Both the position numbers and the translations under genes were made by a program. A stretch of DNA of 64,000 nucleotides. Origin: Chrysemys picta bellii. Taxonomy: Eukaryota. The notes beneath the pieces are model-generated. The model was not told the origin of the DNA. It saw nothing but the letters and a program-made list of their open reading frames with translations, and made no database searches. This document shows, piece by piece, positions 1 to 64,000 of the stretch. The DNA lies in assembly GCF_011386835.1 (NCBI RefSeq), contig NC_088812.1, forward strand, positions 13,082,001-13,146,000. Direction: 5' to 3'. Every line of letters begins with the position of its first letter. Within the stretch, counting starts at the first letter, position 1.

Positions 1-13600: not shown

Positions 13601-14655
13601 TCCCCGAGCCAGGGAGGGGACCCAGGAGTCCTGACGCCTAGGCCCCCCACCCCCTCCACTCTAGCCATTACATCCCACTGCCCTCCCCGAGCCAGGGAGG
13701 GGACCCAGGAGTCCTGACGACTAGGCCCCCCACCCCCTCCACTCTAGCCATTACATCCCACTGCCCTCCCCGAGCCAGGGAGGGGACCCAGGAGTCCTGA
13801 TGCTGCTGACTCCCCCCAAGACAGGCCCTTTCACAGACTCCACCACTGGTTGCCGTGGGGCTGTGGGGGGGCGACATGGCACGGAGGGGCCCGGGTGCTT
13901 GTTCCTCCCGCGCGGGGCCCATGGCGCGGGGCGCAGGCAGCCCCAGGTCCGGGCGGGGATGGGAACGACGGCTGTGCCCAGCATGGGGAGCAACTCACCG
14001 CTCTGGTCCCCGTGTCGCTGGAGACGGGGCGGGGGGCTGGGTCTGAGCCCCATAAACCAACCATCTATTCATGGGGGTGTTATGAGGACAGGACCCTTGC
14101 TCCCCCAGGATCTGGGGTCCCCCTCGCCCCCACTGTGGGGTCCTTTCCCAGCCCGTCTCCTGGTCCTACCCCAGCCCAACCCTGCCCCCCATGGGGAGCG
14201 TTGCACCCCCTCATCCCAGGCCCCTGAACCGCTACCCCAAGAGGCATCCCGGCCCCCCCAGCAACAAGGAGCCCCCCCATTCCCCTCCAGGTTACCGTGT
14301 TGAGTGCCAGGTTGCCGCGGATGGCGGCCGGCGTGAGCCCGTAGAGCACGGCCGCCCCGGCCACCCCGCCCAGCACTTGGGCCACCATGTAGAAGACGGC
14401 GCGGAGCAGGGAGAGCTGGGCGCCCACCAGGAAGGCGAAGGTGACGGCCGGGTTGACGTGGGCCCCGCTGACGTGGCCCAGCACCTGCACCAGGGTGGCT
14501 GCGGCCAGCCCAAAGGCCAGGGCCACCTGCAGCACGTTGAGGGGCCCAACTCCCCAGCGCAGCGAGGCCCCCAGCCCAAAGAAGACGTAGATCATGGTGG
14601 CGAAGAACTCGGCGAAGACGGCCCTCCAGAAGGAGGGGGAGCGCACCTCCCACAT
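10432..14655 (-). CDS. MIP: Lens fibre major intrinsic protein / aquaporin-0; join(complement 14296-14655, 11998-12162, 11446-11526, 10432-10617); 263 aa
   Basis: [20 protein letters not shown]...SGAHVNPA...[14 protein letters not shown]...[10 protein letters not shown]. Exon sizes 360/165/81/186 nt, all phase 0, GT-AG. Length and C-terminus ELKTQAL match mammalian MIP. Confidence 0.97.
10981..11283. repeat. 66-bp tandem repeat, about 4.6 copies, in MIP intron 3
   Basis: Units start at 10981, 11047, 11113, 11179 and 11245. Confidence 0.95.
11446..11526 (-). CDS. MIP: MIP exon 3 ([27 protein letters not shown], second NPA)
   Basis: Acceptor GCAG|ATA, donor TGG|GTAAGG, 81 nt. Confidence 0.96.
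11998..12162 (-). CDS. MIP: MIP exon 2 ([16 protein letters not shown]...LGHLFG)
   Basis: Acceptor CTGCAG|ATC, donor GGG|GTAACG, 165 nt. Confidence 0.96.
13590..13800. repeat. 83-bp tandem repeat of a SINE-head-like unit in MIP intron 1
   Basis: GAGCCAGGGAGGGGACCCAGGAGTCCTGA at 13606, 13689 and 13772. Confidence 0.85.
14296..14655 (-). CDS. MIP: MIP exon 1 (aa 1-120, first NPA)
   Basis: ATG at 14655, ends NLALNT then donor ACG|GTAACC. Confidence 0.96.
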
Positions 14656-14758
14656 GGCGGGGGGCATGGGGGGGGGGCGCGGGCTGGGCCGGGCGCCTGC
14701 AAACTCACTGCCCCCACCGGCTCTGGTTCCTTTCTCTGGGGGACGCCCAGGCTGGGGG

Positions 14759-14825
14759 GTTTATATGGGGCCCTTGGTCCAGCCCAGGAGGTGGGATTCG
14801 GGACTGGGACTCTTAACCCCTTCAT
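14759..14825 (-). promoter_or_regulatory. MIP core promoter with TATA box
   Basis: Minus strand CATATAAA at 14760-14767, about 105 nt upstream of the ATG. Confidence 0.6.
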
Positions 14826-16544
14826 TGCCTGCAGCAGGGATGGGCTGTGCTTGGCTGTATAAAGGCCCCCCTCTCCCCCCGGCTGATGCCAAGAGGGAGG
14901 GACAGGCTGCGGAAGGGACTCGGGGGCGGGGGGAGGCAGGGGGGGTCGAGCCCCTGTGGCGACGTCTTTCTGCCCCCCACCCCGGGAAGAGCCCTCCTGT
15001 CCCGCCGACCCAGAGTTCAGCCGCTCCCTGCCACCCAAAGAACGGGCAGAGCTCAGGACACGGAGCAGGACTGTCTCGGGGGGGGGGACGGAGCTGCCCC
15101 CCAAGTCACCTCTCCTATCCTGTGGGGGGAAATCAGTTCTCCTCTTCCCTGGCGTCCAGCCCTTGGGGACTCAGCGAAGTGGCCGGGGGGGAGATGCCGG
15201 GCAAAGGGGGCGTTATGGGCCCGTAATGGGCCGAGGGGGGTTGGGTTCTCTGGAGCAGAACTGGGGGCAGCATGGATCCCTCATGGTATTTCTGGGGAAC
15301 CACCAGACCGTGTGTGGGGGGTGTGCTGCTGGCCCCATCCCGGGGCATCCGAGCCCCTCAGGACACCAGAACAACCTAGTCCTGGGGCCAGGCCCCATCT
15401 CCTGCCACGCTGGCTCCTCGCGGCCGCCCAGGAGAAACGCTGCGGGGACAGGAGAGCAGCTGCCGGGTCCGTGGCACGGGGCAGGGGGTGGGGTCAGGCT
15501 TCCCCATGCAGTTCAGCCAGTGCCCCCAGTCCCCAGGCACAGCCGGGCTCCCCCCAGCTCTGCTGACGCCCCTCACTCCCGACCCGCAGCCCCTTTGCTA
15601 CTCCCGTCCTCCCCATCTACACCCCCATTCCTCCCCCCCATGCCGTGCTGCCCGCCCCTCGCATGTCCTGCCCTCCTTACGCCCTGCGGCCCCGCACCAT
15701 GTCTTGGTGGCGCTTGCCAGCGGTGCCAGTCCAGGGGCACCACATCAGCATCTGGCAGGGACCAAATTGGGAAGATTTTTTTCTCTCGGCCCTGGGCGAC
15801 AAAACCCCTAGGGCCACCCCTGCCCTGGCCTGCCCTGGCGACCCCTGTGCTGGCGTGAGCTGGGTGGGCTCTCCGCACCCCTGCGGCGCCCAGCGCCCTC
15901 GGTCCTGCCAGGATGGGGTTCTGGCAAGGACCCGGGTGATTGGGGTTACCCTGAGCGGAGGGGCCAGGGTTAGACCTGAGCCCAACCCGCGCCACTGCCC
16001 GGATCCCCACCCCGAGCTGGAGGCGCGGAGGTCAAACCCCATTCCCATCTGAAGCACCCCCCGGATCAGTCCCCTGGGGGCTGCAGGATCAGGCCCGTGC
16101 TGTGCCCCTCCCCCTCTCTGGGGGGGATTTTGTCTCTCCAGCACTTTGCAGCCCATTCAATGGGCCCAGTTGTTTGCCAGGAAGGTTTACTCAGCGCTGG
16201 CTTAACGGGAGCTAATTCCCCGAAGCCGCCGGGGATTAGCTGCGGCCGCGCCATTGGGCGGGCGGGCGAGAATCTGCCAGGCCTGCAAGCAGCCAGGATA
16301 ATGGGTTTGCTTCGCTCAGCACCCACCGAGCGCCCGGCCGGGCCTCGGCTGTCGGACCCGGGCTGGGGGGATGGGAACCCACATGCCCTCACTCGCAGCC
16401 GCTCTGCTCTAGTTCGGGGTCTGACTTTCGAATTCAGGAGGGGGGAGTCTGGGGGGGCTATTTGTGTCTGGTGCTGTACACCCCTCAAAAGCTTTATGCA
16501 CCCACAACACACACCTCCGGAGACTGTTCTCCCTGATTTACAGG

Positions 16545-16930
16545 TGGGGAAACTGAGGCACACAGACTAGCGAAGTGACTTGCCCAATGTCACACACAGC
16601 GAGTCTGTGGCAGAGCCAGGACCAGAACCCAGGAGTCCTGGCTCCCAGCCCCCCGCTCTAACCACTAGCCCCACTCCCCTCCCAGAGCCAGGGATAGAAC
16701 CCATGAGTCCTGGCTCCCAGCCCCACCATAGGGTGACCAGACAGCAAGTGTGAAAAATCAGGACGGGGGTGCGGGGTAATAGGCACTGATATAGACAAAA
16801 CCCCAAATATCGGGACTGTCCCTATAAAATCAGGACATCTGGTCACCCTAACCCACTAGCCCCACTCCCCTCCCAGAGCCAGGGACAGAACCCAGGAGTC
16901 CTGGCGCCCAGCCCCCCCTGCTCTAACCCT
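16545..16930 (-). mobile_element. MIR/CORE-SINE-like element with tandemly repeated tRNA-like heads
   Basis: GGGAAACTGAGGCAC...AAGTGACTTGCCCAATGTCACACA...GGCAGAGCCAGG...AGAACCCAGGAGTCCTGGCTCCCAG...CTCTAACCACTAG, with the head repeated. The GGAAACTGAGGC core recurs at more than 10 other sites. Confidence 0.7.
16729..16850. mobile_element. hAT (Blackjack-like) MITE, copy 1
   Basis: TIRs TAGGGTGACCAGA / TCTGGTCACCCTA; flanks CCCCACCA / ACCCACTA (6/8). Confidence 0.85.
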
Positions 16931-18585
16931 TTGGCCCCTGCTCCGGTGCCAACTGGCATCCAAGACTCCCCGGCGATGGTTGTCATGGTGGCAGGGCTAG
17001 TTACCCCTCTGCTCCCCCCCCAGCGTCTGCCCTCAGGCCTTTACCCCCCCCGGCAGAACCCCCCAATTCTCCACTCCCAGACCAGGCCCTGGGGCTACGG
17101 CCCCAGGCAGATCCATCCTGCTTCCAGCTGGGCCCGGCCCCCGCGGCTCTCCGGGCCCTGACGCACAGACCAGGCAGCTCGTCTCCCAACGCCGGCTTTA
17201 ATCGGGGCAGCATGTGGGGGAAAAGGGGGTTAAACCCACCGACAGGCCACGCCCACGGCTGTCGTCCCTCGGACCCTGCCATGGCGCTCGTTCAGCAGGT
17301 GCCAGCCGGATTCCCCTGAGCGACGTGCCCGTTCCAGCCCCTGCCTCAGCCCCTCTGCCCTCCTGCATTCCCGGCCCCCTTCCTGCCCCAGGGGTTGCTG
17401 AGACGTGGGGTATCTTGAGCCCGCTTGTTTTCCCTGCCAGCCCCCCATTAAACTAACCCGGCCTGCCAGCCAGCCAGCCCTCTGCCCCACGGATCACGTC
17501 GCTCCAGGGGGGCCCAGGGGACGCTGAGAACGAGCAGCCGGCTGCAGCCAGAGCGGGGTGAGCCCCGCTCCCAAGTGGTGCCGCTGGCTTGTGGGGGCGA
17601 TCAGCAGTTCTGGGGGGGCCGCGTGCGAGAACCTGTAGCCAGGGCAGCGCGTGTCTGTGGGACAAGGGAGGGTCCAGACCTATGGGCAAACCCAGCCTGC
17701 GAAGGGGGGGGGCACGAAGCCAGAGGCCGTTTTGCCCTTGTTCTCGGTGGCTGTGGGGTCCGTGTGGCGCTCAGTGATCAGGCTGGCCCCAGCTGCTTTG
17801 GGGCCCCCTGTCTGGGGAGCCCCAACGCCCCACGGGGCTGTGGGAACAGCAATGGCGCAGGGACGTGGAGGGCCCGCAGGGTGCAGTGAACCAGGCCGGG
17901 CTACGCCACCCGCTGCTGCCCGCCTGGGAGCAAACCAGGAGCCTGCCAATAATTATCAACAGTCACAGGGGCCGGCGGGCTCCCAGCCAGCACCAGGGCG
18001 GTGGGCATGGACCGTGCCAGAGCTATCCTCACCCACAACGAACCCTGGCACGGTGCCAGCACTGCCGGAGTGTGCCTCGCACCCCCGCAGGAGTCAGGGG
18101 AGCGGCACTGCCATTTTGAGAGGGGGAAACTGAGGCACGGAAAGCGGGCAGTCACGCACTCAGTGAGTGGCATTGCTGCGGATAGAACCCAGGAGTCCTG
18201 GCTCCCAGCCCCACCCTGCTCTAACCACTAGACCCCACTCTCCTCCCTAAACCAGAGATAGAACCCAGGAGTCCTAGCACCCAGTCCCCCGTTCTATGCA
18301 CAGGCTACGCTGTCTGTCCAAAAGTGGTGGCCCTGTGTCCCTGAGCCCCAGGACTGAGCTGTGGCAGGTTCTGATCCGAAGTGGCCCTGGTCTTGCCCAT
18401 CCCCTGCCCCCACCGGTGGATGCTGGGTGCAGCTGGCACCAGATCTGGAGCAGCACTGGGGGTGGGGGTCGCTCAGTGGGGCTAGCAGGGGGGTGAGGGT
18501 GGGCTGGATCACGACAGTAGGGGGTGGCTCATGGAGGCTGGCAGGTCCTTGGGGGGCAGGACAGGGCAGGGGAGGCCGCACTGGC

Positions 18586-18801
18586 TCAGCGCTGCTCCCC
18601 CTTGGGGGGCGGCTTGGCCCGGGCGGCGTCCTGGGGGGCGGTGGAGAGGGAGGAGCGGGACACGCTGGCCGTCTCCACAATGTCGATGTCCCGGCAGGTC
18701 AGGCAGGCGACCAGCTTCTCCCGCGAAGCGCTGGAGGCGAAGAGAAACTCGTAGGAGAGGCCGGCCAGCACCGCGCCCAGCGAGGGGCCGATCCAGTACA
18801 C
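18586..18801 (-). CDS. AQP14: AQP14 exon 5 (TM6 and C-tail, stop TGA)
   Basis: CACAG|GTG TAC TGG ATC; VYWIGPSLGAVLAGLSYEFLFASSASREKLVACLTC... Confidence 0.92.
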   Translation of the reverse strand: MYWIGPSLGAVLAGLSYEFLFASSASREKLVACLTCRDIDIVETASVSRSSLSTAPQDAARAKPPPKGEQR

Positions 18802-21800
18802 CTGTGGGGGGGGGGTCAGGGGTCAGACAGGGCCCAGCGAGACCCCGTACACCTGGGTGGAGGGACAGGGGTCAGACAGGGCCCAGCGAGATCCCGTACA
18901 CCTGGGGGGGGGACAGGGGTCAGACAGGGCCCAGCGAGATCCTGTACACCTGGGGGGGGGACAGGGGTCAGACAGGGCCCAGCGAGATCCTGTACACCTG
19001 GGGGGGCGTCAGACAGGGCCCAGCGAGATCCCATACACCTGGGGGGGGGGAACAGGAGTCAGACAGGGCCCAGCGAGATCCAGTACACCTGGGGGGGGGG
19101 ACACAGGGGTCAGACAGGGCCCAGCGAGATCCCGTACACCTGGGGGGGGGACAGGGGTCAGACAGGGCCCACCGAGATCCCGTACACCTGGGGGGGGACA
19201 GGGGTCAGACAGGGCCCAGCGAGACCCCGTACACCTGGGGGGGGGGACAGGGGTCAGACAGGGCCCACCGAGATCCCGTACACCTGGGGGGGCGGGGACA
19301 GGGGTCAGACAGGGCTCAGCGAGATCCCGTACACCTGGGGGGGGACAGGGGTCAGACAGGGCCCACCGAGATCCCGTACACCTGGGGGGGGGGACAGGGG
19401 TCAGACAGGGCCCAGCGAGATCCCGTACACCTGCGGGGGGGGGCACAGGAGTCAGACAGGGCCCAGCGAGATCCCGTACACCTGGGGGGGCGGGGACAGG
19501 GGTCAGACAGGGCCCAGCGAGACCCCGTACACCTGGGGGGGGGGACAGGGGTCAGACAGGGCCCAGCGAGACCCCGTACACCTGGGGGGGGGGACACAGG
19601 GGTCAGACAGGGCCCAGCGAGACCCCGTACACCTGGGGGTGGGGACAGGGGTCAGACAGGGCCCAGCGAGATCCCGTACACCTCGGGGGGGGGCACGGGT
19701 CACCCTCCTCACATGCCCACTGCCGGATGCTCAGCTCCAGGTCATGGACCCAACATGGTCTTTGCTGGCTGGGTCAGCCCCCCCGCCCCCCTGTGCCCCC
19801 CCTGCGCACCCCAGCCTGGCTCACCCAGTGATGGTCCCAGATGCCCGTCAGGACGGCCGGGCCCAGCGATCTGGCTGGGTTCATGCTGCCCCCAGAGAAC
19901 GTCCCCTGCAGAGATGGGAGGGCAGGGGGGTGAGCGGACATTGCACGGGGATGGGGGGAGTCGGCCCCATGGAGCCATAGAGGGAGGGCAAGGCTGCGCC
20001 AGCGGGATCCCGGGGGGCCAGCCCCTCCCCCCGGGCCAGGCTCTGGGGGGCTGTTCCCCATCCGCCGGCCCAGCCTTGCCCTCCCTTGGGGCGGGGTGGG
20101 GGCGCCTCTTACCGCGGCCAGCGCTCCGGCCGTCACGGAGAAGCCAATGGCCAGGCCGCCCGGTTCGCCCGCCCCCCGGCGCCGCTGGTCCTCCACAGCG
20201 AAGATGGTGAAGACGAGCTGGAAGGTGGAGAAGGTCTCCATGGCGAGTGCCTGCCCAGCGTTGCCCTCGCTGCTCACCTGCGCCCAGGGACAAGACAAGC
20301 TCACACCTGGTCCTGGCCCGGCCCTCAGGCCACGTGGGCGGCAGGGAGAACCCGGGGCCCCTGGGCGCTCACCCCTGGGGGCATCAGGGGCTGTGTTGGT
20401 GTCTTGGTGACCCAGCAGCGAGAGGTCTGGGGGGGGTTCCCTCTGGGCTGGGGGGACAGTGAAGGGGGATCAAATCCGGGGCCCAGTCAAGGCGGGATCC
20501 CTGCTCCTTGGGCATGGGAAGGTGGGAGTCTGACGGGTGGCCCTGTCCACAGGGCCGGGGGGCGACACTTCCACTGGGGAGAGGGGTGGCACTGCCAATG
20601 GGTGCTGGGGTTTCAGGGCAGCACTGCCAATGGGGCACTGGGGGTTCAGGATGGCACTGCCAAAGGGGTGAAGGGGGCTCAGGGTGGCACTGCCAGTGGG
20701 GCTGGGGGGTCAGGGTGGCACTGCCAATGAGGCACTGGGGTTCAGGGTGGCACTGCCAATGGGGTGAAGGGGGGGTCAGGGTGGCACTGCCAATGAGGCA
20801 CTGGGGTTCAGGGTGGCACTGCCAATGGGGTGAAGGGGGGGTCAGGGTGGCACTGCCAATGGGGCACTGGGGGTTCAGGGTGGCACTGCCAATGGGGTGA
20901 AGGGGGGGTCAGGATGGCACTGCCAATGGGGCACTGGGGGTTCAGGGTGGCACTGCCAATGGGGTGAAGGGGGTCAGGGTGGCACTGCCAATGGGGGTTT
21001 CAGTGTGGCACTGCCAATGGGGGGCCGGGGCGGCAGTGCTGTCCCCCCAGAAGGCAGGTGCACCCTGTATCGGTAGCCAGGGCACACACGTCTGTCGGGC
21101 CACCCCAGGGCCCGGTTACCCAGCCCCTCCCAACGCCCACGGGCCCCAGGCAGACGCCGGGGAGCCCAGGGCCCGAGGGGCAGCTGGGGCGGGGTCCCCA
21201 GCGACCCAGCTCAGACACTCACCCTGGTGACGAGGTGGCTGGCGGCTGCCACGGGCAGCGCCAGGTAGACGGCGGCCGAGGCCAGGATGGCGCCCAGGCA
21301 CTGGGCCAGGACATAGGCGGCTCCGCGCAGGGCGTCCAGCTTGCGGGTGCAGAGGAAGGCCAGGGTGAGCGCCGGGTTGGCCTGGGCCCCGCTGACCTCG
21401 CCGAAGCAGTGAGCCAGCCCCACGGCCGCCATCCCGGCCGTCAGAGCCGGCTGCAGGGCGGGTGGGGCTGTGACGCGCCCGGGGCCGTCGGGGCACGAGG
21501 CCCCCAGCACCAGCCAGACGAAGATCAGGGTGCCAACCACCTCCGCCAGCAGGGAGCGCCAGAACCGCCGGCTCCGCAGCTCCTGCGGGGGGGGGGGGGG
21601 GGGGGCGACAGTCAGCAACCAAGTGGGGGGGAACCATGGCAACAGATTTGGGGGTGTCTGGTCTCATAGCAACGGGCGGGGGGTCTGGAACCATGGCTGC
21701 AGAGGGGACACTGTGGGGAGGGGAGGTCACAGGGCAGGTAGGTGAATATGGACGGACAGAGGGACATGGGCGGGTGGGTGCATATGGATGGACCGACAGA

Positions 21801-22756
21801 CACGGGTGGGTGGATATGGACAGATGGACGGATGTGGGTGGGTGGATATGGACGGACGGACGGATGGACACAGGTGGGTGGATGGATATGGACAGATGGA
21901 TGGACACGGGCGGGTGGGTGGATATGGACGGACGGGCGGATGGACAGGTGGATGGGTGGATATGGATGGATGGACAGGGGGACATGGGCGGGTGGGTGGA
22001 TATGGACAGATGGATGGGCACGGGCGGGTGGGTGGATATGGACGGATGGACACAGGTGGGTGGATGGATATGGACAGATGCATGGACACGGGCGGGTGGG
22101 TGGATATGGACAGACGGGCGGATGGACAGGTGGATGGGTGGATATGGACGGATGGACAGAGGGGCACGGGCGGGTGGGTAGATATGGATGGATGGACATG
22201 GGTGGGCGGGGTGGACATGGATGGACAGATGGACACGGGCGGGTGGATATGGACGGATGGGTGGATGGGTGGATATGGATGGATGGATGGACGGACGGGT
22301 GGGTGGGTGGACATGGATGGACGGGCAGATGGGTGGATATGGACAGATGGACACGGGCGGGTGGACATGGACGGACGGGCGGATGGGTGGATATGGATGG
22401 ATGGACACGGGCAGGTGGGTGGATATGGACGGACGGACACGGGCAGGTGGGTGGATATGGACGGATGGGCGGACGGATGGGTGGATATGGACGGACAGGA
22501 GGGTGGGTGGATATGGATGGATGGGTGGATATGGACGGACGGATGGACGGGGGGGTGGGTGGATATGGATGGACGGGCGGGTGGGTGGATATGGATGGAC
22601 GGATGGACACGGGCTGGTGGACATGGACGGACGGATGGGCAGGGAGTACAGAGAAGTTCTCCCAGACGTCCCAGGTGCCCCATAGCCAGGGCTCAGCTGC
22701 CCACTGGGTGCTGGGGTGCGGGCGAGGTGGGCAGCCCTTACCTCGCCGATGGCCAT
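18586..22756 (-). CDS. AQP14: Aquaporin-14 (AQP14-type classical aquaporin); join(complement 22742-22756, 21223-21582, 20113-20277, 19825-19905, 18586-18801); 278 aa
   Basis: MAIGE|ELRSRRFWRSLLAEVVG...SGAQANPA...SGGSMNPARSLGPA...SREKLVACLTCRDIDIVETASVSRSSLS. Two NPA motifs, small residues at the ar/R filter, an extra micro first exon, and a tandem position next to MIP. These match the AQP14 subfamily as I recall it. No database search was run. Confidence 0.88.
18805..19695. repeat. About 49-bp tandem repeat, 18 copies, in the last AQP14 intron, copied from the intron/exon-5 junction
   Basis: Unit GGGGTCAGACAGGGCCCAGCGAGATCCCGTACACCTG(G)n. Confidence 0.95.
19825..19905 (-). CDS. AQP14: AQP14 exon 4 (GTFSGGSMNPARSLGPAVLTGIWDHHW, 81 nt)
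   Basis: TGCAG|GGG acceptor, TGG|GTGAGC donor. Confidence 0.94.
20113..20277 (-). CDS. AQP14: AQP14 exon 3 (VSSEGNAGQALAMETF...AGALAA, 165 nt)
   Basis: GCAG|GTG acceptor, GCG|GTAAGA donor. Confidence 0.93.
20570..21025. repeat. Minisatellite (GGGTGGCACTGCCAATGGGG core) in AQP14 intron 2
   Basis: Direct reading; about 30-bp period. Confidence 0.9.
21223..21582 (-). CDS. AQP14: AQP14 exon 2 (360 nt, first NPA)
   Basis: Poly-C tract then GCAG|GAG; ends HLVTR, donor AGG|GTGAGT. Confidence 0.93.
21740..22640. repeat. GGAT/GGAC/GGGT compound low-complexity repeat filling AQP14 intron 1
   Basis: GGATATGGACGGATGGACACGGGCGGGTGGGT variants. Confidence 0.95.
22742..22756 (-). CDS. AQP14: AQP14 coding exon 1 (MAIGE, 15 nt)
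   Basis: AGC ATG GCC ATC GGC GAG|GTAAGG; strong donor; joins in phase 0 to exon 2, which has no Met of its own. Confidence 0.8.
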
Positions 22757-23569
22757 GCTGCCCGCCTGGCTCCTGCGGGCTCTGCTCTGGGAGACACAGG
22801 GTGCTGCGCTGCTCTCCCTCCAGGGATCCTCAGACCCCCCTCCCTCCCCTCCCCTCCGGGCCGGGCTCCTCTTAAAGGTACAGCAGCCTTGGGCTCTGGG
22901 CAAGGGGCCGGAGGGGCATCGGGGCAGAGCCCGAGGGTGCCCGCTGGGCAGAGGGGGCAGCAATGTGCTTCCAGGGACACCTGCTCCTGGGAACTCCCCA
23001 GTCTCCTCAACCAAACCTACAGCAACCAATCCCCACCCACATGCTGTTCTCCTGACCCACAGCCCCCTACCGCCCCAGCCCTGGGCTCCTCCGCTCCCCC
23101 CAGCACTGCCAACACCCCACATTCTCTGTAACTCCTGCCCCGGGCCCCCCGTCACCTCCAGCTCTGCTGATGCTCCTCACTCCCGACCCGCAGCCCCCCC
23201 CATTCCAGTCCCGGGCCCCCCGTCACCCCCTGCTCTGCTGATGCTTCTCACTCCTGACCCGCAGCCCCCCCCCCCCCCCCCGCTATTCCAGAACTCGGCT
23301 TCTCCTGAGCAGAAATTGCCAGTTTCTTTATTGGGGACCCGGGGGGGGCTGTCAGGACCAACCTGTGCTCACAGCTCCTGAGCCCAGGGCCAGACAGGGA
23401 GGCTGCCCATGGAAAACCCCGGCTGCCCTGGGAGCGTCACTGGGCCCTGGGGGTCAGCTGGTGCCAGGCCAGAGCCAGCGGGACCTTGGGCAGCGGAACT
23501 AGGACCAGTGGGGGGGGGCTGAGGAGGAGCAGCCCCCTTGGGTCTGGAATAGGCAAGACAGGGCGGGGG

Positions 23570-24030
23570 GGTTGGGGTCTGCGATGGGCAGGGTCAGGGG
23601 GAGATTGGGGTCTGGGATGGGCAGGGCTGGGGGAGAGGTTTGGGGTCTGGGATGGGCAGGGCCAGGGGGAGATTGGGGTCTGGGATGGGCAGGGCCGGGG
23701 GAGGAGGGTTGGGGTCTGCGATGGGCAGGGCCCGGGTGGGGGGGGGGGAGGTTGGGGTCTGGGATGGGCAGGGTCGGGGGAGGAGGGTTGGGGTCTGCGA
23801 TGGGCAGGGCCCGGGTGCGGGGGGGGAGGTTGGAGTCTGGGATGGGCAGAGCTGGGGGGAGAGGTTTGGGGTCTGGGATGGGCAGGGCCAGGGGGAGGTT
23901 GGGGTCTGGGATGGGCAGAGCTGGGGGGAGAGGTTTGGGGTCTGGGATGGGCAGGGCCAGGGGGAGGTTGGGGTCTGGGATGGGCAGAGCTGGGGGGAGA
24001 GGTTTGGGGTCTGGGATGGGCAGGGCCCCT
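23570..24030. repeat. G-rich minisatellite (GGGGTCTGGGATGGGCAGGG core) upstream of AQP14
   Basis: Direct reading; about 32-34-bp period. Confidence 0.9.
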
Positions 24031-25652
24031 GTGTGTGGGGGTGTCTGACTCCCAACCTGAAAGCGGGGAGGTGGGCGGGGGTGGAGGGTGGGGGGAGTTT
24101 GGTGACTCAGGCACCTGGAAACCAGCGGGTGCCATGGCAACCTGCCCCTTTGAATCTCAAACAGGAGCCCAAGGCCTTTCTGAAGGGGGTTGTCAGGACG
24201 ACCATTGTTCAGGGCTGGGATTCTCCCTCCTACCGGAGATGAAAGGACCTGGGAGCGTGTGCACAGGTGAGTGTGAACGTCTGTGCCAGTGAGTGTGCGC
24301 AGGCAGGGGGAGGTTGTGGGTGCAAGGAGCGGGGGTGGGGCTATGGGGCTGGGGGCTGTGATTGGGGGTGCGAGTCTCCTCTCACGCCGCTGTCACACCC
24401 ATGGACCACTCCCCAGCCCCAGCACGGGGGCACCGATCCCAGCGGGGGCCTCTGGAGACGCCAGTAGCACCAGTGCCCCAGGAAAGGCCCCCGCCGGACA
24501 CCGGGACACACGGGGGAGCGTCCGCGGGGGCACCGGGCGCACGGGTCTGCGGATGAGCATGTGTCTGTATCAATCGCCCCATTGTAGAGCCAGGGAAAGT
24601 GAGGCGCAGGGGAAGCAATTCCTATTGGTGCAGCTGCGAAAGAACCCAGGAGTCCGGCCACAGTGCAGGAGGGGGACAGCGCTGGGCTGCCTGGGCTTCC
24701 AACCCCCTTCGACCGGAGGCCAGGGCCCTAAAGCCACTGGAGCCGTCCCTGGAGAATTCCCCTCCGCGCTGCCCCCCAGTGTTGCCCCCCGCCATCCCCC
24801 AAGAGCTCCAGCTGGAGTCAGCGGGCCTTTAGAGCTGAAGCACCCGGCTCAGCAAAAGCTGGGGGCGCGGCGGCCCCGGGCTGACCCCGGCCGGTGCCGC
24901 GCTGGCCCTATTCTTCCTGCCATTCTCTGCCTGGCGCGTGCTGACTTGCTGCAAAGCACCAGAACAATCAGCGGCCTCAATAGGTGAAACAAAGCCCCCC
25001 TCATCCCCCCCCGCTGCCACCCAGCTGGGACTCCAGCCCCCCCCCCCCCCCAACACACCCACGCTGGGCGGGCGGCCCTGTCAGCCCCCATCAGCATCAA
25101 ACGCCGGCCCAGCGAGAGCCCAGTTCTGCCCACCGCTGCTGCAGCCCTCGCTGCGCCCGCCCATGGGTGGGCACCGACGTTACTCTCCCCGTGCCAGCTC
25201 CCTGCCCGCCCCAGCCACCACGTGGGTGCCCCTGTCGTTGGCATCTCCACCCTCCACCCGTCCCTGTGCACACAGCTCCTCTTGTGCCCCCCCAGAGCTA
25301 GGCACTATGTTCAAAGAGCCTCTCCCCCACAGGGAACCACAGAGACACCCCCCAGTGAGGACCAGGGAGAAGCCCCCTCTCCCCTTTGCATGGAGCAGTT
25401 GCTGCTGTCCCATCGTGCCTTTATCCAACACCCACTGGGGATGACAAACTCCCCCTCCCGCCTTTCAGCCCCAATCCCTGGCACCGCTGCCCACACACGG
25501 CAGCAACTGGGGCTGTGCCCGGAGGGAAGGTGTTTGCGTTGTCCTGCCTCCCCGGCTCTCCTCCCCCCTCTGGGAGCCATGGGATGAGGTGAGACTGATC
25601 TGAGACCTGCTGGTCTGGGGCAGGACAAACCAGCCTCATATTCCCCCCACCC

Positions 25653-25775
25653 CAGGGTGACCAGATAGCAACTGTGGAAAAACGGGACGGGGGTGGGGGG
25701 TAACAGGCGCCTATATAAGAAAAAGTCCCCAAAAATGGGACTGTCCCTATCAAAATGGGACATCTGGTCACCCTA
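25653..25775. mobile_element. hAT (Blackjack-like) MITE, copy 2
   Basis: Same TIRs; 8-bp flanks CCCCACCC / CCCCACCT (7/8). Confidence 0.85.
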
Positions 25776-26384
25776 CCCCACCTTGTAAGCTTTGTGCTGT
25801 TCCAGCCAGACCATTCCTCTCCCTCCCGCCCCCAGCCAGTCAGGGGCACCTCTCAGTTCCAGGGGCTTGCTCTGTTTGGGGCATGAAACGCCCGTCCAGC
25901 CTCACCTCCTGCCCTGAGCCAGGCAGAGCGCAGGGGGACAGCGACTGGACGGGAAGCGCTCTCCCCAGGAGCAGAGGGAGGGGAATAAATGGGGCCAGGT
26001 GTGGAAGGGCCAAGGGAGAAACCTCCCTCAGAACAGAGCTTGGCCGACCTAGATCTGGGCTCCTTGTGGCATTTCCATCCTCTCGTAACTGAAATACGTG
26101 GGGCCTGTGAAAACACTGAACCCGATTATTCCGTAGCCTGGCGCTCCAGGCCCGATCCTCTGTGGCCGTGCGCCTTCTTGTGCAGTCATGTGTCCCCGCG
26201 CTGATTCTCACTCACGCAAAGAAACGTGGCATTCGTGAAACCTGGTGGAATGATTCCCACGACTGGACCATTAAAATCACCATCCACAAAAACCTGTGTA
26301 GGAAGGACAGAGGGAGACAGAGGTGGGTTTTGGGGGGGAGAGGCGCTCTAGTGAAATACACCCTTCCCTGCTTTAGAGATACTG

Positions 26385-26752
26385 GTAATTCAAGAACAAC
26401 AAGGAGTCTGGTGGCACCTTAAAGACTAACAGATTTATTTGGGCATAAGCTTTCGTGAGTAAAAACCTCACTTCTTCGGATGCATAGAGTGAAAGTTACA
26501 GATGCAGGCATTATATACTGACACATGGAGAGCAGGGAGTTACTTCACAAGTGGAGAACCAGTGTTGACAGGGCCAATTCAATCAGGGTGGATGTAGTCC
26601 ACTCCCAATAATAGATGAGGAGGTGTCAATTCCAGGAGAGGAAAAGCTGCTTCTGTAGTGAGCCAGCCACTCCCAGTCCCTATTCAAGCCCAGATTAATG
26701 GTGTTGAATTTGCAAATGAATTTTAGTTCTGCTGTTTCTCTTTGAAGTCTGT
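26385..26752 (-). mobile_element. Penelope-like element 3' fragment (end of GIY-YIG endonuclease region plus terminal repeat)
   Basis: Minus frame LQRETAELKFICKFNTINLGLNRDWEWLAHY; terminal segment GTGGCACCTTAAAGACTAAC...GCATAAGCTTTCG shared with 36080-36217. Confidence 0.85.
26443..26483 (-). ncRNA. Minimal hammerhead ribozyme motif (Penelope-associated)
   Basis: GCAU CCGAAGA A GUGAG guuuuua CUCAC GAAA GCUU AUGC. Confidence 0.65.
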
Positions 26753-26909
26753 AATGGTAATTCAAGCACAGGCTCCCGAATGCATGTGGATCAACCTGCT
26801 AACTAACGACACCCAGGCAGAGGTGCTGGCGGGCGTCCGTAACAGGCCACCGCATCAAAACAGAGAACAGGGGGCGAGTTCCTCCGTTAGCACCGGTCTC
26901 TGTAATGCA

Positions 26910-27205
26910 GAACTGCCAACCCCAAGGTTCAAAACTCACACGTCAGGCTCACCAAAAATCATGAGATTACGTAGAAATAAGAGATTTGGTGTTGTTTTGA
27001 TTCGCCTCCTGCTTTTTGAGCCTTCAGGGTGCACCGGCTTCCCATTTTGAAGCTTTCTCCACAGCCACAAGGGCTAGAAACGTACTTGTTCTTTAAGAAC
27101 AAAGGCTAAAATCATCCCAGATCCACTCGACTCCAGGAGCTGGGCCTTTAAGGAAAACAATCATTATCACGAGATTTATGACAAAATCAGGAGAGCTGGC
27201 ACACT
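26910..27205. mobile_element. Decayed MITE of a second family (GCCAAC...GTTGGC ends)
   Basis: Shares AAAATCATGAG, GGGCTAGAAA and CTCCAGGAGCTG blocks with 50325-50620. Confidence 0.55.
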
Positions 27206-27309
27206 GTGGAACGAACGGTGGGGTTCTTCTGGGGGGCTCTGATTTGGGAGACATATGCTGGAGATTCCCAGCTGCTGGTGGGAAAACATCATTAGCGTTT
27301 CTGGAAGTT

Positions 27310-27790
27310 ACAGGTGGTGAAAAACTGGAGAGGATGCAGAAAAGAGCCACCCAAAAGATTTAAGGGGCTCCCCTGCCCCTAACCAATCAGAGTTTGTCCG
27401 TGGAGAGGAACGGCTCTACAACAATGCCTGACACAACAGCGAGAGATTTAAGGAGCAAACTCTGTTTGGCTGGTCAGAGAGAAGCTGGAGGGGGAGCTGA
27501 TCACAGAGTGTATAAGTACCTTGCCGGGGAGATAACGCCAGACATCTAGTGGAGACCGGGAGACCAAGAACCAACAGCTGGTAGCTGAAACCAGACAAGT
27601 GCACATTAGAATGCAGCAGGCTCATTTGTATTTGTTTTTTAACAAGGAGGGTGATAAAGCATCGGAATACATTACCAGGGTCCTCAGATCAAGGCTGGCT
27701 GCCTTTCTGGAAGGTGCTTTAGCCAAACCCAGGTTATTGGGCTGAACGCAGGGGGAACAAGGTGAAAGGTCTGGCCTGTGTTGTACATTT
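27310..27790 (+). mobile_element. Old CR1 3' fragment
   Basis: EKLERMQKRATQKI remnant followed by decayed ORF2 end and UTR. Confidence 0.7.
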
Positions 27791-28899
27791 CATGCCCACT
27801 TTGCACTGGTCTAAATGACTGCACAGGATCTGGGCTGATGGAGAATCAGGCCCGAAATACAGAGCTCCAAAAATCTCCAGCGGCTTTGCTCGTGTCACAG
27901 GGGATGTGGGTGGAACGTTACTCGGTACCAATGTTCCACAGCAGGGTGGTGGGGAACAGTGTAAGTGGCTCTGGCTCCCAGCCCCGTTCTTCCTGAGTCC
28001 CTGGGTGAAAAGAAGCCACCGGTGGCACATGCAGCTAAGGCCGCCCCCAGGCAGGTTCCAACTGAACTGTTGAGGTGATATCCAGAGCCGAGAAGGAATT
28101 GCTGTCCGCAGCTTCAACGTCACCACAGACCTGCTGTGTGACTGCGTAAGTCAGTCCCCGCCCGTGCCTCAGTTTCCCCTCCCAGCCTTTGTCATACAGT
28201 TTAAGGCCAGGGGCGAGGGGCTGTTTCTCAGCATAGGTGTGTACACCGCCCAGCACAATGGGATTCTGTTCTACTCAGGTTCTTAGCTGTCCCTCCTCAG
28301 ATAGGATGGTGACGAGGGCTGTATAAATTCCTGATACACTTAGATTAGACCGAATAGTCTCTGGACTGAGAGGAAGGAGGGGCCAGTGGTTAGGGACCCA
28401 GCCTGGGACTTGGGAAACGCAGGTTCTGCCACAGACTCCCTCTGTGCGACCTTGGGTAGGTCATTCAGCCTTTCCGTGCCTCAGTTTCCCCACCTGTACA
28501 CTGGTGAGAATACTCCCGCCTCACCTCTCGGGGTGTTGTGAAAATACATATGTTAAAGACTACGCGGGGCTCAGATCCTGTGGTGAGGGGGGCCAGGTGA
28601 CCTTAGTGAGATCCTTGTTGGGGCAGGAACCATCCCGCCTGCTGTGTTTGTGCAGCGCCTGGCGCACTGGGGGTGCTGCTGTCAGACCCATAATAATAAA
28701 GTTGTTCTTTGTGGCACAGTCAGTTGCGGTGGCTGTCGAGGACCATGGGGACGTTACTATGGATTATAACAGGCACCGAATAGTAATAGCACTTTGCACT
28801 TCTCTGGGGCCTTCAGACCACATGGATCTGGGCAAATATCTGTGCCTGGCTCCCCCTGCCCCGCAGCTGGGCACAGAGTCAGAACAGGGGGAGCACTGG

Positions 28900-29330
28900 G
28901 ACTAGAACCCAGGAGTCCGGGCCCCCAGCGCCCCCTGACCACTCAACCCCACACCCCTCCCAGAGCTAGGGAGAGAACCCAGGCGTCCGGGCCCCCAGCA
29001 CCCCCTGACCACTCAACCCCACACCCCTCCCAGAGCTAGGGAGAGAACCCAGGTGTCCGGGCCCCCAGCGCCCCCTGACCACTCAACCCCACACCCCTCC
29101 CAGAGCTAGGGAGAGAACCCAGGTGTCCGGGCCCCCAGCGCCCCCTGACCACTCAACCCCACACCCCTCCCAGAGCTAGGGAGAGAACCCAGGCGTCCGG
29201 GCCCCCAGCACCCCCTGACCACTCAACCCCACACCCCTCCCAGAGCTAGGGAGAGAACCCAGGAGTCCGGGCCCCCAGGCACTAGACCCCACTCCCCTGC
29301 CCTCGCCAGGGATAGAACCCAGGCGTCCGG
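28900..29330. repeat. 70-bp tandem repeat, about 6 copies, next to the SPRYD4 promoter
   Basis: GAACCCAGG at 28905, 28975, 29045, 29115, 29185 and 29255. Confidence 0.95.
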
Positions 29331-29379
29331 GACCCAGGGCAAGGCCCCCTAGTCAGTCCCCCAAGCTGGGCTCTGGACC

Positions 29380-29560
29380 AGGGACTTGCCCCGCCCCTTT
29401 GTCAGGTGGGGGGGGTCAAAGGTCACGCCTAGGCCCCGCCTCCCTGGCTCCAGCGGAAGCCAGGCCCATCCAAGATGGCGGCGCTTCCGCCCGAGTCACG
29501 TGAGGCGGGAAGGCCGGGGAGGGTGGGGACTTGTCCCACGCGACTCCAAGATGGCGGCGC
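29380..29560 (+). promoter_or_regulatory. SPRYD4 CpG-island promoter (YY1, ETS, E-box and GC-box motifs)
   Basis: CAAGATGGCGGC at 29471 and 29547; CTTCCG at 29484; GTCACGTGA at 29495-29503. Confidence 0.65.
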
Positions 29561-29641
29561 CCATGCTGCGCGCTCTGCGGCGGCCGGGCTGGGGCCTGCG
29601 CGGGGCTGGGCGGCCCCGAGCGAGCGGCCCCCACCGGAGGG
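29551..29641 (+). CDS. SPRYD4: SPRYD4 exon 1
   Basis: CAAGATGGCG start in a CpG-rich region; 91 nt restores the exon 2 frame. Confidence 0.85.
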
Positions 29642-31648
29642 GTAGGCACCGGCCGGAGCCCCGCCCCCTGGGAGCCCCGCCCCCAACAGCCGCCGGGGGG
29701 GACCGCCCCCATGAAGGGCCGGCGTGGGGGGGTGGTACTGCCCCCCCCTCGGAGCCGGGGTGGGGGTGGGGGGCTGGTCCTGCCCGGCTCTGCCCCCTGA
29801 CCGGGCTGGGGGTTGCTGGGCGGGCTCGGGGGGGGGCTGGTGTTTGCCTGGCCCCGCCCCCCCCCCAGGGTTGTCTCGGGGGGGGGGTCTGCGGCTGGCA
29901 TGACATCACTTCCTCAACACTGACCTGCCCTGTTCCCCCCCCCCGCCTGGCCTGGGCCCGGGTCCTGCTCCCTGCACTCTTCATCCCCCTGTCCTGGGAC
30001 TGGGACCCTCACTCCCATTCTCCCCGCTGGGGCAGGGTGTGGTGCCCCCCCCCCCCCCCCCAGCTGGCCTGGGCCCGGGTCCTGCTCCCTGCACTCTTCA
30101 TCCCCCTGTCCTGGGACTGGGACCCTCACTCCCATTCTCCCCGCTGGGGCAGTGTGTGGTGCCCCCCCCCCGAAGGGTGGTGCAACCTTGTCAAGGGCTT
30201 TCCCAGCCCCCGATGCACGGCCCCCCCCAGCCCTGAGATCGCAGCCTGACCTTTCTCCCATTTCTCCGCCACCCGTTTCCTGGCCAGCTCGCTCTCCTCC
30301 CTGAGACTTGGCTCCCACCATGGAAAAGATGAGAGCAGCTGCAGGGGCGGCTGCTTTTACAGGGCCGTTGAGCTCAGCCCCACGGTTCAGCTTTGTTTAA
30401 GAACCATCCGGGAGTGTGATTTGCGTGGCACGAGCGCCCGGCGGGGAGCAGGGAACCTGGCTGGGTGCTCGCAGGGGTCCCCGCACCAGAGACTGGCTTC
30501 AAATCGAGAGAAATGGGCGTTGGGTTCTTTAGATCTGTCTCCTGCGTTAGGATTCACGGTTTTTCCCTGATCCTATGAAGGGTACAAACGTACTCCTACG
30601 TTTTTTGCGGGGAAGCTCTCCAGGCGCCGAGACATTTTGCAACATTTGGGGGGTTTCTTGACTCACGGTAAAATGGCAAGAGTTGGCAATGCTGCGATCG
30701 TTAATGCCTGTATCCTTGCAACGCCCCTTGTGAGAGAGGGAACTGCTATTAACTTCATTCTACTGATGGGGCAGAAGAGAGATTTTCAAAAGTGACCTGC
30801 GTGTAAGACACAGAGCAGGGTCTGTCTCTTAACTACGCCTGTGCGGTGCCTAGCAGAAAGGCCCTGATCTCAGGTGCGACTGTAACCCTAAAAATGTCAG
30901 GTGTTAGCAAAACAGGAAAGGACCCTGAAGTATCATTTTTATTTTGTGTGTCCTTTAAACCAACAATCTAGCTCCCCACCCCAGCCCACTAATGTGAACT
31001 TTCTTGGTTCTAGTCATCTTGGAGTGGAAGAATTTGCTGTCCTAGTGGATTCTTTTTGTGAGCCCTCAGTAAAACTTCCTGTCTTTTCCCTCTCCTGCAG
31101 ACATCAGTTTCAAGCTAGACGAGCGAACGGCTCACAGCAGCCTGGATCTCTCCAAAAAAGACACCGGCGTCATTTACCGCATGCTGGGGATTGACCCAAC
31201 CAAGGTCCCCCAGAACCCCGAGCGATTTCGGGAGTGGGCGGTGGTGTTGGGGGACGCTGCCGTGTCCAGCGGCCAGCACTACTGGGAAGTGACAGTCAAG
31301 CGCTCGCAGCAGTTCCGTATCGGCGTGGCTGATGTGGACATTTCCAGGGATGGGTGCATTGGGCACGACGACCGCTCCTGGGTGTTTGCGTACTCCCACC
31401 ACAGGTGGTACGTCATGCTGGCCAATGAAACCACCCCCATCCGCAACGTTGGCAACCCCGAGCGCGTGGGGCTGCTGCTGGACTACGAGGGCAGGAAACT
31501 CAGCCTGGTGGACGTGGGCAAACAGGTGTTAATCCATACCCTGGCCACGGAGTTCCAGGGGCCCGTGGTGCCCGCGTTTGCTCTCTGGGATGGGGAGCTG
31601 CTAACTCATTCTGGGGTGGATGTGCCCAAGAACCTTCGGGACAGTTAA
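29551..31648 (+). CDS. SPRYD4: SPRY domain-containing protein 4; join(29551-29641, 31101-31648); 212 aa with an Arg-rich, mitochondrial-presequence-like N-terminus
   Basis: MAAPMLRALRRPGWG...HRR|DISFKLDERTAHSSLDL...ERFREWAVVLGD...HYWEVTVKRSQQFRIGVADVD...GPVVPAFALWDGELLTHSG. Phase-1 GT-AG intron (G|GTAGGC ... CTGCAG|AC). Confidence 0.95.
29945..30175. repeat. 117-bp direct duplication in the SPRYD4 intron
   Basis: CTGGCCTGGGCCCGGGTCC at 29947 and 30064. Confidence 0.9.
31101..31648 (+). CDS. SPRYD4: SPRYD4 exon 2 (SPRY/B30.2 domain)
   Basis: ORF 31181-31648 plus upstream codons after a pyrimidine-tract acceptor. Confidence 0.96.
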
Positions 31649-33125
31649 CGGTTAACCCCAGGGCCTGGGATGTCTGGACGTGTCCTTCTGTAGGGAGATC
31701 CTTCGACGATGCTTCAACGTGAGGCAGAGAAAGGGATTTGGTCAGTCCCCTCACCCCGCTTAGTCCAGAGGGGGCGCTCTCCAGGCAGTCTAGCGCTTGC
31801 TTTCCCCTTGGGAAGGAGCAGTCCCCTCTCAGCCCCTGCTAGGAACCAACTCCAGCTCTTCTGCTCAGCGAAAGCAGGGTCCTCAGGCCAAGATTCTGTG
31901 GCTCAACCCTGGAGCAGAGAAGCCCCCCGCAGCCCCTGGGGATCCGGCAATCCTGGACTTGTTTCCCTTCTCCATCTCAGCCGGTCCTTAGGAGCTTTGT
32001 GGCCATCTGCCACTCCTGTGCCAAGTGCCCTGCCGGTCCCTGCGCCCGTCCTCACCTAGCGCCCCGTTTGGCAGATTTGGATTTGAATGACATGAGGCTT
32101 TGCTGGAGGGAGGGAAGCGTCACTGTTGCTCCCTTCTGTCTCGGGGAGGGGAGGGGAGGACAGTTGGGCACAACAGCTCTCAGCCGGACGGTCCTGCGTC
32201 TCAGCGGCGGCACCCGAACCCAGCTGGAAACCTAGATCCCGTTCCCCTCCTGTGCTGGCAAACGAGGCCGTTACACTTCCATTTCCACAAGTGCTGTATT
32301 AATACGCAGCACGGGAACCAGCTCCCTCTTCTCCTACAGCATCCCCTCCAAAGCTGTGCTCACTTCCCCCCACTGTCTAGAACCAATCAGCAGGCCCCAG
32401 GGATGGGCAGGCAAACGGATCCTGGTGCCGATGCTGCCACGTGGCTGTTCCTAGGTGAAGGGGGAAAACCCAGGAAGGAGCATTAGTTTGGGCAGGGACT
32501 TTGGGTCTGTAGCTTTCCTCTCAGCCATGGTTTGTCTGGCTGAGCCGGGGGAGGGGGAACAGTGCTACCCCCACCCCCCGACCCATTTGCCTCTGCCCCT
32601 TCGCAATCCTCCAGGGCAGGGGTGGCCAGCCTGAGGCTGAGAAGAAGCCAGAATTTACCAATGTGCATTGCCAAAGAGCCACCGTAACATGTCAGCAGCC
32701 CCCCGTCAGCTCCCCCCTCCGCCCCCAGTGTCTCCCACCCGCCAGCAGCACCGAGCCCTCCATCCCTGCACCTCCCACCCACCGCAATGAGCTGTTGTGT
32801 GGGGTGTAGGAGGCTCGGGGGGGATGAACAAGGGCACGGCAGGCTCAGGGGGAGGAGTGGGGCTGGGGCAGGGCCAGGGGTCGAGCAGTGAGCACCCTGC
32901 GGCACATTGGAAAGTTGGTGTCTGTAGCTCCACCCCCGGAGTCGGCGCCTATACAAGGAGCCGCATATTAACCTCTGAAGAGCTGCATGTGGCGCCGGAG
33001 CCACAGGTTGGCCACCCCTGCTTCAGGGGAAGATCCCATCCCTCAGCAGCCCCGGTGCATCCAGCTGCGTTCACACAAACCCAGCCCTGACTGTGTGTAT
33101 TGGCGGCCAGGCGTGTCTCCCCTGT

Positions 33126-33131
33126 AATAAA
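33126..33131 (+). terminator. Candidate SPRYD4 poly(A) signal AATAAA
   Basis: First AATAAA I found downstream of the stop, about 1.5 kb away; no transcript evidence. Confidence 0.3.
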
Positions 33132-33239
33132 CCGGAGAATCCTCAGTGGCGTGCGTCCCCTCTCTCTGCGCCGGTGCCGGGAGGGGACTCCTAGCGAAAA
33201 CAGCTGCTCCCTAAACAGTGCCCAAACGCAGCCGGGTTG

Positions 33240-33830
33240 GTCTGTCTGGGTCCCCCACCCGCAGCTCTGCCGGTGCTCCTCAATCCCGACCCACAGCCCC
33301 CTGCCAGCCCAGTCCTGGGCTCCCCCCAGCTCTGCCGGTGCCCCTCACTCCCGACCCACAGCCCCTGCTAGCCCAGCCCTGGGCTCCCCACCCCCAGCTC
33401 TGCCGGTGCCCCTCACTCCCGACCCGCAGCCCCCTGCTAGGCCAGCCCTGGGCTCCCCTCCCCCAGCTCTGCCGGTGCCCCTCACTCCCGACCCGCAGCC
33501 CCTGCTAGCCCAGCCCTGGTCTCCCCCCTGCTCTGCCGGTGCCCCTCACTCCCGACCCGCAGCCCCTGCTAGCCCAGCCCTGGTCTCCCCCCTGCTCTGC
33601 CGGTGCCCCTCACTCCCAACCCGCAGCCCCTGCTAGCCCAGCCCTGGGCTCCCCCCTGCTCTGCCGGTGCCCCTCACTCCTGACCCACAGCCCCTGCTAG
33701 CCCAGCCCTGGGCTCCCCCAGCCCTGCCGGTGCCCCTCACTCCCAACCCGCAGCCCCTGCTAGCCCAGCCCTGGGCTCCCACCCCCAGCTCCGCCAGTGC
33801 CCCTCACTCCCGACCCGCAGCCCCCTGTTC
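33240..33830. repeat. About 62-bp tandem repeat (CCCAGCCCTGGGCTCCCCCCAGCTCTGCCGGTGCCCCTCACTCCCGACCCGCAGCCCCTGCTAG); family dispersed across the window
   Basis: Other copies near 15540, 23150, 53510-53870, 55040-55400 (rev), 57080, 59920 and 62860-63330 (rev). Confidence 0.95.
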
Positions 33831-34282
33831 AGTAGGGGTCCGTCTTCCCAAAAGCCAGAATCTTGCTCTCAAATAAGGTCCCAGTGCTCCCCTCCTCTGT
33901 TCGGATTTATTAGGTGTGTAATGGTTGCACTAGGAGCTCCAGTCCTGGGCCCGTTGTGTGCGGTGCTGCACGAACAGAACAAAAAGCCGCTCCGGCCCCC
34001 AAGGAGCTCACAATCGAAGTGCGCAGACAGACCTGCTCAGAGATCTGGCCGTGCAGAAGTCGTGGGGCTAACAAGACGTGCGTTAAACCACTGCGCCAGC
34101 TGCTGTTCTCTGCCGGAGCTGCACTTCCCCCTTCCTCTGTACATGGTGCGCTCTGGGGAGGCAGCGAGACCCTCTGATCCGACTACTATGGGGAGAAATA
34201 ACCAACCAACCAAACAAAACAATCACTGAGAACACAAATCCACACACTGATCTCAGAGACCCACCCTCGCCCCAGAAACAAA

Positions 34283-35640
34283 GGCTGGGCTGGAAGGGAC
34301 TGCGAGGTCAGGGCCAGATAACACTAGCCCAGCCCTGACAGCTGTTTGTCCAACCTGCTCTTAAAAACCTCCAATGCCGAGATTCCACAACCTCCCTTGG
34401 AAGCCCCTGTGGGAGTTTAACTACCTGGAGAGTTTTTCCTAATATCCTAAACCACCCTTGCTGCAGGTGAAGCCCGTTGCTTCTTGTCCTCCTTTCTGTG
34501 GATGTGGAGAACAATTTGTCACTGTCCTCGTTAGAACAGCCCTCAGCGTCTTTGCGGACTGTTCTCGGGTCCCCTCTCAGTCGGTTTTTCTCCAGACTAA
34601 ACCCGCCCCGTTGTTTTAACCTTTCCTCACAGGTCAGCTTTTTTCAACCTTTGATCATTTTTGTTGCTCTTCTCTGGACTCTCTCCAATTTGTCCACGTC
34701 GTTCTTAATGTGCGGCACCCAGAACTGGACACAGTTCTCCAGCTGGGGCAGGACAGTTACCTCCTGTGTCTTCCGTATGACGCTCCTGTTAATACAGCTC
34801 AGAATGGTATTAGTCTCTTGCAGCGGCATCTTCAACTTGTGATCCGCTCGAACCCCCAGATCCTTTTCAGCGGGACGAGCGCCTGGCCAGTTATTCCCCC
34901 GTTTGGAGCTGGGCATTTGATTTTTCCTTCCTAAATGTAGTACTTTGCACGTGTCTTTATTGAATTGCAGCTTGTTGATTTCAGACCAATTCTCTCATTT
35001 GTCAAGGTTGTTTTTAATTCTAATCCTGTCCTCCAAAGAGCCTATAACTCCTCCCAGCTCGGTGGCATCCGCCAATTTTATAGGCATCCTCTCCACTAAG
35101 TCATTCATGAAAATATTGAATAGTACCAGGTCCAGAACTGACCCCTGGGGGACCCCAGGAGATACGCTCTCCCAGTTTGATAGCAAGCCATTGATAACTG
35201 CTCCGAATACCGTCTTTCAACCAGTCGTGGACCCACCTTAGAGGAATTGAACCTAGACTGGATCTCCCTAGTTTGTTCGTGAGACTGTCATGTGGGTCGT
35301 GCAGAAGGAAATTAGGTTGGTTTGGCATGAGCTGGTCTTGACAAATCCATGCTGGCGGCTCCTTATAACCCTGTTATCCTCTACGTGCTTATAAACGGAC
35401 TGGTTAATCATTTGTGCCGGTGTCTTTCCTCGTATGGAAGTCAGGCTGACTGGTCTGTCACTCCCCAAACCCTCTTTTGAAAGGTAGGTTCTGTGTTTGG
35501 CCGTCTCCAGACCTCTGGGACCTCCCCTGTCCTCCAGGAGTTGTCAAAGAAAATTGCTTCAGCTCGTTCCTCAAGTACCCCAGGCCGAATTTCATCAGGC
35601 CCTGCCGACTTGAATACATTTAACGTATCTACATAGTCTG
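34283..35640 (-). mobile_element. CR1 LINE reverse-transcriptase fragment with frameshifts
   Basis: SGVPQGS-type motif (VSPGVPQGSVLDLVLFNIFMNDL), RPVSLTSI, QHGFVKTSSCQTNLISF, CVQFWVPHIKNDVDKLERVQRRATKMIKG. Confidence 0.93.
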
Positions 35641-36079
35641 TATCTTAGGCTTTCCCTGTTTGGGCTGGTTATTTAGCGTGTCGAACATCTGGTCACCATT
35701 CACGTGTTTAGTGAAGACCAGGGTGGATCAAAATCAATGATTTTTTTTTTAATTTAGACTTAGATTTTTTTTATTGAAATCGGATTTTGTTGATAAAATG
35801 CTTTTTGAGGGAAAAACCTGTCTAAAGATCGTTTTAATTAGGATACATTCTAGCTCAAAGATAGCGCATCATGGCATAGGGATTCTAAATTCTAATTCTA
35901 TAGTATGAGACAATATATTCATATAATGAATAAGAAAAGTTTTGTAAATGAGTCCCAACAGTTCATGGATTAGGGACCCGATCTTACGGGGCTCCAGGGG
36001 CTTCTGTATAGATTGAGGTTAATCTTTCGATCTACCCAATGGGACTCAGGGCTCAGTCTAGAAGATACCATCAGAGATG

Positions 36080-36217
36080 TTTCAGAGTAGCAGCCGTGTT
36101 AGTCTGTATCCGCAAAAAGAAGAACAGGAGTACTTGTGGCACCTTAGAGACTAACAAATTTATTAGAGCATAAGCTTTCGTGGACTACAGCCCACTTCTT
36201 CGGATGCATATGATATG
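36080..36217 (-). mobile_element. Penelope terminal-repeat-only insertion (138 bp) with an 11-bp target-site duplication
   Basis: CATCAGAGATG at 36069-36079 and 36218-36228 flanks the insert. Confidence 0.85.
36168..36207 (-). ncRNA. Minimal hammerhead ribozyme motif (Penelope-associated)
   Basis: GCAU CCGAAGA A GUGGGC ugua GUCCAC GAAA GCUU AUGC. Confidence 0.65.
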
Positions 36218-36954
36218 CATCAGAGATGCTTAGTTTTGCAGTTCTCAAACTGTGGATTTATGTCTCCAGAGGCAACATGCTTGTTAACAGCAAAAATGTT
36301 TTTAAATAAATAATATATAGAGGTGAGAAATGACAGACCTCAGCTCTATTGTCCCTCTGCAAATCTGTGTACACAGAGTCAATCCCTTACCTCTATAAAA
36401 GTGCAAAGTTTAAAAAAAGTTCAATGACTAGAAGATTGTTGGGGGCGGAATAGATCTGGACAAGGAGAAGTCTGGAGATAAATGTGAGGGACAGGCAGTA
36501 GAAACAAAAGTGAAACTGTTTGAACAGCATATTCCAGGGCCTGGCATAAGATGAGACAGCGGGTGGGTGCAGCCAGGCGGAGGAGAGTGTGGCCAGAGCC
36601 CCCCAGCTGCCCGGCCAACCTCTGAGCCTTGACACCAACATGTGACCCCCCTCTCACCTCCAGCCTGGAGTGTTCCCAGGTGAAGCCCCGATTCTGCAAA
36701 TGGGTCCATGGAGAGTGGATCGGATCTCAGGAGCGGTGCTGACCTCTCTCGAGGGGGGCAGTTTGGAAATTCGTGCCTGTAAAACTCTGATCCAAGCAAA
36801 GGAAAAAAACCCAGGCCATCAGCTTCCCAACGCGCTGTTATCCGAAGTGGGGAATAAGGGATAGAGAGACAGACTTAAAGGCATTTTAGTTTGTGGTGGC
36901 AACATGGCCTAGTGGCTAGAGCCCTGGACGGGGGCTTGGGAGACCTGCCTTTGG

Positions 36955-37270
36955 GCAAATCAGGAATTAGCCTGTGGAACTCTCTGCCACATGATGCCAT
37001 GGAGTCAAGAATTTAGCAAGACTAAAAGGGGGGGTGCGATGTTTCTAGGGAGGACGGGAATAGCCAGAGTTAGAAAAGCTGATGCTAACACAGATTTTTG
37101 GAAGGGAGATCAAACCTCACGCTCCGGAATTAAAAACAATCTCCTAGAGGTTAGAATGAGACCTTCACAGAGGCTTGATTATCCCACATCCACCTCTGGC
37201 CGCTGTCTGAGACAGGATACTGGTGCAGATGGACCAGGGGTAAGGAATCCAGGGGGGAAATCACTCTGGG
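36955..37270 (+). mobile_element. Old CR1 3' end
   Basis: CCTGTGGAACTCTCTGCCAC...GAGACAGGATACTGG...GATGGACC resembles a CR1 tail. Confidence 0.55.
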
Positions 37271-38019
37271 TCTAGTGGAGCGGTTCCTGCAACCCTACAA
37301 TAACAAACCACTGCAGCTTTTCCAAGCTTCTCCTCCGTTCTAGTTGTGTGTCATCACCTGAGGAGTGACGCCCTCCCCCCTGGCCATGACCCGGGCACAA
37401 CACAGAGTAACAACACATGGGTAAAAAATGTGTGGCCGTCTGGCTTGGGCCTGGTGTGTTTAATGGGAAACAGATGTTGGTTTTCTAACCTTAGCAGCTG
37501 ACGGTTCCGGGCCGCTCTGAAACGCCCCCTGGTTCATGCGCACGTAAATATTGATTGCATCAATACAAGCTAGCCAGTAAACCAGCCCAGGTGGCCAGCC
37601 GGCCGGTGCGCATTTCAGACCCATCCTCTCGGTTTGGCGGGTGAATTTGATGCTTCGAGGGGGAGGCGGAAGAGAAGAGGCGAAGGCTTGCTTGGCGCTG
37701 CACGGCCGTGGTCCCTGTCCTCACCCTGCCAAGGGAGGTCAGGAATTACCCCCACCCAAGATAGGGCACAGACTGGGAATAGAACCCAGGAGTCCTGGTG
37801 CTTAGTTCAGTGCCTTTGCCACAGGATCATCTTTCCTTCCCTTAGGGATTTTGGTTCTCGTCACACATGCAGTCCCATTGCAGAGGGGCAGGTTCTGGTT
37901 TAGCGGCTGAGACCTAACATCCCCTCACCCACCTGATAGTCAGGGGTCTGCGGATTAATTTGCCACTCTTGGGTCTCCTTAGGGGAACTAAAACCCTGTT
38001 GATTTTTACAGAGCCTTTT

Positions 38020-38895
38020 GCATCATGGGAGGTAGGTCCCATCACGCACCAGAGGCAGCAGGTTTAAAGCTCCTTCACCCCACGCACGGTCAGCCTGTGG
38101 AACTCCTTGCCAGGGGATGTTGTGAAGGCCGAAAGTACAACTGGGTTCAAAAAAGAATGAGCTCCGTTCGTGGAGGAGAGGCACCCCAGTGGCTATTAGC
38201 CACAATGGTCAGGGACGCAGCCCCATGCGCTGGCTGTTATAAATCCATGGGATGCCCACATCGTGAATACGGCCTGCAGATGTGGTCGCCCCATCTCAAA
38301 AAAGATCTAATGGAATTGGGAAAGGTTCAGAAAAGGGCAACAGAAATGACTAGAGGTATGGAATGGCTGCCGTATGAGGAGAGATTAATAAGACTGGGAC
38401 TTTTCGGCTTGGAAAAGAGACGACTAAGGGGAGATATGATAGAGGGCTATAAAATCATGACTGGTGTGGAGAAAGTAAATAAGGAAGTGTTATTTACTCC
38501 TTCTCATAATACAAGAACTAGGGGCCACCAAATGAAATGAATAGGCATCAGGTTTAAAACAAAGAAAAGGAAGTATTTTTTCACACAATGCATAGTCAAC
38601 CTGTGGAACTCCTTGCTAGAGGATGTTGTGAAGGCCAAGACTATCACAGGGTTCAAAAAAGAACTACCTACATTCATGGAGGACAGGTCCATCAATGGCT
38701 ATTAGCCAGGATGGGCAGGGATGGGGTCCCTGGCCTCTGTTTGCCAGAAGCTCGGAATGGGCAACAGGGGATGGATCAGTTGAGGATTCCCTGCTCTGTT
38801 CATCCCCTCGGGGGCCCCTGGCACTGGCCACTGTCGGCAGACAGATCACTGGGCTAGATGGACCTTTGGTCTGACCCAGTCTGGCCGTTCTCATG
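38020..38895 (+). mobile_element. Two abutting CR1 3' fragments (about 38020-38255 and 38256-38895)
   Basis: QMWSPHLKKD...KVQKRATEMTRGMEWLPYEERLIRLGLFGLEKRRLRGDMIE...NTRTRGHQMK; the segment CCTGTGGAACTCCTTGC...GGGTTCAAAAAAGAA occurs twice; ends GGACCTTTGGTCTGACCCAGT. Confidence 0.92.
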
Positions 38896-41667
38896 TCACC
38901 TACTGCCCAGGTGGGGCGTACCTTGACACCCCACTAGGTGGCAGCATTCCTCCTTCATTTCAATGCCCAGAGGCTGGTGTCCCTTGGGTTGCAGGCAGGA
39001 GGGGGCAGTTCTGCAGAGGATTTGGGGTGGGATCATGGCGCCGTGGAGCTGTCCCTCTCTCCACCTGGGTAGCACCGCTCACCCCACCCCCAAGAAAGGA
39101 ATCAGGATGCCCCACGGGCCCGGGAAGTCATTTCTGAGCCATGGTGCATCTTGCCGGCTGGGGGAACAATGCCCGTATGAGAACGGGATGCCGTCCTGCC
39201 CACGCCCAGCGCTCTGCTCCACCAGGCTGGCACCACAGAGCCGGGCAGAGCAGCTGGGTTATGCCACCTTAGGGGAAGGGAGGAACTCACCTGCTTTATC
39301 TGGTTTCACTGCCCGGCCTAGGGACCCAGGTGTTCTGGGTTGGGGACACCCAGAGGGCAGGGCTGGTGAACATTTGTACAGCACAGCTTGTTTCCTAACA
39401 TGAGCTAACCCAGCCTCACAGGGAGATGGGGATGTACTGTAGCGATCAAGGGTCACTGCCCTCTGCTGGATATTATCAGAGCAGCGCAGGTGTGTGTCAT
39501 AAGCCCTATACTGCTATCAACTAATGGAGATTCTCCGCTAGCTCAGGTGCTGGGGCCTGGGTTCCTGGAGCAGAAGGGTGCCGTTTTAACCCTGCTGTCA
39601 CCATGTCCAGCATTGAGTGATGACAGGGAAGGTATGGGGGGGGCAAGAATTTGATACAGAGGGGGGGAAACAGGCACAGGAGGGCTGACACCCTTAGTGG
39701 TAGCGCTGGGAATAGAACCCGGGAGTCCTGAGGCCTAATCTAGTGCCCTACCCACTGACCCGCACTGCCTCTCCTGATGCCAGGTGAGCACATTCACAGA
39801 ACAGAAATGATGTCCTAGGCTCCTTTGGCATGGGCCTGCGGAGTCCATTCCAGCTGGCTGCGGGGATCCAGTTCGGGTCTTTCCCCCCTCCCGTTTCTAA
39901 GAGAATTTACGGGCTCAGGAGGGGGGTGGAGTTTGCCTTCTAGGCTCCGCCTGGAATGGTGGCAGGGAAATCCTGGACTGGAATCCTGCCCATAATGCAC
40001 CCGTCTGGAATGGACTCAGGCTGCAATCCCGGCTCTGGGCCCCCATCCCATCAGGGGAGGCCGTGCAGGGGGAGTTCGGGGCTGGGTGGAGGGGGATTCG
40101 ATTGACCCTGCTGTAGCCCGGAGATTCCCACGGTAACCCCCCCGCCCCAAGACATGGGTAAGCCCAGGGGTGCCCGTCAGGGCAGTTCCCCGCCTCAGCC
40201 CGAGGGGAACACTGCAGAGCACGTCCCCGTCCCTGTCCCCGTCCCCCCTGTTTGTAGCTGATTGGCCTTGCTGGAGCTCAGCCCGCGCTCTGGCCACATG
40301 TTCCCTGCCTGGCCAGGCCCCTGCTGAATGGCTGGCCGGCCTCCAGCACATCTGCAGGGAGCGCGGCCCAACGGCTGCAAAACCTGGAGGCCATGACGAC
40401 AGCAGAGGCCACTCCGGCCTGTTTCCTCCCAGCTGGGTCCCAGAGCCCGAGCCCCCCACAACGAGGCACCTGCTGCTGCCCCGGCTCCATCGCCCGCCCC
40501 TCTGCAGATTGGAGAGGAGCGCCTGACTCCCCCTCCAGAGTCCCCATTCCCCCCCCAAATCTGCCATCAGTTTGAGGACCAATTGGGTTTGATCTTTGCG
40601 GCCCCTGTTGCAAATAGATCCAGCGCCTCCCCCACTTTGTCAGGCCATTTGGGGAACCCCCCCGGCTTCGCCTGAGGACTGGAGCAGCCCAGGGACCACG
40701 TGGCCTCCCCCACCATCGGCTCTTGAGCTAAGGCTGGGGTGGGTGTGACCCTATGCAGCCCTGATGGGGTTTAATGGACCCCCCCTGCATCCCAGAAAGC
40801 AGGCCAGGCCTCATTGGGGGGGCAACTGGGGACAGGGAACTGGGCATCCCGGCATTCTGTGTTGGGGAGGGCTCCCCATCCCACCTCCCCTTAGGGGGCC
40901 TCCCGGGATCCCACGTCAGCACCTTCCTCTTCCCAGCCCCCCTCGCCCGGGAGCTATGCGAGGAATTCACAAACAATCCGGCCGTTGGCTCAGGGTCCGG
41001 CCTGGTGTGTGTGGGGAGATCCGGTTTCTCGGCTCCGGCCAGCTGCGTAGGGAGCCCAGGAATGCGCCGCTGACCCCAGCCAGCCCCCCACCCCTTGCGC
41101 CATCTTCCTGGGGCCTAGCCAGGGAAGGGGCAGACAGTCCTGCCCTCCCACCTGGGTTGGTGGTGGGGGGATGCTCCAACGTTGGGGGCCTGAGAGGGCC
41201 ACAACGAGGGGCATGGTCTAACAGGCGCATACATTTGCATGTATTTTGCTGAGTTGCTTTGTTTCCAAGGCCCAATTTCGGAGCGCCACCTCCTGGCCCG
41301 TTCTGCCCCACGGGCGTTCTCCTGTCTCCCCCACCCGATCTGTCTGTCCTCCAAGCCCCAAGGCATCCCAGCTCCGCTCTGGGGGCGTGAGCCCACCCTC
41401 CGACTCCAGGCCAGGTTTTCCTCCTCGCTCCTCGGGAGGGAGGGGCAGAGCCCCTACCTGCCTCTGCTGCAGACTGGGTGGGTCCCTGGCCTTTCACCTG
41501 CCTCAGCTGCAGGGAAATCCTGGCCTGGGATCTAGTCCCCGGTGGTCTGGGCTGGAGACTGGTTACCCTGCAGGAGGCGTCTGTGACTAACTGGGGCTGG
41601 TCCTAGGCCCGGGCCCCCCAAACTCCCCAGAGCGAGAGGAGGCGGCGGCTGTCACCCCCATAGCGGA

Positions 41668-41936
41668 GAGACTCATAGATTCTAGGACTGGAAGGGACCT
41701 CGAGAGGTCATCGAGTCCAGTCCCCTGCCCGCATGGCAGGACCAAATACTGTCTAGACCATCCCTGATAGACATTTATCTAACCTACTCTTAAATATCTC
41801 CAAGATGGAGATTCCACAACCTCCCTAGGCAATTTATTCCAGTGTTTAACCACCCTGACAGTTAGGAACTTTTTCCTAATGTCCAACCTAGACCTCCCTT
41901 GCTGCAGTTTAAGCCCATTGCTTCTTGTTCTATCCT
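41668..41936 (-). mobile_element. CR1 LINE 3' end, 5'-truncated, relatively intact
   Basis: Reverse of a CR1 tail (TCATAGATTCTAGGACTGGAAGGGACC...) and the end of ORF2. Confidence 0.85.
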
Positions 41937-41958
41937 GTGACCTAGTGCTTAGCGCGGA

Positions 41959-42140
41959 GGGAGGGATAGCTCAGTGGTTTGAGCATTGGCCTGCTAAACC
42001 CAGGGTTGTGAGTTCAATCCTTGAGGGGGCCACTTAGGGATCTGGGGCAAAAATCAATACTTGGTCCTGCTAGTGAAGGCAGGGGGCTGGACTGAATGAC
42101 TTTTCAGGGTCCCTTCCAGTTCTAGGAGATAGGATCTCTC
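41959..42140 (+). mobile_element. tRNA(Lys)-derived turtle SINE (tortoise Pol III/SINE type) with a CR1-derived 3' tail
   Basis: GGGAGGGATAGCTCAGTGG (A box)...GAGTTCAATCC (B box)...GGCCA, then CTAGTGAAGGCAGGGGGCTGGACT...GGTCCCTTCCAGTTCTAGGAG, which resembles a CR1 3' end. Confidence 0.85.
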
Positions 42141-43999
42141 TATTAATTATCATGACCCTTCTGTCACTGACTCACTGGATGGGCTTGGGGAGCCACTCTC
42201 CCTGTCCTCTCCATGCCTCAGTTTCCTCATCTGTCAGATAAGGGTTGCTGATTCCCTGCCCTTGGGGGAAAGCTTTCCATCCATCTGTCTATTCCTCCAT
42301 ATCCACCTCTCCCTCCCTCCATACTTTTCTCTCTCTCCTTCCCAGCTCACCCTGCCAGGCATCTGGCTCTAATAGCCTCTCTTCTCTGCAGCTCAGCTCC
42401 CCTGGGACCCGGCTGCTCCCTCCCCAGGGCTCCCCACCCCCCAGAGCAGCATCCGCAGCTGGGCCCTTTGTTTGTTCCAGCCCTGGAGCTGGGTTCCACA
42501 TCCCCTCCACTTGGAGTGGTGCTTGTCTCACCTCCAGGTGCTGGCCCACCCTGCAGTGACCTCAGAGACCCCCCACCTGCAGGAGAGACCCTGGGGGGGG
42601 GGGGCATCCAGCCCCAAATACCTAGAATCAACTGCCCCATGAAACCTCACCCCAAGCCCGTAAACTCCTCCAGGTGCAAGGAGCTGGGGTGGGTGCCCTG
42701 TTCTGGGGGGGAGCCCTTTGTGTTCTGTTCTGCACCCCCCAACCGGGGCTCTCCCAGCCTGCCTCCCCTGCCCAGGATCTCCCAGCGAGCACAGATGGGT
42801 GTGGACTGGGGGCCAGCTTGCTCCAGGGTGAAGATGGGCAGGGGGCTGCTGATTTGTCTCAGTTCCCCCAGAATCTCAGTGTGATCGGCACCCAATTCCG
42901 CACCTCCTAGGCCAGCTGCCTTGGGGCCGGCCCACCCTAGAGGGGAAAGGGCCCATGTCCCATTCCCTGCTCCCTCCCCACAAGCCAGCCAGTGCCCACC
43001 CTGGGGCCGGATCAGAGCTGGCACCCCCTAGTGGAAAGGCCCCGTGCCCCACTCCCTGACCCCCCCGCCCCCCACTCCAGCCAGTCCTCTGAGCTTGGGC
43101 CATCCTGACATCACAGCTGCAGAGAGATGCCAGGGCCAGATTTTCCAGGCCAGGCCCCACAAGTGCGTGTTCTGGCCATGCCCAGCAGCCCCAGTCAGGG
43201 ACCCAGACCCCGCAATGCAGGGAACCCCTGCCCCAGATGAGGGGGGGAGAGAGGAAGGGGTGGTATGGGAGCTCTGGACTGGGAACAGCCGGGTGCGTGG
43301 CTGGGACTCCAGCTTCCCATGTGCCGCACAGCACGGGAAGGGTTAAGTCTGTCCCCATCCTGATCTGGGTGTGTCCCCCACACACGTCTCCGGGTGCCTG
43401 GGCCTGGGTGGGGCCTCGTGATCCCCGGCTACGGAGAGCAGGGAGCCCCATGGCCCCGGAGCGCGCCCCATGGCCCCGGAGCGCTCCCCATCCCTCGGTG
43501 ACTCATGTGAAAGACACACAAGGTAACACCCAGCGAGGGCAGCGTGGCATGACCCAGCCCAGAGGGGGCGACGCTGAGACCGGCTCGCACAGCTCCTAGG
43601 GTGGGGGTGGCCTCAGGGTGACCCCGTTCCTGCCAGGAATATCCCCCCCATCTGGAGACCATGCCCCTCCCCCAGGCTGGGGCTACCCTCTGTCTAACCC
43701 CCGCAGTGTTGGCCACCAGGGGGTGCTGGTCTGCACCCACCCGCCCCTCACCAGGCCCCAGGTGACAGCCCTGCCCAGACATGGCTGGGAGATGAGTGGG
43801 GGTCTCAGTAGGGGGCACTCTCCCCTGCCAGTCAGTGCTGGGCCCAAGGCCTGCCAGGAATGGGGGCAAGGGGCTGGTCTCACGTGGGGGGCCGGCTGGA
43901 ACAGGGGTCTGGGCCTGCCCGGGGGGGCTGTTCCCCGAGTAGCGCGGGCCAGACAGCCGGAGACAGGACATTGGGCCCAGCACCTCGAATGCCAGCCTG

Positions 44000-44526
44000 G
44001 GCCTTCGCACCCCGCCGCCGGGCCTGGGCAAGGCCCAACTTCCCGCTGCTGGGTGCGTGCAGCGCCTGGCGCGGCGGCGGGGAGGCTGGACGCTGGTTTC
44101 TCCCCGCGACCCTCCTAAAGCCGAAACCAGGGCAACACCCGCCCCCACCCCAACCCCAACCCCTTCTGCAACGCCCCAGCCACCGTGGCACCCCGGGCCC
44201 AGCGGCTACTGAGTCTTTGGGCTGGTTGCCCCCGGGGCCGGCATTATTTCGGGGACCCCCCCCGGGCCTGTGCTGTGCAGGAGGTCAGACGAGAAGGAGC
44301 CACAGTGGGTCCCTTTCCGGCCTGGGACCCCCGTGGGGGAGGAGAAGCGGCCCCTCCCTCGGGCGCCACTCCCTCCGCGGGCGCTAGGACCCAGTGGAAA
44401 GTTGTCATCCCGGCCCTAGATTCCAGGCTGGCTTCCCTGGGTGTGACGTCAGCCAGCAGCCCCGTCCCCCCCCCCTCCAGCGCCCCCCCCCGCCCCGTTC
44501 CCAGGCCCGTAACATTAGGGAGGAAA
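44000..44526 (+). promoter_or_regulatory. RBMS2 CpG-rich promoter with a perfect CRE
   Basis: TGACGTCA at 44444-44451; CpG-dense region upstream of the ATG. Confidence 0.55.
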
Positions 44527-44592
44527 ATGTTACTTTCCGTCCAGCCGCGGGCCGCCATCGCCACATTTGGCTACAATAAGACCAGCAAGAAG
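44527..44592 (+). CDS. RBMS2: RBMS2 exon 1
   Basis: AAAATGTTACTTTCC...AAG|GTAGGA, 66 nt. Confidence 0.9.
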
Positions 44593-47500
44593 GTAGGAAA
44601 AGCGACTGCGTCCTGCCCCCCCCGCCCCAGCGCGCCCCAATGCCTTTGCCCCCCCCAGGAGAGGAGGGGGGGGTTCCCATCTCCCCCCCCCCGCGCTCCC
44701 TGCACCTCCCGTTAGCCGCGGGGCCCGGCTCAGGCCTTTGTGCTGGGGGAAGTTCAGGGCGCTGCCCCCCCCCATGCCCCCCCCCCTCCGCAGCACCGCC
44801 CAGGGTGAAGATCTGCCCCCCCCCCTCCGCGCTGCTCCACCAAATGTAGGCAGGAGAATCGCTTTTCCGGGCACCCCCCCCCCCCACTACCACCACCACT
44901 CCCGGGCCGAGCTGGGCTACGCCCCCCACCCCGGAGTGTGGGGTGGACTGAGGTGTGGGGATGGGGGGGAGCTGATCTCCACTTCGGGGTTCAGGGGGGT
45001 CCCCGTGTTCCGGGGAGAGGGGGTTGATTGGTGGGTGAATATCCCAGGCAGGCCAGGCCTGGCACCAGATTCCCAGGGACGGAGGCACGTGGGTGCCAAG
45101 GGGGGGGACCCCGTCTGCTCCCCACCTCCCTCCGACTGTGGTTGGCTCTGGGTCTACCTGGGGGGGGGTCTGTGCCCCCCCGTGCAGGCAGAACGCGAGG
45201 GGGGTGTTATTGGCGTTGGGGTCAGAGTTAGGGGGTTTAGGGTCTTGCTGGGATTAGACTTTGGGTTTGGATTTTGGAGTGGGGTCTAGTGGGTTAGAGC
45301 TGGGGGTGGCTGGCAGCCAGGACTCCTGGGTTCTCTCCCTAGCTCTGGGAGGGGAGCGGGGTCTAGTGGTTGGCGGGGGGGGGGGGAGGGGCTGGGCGCC
45401 AGGACTCCTGGGTTCTCTCCTCAGCTCTGGGAGGGGAGCATGGTCTAGTGGTTAGGGGGGCTGGGAGCCAGGACTCCTGGGTTCTCTCCCCAGCTCTGGG
45501 AGGGGAGCCTAGCGTAGCCTGGGGGTTAACACAGTGGGGCCTGGGGAGGGGGGAGCAGGACTCCTGGTTTTAGTCCCAGCTCTGCCACTGGCTGGCAGTG
45601 TGACCTTGTGAGGGACAAGCCTCTGTGCCTCAGTTTCCCTGTCTGCAGAGTGGCGCGCGGGGGCAGGCGGGTGAATTCTCATGTCTCTGAATCCCAGCGA
45701 GACCCTCTGCCCTTCACAAGCCCCTTCTCCCACAGCGCCACCGGGGGGCAGAACCGTTGTGCCCTGTTATCGCGGGGGTAACAGCTGGAGTCTCTCTGTC
45801 CTATGGAGCAGGGATCCATGCAGCCCCCCGGGGGGCCTCCGATACACCCCCTCCCCCCGGACTCCAGATTACACCCAGATGGATGGCTCTGTAATCCAGA
45901 CCTCTCCCTCCCCTTTCGGGGCTCCCTTCTGCAGACCATGGCTTGGATCCCCCCCACCCCCTTGTCCCCGTGACATTAACGTCCTGAGCGTTGGAGATGA
46001 GTCTGCAGCACCAGAAGCCATGACTGACTGGCCCCATCACCCACCCCGAGTGTCCACCCCCCCACCCCCCCAGAGTCCGCCGCCGAGTCAGGCCGCGAAT
46101 GCCAGAAACGCAGGAGCTGGGGAGCAAAGTGAAGGCCTCCGAGAAGCCAGCGGTACACATGTAAAATCATTCCTTTGTGTGTGCGAGATCTGTCACTTTC
46201 CAAGCCACTGAACTTTCTCCAGGGGAGTGTGTGTCCTTGGCGGGTTCGTGTGTGCGAGTCTGGGGGATCAGCGCGTGTGTCGTCCGCGGTGTACTCGCGC
46301 TGGCCTTTTCTGTCAGAAGGGCTTTACAGGGTGTCGGCCCGTGTTTGGGGTGTTTTTTGCGTCCGTCTGTCTTTGTGCGCCCGGATTGTCTCCCTGTAAC
46401 TGCTGGTGCGTGTCGGGGTGTGTATTTGGGGCAGCGGCGTTTGGATGCGCACCTGTGACGTGGTTGCCGTATTGACGTGTGAGACGGTGAGTTTGTTGAC
46501 ATGCTGGTGAATTTGCTCTAGTGTGTCTGTGTTGGCGCGCGTGCGATGGTCGTGCGTGTGGCGTACTGGTGAGTCTGGGTGTGACAGTGGGGGGGGGGGT
46601 GAGTTTGTGGCGCACGGCCATTGGAGTGGTGTGTGCGTTTGCAGGGGAGCCGCTGGGTGTGAGTGCGTTGTCCGGGAATTTTGTAGATCTGGGTGTCCAG
46701 TCGGGCCCTGGGATTGTGGGACGCAGTGGGACATGGTCCACCCCACGTGGGCAGTTCTCAGCCACAAAACAGCCCCGCCCCCGGTGTCTGTAACGCAGCC
46801 GGGGACACAGGGAGTCAGAATACGTCTTCCCTGAAGTTAGGGGAATTTTTGCCTCATAATTTGCTGACTGTCTGAGTTACTCATCTCGAATGAGTGGAAA
46901 TGCTCTGGGGGGAACTCTGCAATTTAGGCCAGTTCGTGGGCTGTGACGTGTTAGTGATTGATTTTTGCGTATTTCCAGGGGTCCAGTGGCTCGGTGGCTG
47001 GTATTGTTTTGTTTTGTTTTGGGCAGCCCATGTTGCTGAGGCTCTGATCCGGGCGGGGAGTTTCTAGTTGCTTCATAAAAGTACCGTGACTAATAGACTT
47101 TTAAGGCCAGATAATCCCATCTGACCTCCTGCCTTGACCAGGCCGAAGGACCTTGCCGTTCCAGGCACCCAGCCCATATCGTGTGGTCGAGCTAGAACTA
47201 AGATCTCGACTGGACAGGAACTCAGCTCACGCTCCAGGGCCACCTAGTGTCCTGTCTCCGACAGGGGCCAGCACCAGATGCGTTAGAGGAGGATGTAAGA
47301 ACCCGCCTGTTAGCCCACACACCCCTGAGCGATGCAGTTAGAGAACCTAGTGTAGACAGCGCTGTGTGGCGGGAGTGCTTCTCCGAGCAGCACAGCTCCC
47401 GCCTCTCGTGGAGGTGAATTCACCGTGCCGATCTCCCGCTGGGGTAGTAGCGTCTTCGCTACGCACCGCACCTGCACCGGCGCAGCAAGGGACGTGGAGA

Positions 47501-50500
47501 CAGGCCCGGGGTCTCCCCCTCCCAGCTGTGTAAATGGCCGTCTGAGTCCTGAGCCAGTTTCTTACCTCTCTCTGCCCTCCCGGTGCCTCCTGGGATGTCC
47601 GCACTGCTTGGGAACCCGGCTCCGTGGATTCGGTGCTTCCCCACTTCATCGCCAGCCTGGGTTAACACTCGCTGGCCCCGGGGCTCCCAGCCGCGCCGCT
47701 GCGTCCACGCCTCTGTCTCGGGTCTGCGCCCACACTCCAAAACGCCGGGCTGGGACCTAAATCAGAGTGGGACTTGGTTCTGACCCCCCCTCCCCTGCTC
47801 CAGCTGGTCCTAGGACCCGGGTCCTGAGCACTTGCTAACCTGAGCCAGCCTGATTTGTGCGTGGATGGAAGTGGGGCTTGGCTCAAGCCTGAATCAGAGC
47901 CCAGCCTTTAGTGTGCAGGGTAGACGTACCTAAGAACCCCAGTCATGGGCCAGGGCCCCCTGGTGCTAGGTGCTGTACATTATTTAGGTCTATTACGGTA
48001 GCACCCAGGAGCCCCATACATGGGCCAGGGCCTCATGGCGCTTGGCGTGGGCTGGCAGATCTCTGGGAAAAGGCCGCGCTGGCCCCGGAGATATTTGACA
48101 TGATGGTTTAAAGAACCAGCCCCTCTTGTTAGCTTGAAATGAAACCCTCGGCCCTATAGCCTTTTGCTTGTGAGCTGCCTGGGGTCAGCGGGGCCCTGAC
48201 CTGCTCCAGCGAGCCGAATGCGAACTAGACATTATGCACCGGAGCAGCCCCCTCTGGGGAACCGGAGTGAGCGGCCTGCCAAGGGGAGCGGGGGGCACAA
48301 AACCTAACTGGCTTCACGACGGAGCTTGCTAAGTCTGTAGAGGGGACGGTCTGATGGGACTGCCCACAATGGCACGCAGCCGATCTGCGGCTACTAGCAA
48401 ATATCTCCACCGGCGGGGACGGGACACGACACTGGCTGGGGAGGGCTCTGAGTTACGACAGAGAATTCTTTCCTGCGTGTCTGGCTGGTGGGTCTCACCC
48501 ACATGCTCAGGGTCTAACTGATCACCAGATTTGGGGTCAGGAAGGAATTTCCGCCCCGGTCAGATTGGCAGAGACCCTGGGTGGTTTTCGCCTTCCTCTG
48601 CAGTGTGGGGCACTTGCAGGTTTCAACTAGTGTCAATGGTGGATTCTCTGTAACTTGGAGTTTTGAAACCAGGATCCAAGGACGTCAGTGACGGGGTCTG
48701 TCACGGGCGTGTGGGGGCGGGGTTCTGGACATGCAGGAGGCCAGACTAGGGTCTCTGGGTCTGAGCTGGCAAGGCCCACGCCTGAAAAAGGAACTGCGGT
48801 GTTGGGGTGCCGGGGGGACGACCCCAATTCCGAGTAGAATAATTACAACATGGCCGTGTAGGTGTCCAAATGGAAATCTGAGCAACAGGGAGGCTGTGTG
48901 GCCTAGTGGTAAAGCACGGCCTGGTATCCAGGAGGCCTGGTTCTAGCATTTTGGGCAAATCACTTCTTGCTCTGTGCCTCAACTTCTGCATCTGTGAAAT
49001 GGGGTTAATGATCCCACCCGCCCTCGGTCACGTGCTGTGGGAGCGGCGCTCGGTGCTGTTTGTTTTATGCCTGACAGTTTTCGATGTTTCTGTTAGTTTA
49101 AAAACAAAAAATCGGCCGGTGAATCTTGATCCTGCACCAACTTCCTCAGGTGCCTCACTTCCCGCTCCTGGGATGTGCCCTGAGCTTTGGGGGGGAGTTA
49201 AACGTGTGCGTGAAACGGGGCACTGGGGATACATCCACTAGGCCAAGCGTCCCAAAGGCCCGGCACCCACAGATCGGGCCTGGAGCTTGCCAAGATCCCA
49301 GCGAGGCGCGAGAAGGGGCTCGGCGAGAGCGTCGCAGTGGAGTTGTGCGGTGAAATGTTACCCTGGTAATACCATTATGAATGAGGGGTAATCGGGTAGC
49401 ACCCAGGCACTCCAGTCAAGGCCCCGTGTGCTGGGTGCTTGACGTGATTTATTAGGTGTATTACGGTAGCATCTAGGCGGCCCAGCCATAGACCCGCTCC
49501 CTGACATTGCTTCCTGGCAACATGAGCCCTTTTGCGAACCCGGCTCAGACGGTGGGCGCTGGGCACCGTGACCCACGACTGCCCTGCAGCCCCACCGCCT
49601 GACAGCAGCTTCAGCCCGTCCGGGAATGAAATGAATCTTTGCAAATGTAGGTAGCACTAGAAGGAACAAAAAAATGCATTGAGGAATGTCATTGTATCGG
49701 CCACACCCGGCTGGCATCACTGCCCAGGCATGTGGTGGTGTGTTCCTTAGTGATGTCACCCACCATTTCCTGTGGCGGGGGGAGAAGAGAGAGCGCCAGA
49801 GAGGACAATTCTCCTGCAGGCCAAGTTTAGCATCACTGGAGGTTCCTGTCCCTCTGTGACTGAGTCGTCCAAGTGTCACTGCAGGGGCTGGTGGGTGAAC
49901 GCAGGCCCGAGCGGTGCTTTTCAGAACAGGCACTTTGGGCTCCCGCGTTTGTGAGTTTTGTGTCCGGGGTTTGTTTTGAAATTCTCCGAGGCGTTGACCA
50001 AACTTTAGCTCAGTACAAAGATTTCCTCCAGAAACAGCATTTTAAAAACGATGACGACCGCACCCCCCCCCCCGCCCCATTCTTGTGTCTCCAAGCGCTT
50101 TGCAAAGGGGGACAGCGTCAGCGCTGGTTCGCAGCTGGGGAAACCGAGGCATGGCGCTGCAGACCCAAGAATTGAACGTAGATCGCCGGACTCCTGGCCC
50201 AGAACTGAGCCTTGCCCACGACCCTGCCTCCTCTCAGGGCCTGGGGCTGGTGCCTGCAAACCCGAGAGTGAAATTGACTAGAAACGGACTCTAAGCAAGT
50301 GTGAAACTGACCAGTCTGTTTTCACTTCGGAGCCGCCAACCCCCAGCCCTCAAAATCATGAGGTTGGCTTGAAAATCAGGAGATTTTATACAAATTGTTC
50401 TTCGGCACCTCCTCCTGTGTGAGCCTTTGGGGTCACACTCAGGTCACGTTTTCATGCTTTTCCCTGCAACCAGGAGGGCTAGAAATTTACTCTTTGGGTC

Positions 50501-53500
50501 CCCCCCCCCCATTAAAGCCGAGATTTTCGCCTGACCCTCTGGCTCCTGGAGCTGAGTCTCTCAGAGGAACACCAGATATTGTGAGACTCATGATAAGATC
50601 ATGAGCATTGGCAACGCATGGAGACCCGACGTTTAAAAACACAACAACCCAGGGTGGAAAAGTGATTAGTACCTACGAATCCCAGGCATGGACCCAGCCC
50701 CAGCTGTGCTCGGCGCTGTACAAACATACTTCAGATTGTTCCATTCCACTCACCTCTGGGGCGTGCCAAGAACCCAAGGCAAGGGGATGATTATGCCTTG
50801 AATAGCCATGCATTTGATAAGCTCTTACTGTCTCAGGCTTGGATTTTCAGAGGAAAACTGAAAATCTCGCCGGCACATCCCAGTTTAGGGCTCCACCAGG
50901 CTGTATAATAATTACACACTGGCTGGGCCAGTGGCGGAGACTGGCCCTACGGCCTGGTGGTCAGGGCTCTCGCCTGGGATAGCGGCAGGCGGAGCAGGGA
51001 GTGGAATCTGGGTTTCCAGCACCACCATGCTCTGATCCCTGGGCTGTTGGCTATTCCAGGTTCTGACCTGAAATCCCACCCTGGCCCGGGAACCGGCGGC
51101 ATCGAAACCGGCACGTTTACACGGAAAGTTTCGGTTGCCACAAACCGGCGTTTTCCCTGGTTTGGTTGAAGAACTCGGCGCAGAAGCTGCGCCGTTTCAT
51201 GCTCTCTGTCCGGCTGGCGCGCCTTCCCTGGGCATATTGGGTAGCAGCCTAACCACTCACAATGCCGGGCGCTGCATGTAGGGTCCCTGCCCCAGAGAGC
51301 TTCCAGTCTGGAGAGACAAGGGAGGGGCAATCCAGGGACAGCGCGGGGACGTGCCTGAGGTCACAGGCTGGGGCTCTGGTGTTGCTGGGAGAAGAACCCA
51401 GGCAGCCTCGCAGCCAGGCCCCTCAACCAACCTTGCTTCTGGAGCTGGGGAGAACCCAGGAGTCCTGACACGTCAGAACACTGTTCTGCCACCGGTCGAT
51501 TCACCAAACCCGCTCCCTCCCTTGCTCTCAATCCCACCGACATTTGTGGCCTCAATTCCTCCAAACCCACCCGCCTCTAACTCTCTCTGTCGCCCTGGGC
51601 ACGCAGCGTCGGGGGGTCTCCCCAAATACTGAGTCCTGTCGGCTTCATGGGGACGGCGCTGCAATACGGGGGCTAAGGGCGGCATTGGGGTAAGGGAGTT
51701 AGGCACACAACAGGAATCTGGCACCTAACTCCCCTGGGCCCTTTGACAATCCCTCCCCCCATCCCCCCTGCTGTACCATGTCTCTTTCCACGTCCCGCAG
51801 GGCCCCCCCGCCATCCCCTTTATCTACCAACTTGGCCAGGCCTCCCGCCCCTCCCCTGGCAGCTCTCTCCGCCCGCCTCGCTGCCACAGCCCCGACCTAC
51901 CACCTGGGCTTCTCGGAAGCCAAACCGTGTGCTCGGCCAACGCAGCGCGGGAGTGAAATGAGCAGCGGAGGGGAGAGGCGCTCGCGTCCCGTCCACCCTC
52001 CCAGAATAACCATGTTCACACATGATGCTGAGAACGTGGCTGGGGCCAAGTCACGTGCTTTAAGCGTGTTTCTTTTCTTGCCTGTGTGGACCTGCCTGGA
52101 GAGCCGCGTCCTGCCCCTCGTGGTTTGTTCCGCCCTCCAGGCTCGGCGGCAAAGGCAGAGCCGGTGGCTGGGAGGTGAAGCCAGAACCGTCCCGACTAGA
52201 CGTAGGCCCAAGTTGTGAACAGGAAGGGGAGCTGATCCTTGGACCCCCTGCCCCAGGCATGTGGGGTTTCTCCGTCTCTTGGAAGGCTGTGCCTTGAGAT
52301 GGGGCTTTGGCGAAGATCGGGTGTAGCTCAACCACAAGGTATGGGCTGGCTGCGGGAATCCTTGGGACAGGCTCTCTGACCTGGGGAGGTGTGTGTGGGG
52401 GAAACTGAGGCACAGACATGTCTTGCTCAAGATCCCGCAGCAAAGTGGGGTGAGAACCTAGGAGTCCTGGCTCCCAGCCCCGCTCAGTAAACTGATCACC
52501 TTCTCCTGTGCATCGGGAAAGCTTCAAATGAGGAAACGGGTGTCAGGGAAATTCAAGTGGGTGTTTCCCCTCTGACATTCGCCCCTGACCTGGTTTTGTT
52601 TCACCCTGTCTGGGCCCCTTTCCTGTCCCAGGTCTCCGGTGCTGGCCCTGATCCTGTTCAGTTTGGGGTCCCCTCTAGTGTCTTGAGAGAGACTCATTTC
52701 TGTCTCTGGTTTTGTGAAGGCGACTCTGCTCCCACCTGGCCCTGGACTCACTTCAGGCACCTCCCATCCCCTTCCCATACCGTGCCTCAGTTTCCCCAGC
52801 AGTGTCTCACAAGGAGGAGTTGATAGATTAGTATTTGCCAAGGGCTTTGAGCTCCCTGGACAGGGCAAAGCTTTGCTGATGAGCCAATGCATGTGGGCCT
52901 CTGGTGTTGCCCTCTGCTGGATGGCACAAGAATTGCTCACGTGTGGACCATAGATCCCATACTGCTTTGTGCTACTGGAGATTCCCCATTAACTCAGTGG
53001 GGCTGGGGGCTTTCGGAGCAGGGGGGGCTGAGTTCTAGACTTGTCGCTGTTGTGAGGCCCCGATGCTCTGTGCCTCACACACGCAGGCCCTGCAAATTCT
53101 GGGGCGAGTTCCAACTCCACGCCTGTCAGTGTCCCGCTCCCCAGAGACGCTCCCACGCCGGGCTGGGCTGGTGCCGGCTGCCCAGGGAGGAGCATTGGAC
53201 CAGCCCCAAGCGCTGCCCCGGGCCGCTGCTGTCCGGGAGCAGGGAGCCGGCTGCTGCAGGGGCGGATCCACGTGGGGAGCTGCCCGGCTGGGTCGCAGCC
53301 CCTCTCAGCTCCTGGGCCCAGGGACACCGGTGGTACCGTTCCCGCGGGAGCAGCCTTGGGAGCGGGGCAGACCTGGCCCGGCACAGGCCCCGGCTGACCG
53401 TGAGCACTTCGACCACATGGTTCAAATGGCTCCAGGAGCAACCAGAGTCTGTGAGAGCGAAGGGCTGAGAGGGCAGGGACAGAGGGCTGGGGTGGAGGCA

Positions 53501-56500
53501 GGGAGGGGCCGATGCCCCTCACTCCCGACCCGCAGCCCCCTGCTACCCAGCCCTGGGCCCCCCAGCTCTGCCGGTGCCCCTCACTCCCGACCTGCAGCCC
53601 CCTGTTAGCCCAGCCCTGGGCTCCCCCCAGCTCTGCCGGTTAGGGTGACCAGACAGCAAATGTGAAAAATCAGGACAGGGGGTGGGGGGGTAATAGGAGC
53701 CTATCTAAGAAAAAGACCCAAAAATCGGGACATCTGGTCACCCTATTGCCGGTGCCCCTCACTCCCGACCAGCAGCCCCCTGCTAGCCCAGCCCTGGGCT
53801 TCCCCCTTCCCCAGCGCTGCCAGTGCCCCTCACTCCCGACCCGCAGCCCCCGCTATCCCAGCCCTGGGCCTCTCCTGAGCTCCGAGCCAGCCTTTCCTGA
53901 ATGCTGCAGCGGTTTTGCAATGTGGAGCGACGCCCACACAGGGCGAAACGGATTCCCCCCCCCCCCCCGCCCCAGTGACCTCACTCAGCAAATCACAGCC
54001 CAGCCTGGGGAGCTGGGAGTTACTGTGCCCGGCCCCGCATGTGCATTGCACGCCCCTCGCACGCTGGGGCACAAGCGTTCTGGCCCTGTGGCTCTCCCCG
54101 TGCATCGCACGGCCCCTCCCTTCCATCCCCCAGTGCACATCCTGCCCTGCTGGGCCGGGGGGGGGGGGGGAGTCTGGGGAGAGGGAGGGGGGTCCAGCTG
54201 CGAAGGGCTTTGACTGCGGCCCAGGGGTTAGGGGCTGAGCCGTCCCTACAGGCCGGAGTTGGGGTTGGTTCCAGGCAGGCGGGACCTGGGTGGGGGAGGG
54301 TGTGTGTGAACTGAACACGGGGCCTGCAGTTCAGCGGGGGGGGGGGTGTTCCTGCTCCCCCCCAGCCCGGCTCTGCCCCAGGAATCCCCCCCTGCCCCAG
54401 GCACTGCCAGGCGGATCATCTGTGGCTCTGTCCTGGTGGGGCCCAGGGCAACGGCCGACCAGAGTCACCAGAACCCCAAGGAGCGCGTGGGCCAGTGGCT
54501 GGGAGCCCGGGCTCCTGACTCCTATTCGGGACTGTGCCACTGACTCCCTGTGTGACCTTGGCCCTGTCTCTTAGCCCCTCAGCTGGTGGCGGGCGTCTTA
54601 CGCTGTCGCTCGTTCCACTGGCATCCAGAGCGCCCCTGGGGGCGAGCGCTGCCTGGCACTCTGTGACGGGTGGGGCCGGAAGGTTACAGGCCTGGCTGGA
54701 GGCAGGTGGGTGCTTGCGAAGCCGGGGCTGTGACCCTGGAGGGATCCGGCTGGATTTCCGCAGAGGAACCTCCACCGCGGCTGAGTCAGCTTCCTCCCTC
54801 CCCGTTCCACCCTGCGCCGGGAGATAACCCCGAGGAGCCAGCCCGGCTGGCTGGGGGCCGGGCTAAGAACATACCCCTGCAGTGCTTGGCGAGCAGCACC
54901 ACCGCAGGCCAGGCAGTGGAGCAGTTGGGGAAACTGAGGCACGGGTGGGGGAAGGGACTCATCCGGGGTTGCACGGTGGGGTCATGGCAGAGCTGGGATC
55001 AGAATCCAGGAGTCCTGACAACTGAAGAGGGGGAGTTGGGCATGTGAGGGGCACCGGCAGAGCTGGGGGGAACCCAGGGCTAGGCTAGCAGGGGCTGCAG
55101 GTCGGGAGTGAGGGGCACCAGCAGGGCTGGGGGGGGGCAGGGCTGGGCTAACAGGGGCTGCGGGTCGGGAGTGAGGGGCACCGGCAGGGCTGGGGGGGGG
55201 CAGGGGCTGTGGGTCGGGAGTGAGGGGCACCGGCAGGGCTGGGGGGGGCAGGGCTGGGCTAGCAGGGGCTGTGGGTCAGGAGTGAGGGGCACCGGCAGGG
55301 CTGGGGGGGGCAGGGCTGGGCTAGCAGGGGCTGCAGGTCGGGAGTGAGGGGCACCGGCAGGGCTGGGCTAGCAGGGGCTGCGGGTTGGGAGTGAGAGGCA
55401 CAGGCAGTAGGTCTCCGGGGATGGGGGAGGTTCGATACTCCAGGTCGTGACCTCCCCCCCCCCCCACTGAAGAACTTTAATTCAATATTAAAGCTGTTTT
55501 GAGCCGCTTTCCTCATTGGGCAGCTCATTGTGATGTCACAATGGCCACATGGCTGACTTCAGCTTGTTTGCATGCTGCGTTCTGATTGGTTGGAGTTGGT
55601 GGCAGCACTGGGATTTTTGCTGCCTCTCCTGGGGGGCGGGGCATGTGTGTACATATCGGGGTCGCCGGGAATCACCCCCCGGGTCCCCAGGCATTTGCCC
55701 CAGGCCCATCAGGCCGGGAGGGGGCAGGAGTTGGGCGTTTAGCAGTTGGGGTTCCGTGATCAAGCCCTAGCCGGTGTGCGGGGATGGTTTGGGGGGTGAA
55801 GCCTCAGATTCGACCCCCTCAGACTCAGCCCCCCCGCATCCCCTCCAGGCCTCATGCCATTGACTGTACCTAGGATGGTTTAAACTGGCCCCCGTCATCA
55901 CTGACTTACTCAGGTCCCCGGTACCTGAGGCAGGGGGTTGTTACAATCAGGCCTCGGGTTCAATGGAAGCTCCCTTTGCCGTCTGTCCGCTGCCCCCAGC
56001 CTGCCCCCCGTCTCTCTCCCCTCCCCGCTAAGGACGGGGCAGGCAGCTCCTCTCTCTGTTGCTCCCTGAGACCCCTGGGCAGGAGGAAAGATTCAAAGAG
56101 CTGGAGGGGGAATGTGAGCCAGCCAGCTGCGGATCCCACCGCCCCCACCAACGTCCCTCGGGAGCCCCGCCCCCTGCTCACCAGCTCCTCCCCCTCTTGT
56201 CTCCCAGCAGCCTTATGTGTCAGTGGCCCAGCAGATGGCGCCCCCGAGTCCCAGCGGCAGCAACAACAACAGCAGCAGCAGCAGCAGCGGAGGCGGCGGG
56301 GGAGGCGGGGACCAGCTGAGCAAAACCAACCTGTACATCCGGGGCCTGCACCCGGGCACCACCGACCAGGACCTCGTCAAGCTGTGCCAGCCGTACGCCG
56401 GGGGGGGGCAGCGGGGCGGGATTGAGGGAAGCATCCATGGGGCTGATACATCCCCCCCAGTAGGGCGCAGAAATGGGGGATGGTGGGTGTCCGACATGGG

Positions 56501-59500
56501 GGGCGGGAGATGGGGGGTGTCCCACGTGGGGGAGATGGGAGATGGGGTGGATCTGACATAGGGGGGATTTGACATGGGGGGCGGGAGATGGGGGGTGTCC
56601 CACGTGGGGGAGATGGGAGATGGGATGGATCTGACGTAGGGGGGATCTGACATGGGGGGCGGGAGATGGGGTTCCCCACGTGGGGGGGCGGGAGATGGGG
56701 GGGATCTGACATGGGGGTGTCCCACGTGGGCACATGGGGTACCCTGGACGCTCCCTTAGACCTCAGCCAGAGGCTGAGATGCGGCCGTGACCCCGGGGCT
56801 CGTCCCCTCCAGATGCTGCTTCTGCCTGGGGCTCGGAACAGAGCCGGAGACCCCCCCATCTCCCTGCCCCCCCCAGCACTCCCTGCCTCCCCCCCCAGCA
56901 CTCCCAGCCCCCCCATCTCCCTGCCCCCCCAGCACTCCCAGCCCCCCCATCTTCCTGCCCCCCCAGCACTCCCTGCTTCCCCCCCAGCATTCCCAGCCCC
57001 CCCCATCTCCCTGCCCCCCCCTCCCCCCAGCACTCCCAGTCACCACAGCCACTGGTTTCCTTTGGGGGCAAGAATCCATCCTGGGCTCCCCCCCATGTCC
57101 GCCGGTGCCCCTCACTCCTGACCCGCAGCCCCCTGCTAGCCCAGCCCTGGGCTCCCCGTTTTGGGAAGGGCTTTGGGTGAGTCAGACTGGGGCCCCTGGA
57201 GCTCTGTGTGGGGCGGGGGGACGGGGGGGGCCCTGCTGGGCAGCAGCCCGTGGGGGTGGATCTGGCCGGGGAGAGGGGGGGCGGTTGCTGCCGTAGCCTC
57301 AGCTCACCCCAGTCGGGAATGCTGGAAGTGGCCCAGCGCCGGCGCCCGGCCTGGCAGCCCGTGCAGTTCGGATCAGGAATTCGCGGGGGGAGGGGCTCCG
57401 GGAGCTGCTCTCAGCTGGGGTGGGGGGGGGGGTAACCCCTTCAGGGATGGGTCAGGATTCGGGAGTGTTTCCACGTCTCCATCGCACCCCGATTTTTCCA
57501 GGGCCTGGCGCCTCCTGCTGTGACGCGGCTTCGCCCCCTTGGGGGGCTCGGGGTTGCTGGCTCCCGCGCGGTTTGTGAAGGGTTAATTCAGCCTCGCTAA
57601 TTGGGGAAACTGAGGCACAGGGAAAGGTGAAACGGGATGGGAGCGGAGGCTAGTGGTTAGAGTGAAGGGGGAGGAGGGGATGGAAACCAGGACTCCTGGG
57701 TTCTCTTTCCACCTGTGCCGTTGGCTGGCTCTGGGACCTAGGGGAAATCGCTCCCCCCCGCCTCAGTTTCCCCGCCACCCATTTCCATAGGTAGTGTCTA
57801 TCCAGGGCCATGGGCCTCTGCCACGTTCCCTGCCCTGCCTTTGGGCTCAGGGGGTCCCCCGGTGCCCACAGCGCCAGGGACTTGCTCAATCCGGCAGCTG
57901 GTCGGATTTCCTCCCCCACCCTGCCTGTCTCGCTCCCTCCCCGCCAGGAAATCCGGCCAGGCTGACCCGAGGGGGGATGGGCTGTTTCCTTCCCTGCCTT
58001 GGGGGGGGGGGAGGGGCACAGAAGTCATCTGCCCTTTAAAAGGCCCCCCCATGGCTGCTGCATCCTGGGGGAGGGGAAATCTCATGACCCCCAGTGCTGA
58101 AGGGGGGGGATCTGGGAACTGCCCTGCTGGGGATCCCCAACCTACCCCACCCCTGGCTTTGCAGCCGCTCTGTGGGGCGGGGGGGTGGGCTGAGACTCGC
58201 TGCCCCTAGGAATTCCTCATTTAACCCTTTCCCTGCTGGGGATCTTTCTTAGCCGGCACCAATGGGCATTCGCCCCAAGTTCAGAACTCTGCCCCCTATC
58301 CCCACCCCGGCTGCAGGATTCGCCTTCACTTCCCGGCCTAAATCAACGCGGCTGTTAAACAGCCCCTGCCCCACCCCAGAGGCAGCCGCAGCTCAGAGCC
58401 GGTCGAGGGATCCCTGTATAACCAGCCCCTGCCGAGGCAGCTGCAGCTCGGAGCCGGGCGAGGTTTGGGGGTGGCAGGCGCTGTGGGATACCCCGTTATG
58501 GATCCCGCTGGCCGCTCTGCCCCATGCCCACTGTAACTCTTCTCTTTGGCATCCCCCCTCCCCCCCCCAGATACGGCAAAATCGTTTCCACGAAAGCTAT
58601 CCTGGACAAGACGACCAACAAGTGCAAAGGTGAGGCCTGGTGCCCCACAGCGGCGCCACGGGAGGGTCCCTGGTTCCTTGGAACCCCCCTGCTGCTTTCC
58701 CCAGTAGTCTGGGCTCTGGATACATTCCAGCAAAGGGTCCCCATATACCCAGCCCCTGCGCCCACCTCAGCGCCAGGTGATGGGTCCCTGTATAACCTGC
58801 CCCTGCACCCCACCCCAGAGCCAGCCGCATCTCCATGCTGGGCGAGGGGTCCCCATATACCCAACCCCTGCGCCCCACCCCAGAGCCAGCCGCATCTCCG
58901 TGCTGGGCAAGAGGTCCCCATATACCCAACCCCTGCGCGCCCCCCCCCCCCCCCCCGAGCCAGCTGCATCTCCATGCTGGGCGAGGGGTCCCCATATACC
59001 CAACCCCTGCGCCCCCCCCCCCCCCCCCCGATCCAGCTGCATCTCAGCGCCAGGTGACGGGTCCCTGTATAACCTGCCCCTGCACCCCACCCCAGAGCCA
59101 GCTGCATCTCTGTGCCGGGCAAGGGGTCCCCGTATACCCAGCCCCTGTGCCCCACCCCAGAGCCAGCCACATCTCCGTGCTGGGCAAGGGGTCCCCGCAT
59201 ACCCAACCCCTGCACCCCACCCCAGAGCCAGCCGCATCTCTGTGCCGGGCAAGGGGTCCCCGCATACCCTGCCCTCACCCCAAAAGGGCCACCTCCCAGT
59301 GCCAGGTGAGGGGTTGCTGGGTGATGGGAAGCAAAAAATCCCATAAAGGGCTTTGAGACAACAAATCGCAAGATCCTAAATATCCAACACACGGGCTCTG
59401 GTTTGAGGCTGCAGGGTCCCCCCCCTCTGCCCCCCCGTCACTGTCCCTGCTTCTCTCCCAGGCTACGGCTTTGTCGATTTCGACAGCCCCACGGCGGCGC

Positions 59501-62500
59501 AGAAGGCCGTGACGGCGCTGAAGGCCAGTGGGGTGCAGGCCCAGATGGCGAAGGTAAGTGCCCCGGATGCCCCCTGCCCGCACGGAGATGGGCGTAGGAG
59601 GTCCCTTCCCCCGGACCCCCACCACCCTGGGGTGCCCCCCCCCCCCCGTGGTGCAGGTTTGTGACTCGCCCTGCAGCTGGTTGGGCGGCTTTGGGGGGGC
59701 AGCGAGCCGCCTGGAGAATCGGGGCCATGAGGTTCTCTCGGACCGGGGAGGGGGGGCGAACGGGGGCCGATCTCAGGCCAGGCCAGAGCCGTGGACGATT
59801 CTTCCTGGGCCAGACTTGGACTTTCCGTCCTGCCCCGGGACAGGGGAAAGTTCTGAAATCTGGGGGGTTGTCCCAGGACGGGGAGCCCGTCTCCCGGCTG
59901 CCCTCTGCTCCCTGGACGTCCCAGCCCTGGGCTCCCCCACAGCTCTGCCGGTGCCCCTCACTCCCGACCTGCAGCCCCCTGCTAGCCCAGCCCTGGGCTC
60001 CCCCCAGCTCTGCTGGTGCCCCTCACGGAGCCGCAGCCCCATAGGGCAGGGGAAGAGGAAGTAATTCCCCACACAGAGGCCAATTTCAGGGAAGGGGAGA
60101 CCCTGGAGGCCCCTTTGGAGGGCGCTGGGCAGCCCCTCACTGCCGTGTCTCCATAGCAACAGGAGCAGGACCCCACGAACCTGTACATCTCCAACCTGCC
60201 GCTCAGTGTGGACGAGCAGGAGCTGGAGGGGATGCTGAAACCCTTCGGACAGGTGATCTCCACCCGCGTCCTGCGCGACCCCAACGGCACCAGCCGCGGC
60301 GTCGGCTTCGCCAGGTCAGAGCCCCCCGCCCGGGCACCCCTGGGGGGAGGTGTTGGGGGGGGGCGGGTCATTGGCATGGGAGGAGACGGGGGTCGTTGGC
60401 ACTGGGGGACGTTGGCGCTGGGGGTTCTCGGCATGGGGATGTTGAAGGGGGAGGGGGTTGTTGGCACTGGGGGTTGTCGGCATGGGGATGTTGGCACGGG
60501 AGGGGGTCGTTGGCACTGGGGGACGTTGGCACTGGGGGTTCTCTGCATGGGGATGTTGGTGCGGGAGGGGGAGGGGGTCGTTGGTGCTGGGGGTTGTTGG
60601 CGCTGGGGGTTCTCGGCATGGGGATGTTGGCGCGGGAGGGGGACGGGGTCGTTGGCACTGGGGGATGTTGGCGCTGGGGGTTCTTGGCATGGGGATGTTG
60701 GAGGGGGAGGGAGTCGTTGGCACTGGGGGATGTTGGTGCTGGGGGTTCTCGGCATGGGGATGTTGGAGGGGGAGGGGGTCGTTGGCGTTGGGGGTTCTCG
60801 GCATGGGGATGTTGGAGGGGGAGGGGGACGTTGGCGCTGGGGGACGTTGGCGTTGGGGGTTGTCGGCATGGGGATGTTGGAGGAGGGGGAGGGGGTCGTT
60901 GGCGTTGGGGGTTCTCGGCATGGGAATGTTGGAGGGGGAGGGAGAGGGGGTCGTTGGCGCTGGGGGACGTTGGCGTTGGGGGTTGTTGGCATGGGGATGT
61001 TGGAGGGGGAGGGGGTCGTTGGCGTTGGGGGTTCTCGGCATGGGGATGTTGGAGGGGGAGGGGGTCGTTGGCGCTGGGGGACGTTGGCGTTGGGGGTTCT
61101 CGGCATGGGGATGTTGGAGGGGGAGGGAGAGGGGGTCGTTGGCGCTGGGGGACGTTGGCGTTGGGGGTTGTTGGCATGGGGATGTTGGAGGGGGAGGGGG
61201 TCGTTGGCGTTGGGGGTTCTCGGCATGGGGATGTTGGAGGGGGAGGGGGTCGTTGGCGCTGGGGGTCGTTGGCGTTGGGGGTTCTCGGCATGGGGATGTT
61301 GGAGGGGGAGGGGGTCGTTGGCGCTGGGGGTCGTTGGCGTTGGGGGTTCTCGGCATGGGGATGTTGGAGGGGGAGGGGGTCGTTGGCGCTGGGGGACGTT
61401 GGCGTTGGGGGTTCTCGGCATGGGGATGTTGGAGGGGAAGGGGGTCGTTGGCGTTGGGGGTTCTCGGCATGGGGATGTTGGAGGGGAAGGGGGTCGTTGG
61501 CGTTGGGGGTTCTCGGCATGGGGATGTTGGAGGGGGAGGGGGTCGTTGGCGTTGGGGGTTCTCGGCATGGGGATGTTGGAGGGGGAGGGGGTCGTTGGCG
61601 TTGGGGGTTCTCGGCATGGGGATGTTGGAGGGGGAGGGGGTCGTTGGCGCTGGGGGACGTTGGCATTGGGGGTTGTCGGCATGGGGATGTTGGAGGTGGG
61701 GGAGGGGGTCGTTGGCGCTGGGGGACGTTGGCGTTGGGGGTTCTCGGCATGGGAATGTTGGAGGGGGAGGGAGAGGGGGTCGTTGGCGCTGGGGGACGTT
61801 GGCGTTGGGGGTTGTTGGCATGGGGATGTTGGAGGGGGAGGGGGACGTTGGCGCTGGGGGACGTTGGTGTTGGGGGTTGTCGGCATGGGGATGTTGGAGG
61901 GGGAGGGGGTCGTTGGCGCTGGGGGACGTTGGCGTTGGGGGTTGTCGGCATGGGGATGTTGGAGGGGGAGGGGGTCGTTGGCGCTGGGGGACGTTTGTGT
62001 TGGGGGTTGTCGGCATGGGGATGTTGGAGGGGGACGGGGTCGTTGGCACTGGGGGATGTTGGCGCTGGGGGTTGTCGGCATGGGGATGTTGGAGGGGGAG
62101 GGGGTCGTTGGCGCTGGGGGACGTTTGTGTTGGGGGTTGTCGGCATGGGGATGTTGGAGGGGGACGGGGTCGTTGGCACTGGGGGATGTTGGCGCTGGGG
62201 GTTGTCGGCATGGGGATGTTGGAGGGGGAGGGGGTCGTTGGCGCTGGGGGACGTTGGTGTTGGGGGTTCTCGGCATGGGGATGTTGGAGGGGGAGGGGGT
62301 CGTTGGCGCTGGGGGACGTTGGCGTTGGGGGTTCTCGGCATGGGGATGTTGGAGGGGGAGGGGGTCGTTGGCGCTGGGGGACGTTGGCGTTGGGGGTTCT
62401 TGGCATGGGGATGTTGGAGGGGGAGGGGGTCGTTGGCGCTGGGGGACGTTGGGGGTTGTTGGCATGGGGATGTTGGAGGGGGAGGGGATCGTTGGCGCTG

Positions 62501-63499
62501 GGGGACGTTGGCGTTGGGGGTTCTCGGCATGGGGATGTTGGTGCGGGAGGGGGAGGGGGTCGTTGGCGCTGGGCTCAGGCCTTCTGTCCCCTCACAGAAT
62601 GGAGTCCACAGAAAAGTGCGAAGCCATCATCACCCACTTCAACGGGAAATACATCAAGACCCCCCCAGGGATCCCAGGTGGGCGGCAGGGCCTCGCGGTG
62701 CGGCACCCAAGGGGGAACCCGGGCAGCAGGAGCCGGGCAGGGGGCTGTTATATAATGACTCTCCTGGGGGATGGGACCCTTCCCTTCCCTTCCCTTCCCT
62801 TCTGGGTTTAACTCCTGCCAGGCCGAACTCGGGAACAATGGGGACAGGAAGGGGGTGCAGGGAGCCCAGGGCTGGGCTAGCAGGGGGGCTGCGAGTCGGG
62901 AGCAGGGGGGCCATGGATTGGGGGGGCCCTGGCAGAGCATGGGGGGAGCCCAGGGCTGGGCTAGCAGGGGCTGTGGGTCAGGAGTGAGGGGCACCGGCAG
63001 AGATGGGGAGGGGAGCCCAAGGCTGGGCTAGCAGGGACTGCGGGTCGGGATTGGGGGGCCCTGGCAGAGCGTGGGGGGAGCCCAGGGCTGGGCTAGCAGG
63101 GGGGCTGCGAGTTGAGAGCAGGGGGGCCATGGGTTGGGATTGGGGGGGCCCTGGCAGAGCGTGGGGGGAGCCCAGGGCTGGGCTAGCAGGGGCTGTGGGT
63201 CAGGAGTGAGGGGCACCGGCAGAGATGGGGAGGGGAGCCCAAGGCTGGGCTAGCAGGGACTGCGGGTCGGGATTGGGGGGCCCTGGCAGAGCGTGGGGGG
63301 AGCCCAGGGCTGGGCTAGCAAGGGGGGTGCGGGATGGGAGCAGGGGGGGCTGGGGGTCGGGCGTGACGCCTGCCTCTGTCTCTGGGCAGCCCCCTCAGAT
63401 CCGCTGCTTTGCAAGTTTGCCGACGGGGGGCAGAAGAAGCGCCAGCCGCAGGGGAAGTACGTGCAGAACGGGCGGGCCTGGCCGCGGGACGGCGACTCG
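44527..63499 (+). CDS. RBMS2: RNA-binding motif single-stranded-interacting protein 2, 5' part; exons 44527-44592, 56211-56392, 58571-58629, 59462-59553, 60157-60314, 62598-62677, 63390-63499; continues beyond the window
   Basis: [22 protein letters not shown]|[14 protein letters not shown]...[13 protein letters not shown]...|[13 protein letters not shown]...|[10 protein letters not shown]...|[15 protein letters not shown]...|[14 protein letters not shown]...|[14 protein letters not shown]. Two RRMs; the N-terminus is RBMS2-type. Exon phases 0/2/1/0/2/1/0 are consistent. Confidence 0.95.
48430..48690 (-). mobile_element. CR1-type 3' UTR fragment
   Basis: GGGGTCAGGAAGGAATTT...CAGATTGGCAGAGACCCTG resembles reversed reptile CR1 3' UTRs (from memory). 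Confidence 0.5.
50325..50620. mobile_element. Decayed MITE of the same second family
   Basis: GCCGCCAACC...CATTGGCAACGC ends; internal similarity to 26910-27205. Confidence 0.55.
53641..53745. mobile_element. hAT (Blackjack-like) MITE, copy 3, inserted into a minisatellite unit
   Basis: Same TIRs; flanks CTGCCGGT / TTGCCGGT (7/8). Confidence 0.85.
56211..56392 (+). CDS. RBMS2: RBMS2 exon 2 (Asn/Ser/Gly tract and start of RRM1)
   Basis: CAGCAG|CCT acceptor; CC|GTACGC donor. Confidence 0.93.
56480..57040. repeat. Two adjacent minisatellites in RBMS2 intron 2 (G-rich then C-rich)
   Basis: ATGGGGGGCGGGAGATGGGGGGTGTCCCACGTGGG and CCCCCCAGCACTCCCAGCCCCCCCATCTCCCTG units. Confidence 0.85.
58571..58629 (+). 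CDS. RBMS2: RBMS2 exon 3
   Basis: CCAG|ATACGGCAAA...AAAG|GTGAGG, 59 nt. Confidence 0.93.
58730..59280. repeat. About 65-bp tandem repeat in RBMS2 intron 3
   Basis: CCCCACCCCAGAGCCAGCCGCATCTCC...GGGGTCCCCATATACCCAACCCCTG. Confidence 0.9.
59462..59553 (+). CDS. RBMS2: RBMS2 exon 4
   Basis: CCAG|GCTACGGC...AAG|GTAAGT, 92 nt. Confidence 0.94.
60157..60314 (+). CDS. RBMS2: RBMS2 exon 5 (RRM2)
   Basis: CATAG|CAACAG...GCCAG|GTCAGA, 158 nt. Confidence 0.94.
60340..62575. repeat. 2.2-kb modular G-rich minisatellite in RBMS2 intron 5
   Basis: Modules GTTGGCG(C/T)TGGGGG, TTCTCGGCATGGGGAT and GTTGGAGGGGGAGGGGGTC. Confidence 0.97.
62598..62677 (+). CDS. RBMS2: RBMS2 exon 6
   Basis: CACAG|AATGGAG...CCAG|GTGGGC, 80 nt. 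Confidence 0.94.
63390..63499 (+). CDS. RBMS2: RBMS2 exon 7
   Basis: GGCAG|CCCCCTCAGAT...TCG|GTGAGA, 110 nt. Confidence 0.92.
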
Positions 63500-64000
63500 G
63501 TGAGACCGGCTCCCTGGGGTGGGAATCGGCCCCTCGCCCAGCCTGGGACCCCCAGCCGCTCTCTGGCCCTGGATGGAGGGGGCTATGGGATCCCTTCTCT
63601 AGGGGTACGGCTCTGTGCCCCAGGGTTGCCGGGCGCCCGGTCGAAAAGGGACCTGGCAACTCCGGTCAGCACCGCCGGCCGGGCCGTTAACAGTCCCGTC
63701 AGCGGCACAGCCGGGCTAAGACAGGCTCCCTCCTGCCCTGGCGCCGCGCAGCTCCCGGAAGCAGCCGGCACGTCCGGCTCCTGGGCGCAGGGGCAATCAG
63801 GGAAGCTCCACGTGCTGCCCCTGACCCCAGCGCCGCCCCCGCAGCTCCCATTGGCCGGGAACTGCGGCTAATGGGAGCTGCGGGGGCGGCGCCTGCGGGC
63901 CTGGGCAGCGCGGAGCCAGGGCAGGTGGGGAGCCTGCCTTAGCCCTGCCGCACCGCCGACCCGGAGCCTGAGGTAAGCGCCGCCCGGCTGGAGCCCACAC

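What the first reader, a model, noticed from the sequence alone, without database searches (positions are those of the whole stretch)
18790..19700. An intronic minisatellite built from the gene's own 3' splice site: about 18 decoy acceptors in front of the AQP14 last exon
On the transcript strand the true junction reads CTGTCTGACCCCTGA(C)n-ACAG|GTG TAC TGG ATC GGC CCC TCG CTG GGC. Each upstream repeat unit reads CTGTCTGACCCCTGT(C)n-CAG|GTG TAC GGG ATC TCG CTG GGC CCT GTC TGA. So each unit has a CTGAC branch-point-like motif, a C tract, CAG, and a near copy of the first exon codons. I count 17 CAG|GTGTA copies plus one GAG variant, all 5' of the real site; the copy at about 19084 even keeps TAC TGG ATC. 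Use of any decoy gives VYG(I/V)S(L/V)GPV-stop in frame, removing most of TM6 and the whole C-tail. Because this is the terminal exon, such transcripts should escape NMD (inference). Copy-number variation could tune the amount of functional AQP14, or the array could mark a gene in decay. I know of no description of this at this locus.
Basis: partly seen in the sequence, partly recalled or inferred. Interest (0 to 1): 0.8.

Follow-up and report, generated by a model that had tools for sequence, protein, structure and literature searches.

The report
Splice-acceptor minisatellite in turtle AQP14
The last intron of a turtle aquaporin-14 gene holds 18 tandem near-copies of the gene's own intron-end/exon-start junction, yet assembled transcripts join only to the last, genuine copy; the array is old, varies in copy number, is probably near-neutral, and mirrors on the acceptor side the donor-side repeats known in human F7 and CBS.

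Summary
A 49-base unit repeated 18.7 times (18790-19702) fills intron 4 of an intact five-exon AQP14 gene on the minus strand. There are 17 CAG|GTGTA decoys, one GAG variant and then the true acceptor (exon 5 starts at 18801). Every decoy would give a 216-aa product that stops after nine codons, against 278 aa normally.

Contigs from four RNA-like runs (three turtle species, three studies) all join 19825 to 18801, and none covers the array. The true site therefore dominates, and the gene is expressed and conserved, not decaying.

The array is not private to this genome. All 11 turtle species examined carry it, in both suborders, with 2 to 18 units. Copy number also differs among Caretta assemblies. 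A lizard lacks it. One NCBI isoform (Mauremys reevesii X4) ends exactly in the predicted decoy tail, so low-level decoy use is plausible.

Units evolve no more slowly than the flanking intron, and two other AQP14 intron minisatellites are also shared among turtles. Persistence therefore does not imply function.

The closest known cases are the donor-side boundary-spanning minisatellites of F7, CBS and IFI6. First-reader notes of this scan report similar acceptor arrays at RNF40, PPP6R1 and RMND5B in this genome; I did not check them.

The parts
18790..19702 (-). Minisatellite of 18 upstream units of 41-51 nt. Each unit holds the first ~21 nt of exon 5 (with a 6-nt deletion), an in-frame TGA, a CTGAC branch-point-like motif, a C8-C12 tract and AG. 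The 3' end of the array runs into the true junction.
   Evidence: TRF; unit listing
18852..19681 (-). The 18 decoy acceptors. First exon-like bases are at 19681 (GAG), 19632, 19581, 19532, 19481, 19430, 19381, 19334, 19283, 19234, 19187, 19139, 19088, 19038, 18997, 18949, 18901 and 18852.
   Evidence: Regex listing; translation of each decoy product to 216 aa
18802..18831 (-). True 3' splice site: two CTGAC motifs (nearer A is 15 nt from the exon), a C-rich tract, then ACAG.
   Evidence: Sequence; RNA contig junction 19825 to 18801 in 4 runs
18586..18801 (-). AQP14 exon 5 (terminal coding exon): TM6 plus the cytoplasmic tail, with its stop codon at 18586-18588.
   Evidence: aligns to AQP4 IYWVGPIIGAVLAG...; contigs continue downstream without further splicing
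19825..19905 (-). AQP14 exon 4 (81 nt, second NPA motif), with donor TGG|GTGAGC.
19703..19824 (-). Unique 5' part of intron 4. It is conserved at 75-98% across turtles and serves as the neutral baseline.
20113..20277 (-). AQP14 exon 3.
21223..21582 (-). AQP14 exon 2 (first NPA motif). Its acceptor carries a 19-C run.
22742..22756 (-). AQP14 exon 1 (15 nt, MAIGE) with donor GAG|GTAAGG. Read from sequence only; no RNA junction was checked.
   Evidence: PMC6906440 says exon 1 encodes 3-7 residues
10555..14649 (-). Downstream aquaporin gene with an AQP0/MIP-like sequence. This is the synteny expected for AQP14.
   Evidence: tblastn; PMC6906440

Best explanation
This is a boundary-spanning minisatellite. 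A tandem duplication across the intron-4/exon-5 junction of AQP14 arose in an early turtle and has since expanded, contracted and partly homogenised. Intron 4 in this emydid turtle (probably Chrysemys picta) now holds 18 self-contained branch-point / C-tract / AG modules ahead of the real one. The spliceosome uses the 3'-most module, the only one contiguous with the real exon body.

I infer that this choice comes from exon definition. Pure-C tracts make weak, AG-dependent acceptors that need enhancers in the downstream exon. In contrast, each decoy is followed after 21 nt by the next unit's branch-point and C-tract module. The decoys would then be latent pseudo-acceptors used rarely, most likely those nearest the exon, giving a truncated 216-aa product that should escape NMD.

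The array itself is near-neutral, or at most slightly deleterious. It is the acceptor-side mirror of the donor-side minisatellites of human F7, CBS and IFI6.

Shown: the structure, the dominant junction, the distribution across turtles and the copy-number variation. Inferred: exon definition as the reason for site choice, neutrality, and the rarity of decoy use.
For: - Structure.
- Dominant use of the true site: contigs of X15 and X16 (same species, 0 mismatches), X25 and X26 (two related species, about 2% different) all skip 1023 nt with GT..AG ends and continue into the GGCCCC-containing true exon start. Depth is zero over 18822-19759.
- Ancient and variable: the array is present in Malaclemys (6 units), Emys (14), Mauremys mutica (11), M. 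reevesii (5), Chelonoidis (4), Caretta (7 or 10 depending on assembly), Lepidochelys kempii (14), Dermochelys (4), Carettochelys (9) and Emydura (2). It is absent in the lizard Sceloporus.
- No extra constraint: unit identity between species (0.73-0.91) is equal to or lower than that of the unique part of the same intron (0.75-0.98).
- AG status: AG is intact in 46 of 54 emydid and geoemydid units against 0.96 expected, so if anything AG is lost in excess.
- Control: two other AQP14 intron minisatellites are also shared among turtles.
- The array is unique to this locus in the genome.
- The gene is under constraint: 241-270 of 278 residues are identical among turtles.
- Precedent: in F7, LMNB2 and PDGF only the authentic, exon-adjacent site is used. 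In CBS and IFI6 the authentic site plus the two nearest pseudo-sites are used (PMC1557585).
- Low-level decoy use is plausible: M. reevesii isoform X4 ends ...DHHWVYGISLGPV.
Against: - Logan contigs show only the dominant form, and depth in the window's own species is just 2.8-4.5, so a decoy share of perhaps 10-30% cannot be excluded.
- Tissue and condition of the runs are unknown.
- In this species all 18 decoys keep an AG, whereas relatives have lost some. This could be recent expansion of an AG-bearing unit, or it could be retention.
- By sequence the decoys are not weaker than the true site. The core CAG|GTGTAC is identical, and in M. mutica one decoy is identical to the true site from -20 to +6.
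- Predicted RNA accessibility does not differ between true and decoy sites. The proposed reason for site choice (exon definition) is therefore untested inference.
- Presence in every turtle examined could also reflect function.
Confidence: 0.7

Rival explanations
1. Regulated decoy use. The array is a selected device in which some tissues or conditions splice to decoys. This would produce a TM6-less, tail-less AQP14 or simply lower functional output, with copy number acting as a dial.
For: All 18 decoys in this species keep AG, C-tract and the in-frame TGA, and all but the first keep the branch-point motif. The array is retained in all 11 turtle species examined. An NCBI isoform with exactly the decoy tail exists in M. 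reevesii. The PTC lies in the last exon, so the product should escape EJC-dependent NMD (established rule).
Against: No decoy junction and no array coverage appear in four RNA-like runs from three species. Units are no better conserved than neutral intron, and AGs are lost freely in relatives: Carettochelys keeps 2 of 9 and M. mutica 6 of 11. Copy number ranges from 2 to 18 with no sign of a set point. Other minisatellites in the same gene persist equally.
Confidence: 0.12
2. Splicing sink or intron detention. The decoys bind U2AF, U2 or poly(C)-binding proteins non-productively and slow removal of intron 4, as proposed for 'decoy exons'. Copy number would then lower or delay AQP14 expression without making a truncated protein.
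For: There are nineteen tandem 3' splice-site modules and C8-C12 tracts every ~49 nt, which are good PCBP/hnRNP K motifs by general knowledge.
Against: No intron-4 coverage appears in any RNA contig, including the run at depth 31.5. There is no conservation signal. Contigs are insensitive to low-level retained introns, so this is weakly tested.
Confidence: 0.08
3. The array marks a gene in decay (relaxed selection on AQP14 in turtles).
For: A large repeat load in three of the gene's four introns. Exon-skipping isoforms are annotated in relatives.
Against: The 278-codon ORF is intact with both NPA motifs. All splice sites are canonical. 241-270 of 278 residues are identical across turtles that share the array. 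The gene is expressed and correctly spliced.
Confidence: 0.02
4. Assembly artefact: the array or its length was produced by mis-assembly of a GC-rich repeat.
For: GC-rich homopolymer-bearing repeats are error-prone, and the copy number in this assembly was not checked against long reads.
Against: Independent assemblies of 10 other turtle species all have the array at the same place. 74-83% of sampled words of a stretch that is half array are present in runs of three studies. The skipped length of 1023 nt lies within the 253-1023 nt span of intron lengths seen across turtles, at its top.
Confidence: 0.03

Closest known systems
Human F7 IVS7 37-bp VNTR (Borensztajn et al. 2006, PMC1557585)
   Same: A minisatellite whose terminal monomer spans an exon-intron boundary, so the authentic splice site is reiterated five to nine times in the intron. 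The pseudo-sites are identical and competent, but only the exon-adjacent authentic site is used. Copy number is polymorphic.
   Different: F7 reiterates the donor (5' splice site) downstream of the exon, and the chosen site is the most upstream. Here the acceptor, with branch point and pyrimidine tract, is reiterated upstream of the exon and the chosen site is the most downstream. A 5'-to-3' scanning rule cannot explain both, whereas 'the site contiguous with the exon wins' can. There are 18 copies here, and the array is shared by an entire reptile order.
Human CBS IVS13 31-bp VNTR and the IFI6 (6-16) intron 2 minisatellite (as summarised in PMC1557585)
   Same: Boundary-spanning arrays with 15-25 pseudo-sites. 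The authentic site dominates, and the one or two nearest pseudo-sites are used at low level. This is the pattern I predict here, and the M. reevesii X4 isoform hints at it.
   Different: Both are donor-side, human-specific or primate-level polymorphisms. Here the array is acceptor-side and the decoy products end in a terminal-exon stop.
NAGNAG and other tandem acceptors
   Same: More than one usable AG at a 3' splice site.
   Different: NAGNAG sites are 3 nt apart and share one branch point and tract. Here each of the 19 sites, spaced about 49 nt apart, has its own C-tract and AG, and every unit after the first also has its own branch-point motif.
Decoy exons and recursive splice sites
   Same: Intronic splice-site-like elements that engage the spliceosome without appearing in mRNA.
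   Different: No intron retention was seen. The 5' site that would be regenerated after decoy use (TGG|GTGTAC) lacks the +4A and +5G that all four real donors of this gene have, so recursive re-splicing is unlikely.

Membership tests
Boundary-spanning splice-site minisatellite (F7/CBS/IFI6 type) | Tandem array of 10-100-bp units inside an intron | tested here: met
   Period 49, 18.7 copies, 90% matches
Boundary-spanning splice-site minisatellite (F7/CBS/IFI6 type) | The terminal monomer spans the exon-intron boundary, so the authentic splice site belongs to the array | tested here: met
   The last unit runs into exon 5. TRF extends to 18790, 12 nt inside the exon. It is on the acceptor side, not the donor side as in the described cases.
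Boundary-spanning splice-site minisatellite (F7/CBS/IFI6 type) | Pseudo-sites identical or nearly identical to the authentic site | tested here: met
   The CAG|GTGTAC core is identical in 16 decoys, one more has CAG|GTGTAT and one has GAG. CTGAC plus a C-tract is present in every unit after the first.
Boundary-spanning splice-site minisatellite (F7/CBS/IFI6 type) | The authentic exon-adjacent site is used, and pseudo-sites are silent or minor | tested here: met
   Only the 19825-to-18801 junction appears in contigs of 4 runs. The minor-isoform level is not measurable from contigs.
Boundary-spanning splice-site minisatellite (F7/CBS/IFI6 type) | Copy-number polymorphism | tested here: inconclusive
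   Units range from 2 to 18 between species, and 7 versus 10 among four Caretta caretta assemblies. Within the window's own species this was not tested.
AQP14 subfamily of aquaporins | MIP fold with two NPA motifs | tested here: met
   Pfam MIP at E 3e-23 and 2.5e-17. NPA is present in exon 2 and exon 4.
AQP14 subfamily of aquaporins | Five exons in sarcopterygians, with exon 1 encoding 3-7 residues | tested here: met
   Exons of 15, 360, 165, 81 and 216 nt with canonical sites. The rule is from PMC6906440.
AQP14 subfamily of aquaporins | Lies directly upstream of AQP0 | tested here: met
   An AQP0-like gene lies at 10555-14649 on the same strand.
AQP14 subfamily of aquaporins | Orthology to proteins named Aquaporin 14 | tested here: met
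   275 of 278 residues are identical to the Chrysemys picta bellii 'Aquaporin 14' entry. Best hits are AQP14 of turtles, lizards, amphibians and fishes.
Recursive splice site | A 3' site directly followed by a sequence that regenerates a competent 5' splice site | tested here: not met
   GTGTAC mismatches the consensus at +4, +5 and +6. All real donors of the gene have +4A and +5G.
Decoy exon / intron detention element | The host intron is retained in a fraction of transcripts | tested here: inconclusive
   Zero contig coverage of intron 4, but contigs drop rare forms.

The most novel reading that the evidence does not exclude
The array is a selected, order-wide feature of turtle AQP14. It would be a heritable copy-number rheostat in which competing acceptors divert or delay splicing, setting how much full-length channel is made. 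Such a device would have been retained since the common ancestor of living turtles.
Probability: 0.08. Interest if true: 0.7.

Novelty: new variant of a known kind. Interest (0 to 1): 0.45.

Why it matters
Donor-side boundary-spanning minisatellites, F7 above all, have served as natural test beds for how a splice site is picked among identical competitors. In the paper library I found no described acceptor-side counterpart.

This locus offers one: 19 branch-point / tract / AG modules, with the last one chosen. That outcome contradicts a simple 'first site transcribed wins' or 5'-to-3' scanning rule and fits exon definition. Natural alleles with 2 to 18 units across turtles are available as ready-made variants.

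There is also a practical point. The array misleads gene predictors. It yields a 310-aa Lepidochelys kempii model that reads through repeat units and a truncated M. reevesii isoform, so turtle AQP14 annotations need care.

For aquaporin biology the consequence is probably small.

Tried and rejected
- RNA structure as the reason the decoys are silent. The partition-function fold of exon 4 through exon 5 gives the same unpaired probabilities for AG, tract and branch point at the true site (0.44, 0.65, 0.50) as at the decoys. Rejected.
- Recursive splicing that would rescue decoy use. The regenerated donor GTGTAC is poor. Rejected.
- Dispersed repeat family. The own-genome search found only this locus plus weak 67-70% matches on another contig. 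Rejected.
- Extra conservation of the units. None was found relative to the unique part of the intron.
- Archosaur outgroup. No bird or crocodilian AQP14 appeared among the listed hits of two protein searches. The origin can therefore only be placed after the split from lepidosaurs.
- Locus look-up for the truncated M. reevesii isoform itself failed, because only the longest product is indexed. I used isoform X1 instead. Which decoy X4 uses cannot be told.
- Checking the scan's note on an RMND5B acceptor array via Pfam CTLH in the own genome. The search gave several candidate genes, and I did not pursue it further.
- Paper searches for an acceptor-side boundary minisatellite found none. One search failed on a syntax error.
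- No quantitative 3' splice-site score (MaxEntScan) could be run offline. The comparison rests on direct sequence identity.
Full report
**Observation**

Tandem Repeats Finder reports a single array at 18790-19702 with period 49, 18.7 copies, 90% matches and score 1443. On the minus strand each unit has five parts:
- about 21 nt that copy the start of the last coding exon, minus six bases;
- an in-frame TGA;
- a CTGAC motif;
- a run of 8-12 C;
- AG.

A listing of every [CG]AG|GTGTA gives 17 CAG decoys and one GAG decoy, followed by the true junction whose exon starts at 18801. The structure is as described and is far beyond chance.

**The gene**

The minus strand carries five exons with canonical GT..AG introns:

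| Exon | Coordinates | Length (nt) |
|---|---|---|
| 1 | 22756-22742 | 15 |
| 2 | 21582-21223 | 360 |
| 3 | 20277-20113 | 165 |
| 4 | 19905-19825 | 81 |
| 5 | 18801-18586 | 216 |

Together they give a 278-aa protein with both NPA motifs and Pfam MIP matches. Four lines of evidence identify it as AQP14:
- Exon 3 is 100% identical to entries that sources name 'Aquaporin 14' or 'aquaporin-4-like' in emydid turtles.
- The whole protein matches the Chrysemys picta bellii AQP14 entry at 275 of 278 residues. It contains exactly the 223-aa model shared by Malaclemys and C. picta bellii.
- An AQP0-like gene lies just downstream on the same strand, at 10555-14649.
- Five exons, a tiny first exon and a position upstream of AQP0 are the published hallmarks of AQP14 (PMC6906440).

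The window is therefore from an emydid turtle, probably the painted turtle. That species assignment is an inference.

**What the decoys would do**

Joined to the exon-4 donor, every decoy reads nine codons, VY(G/W/R)(I/V)S(L/V)(G/S)PV, and then stops. The product is 216 aa instead of 278. The lost part begins with the stretch that aligns to AQP4 IYWVGPIIGAVLAG..., which is helix 6, and includes the whole tail. Because the stop lies in the terminal exon, escape from EJC-dependent NMD follows from the established rule. This is inference.

**What is actually spliced**

My one read-laying run placed Logan contigs of four RNA-like runs on 18420-20420.
- Two runs carry the window's species label and have zero mismatches.
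- Two runs are from related species that differ by about 2%.
- All four show one junction that skips 1023 nt with GT..AG ends, from 19825 to 18801. The contigs continue into the true exon start, including the six bases that the decoys lack.
- The exon 3-exon 4 junction is seen in two of the runs.
- No contig touches 18822-19759.

The authentic, 3'-most acceptor is therefore the dominant one. There are two limits. Contigs drop rare variants, and depth in the window's own species is only 2.8-4.5, so a minor decoy share is not excluded.

**The array in other turtles**

I fetched the orthologous gene from other genomes and parsed the last intron.

| Species | Units | Last intron (nt) |
|---|---|---|
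| Window | 18 | 1023 |
| Emys orbicularis | 14 | 847 |
| Malaclemys | 6 | 433 |
| Mauremys mutica | 11 | 727 |
| Mauremys reevesii | 5 | 410 |
| Chelonoidis | 4 | 374 |
| Caretta caretta (four assemblies) | 7 or 10 | 489 or 617 |
| Lepidochelys kempii | 14 | 792 |
| Dermochelys | 4 | 344 |
| Carettochelys | 9 | 605 |
| Emydura (pleurodire) | 2 | 253 |
| Sceloporus (lizard) | 0 | 435 |

- Every turtle has the repeat. The lizard has none and instead has an ordinary T-rich acceptor.
- The 5'-most unit of sea turtles and of Emydura still carries the six bases that later units lack.
- Emydura also has a unit of the deleted type.
- Both unit types therefore predate the split of the two living turtle suborders, roughly 200 million years ago by published timetrees (my knowledge).
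- I could not obtain an archosaur orthologue, so the origin is dated only as after the split from lepidosaurs.

Copy number turns over fast. Malaclemys has 6 units and the window has 18, although the unique part of the intron is 98% identical between them.

**Function or neutral repeat?**

Four results point to neutrality.
1. Unit identity between species (0.73-0.91) is no higher than that of the unique 5' part of the same intron (0.75-0.98).
2. Decoy AGs are freely lost in relatives.
   - Carettochelys keeps 2 of 9, M. mutica 6 of 11 and Malaclemys 4 of 6.
   - Among emydid and geoemydid units, 46 of 54 keep AG, against 0.96 expected from the per-site conservation of the rest of the unit.
   - This excess loss is mild. 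The events are not independent and they sit next to a hypermutable C run.
3. The two other minisatellites in AQP14 introns are also shared among turtles. The intron 1 array is in all of them, and the intron 2 array is in the testudinoids. Long persistence is therefore the local norm, not a mark of function.
4. The gene is well conserved, with 241-270 of 278 residues identical among turtles. This rules out 'a gene in decay'.

Two facts point the other way. All 18 decoys in this species are intact, and no turtle examined lacks the array entirely.

**Evidence that decoys can be used**

NCBI's Mauremys reevesii isoform X4 (259 aa) ends ...DHHWVYGISLGPV, which is exactly the predicted decoy product. 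All five decoys in that species are intact. To my knowledge Gnomon isoforms normally rest on transcript evidence, but I could not inspect it.

The 310-aa Lepidochelys kempii model starts at a decoy, reads through in-frame 36-nt units, and leaves through a poor GTCTGA donor. A second annotation of the same contig gives the normal 278 aa. I treat the 310-aa model as a likely prediction artefact.

**Why the last site wins**

The sequences do not explain it.
- The core CAG|GTGTAC is identical at the true site and at the decoys.
- In M. mutica one decoy matches the true site from -20 to +6.
- Predicted accessibility is the same at true and decoy sites.
- Recursive re-splicing is unlikely, because the regenerated donor is poor.

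What differs is the downstream context. Only the last site is followed by the real exon, whereas each decoy is followed after 21 nt by the next unit's branch-point and C-tract module.

I therefore infer exon definition. By established knowledge of enhancer-dependent 3' sites, pure-C tracts bind U2AF65 poorly, so such acceptors depend on exonic enhancers whose effect falls with distance. This predicts that any residual decoy use is concentrated on the units nearest the exon. That would mirror CBS and IFI6, where the two pseudo-donors nearest the exon are used (PMC1557585).

The whole array is about 1 kb. Transcription order therefore gives the upstream sites a head start of only seconds (inference).

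**Comparison with known cases**

Borensztajn et al. list minisatellites whose first monomer spans an exon-intron boundary and reiterates the donor: F7, IFI6, CBS, LMNB2 and PDGF. The turtle AQP14 array meets the same definition on the acceptor side. Two library searches found no described acceptor-side case, which is not proof that none exists.

First-reader notes of this scan report similar acceptor-multiplying minisatellites at RNF40, PPP6R1 and RMND5B in the same genome. I did not verify them. If they are real, they argue for a general mutational tendency of this GC-rich, minisatellite-prone genome and not for an AQP14-specific device.

**Verdict**

The feature is real, old, variable in copy number and most likely near-neutral. 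It has value as a natural model of 3' splice-site choice and as a warning for annotation. It is a new variant of a known kind, and I score its interest at 0.45.

Noticed in passing
window 20584-20996 (intron 2) and 21737-22600 (intron 1), minus strand gene: There are two further minisatellites in AQP14 introns. One has a 33/66-nt unit (CCCCATTGGCAGTGCCACCCTGA...). The other has a 26-182-nt unit (TCCATCCATATCCACCCACCC...). Both recur in other turtles. The intron-1 array creates a spurious 686-aa open frame.
   Followed up: partly
window 10555-14649, minus strand: An AQP0/MIP-like four-exon gene lies directly downstream of AQP14, which is the expected synteny.
   Followed up: partly
P0001 (Malaclemys X2), P0066 (M. 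reevesii X2), P0067 (M. mutica X2): Annotated in-frame exon-skipping isoforms of turtle AQP14. Exon 4 (second NPA) is skipped in two species and exon 3 in one. All would be non-functional channels.
   Followed up: no
L011 (Lepidochelys kempii), last intron; P0005: Sea-turtle arrays have a higher-order structure with units of 36, 47 and 54 nt. The 36-nt units lack the TGA and are in frame. A RefSeq model therefore reads 32 extra residues through them.
   Followed up: partly
window 21583-21610, minus strand: The native acceptor of exon 2 has a run of 19 C before GCAG, and the true exon-5 acceptor likewise has a run of about 10 C. The exon 3 and exon 4 acceptors are mixed C/T. Long pure-C tracts are therefore not peculiar to the decoys.
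   Followed up: no
window 18790-19702, plus strand: The template strand of the array has G10, G4 and G3 runs in every unit. This is G-quadruplex-prone, like the unstable human minisatellite CEB1 (my knowledge), and may explain the fast copy-number turnover.
   Followed up: no
L017-L019 (G000 contig C12, about 1.757 and 1.787 Mb): Weak (67-70%) matches to the array on another contig, probably unrelated GC-rich minisatellites.
   Followed up: no
L003 versus L004-L006 (Caretta caretta assemblies): The last intron is 617 nt in one assembly and 489 nt in three others. The three also differ by point changes at a decoy junction (GTGTAC versus GAGTAC). This indicates allelic variation within the species.
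   Followed up: partly
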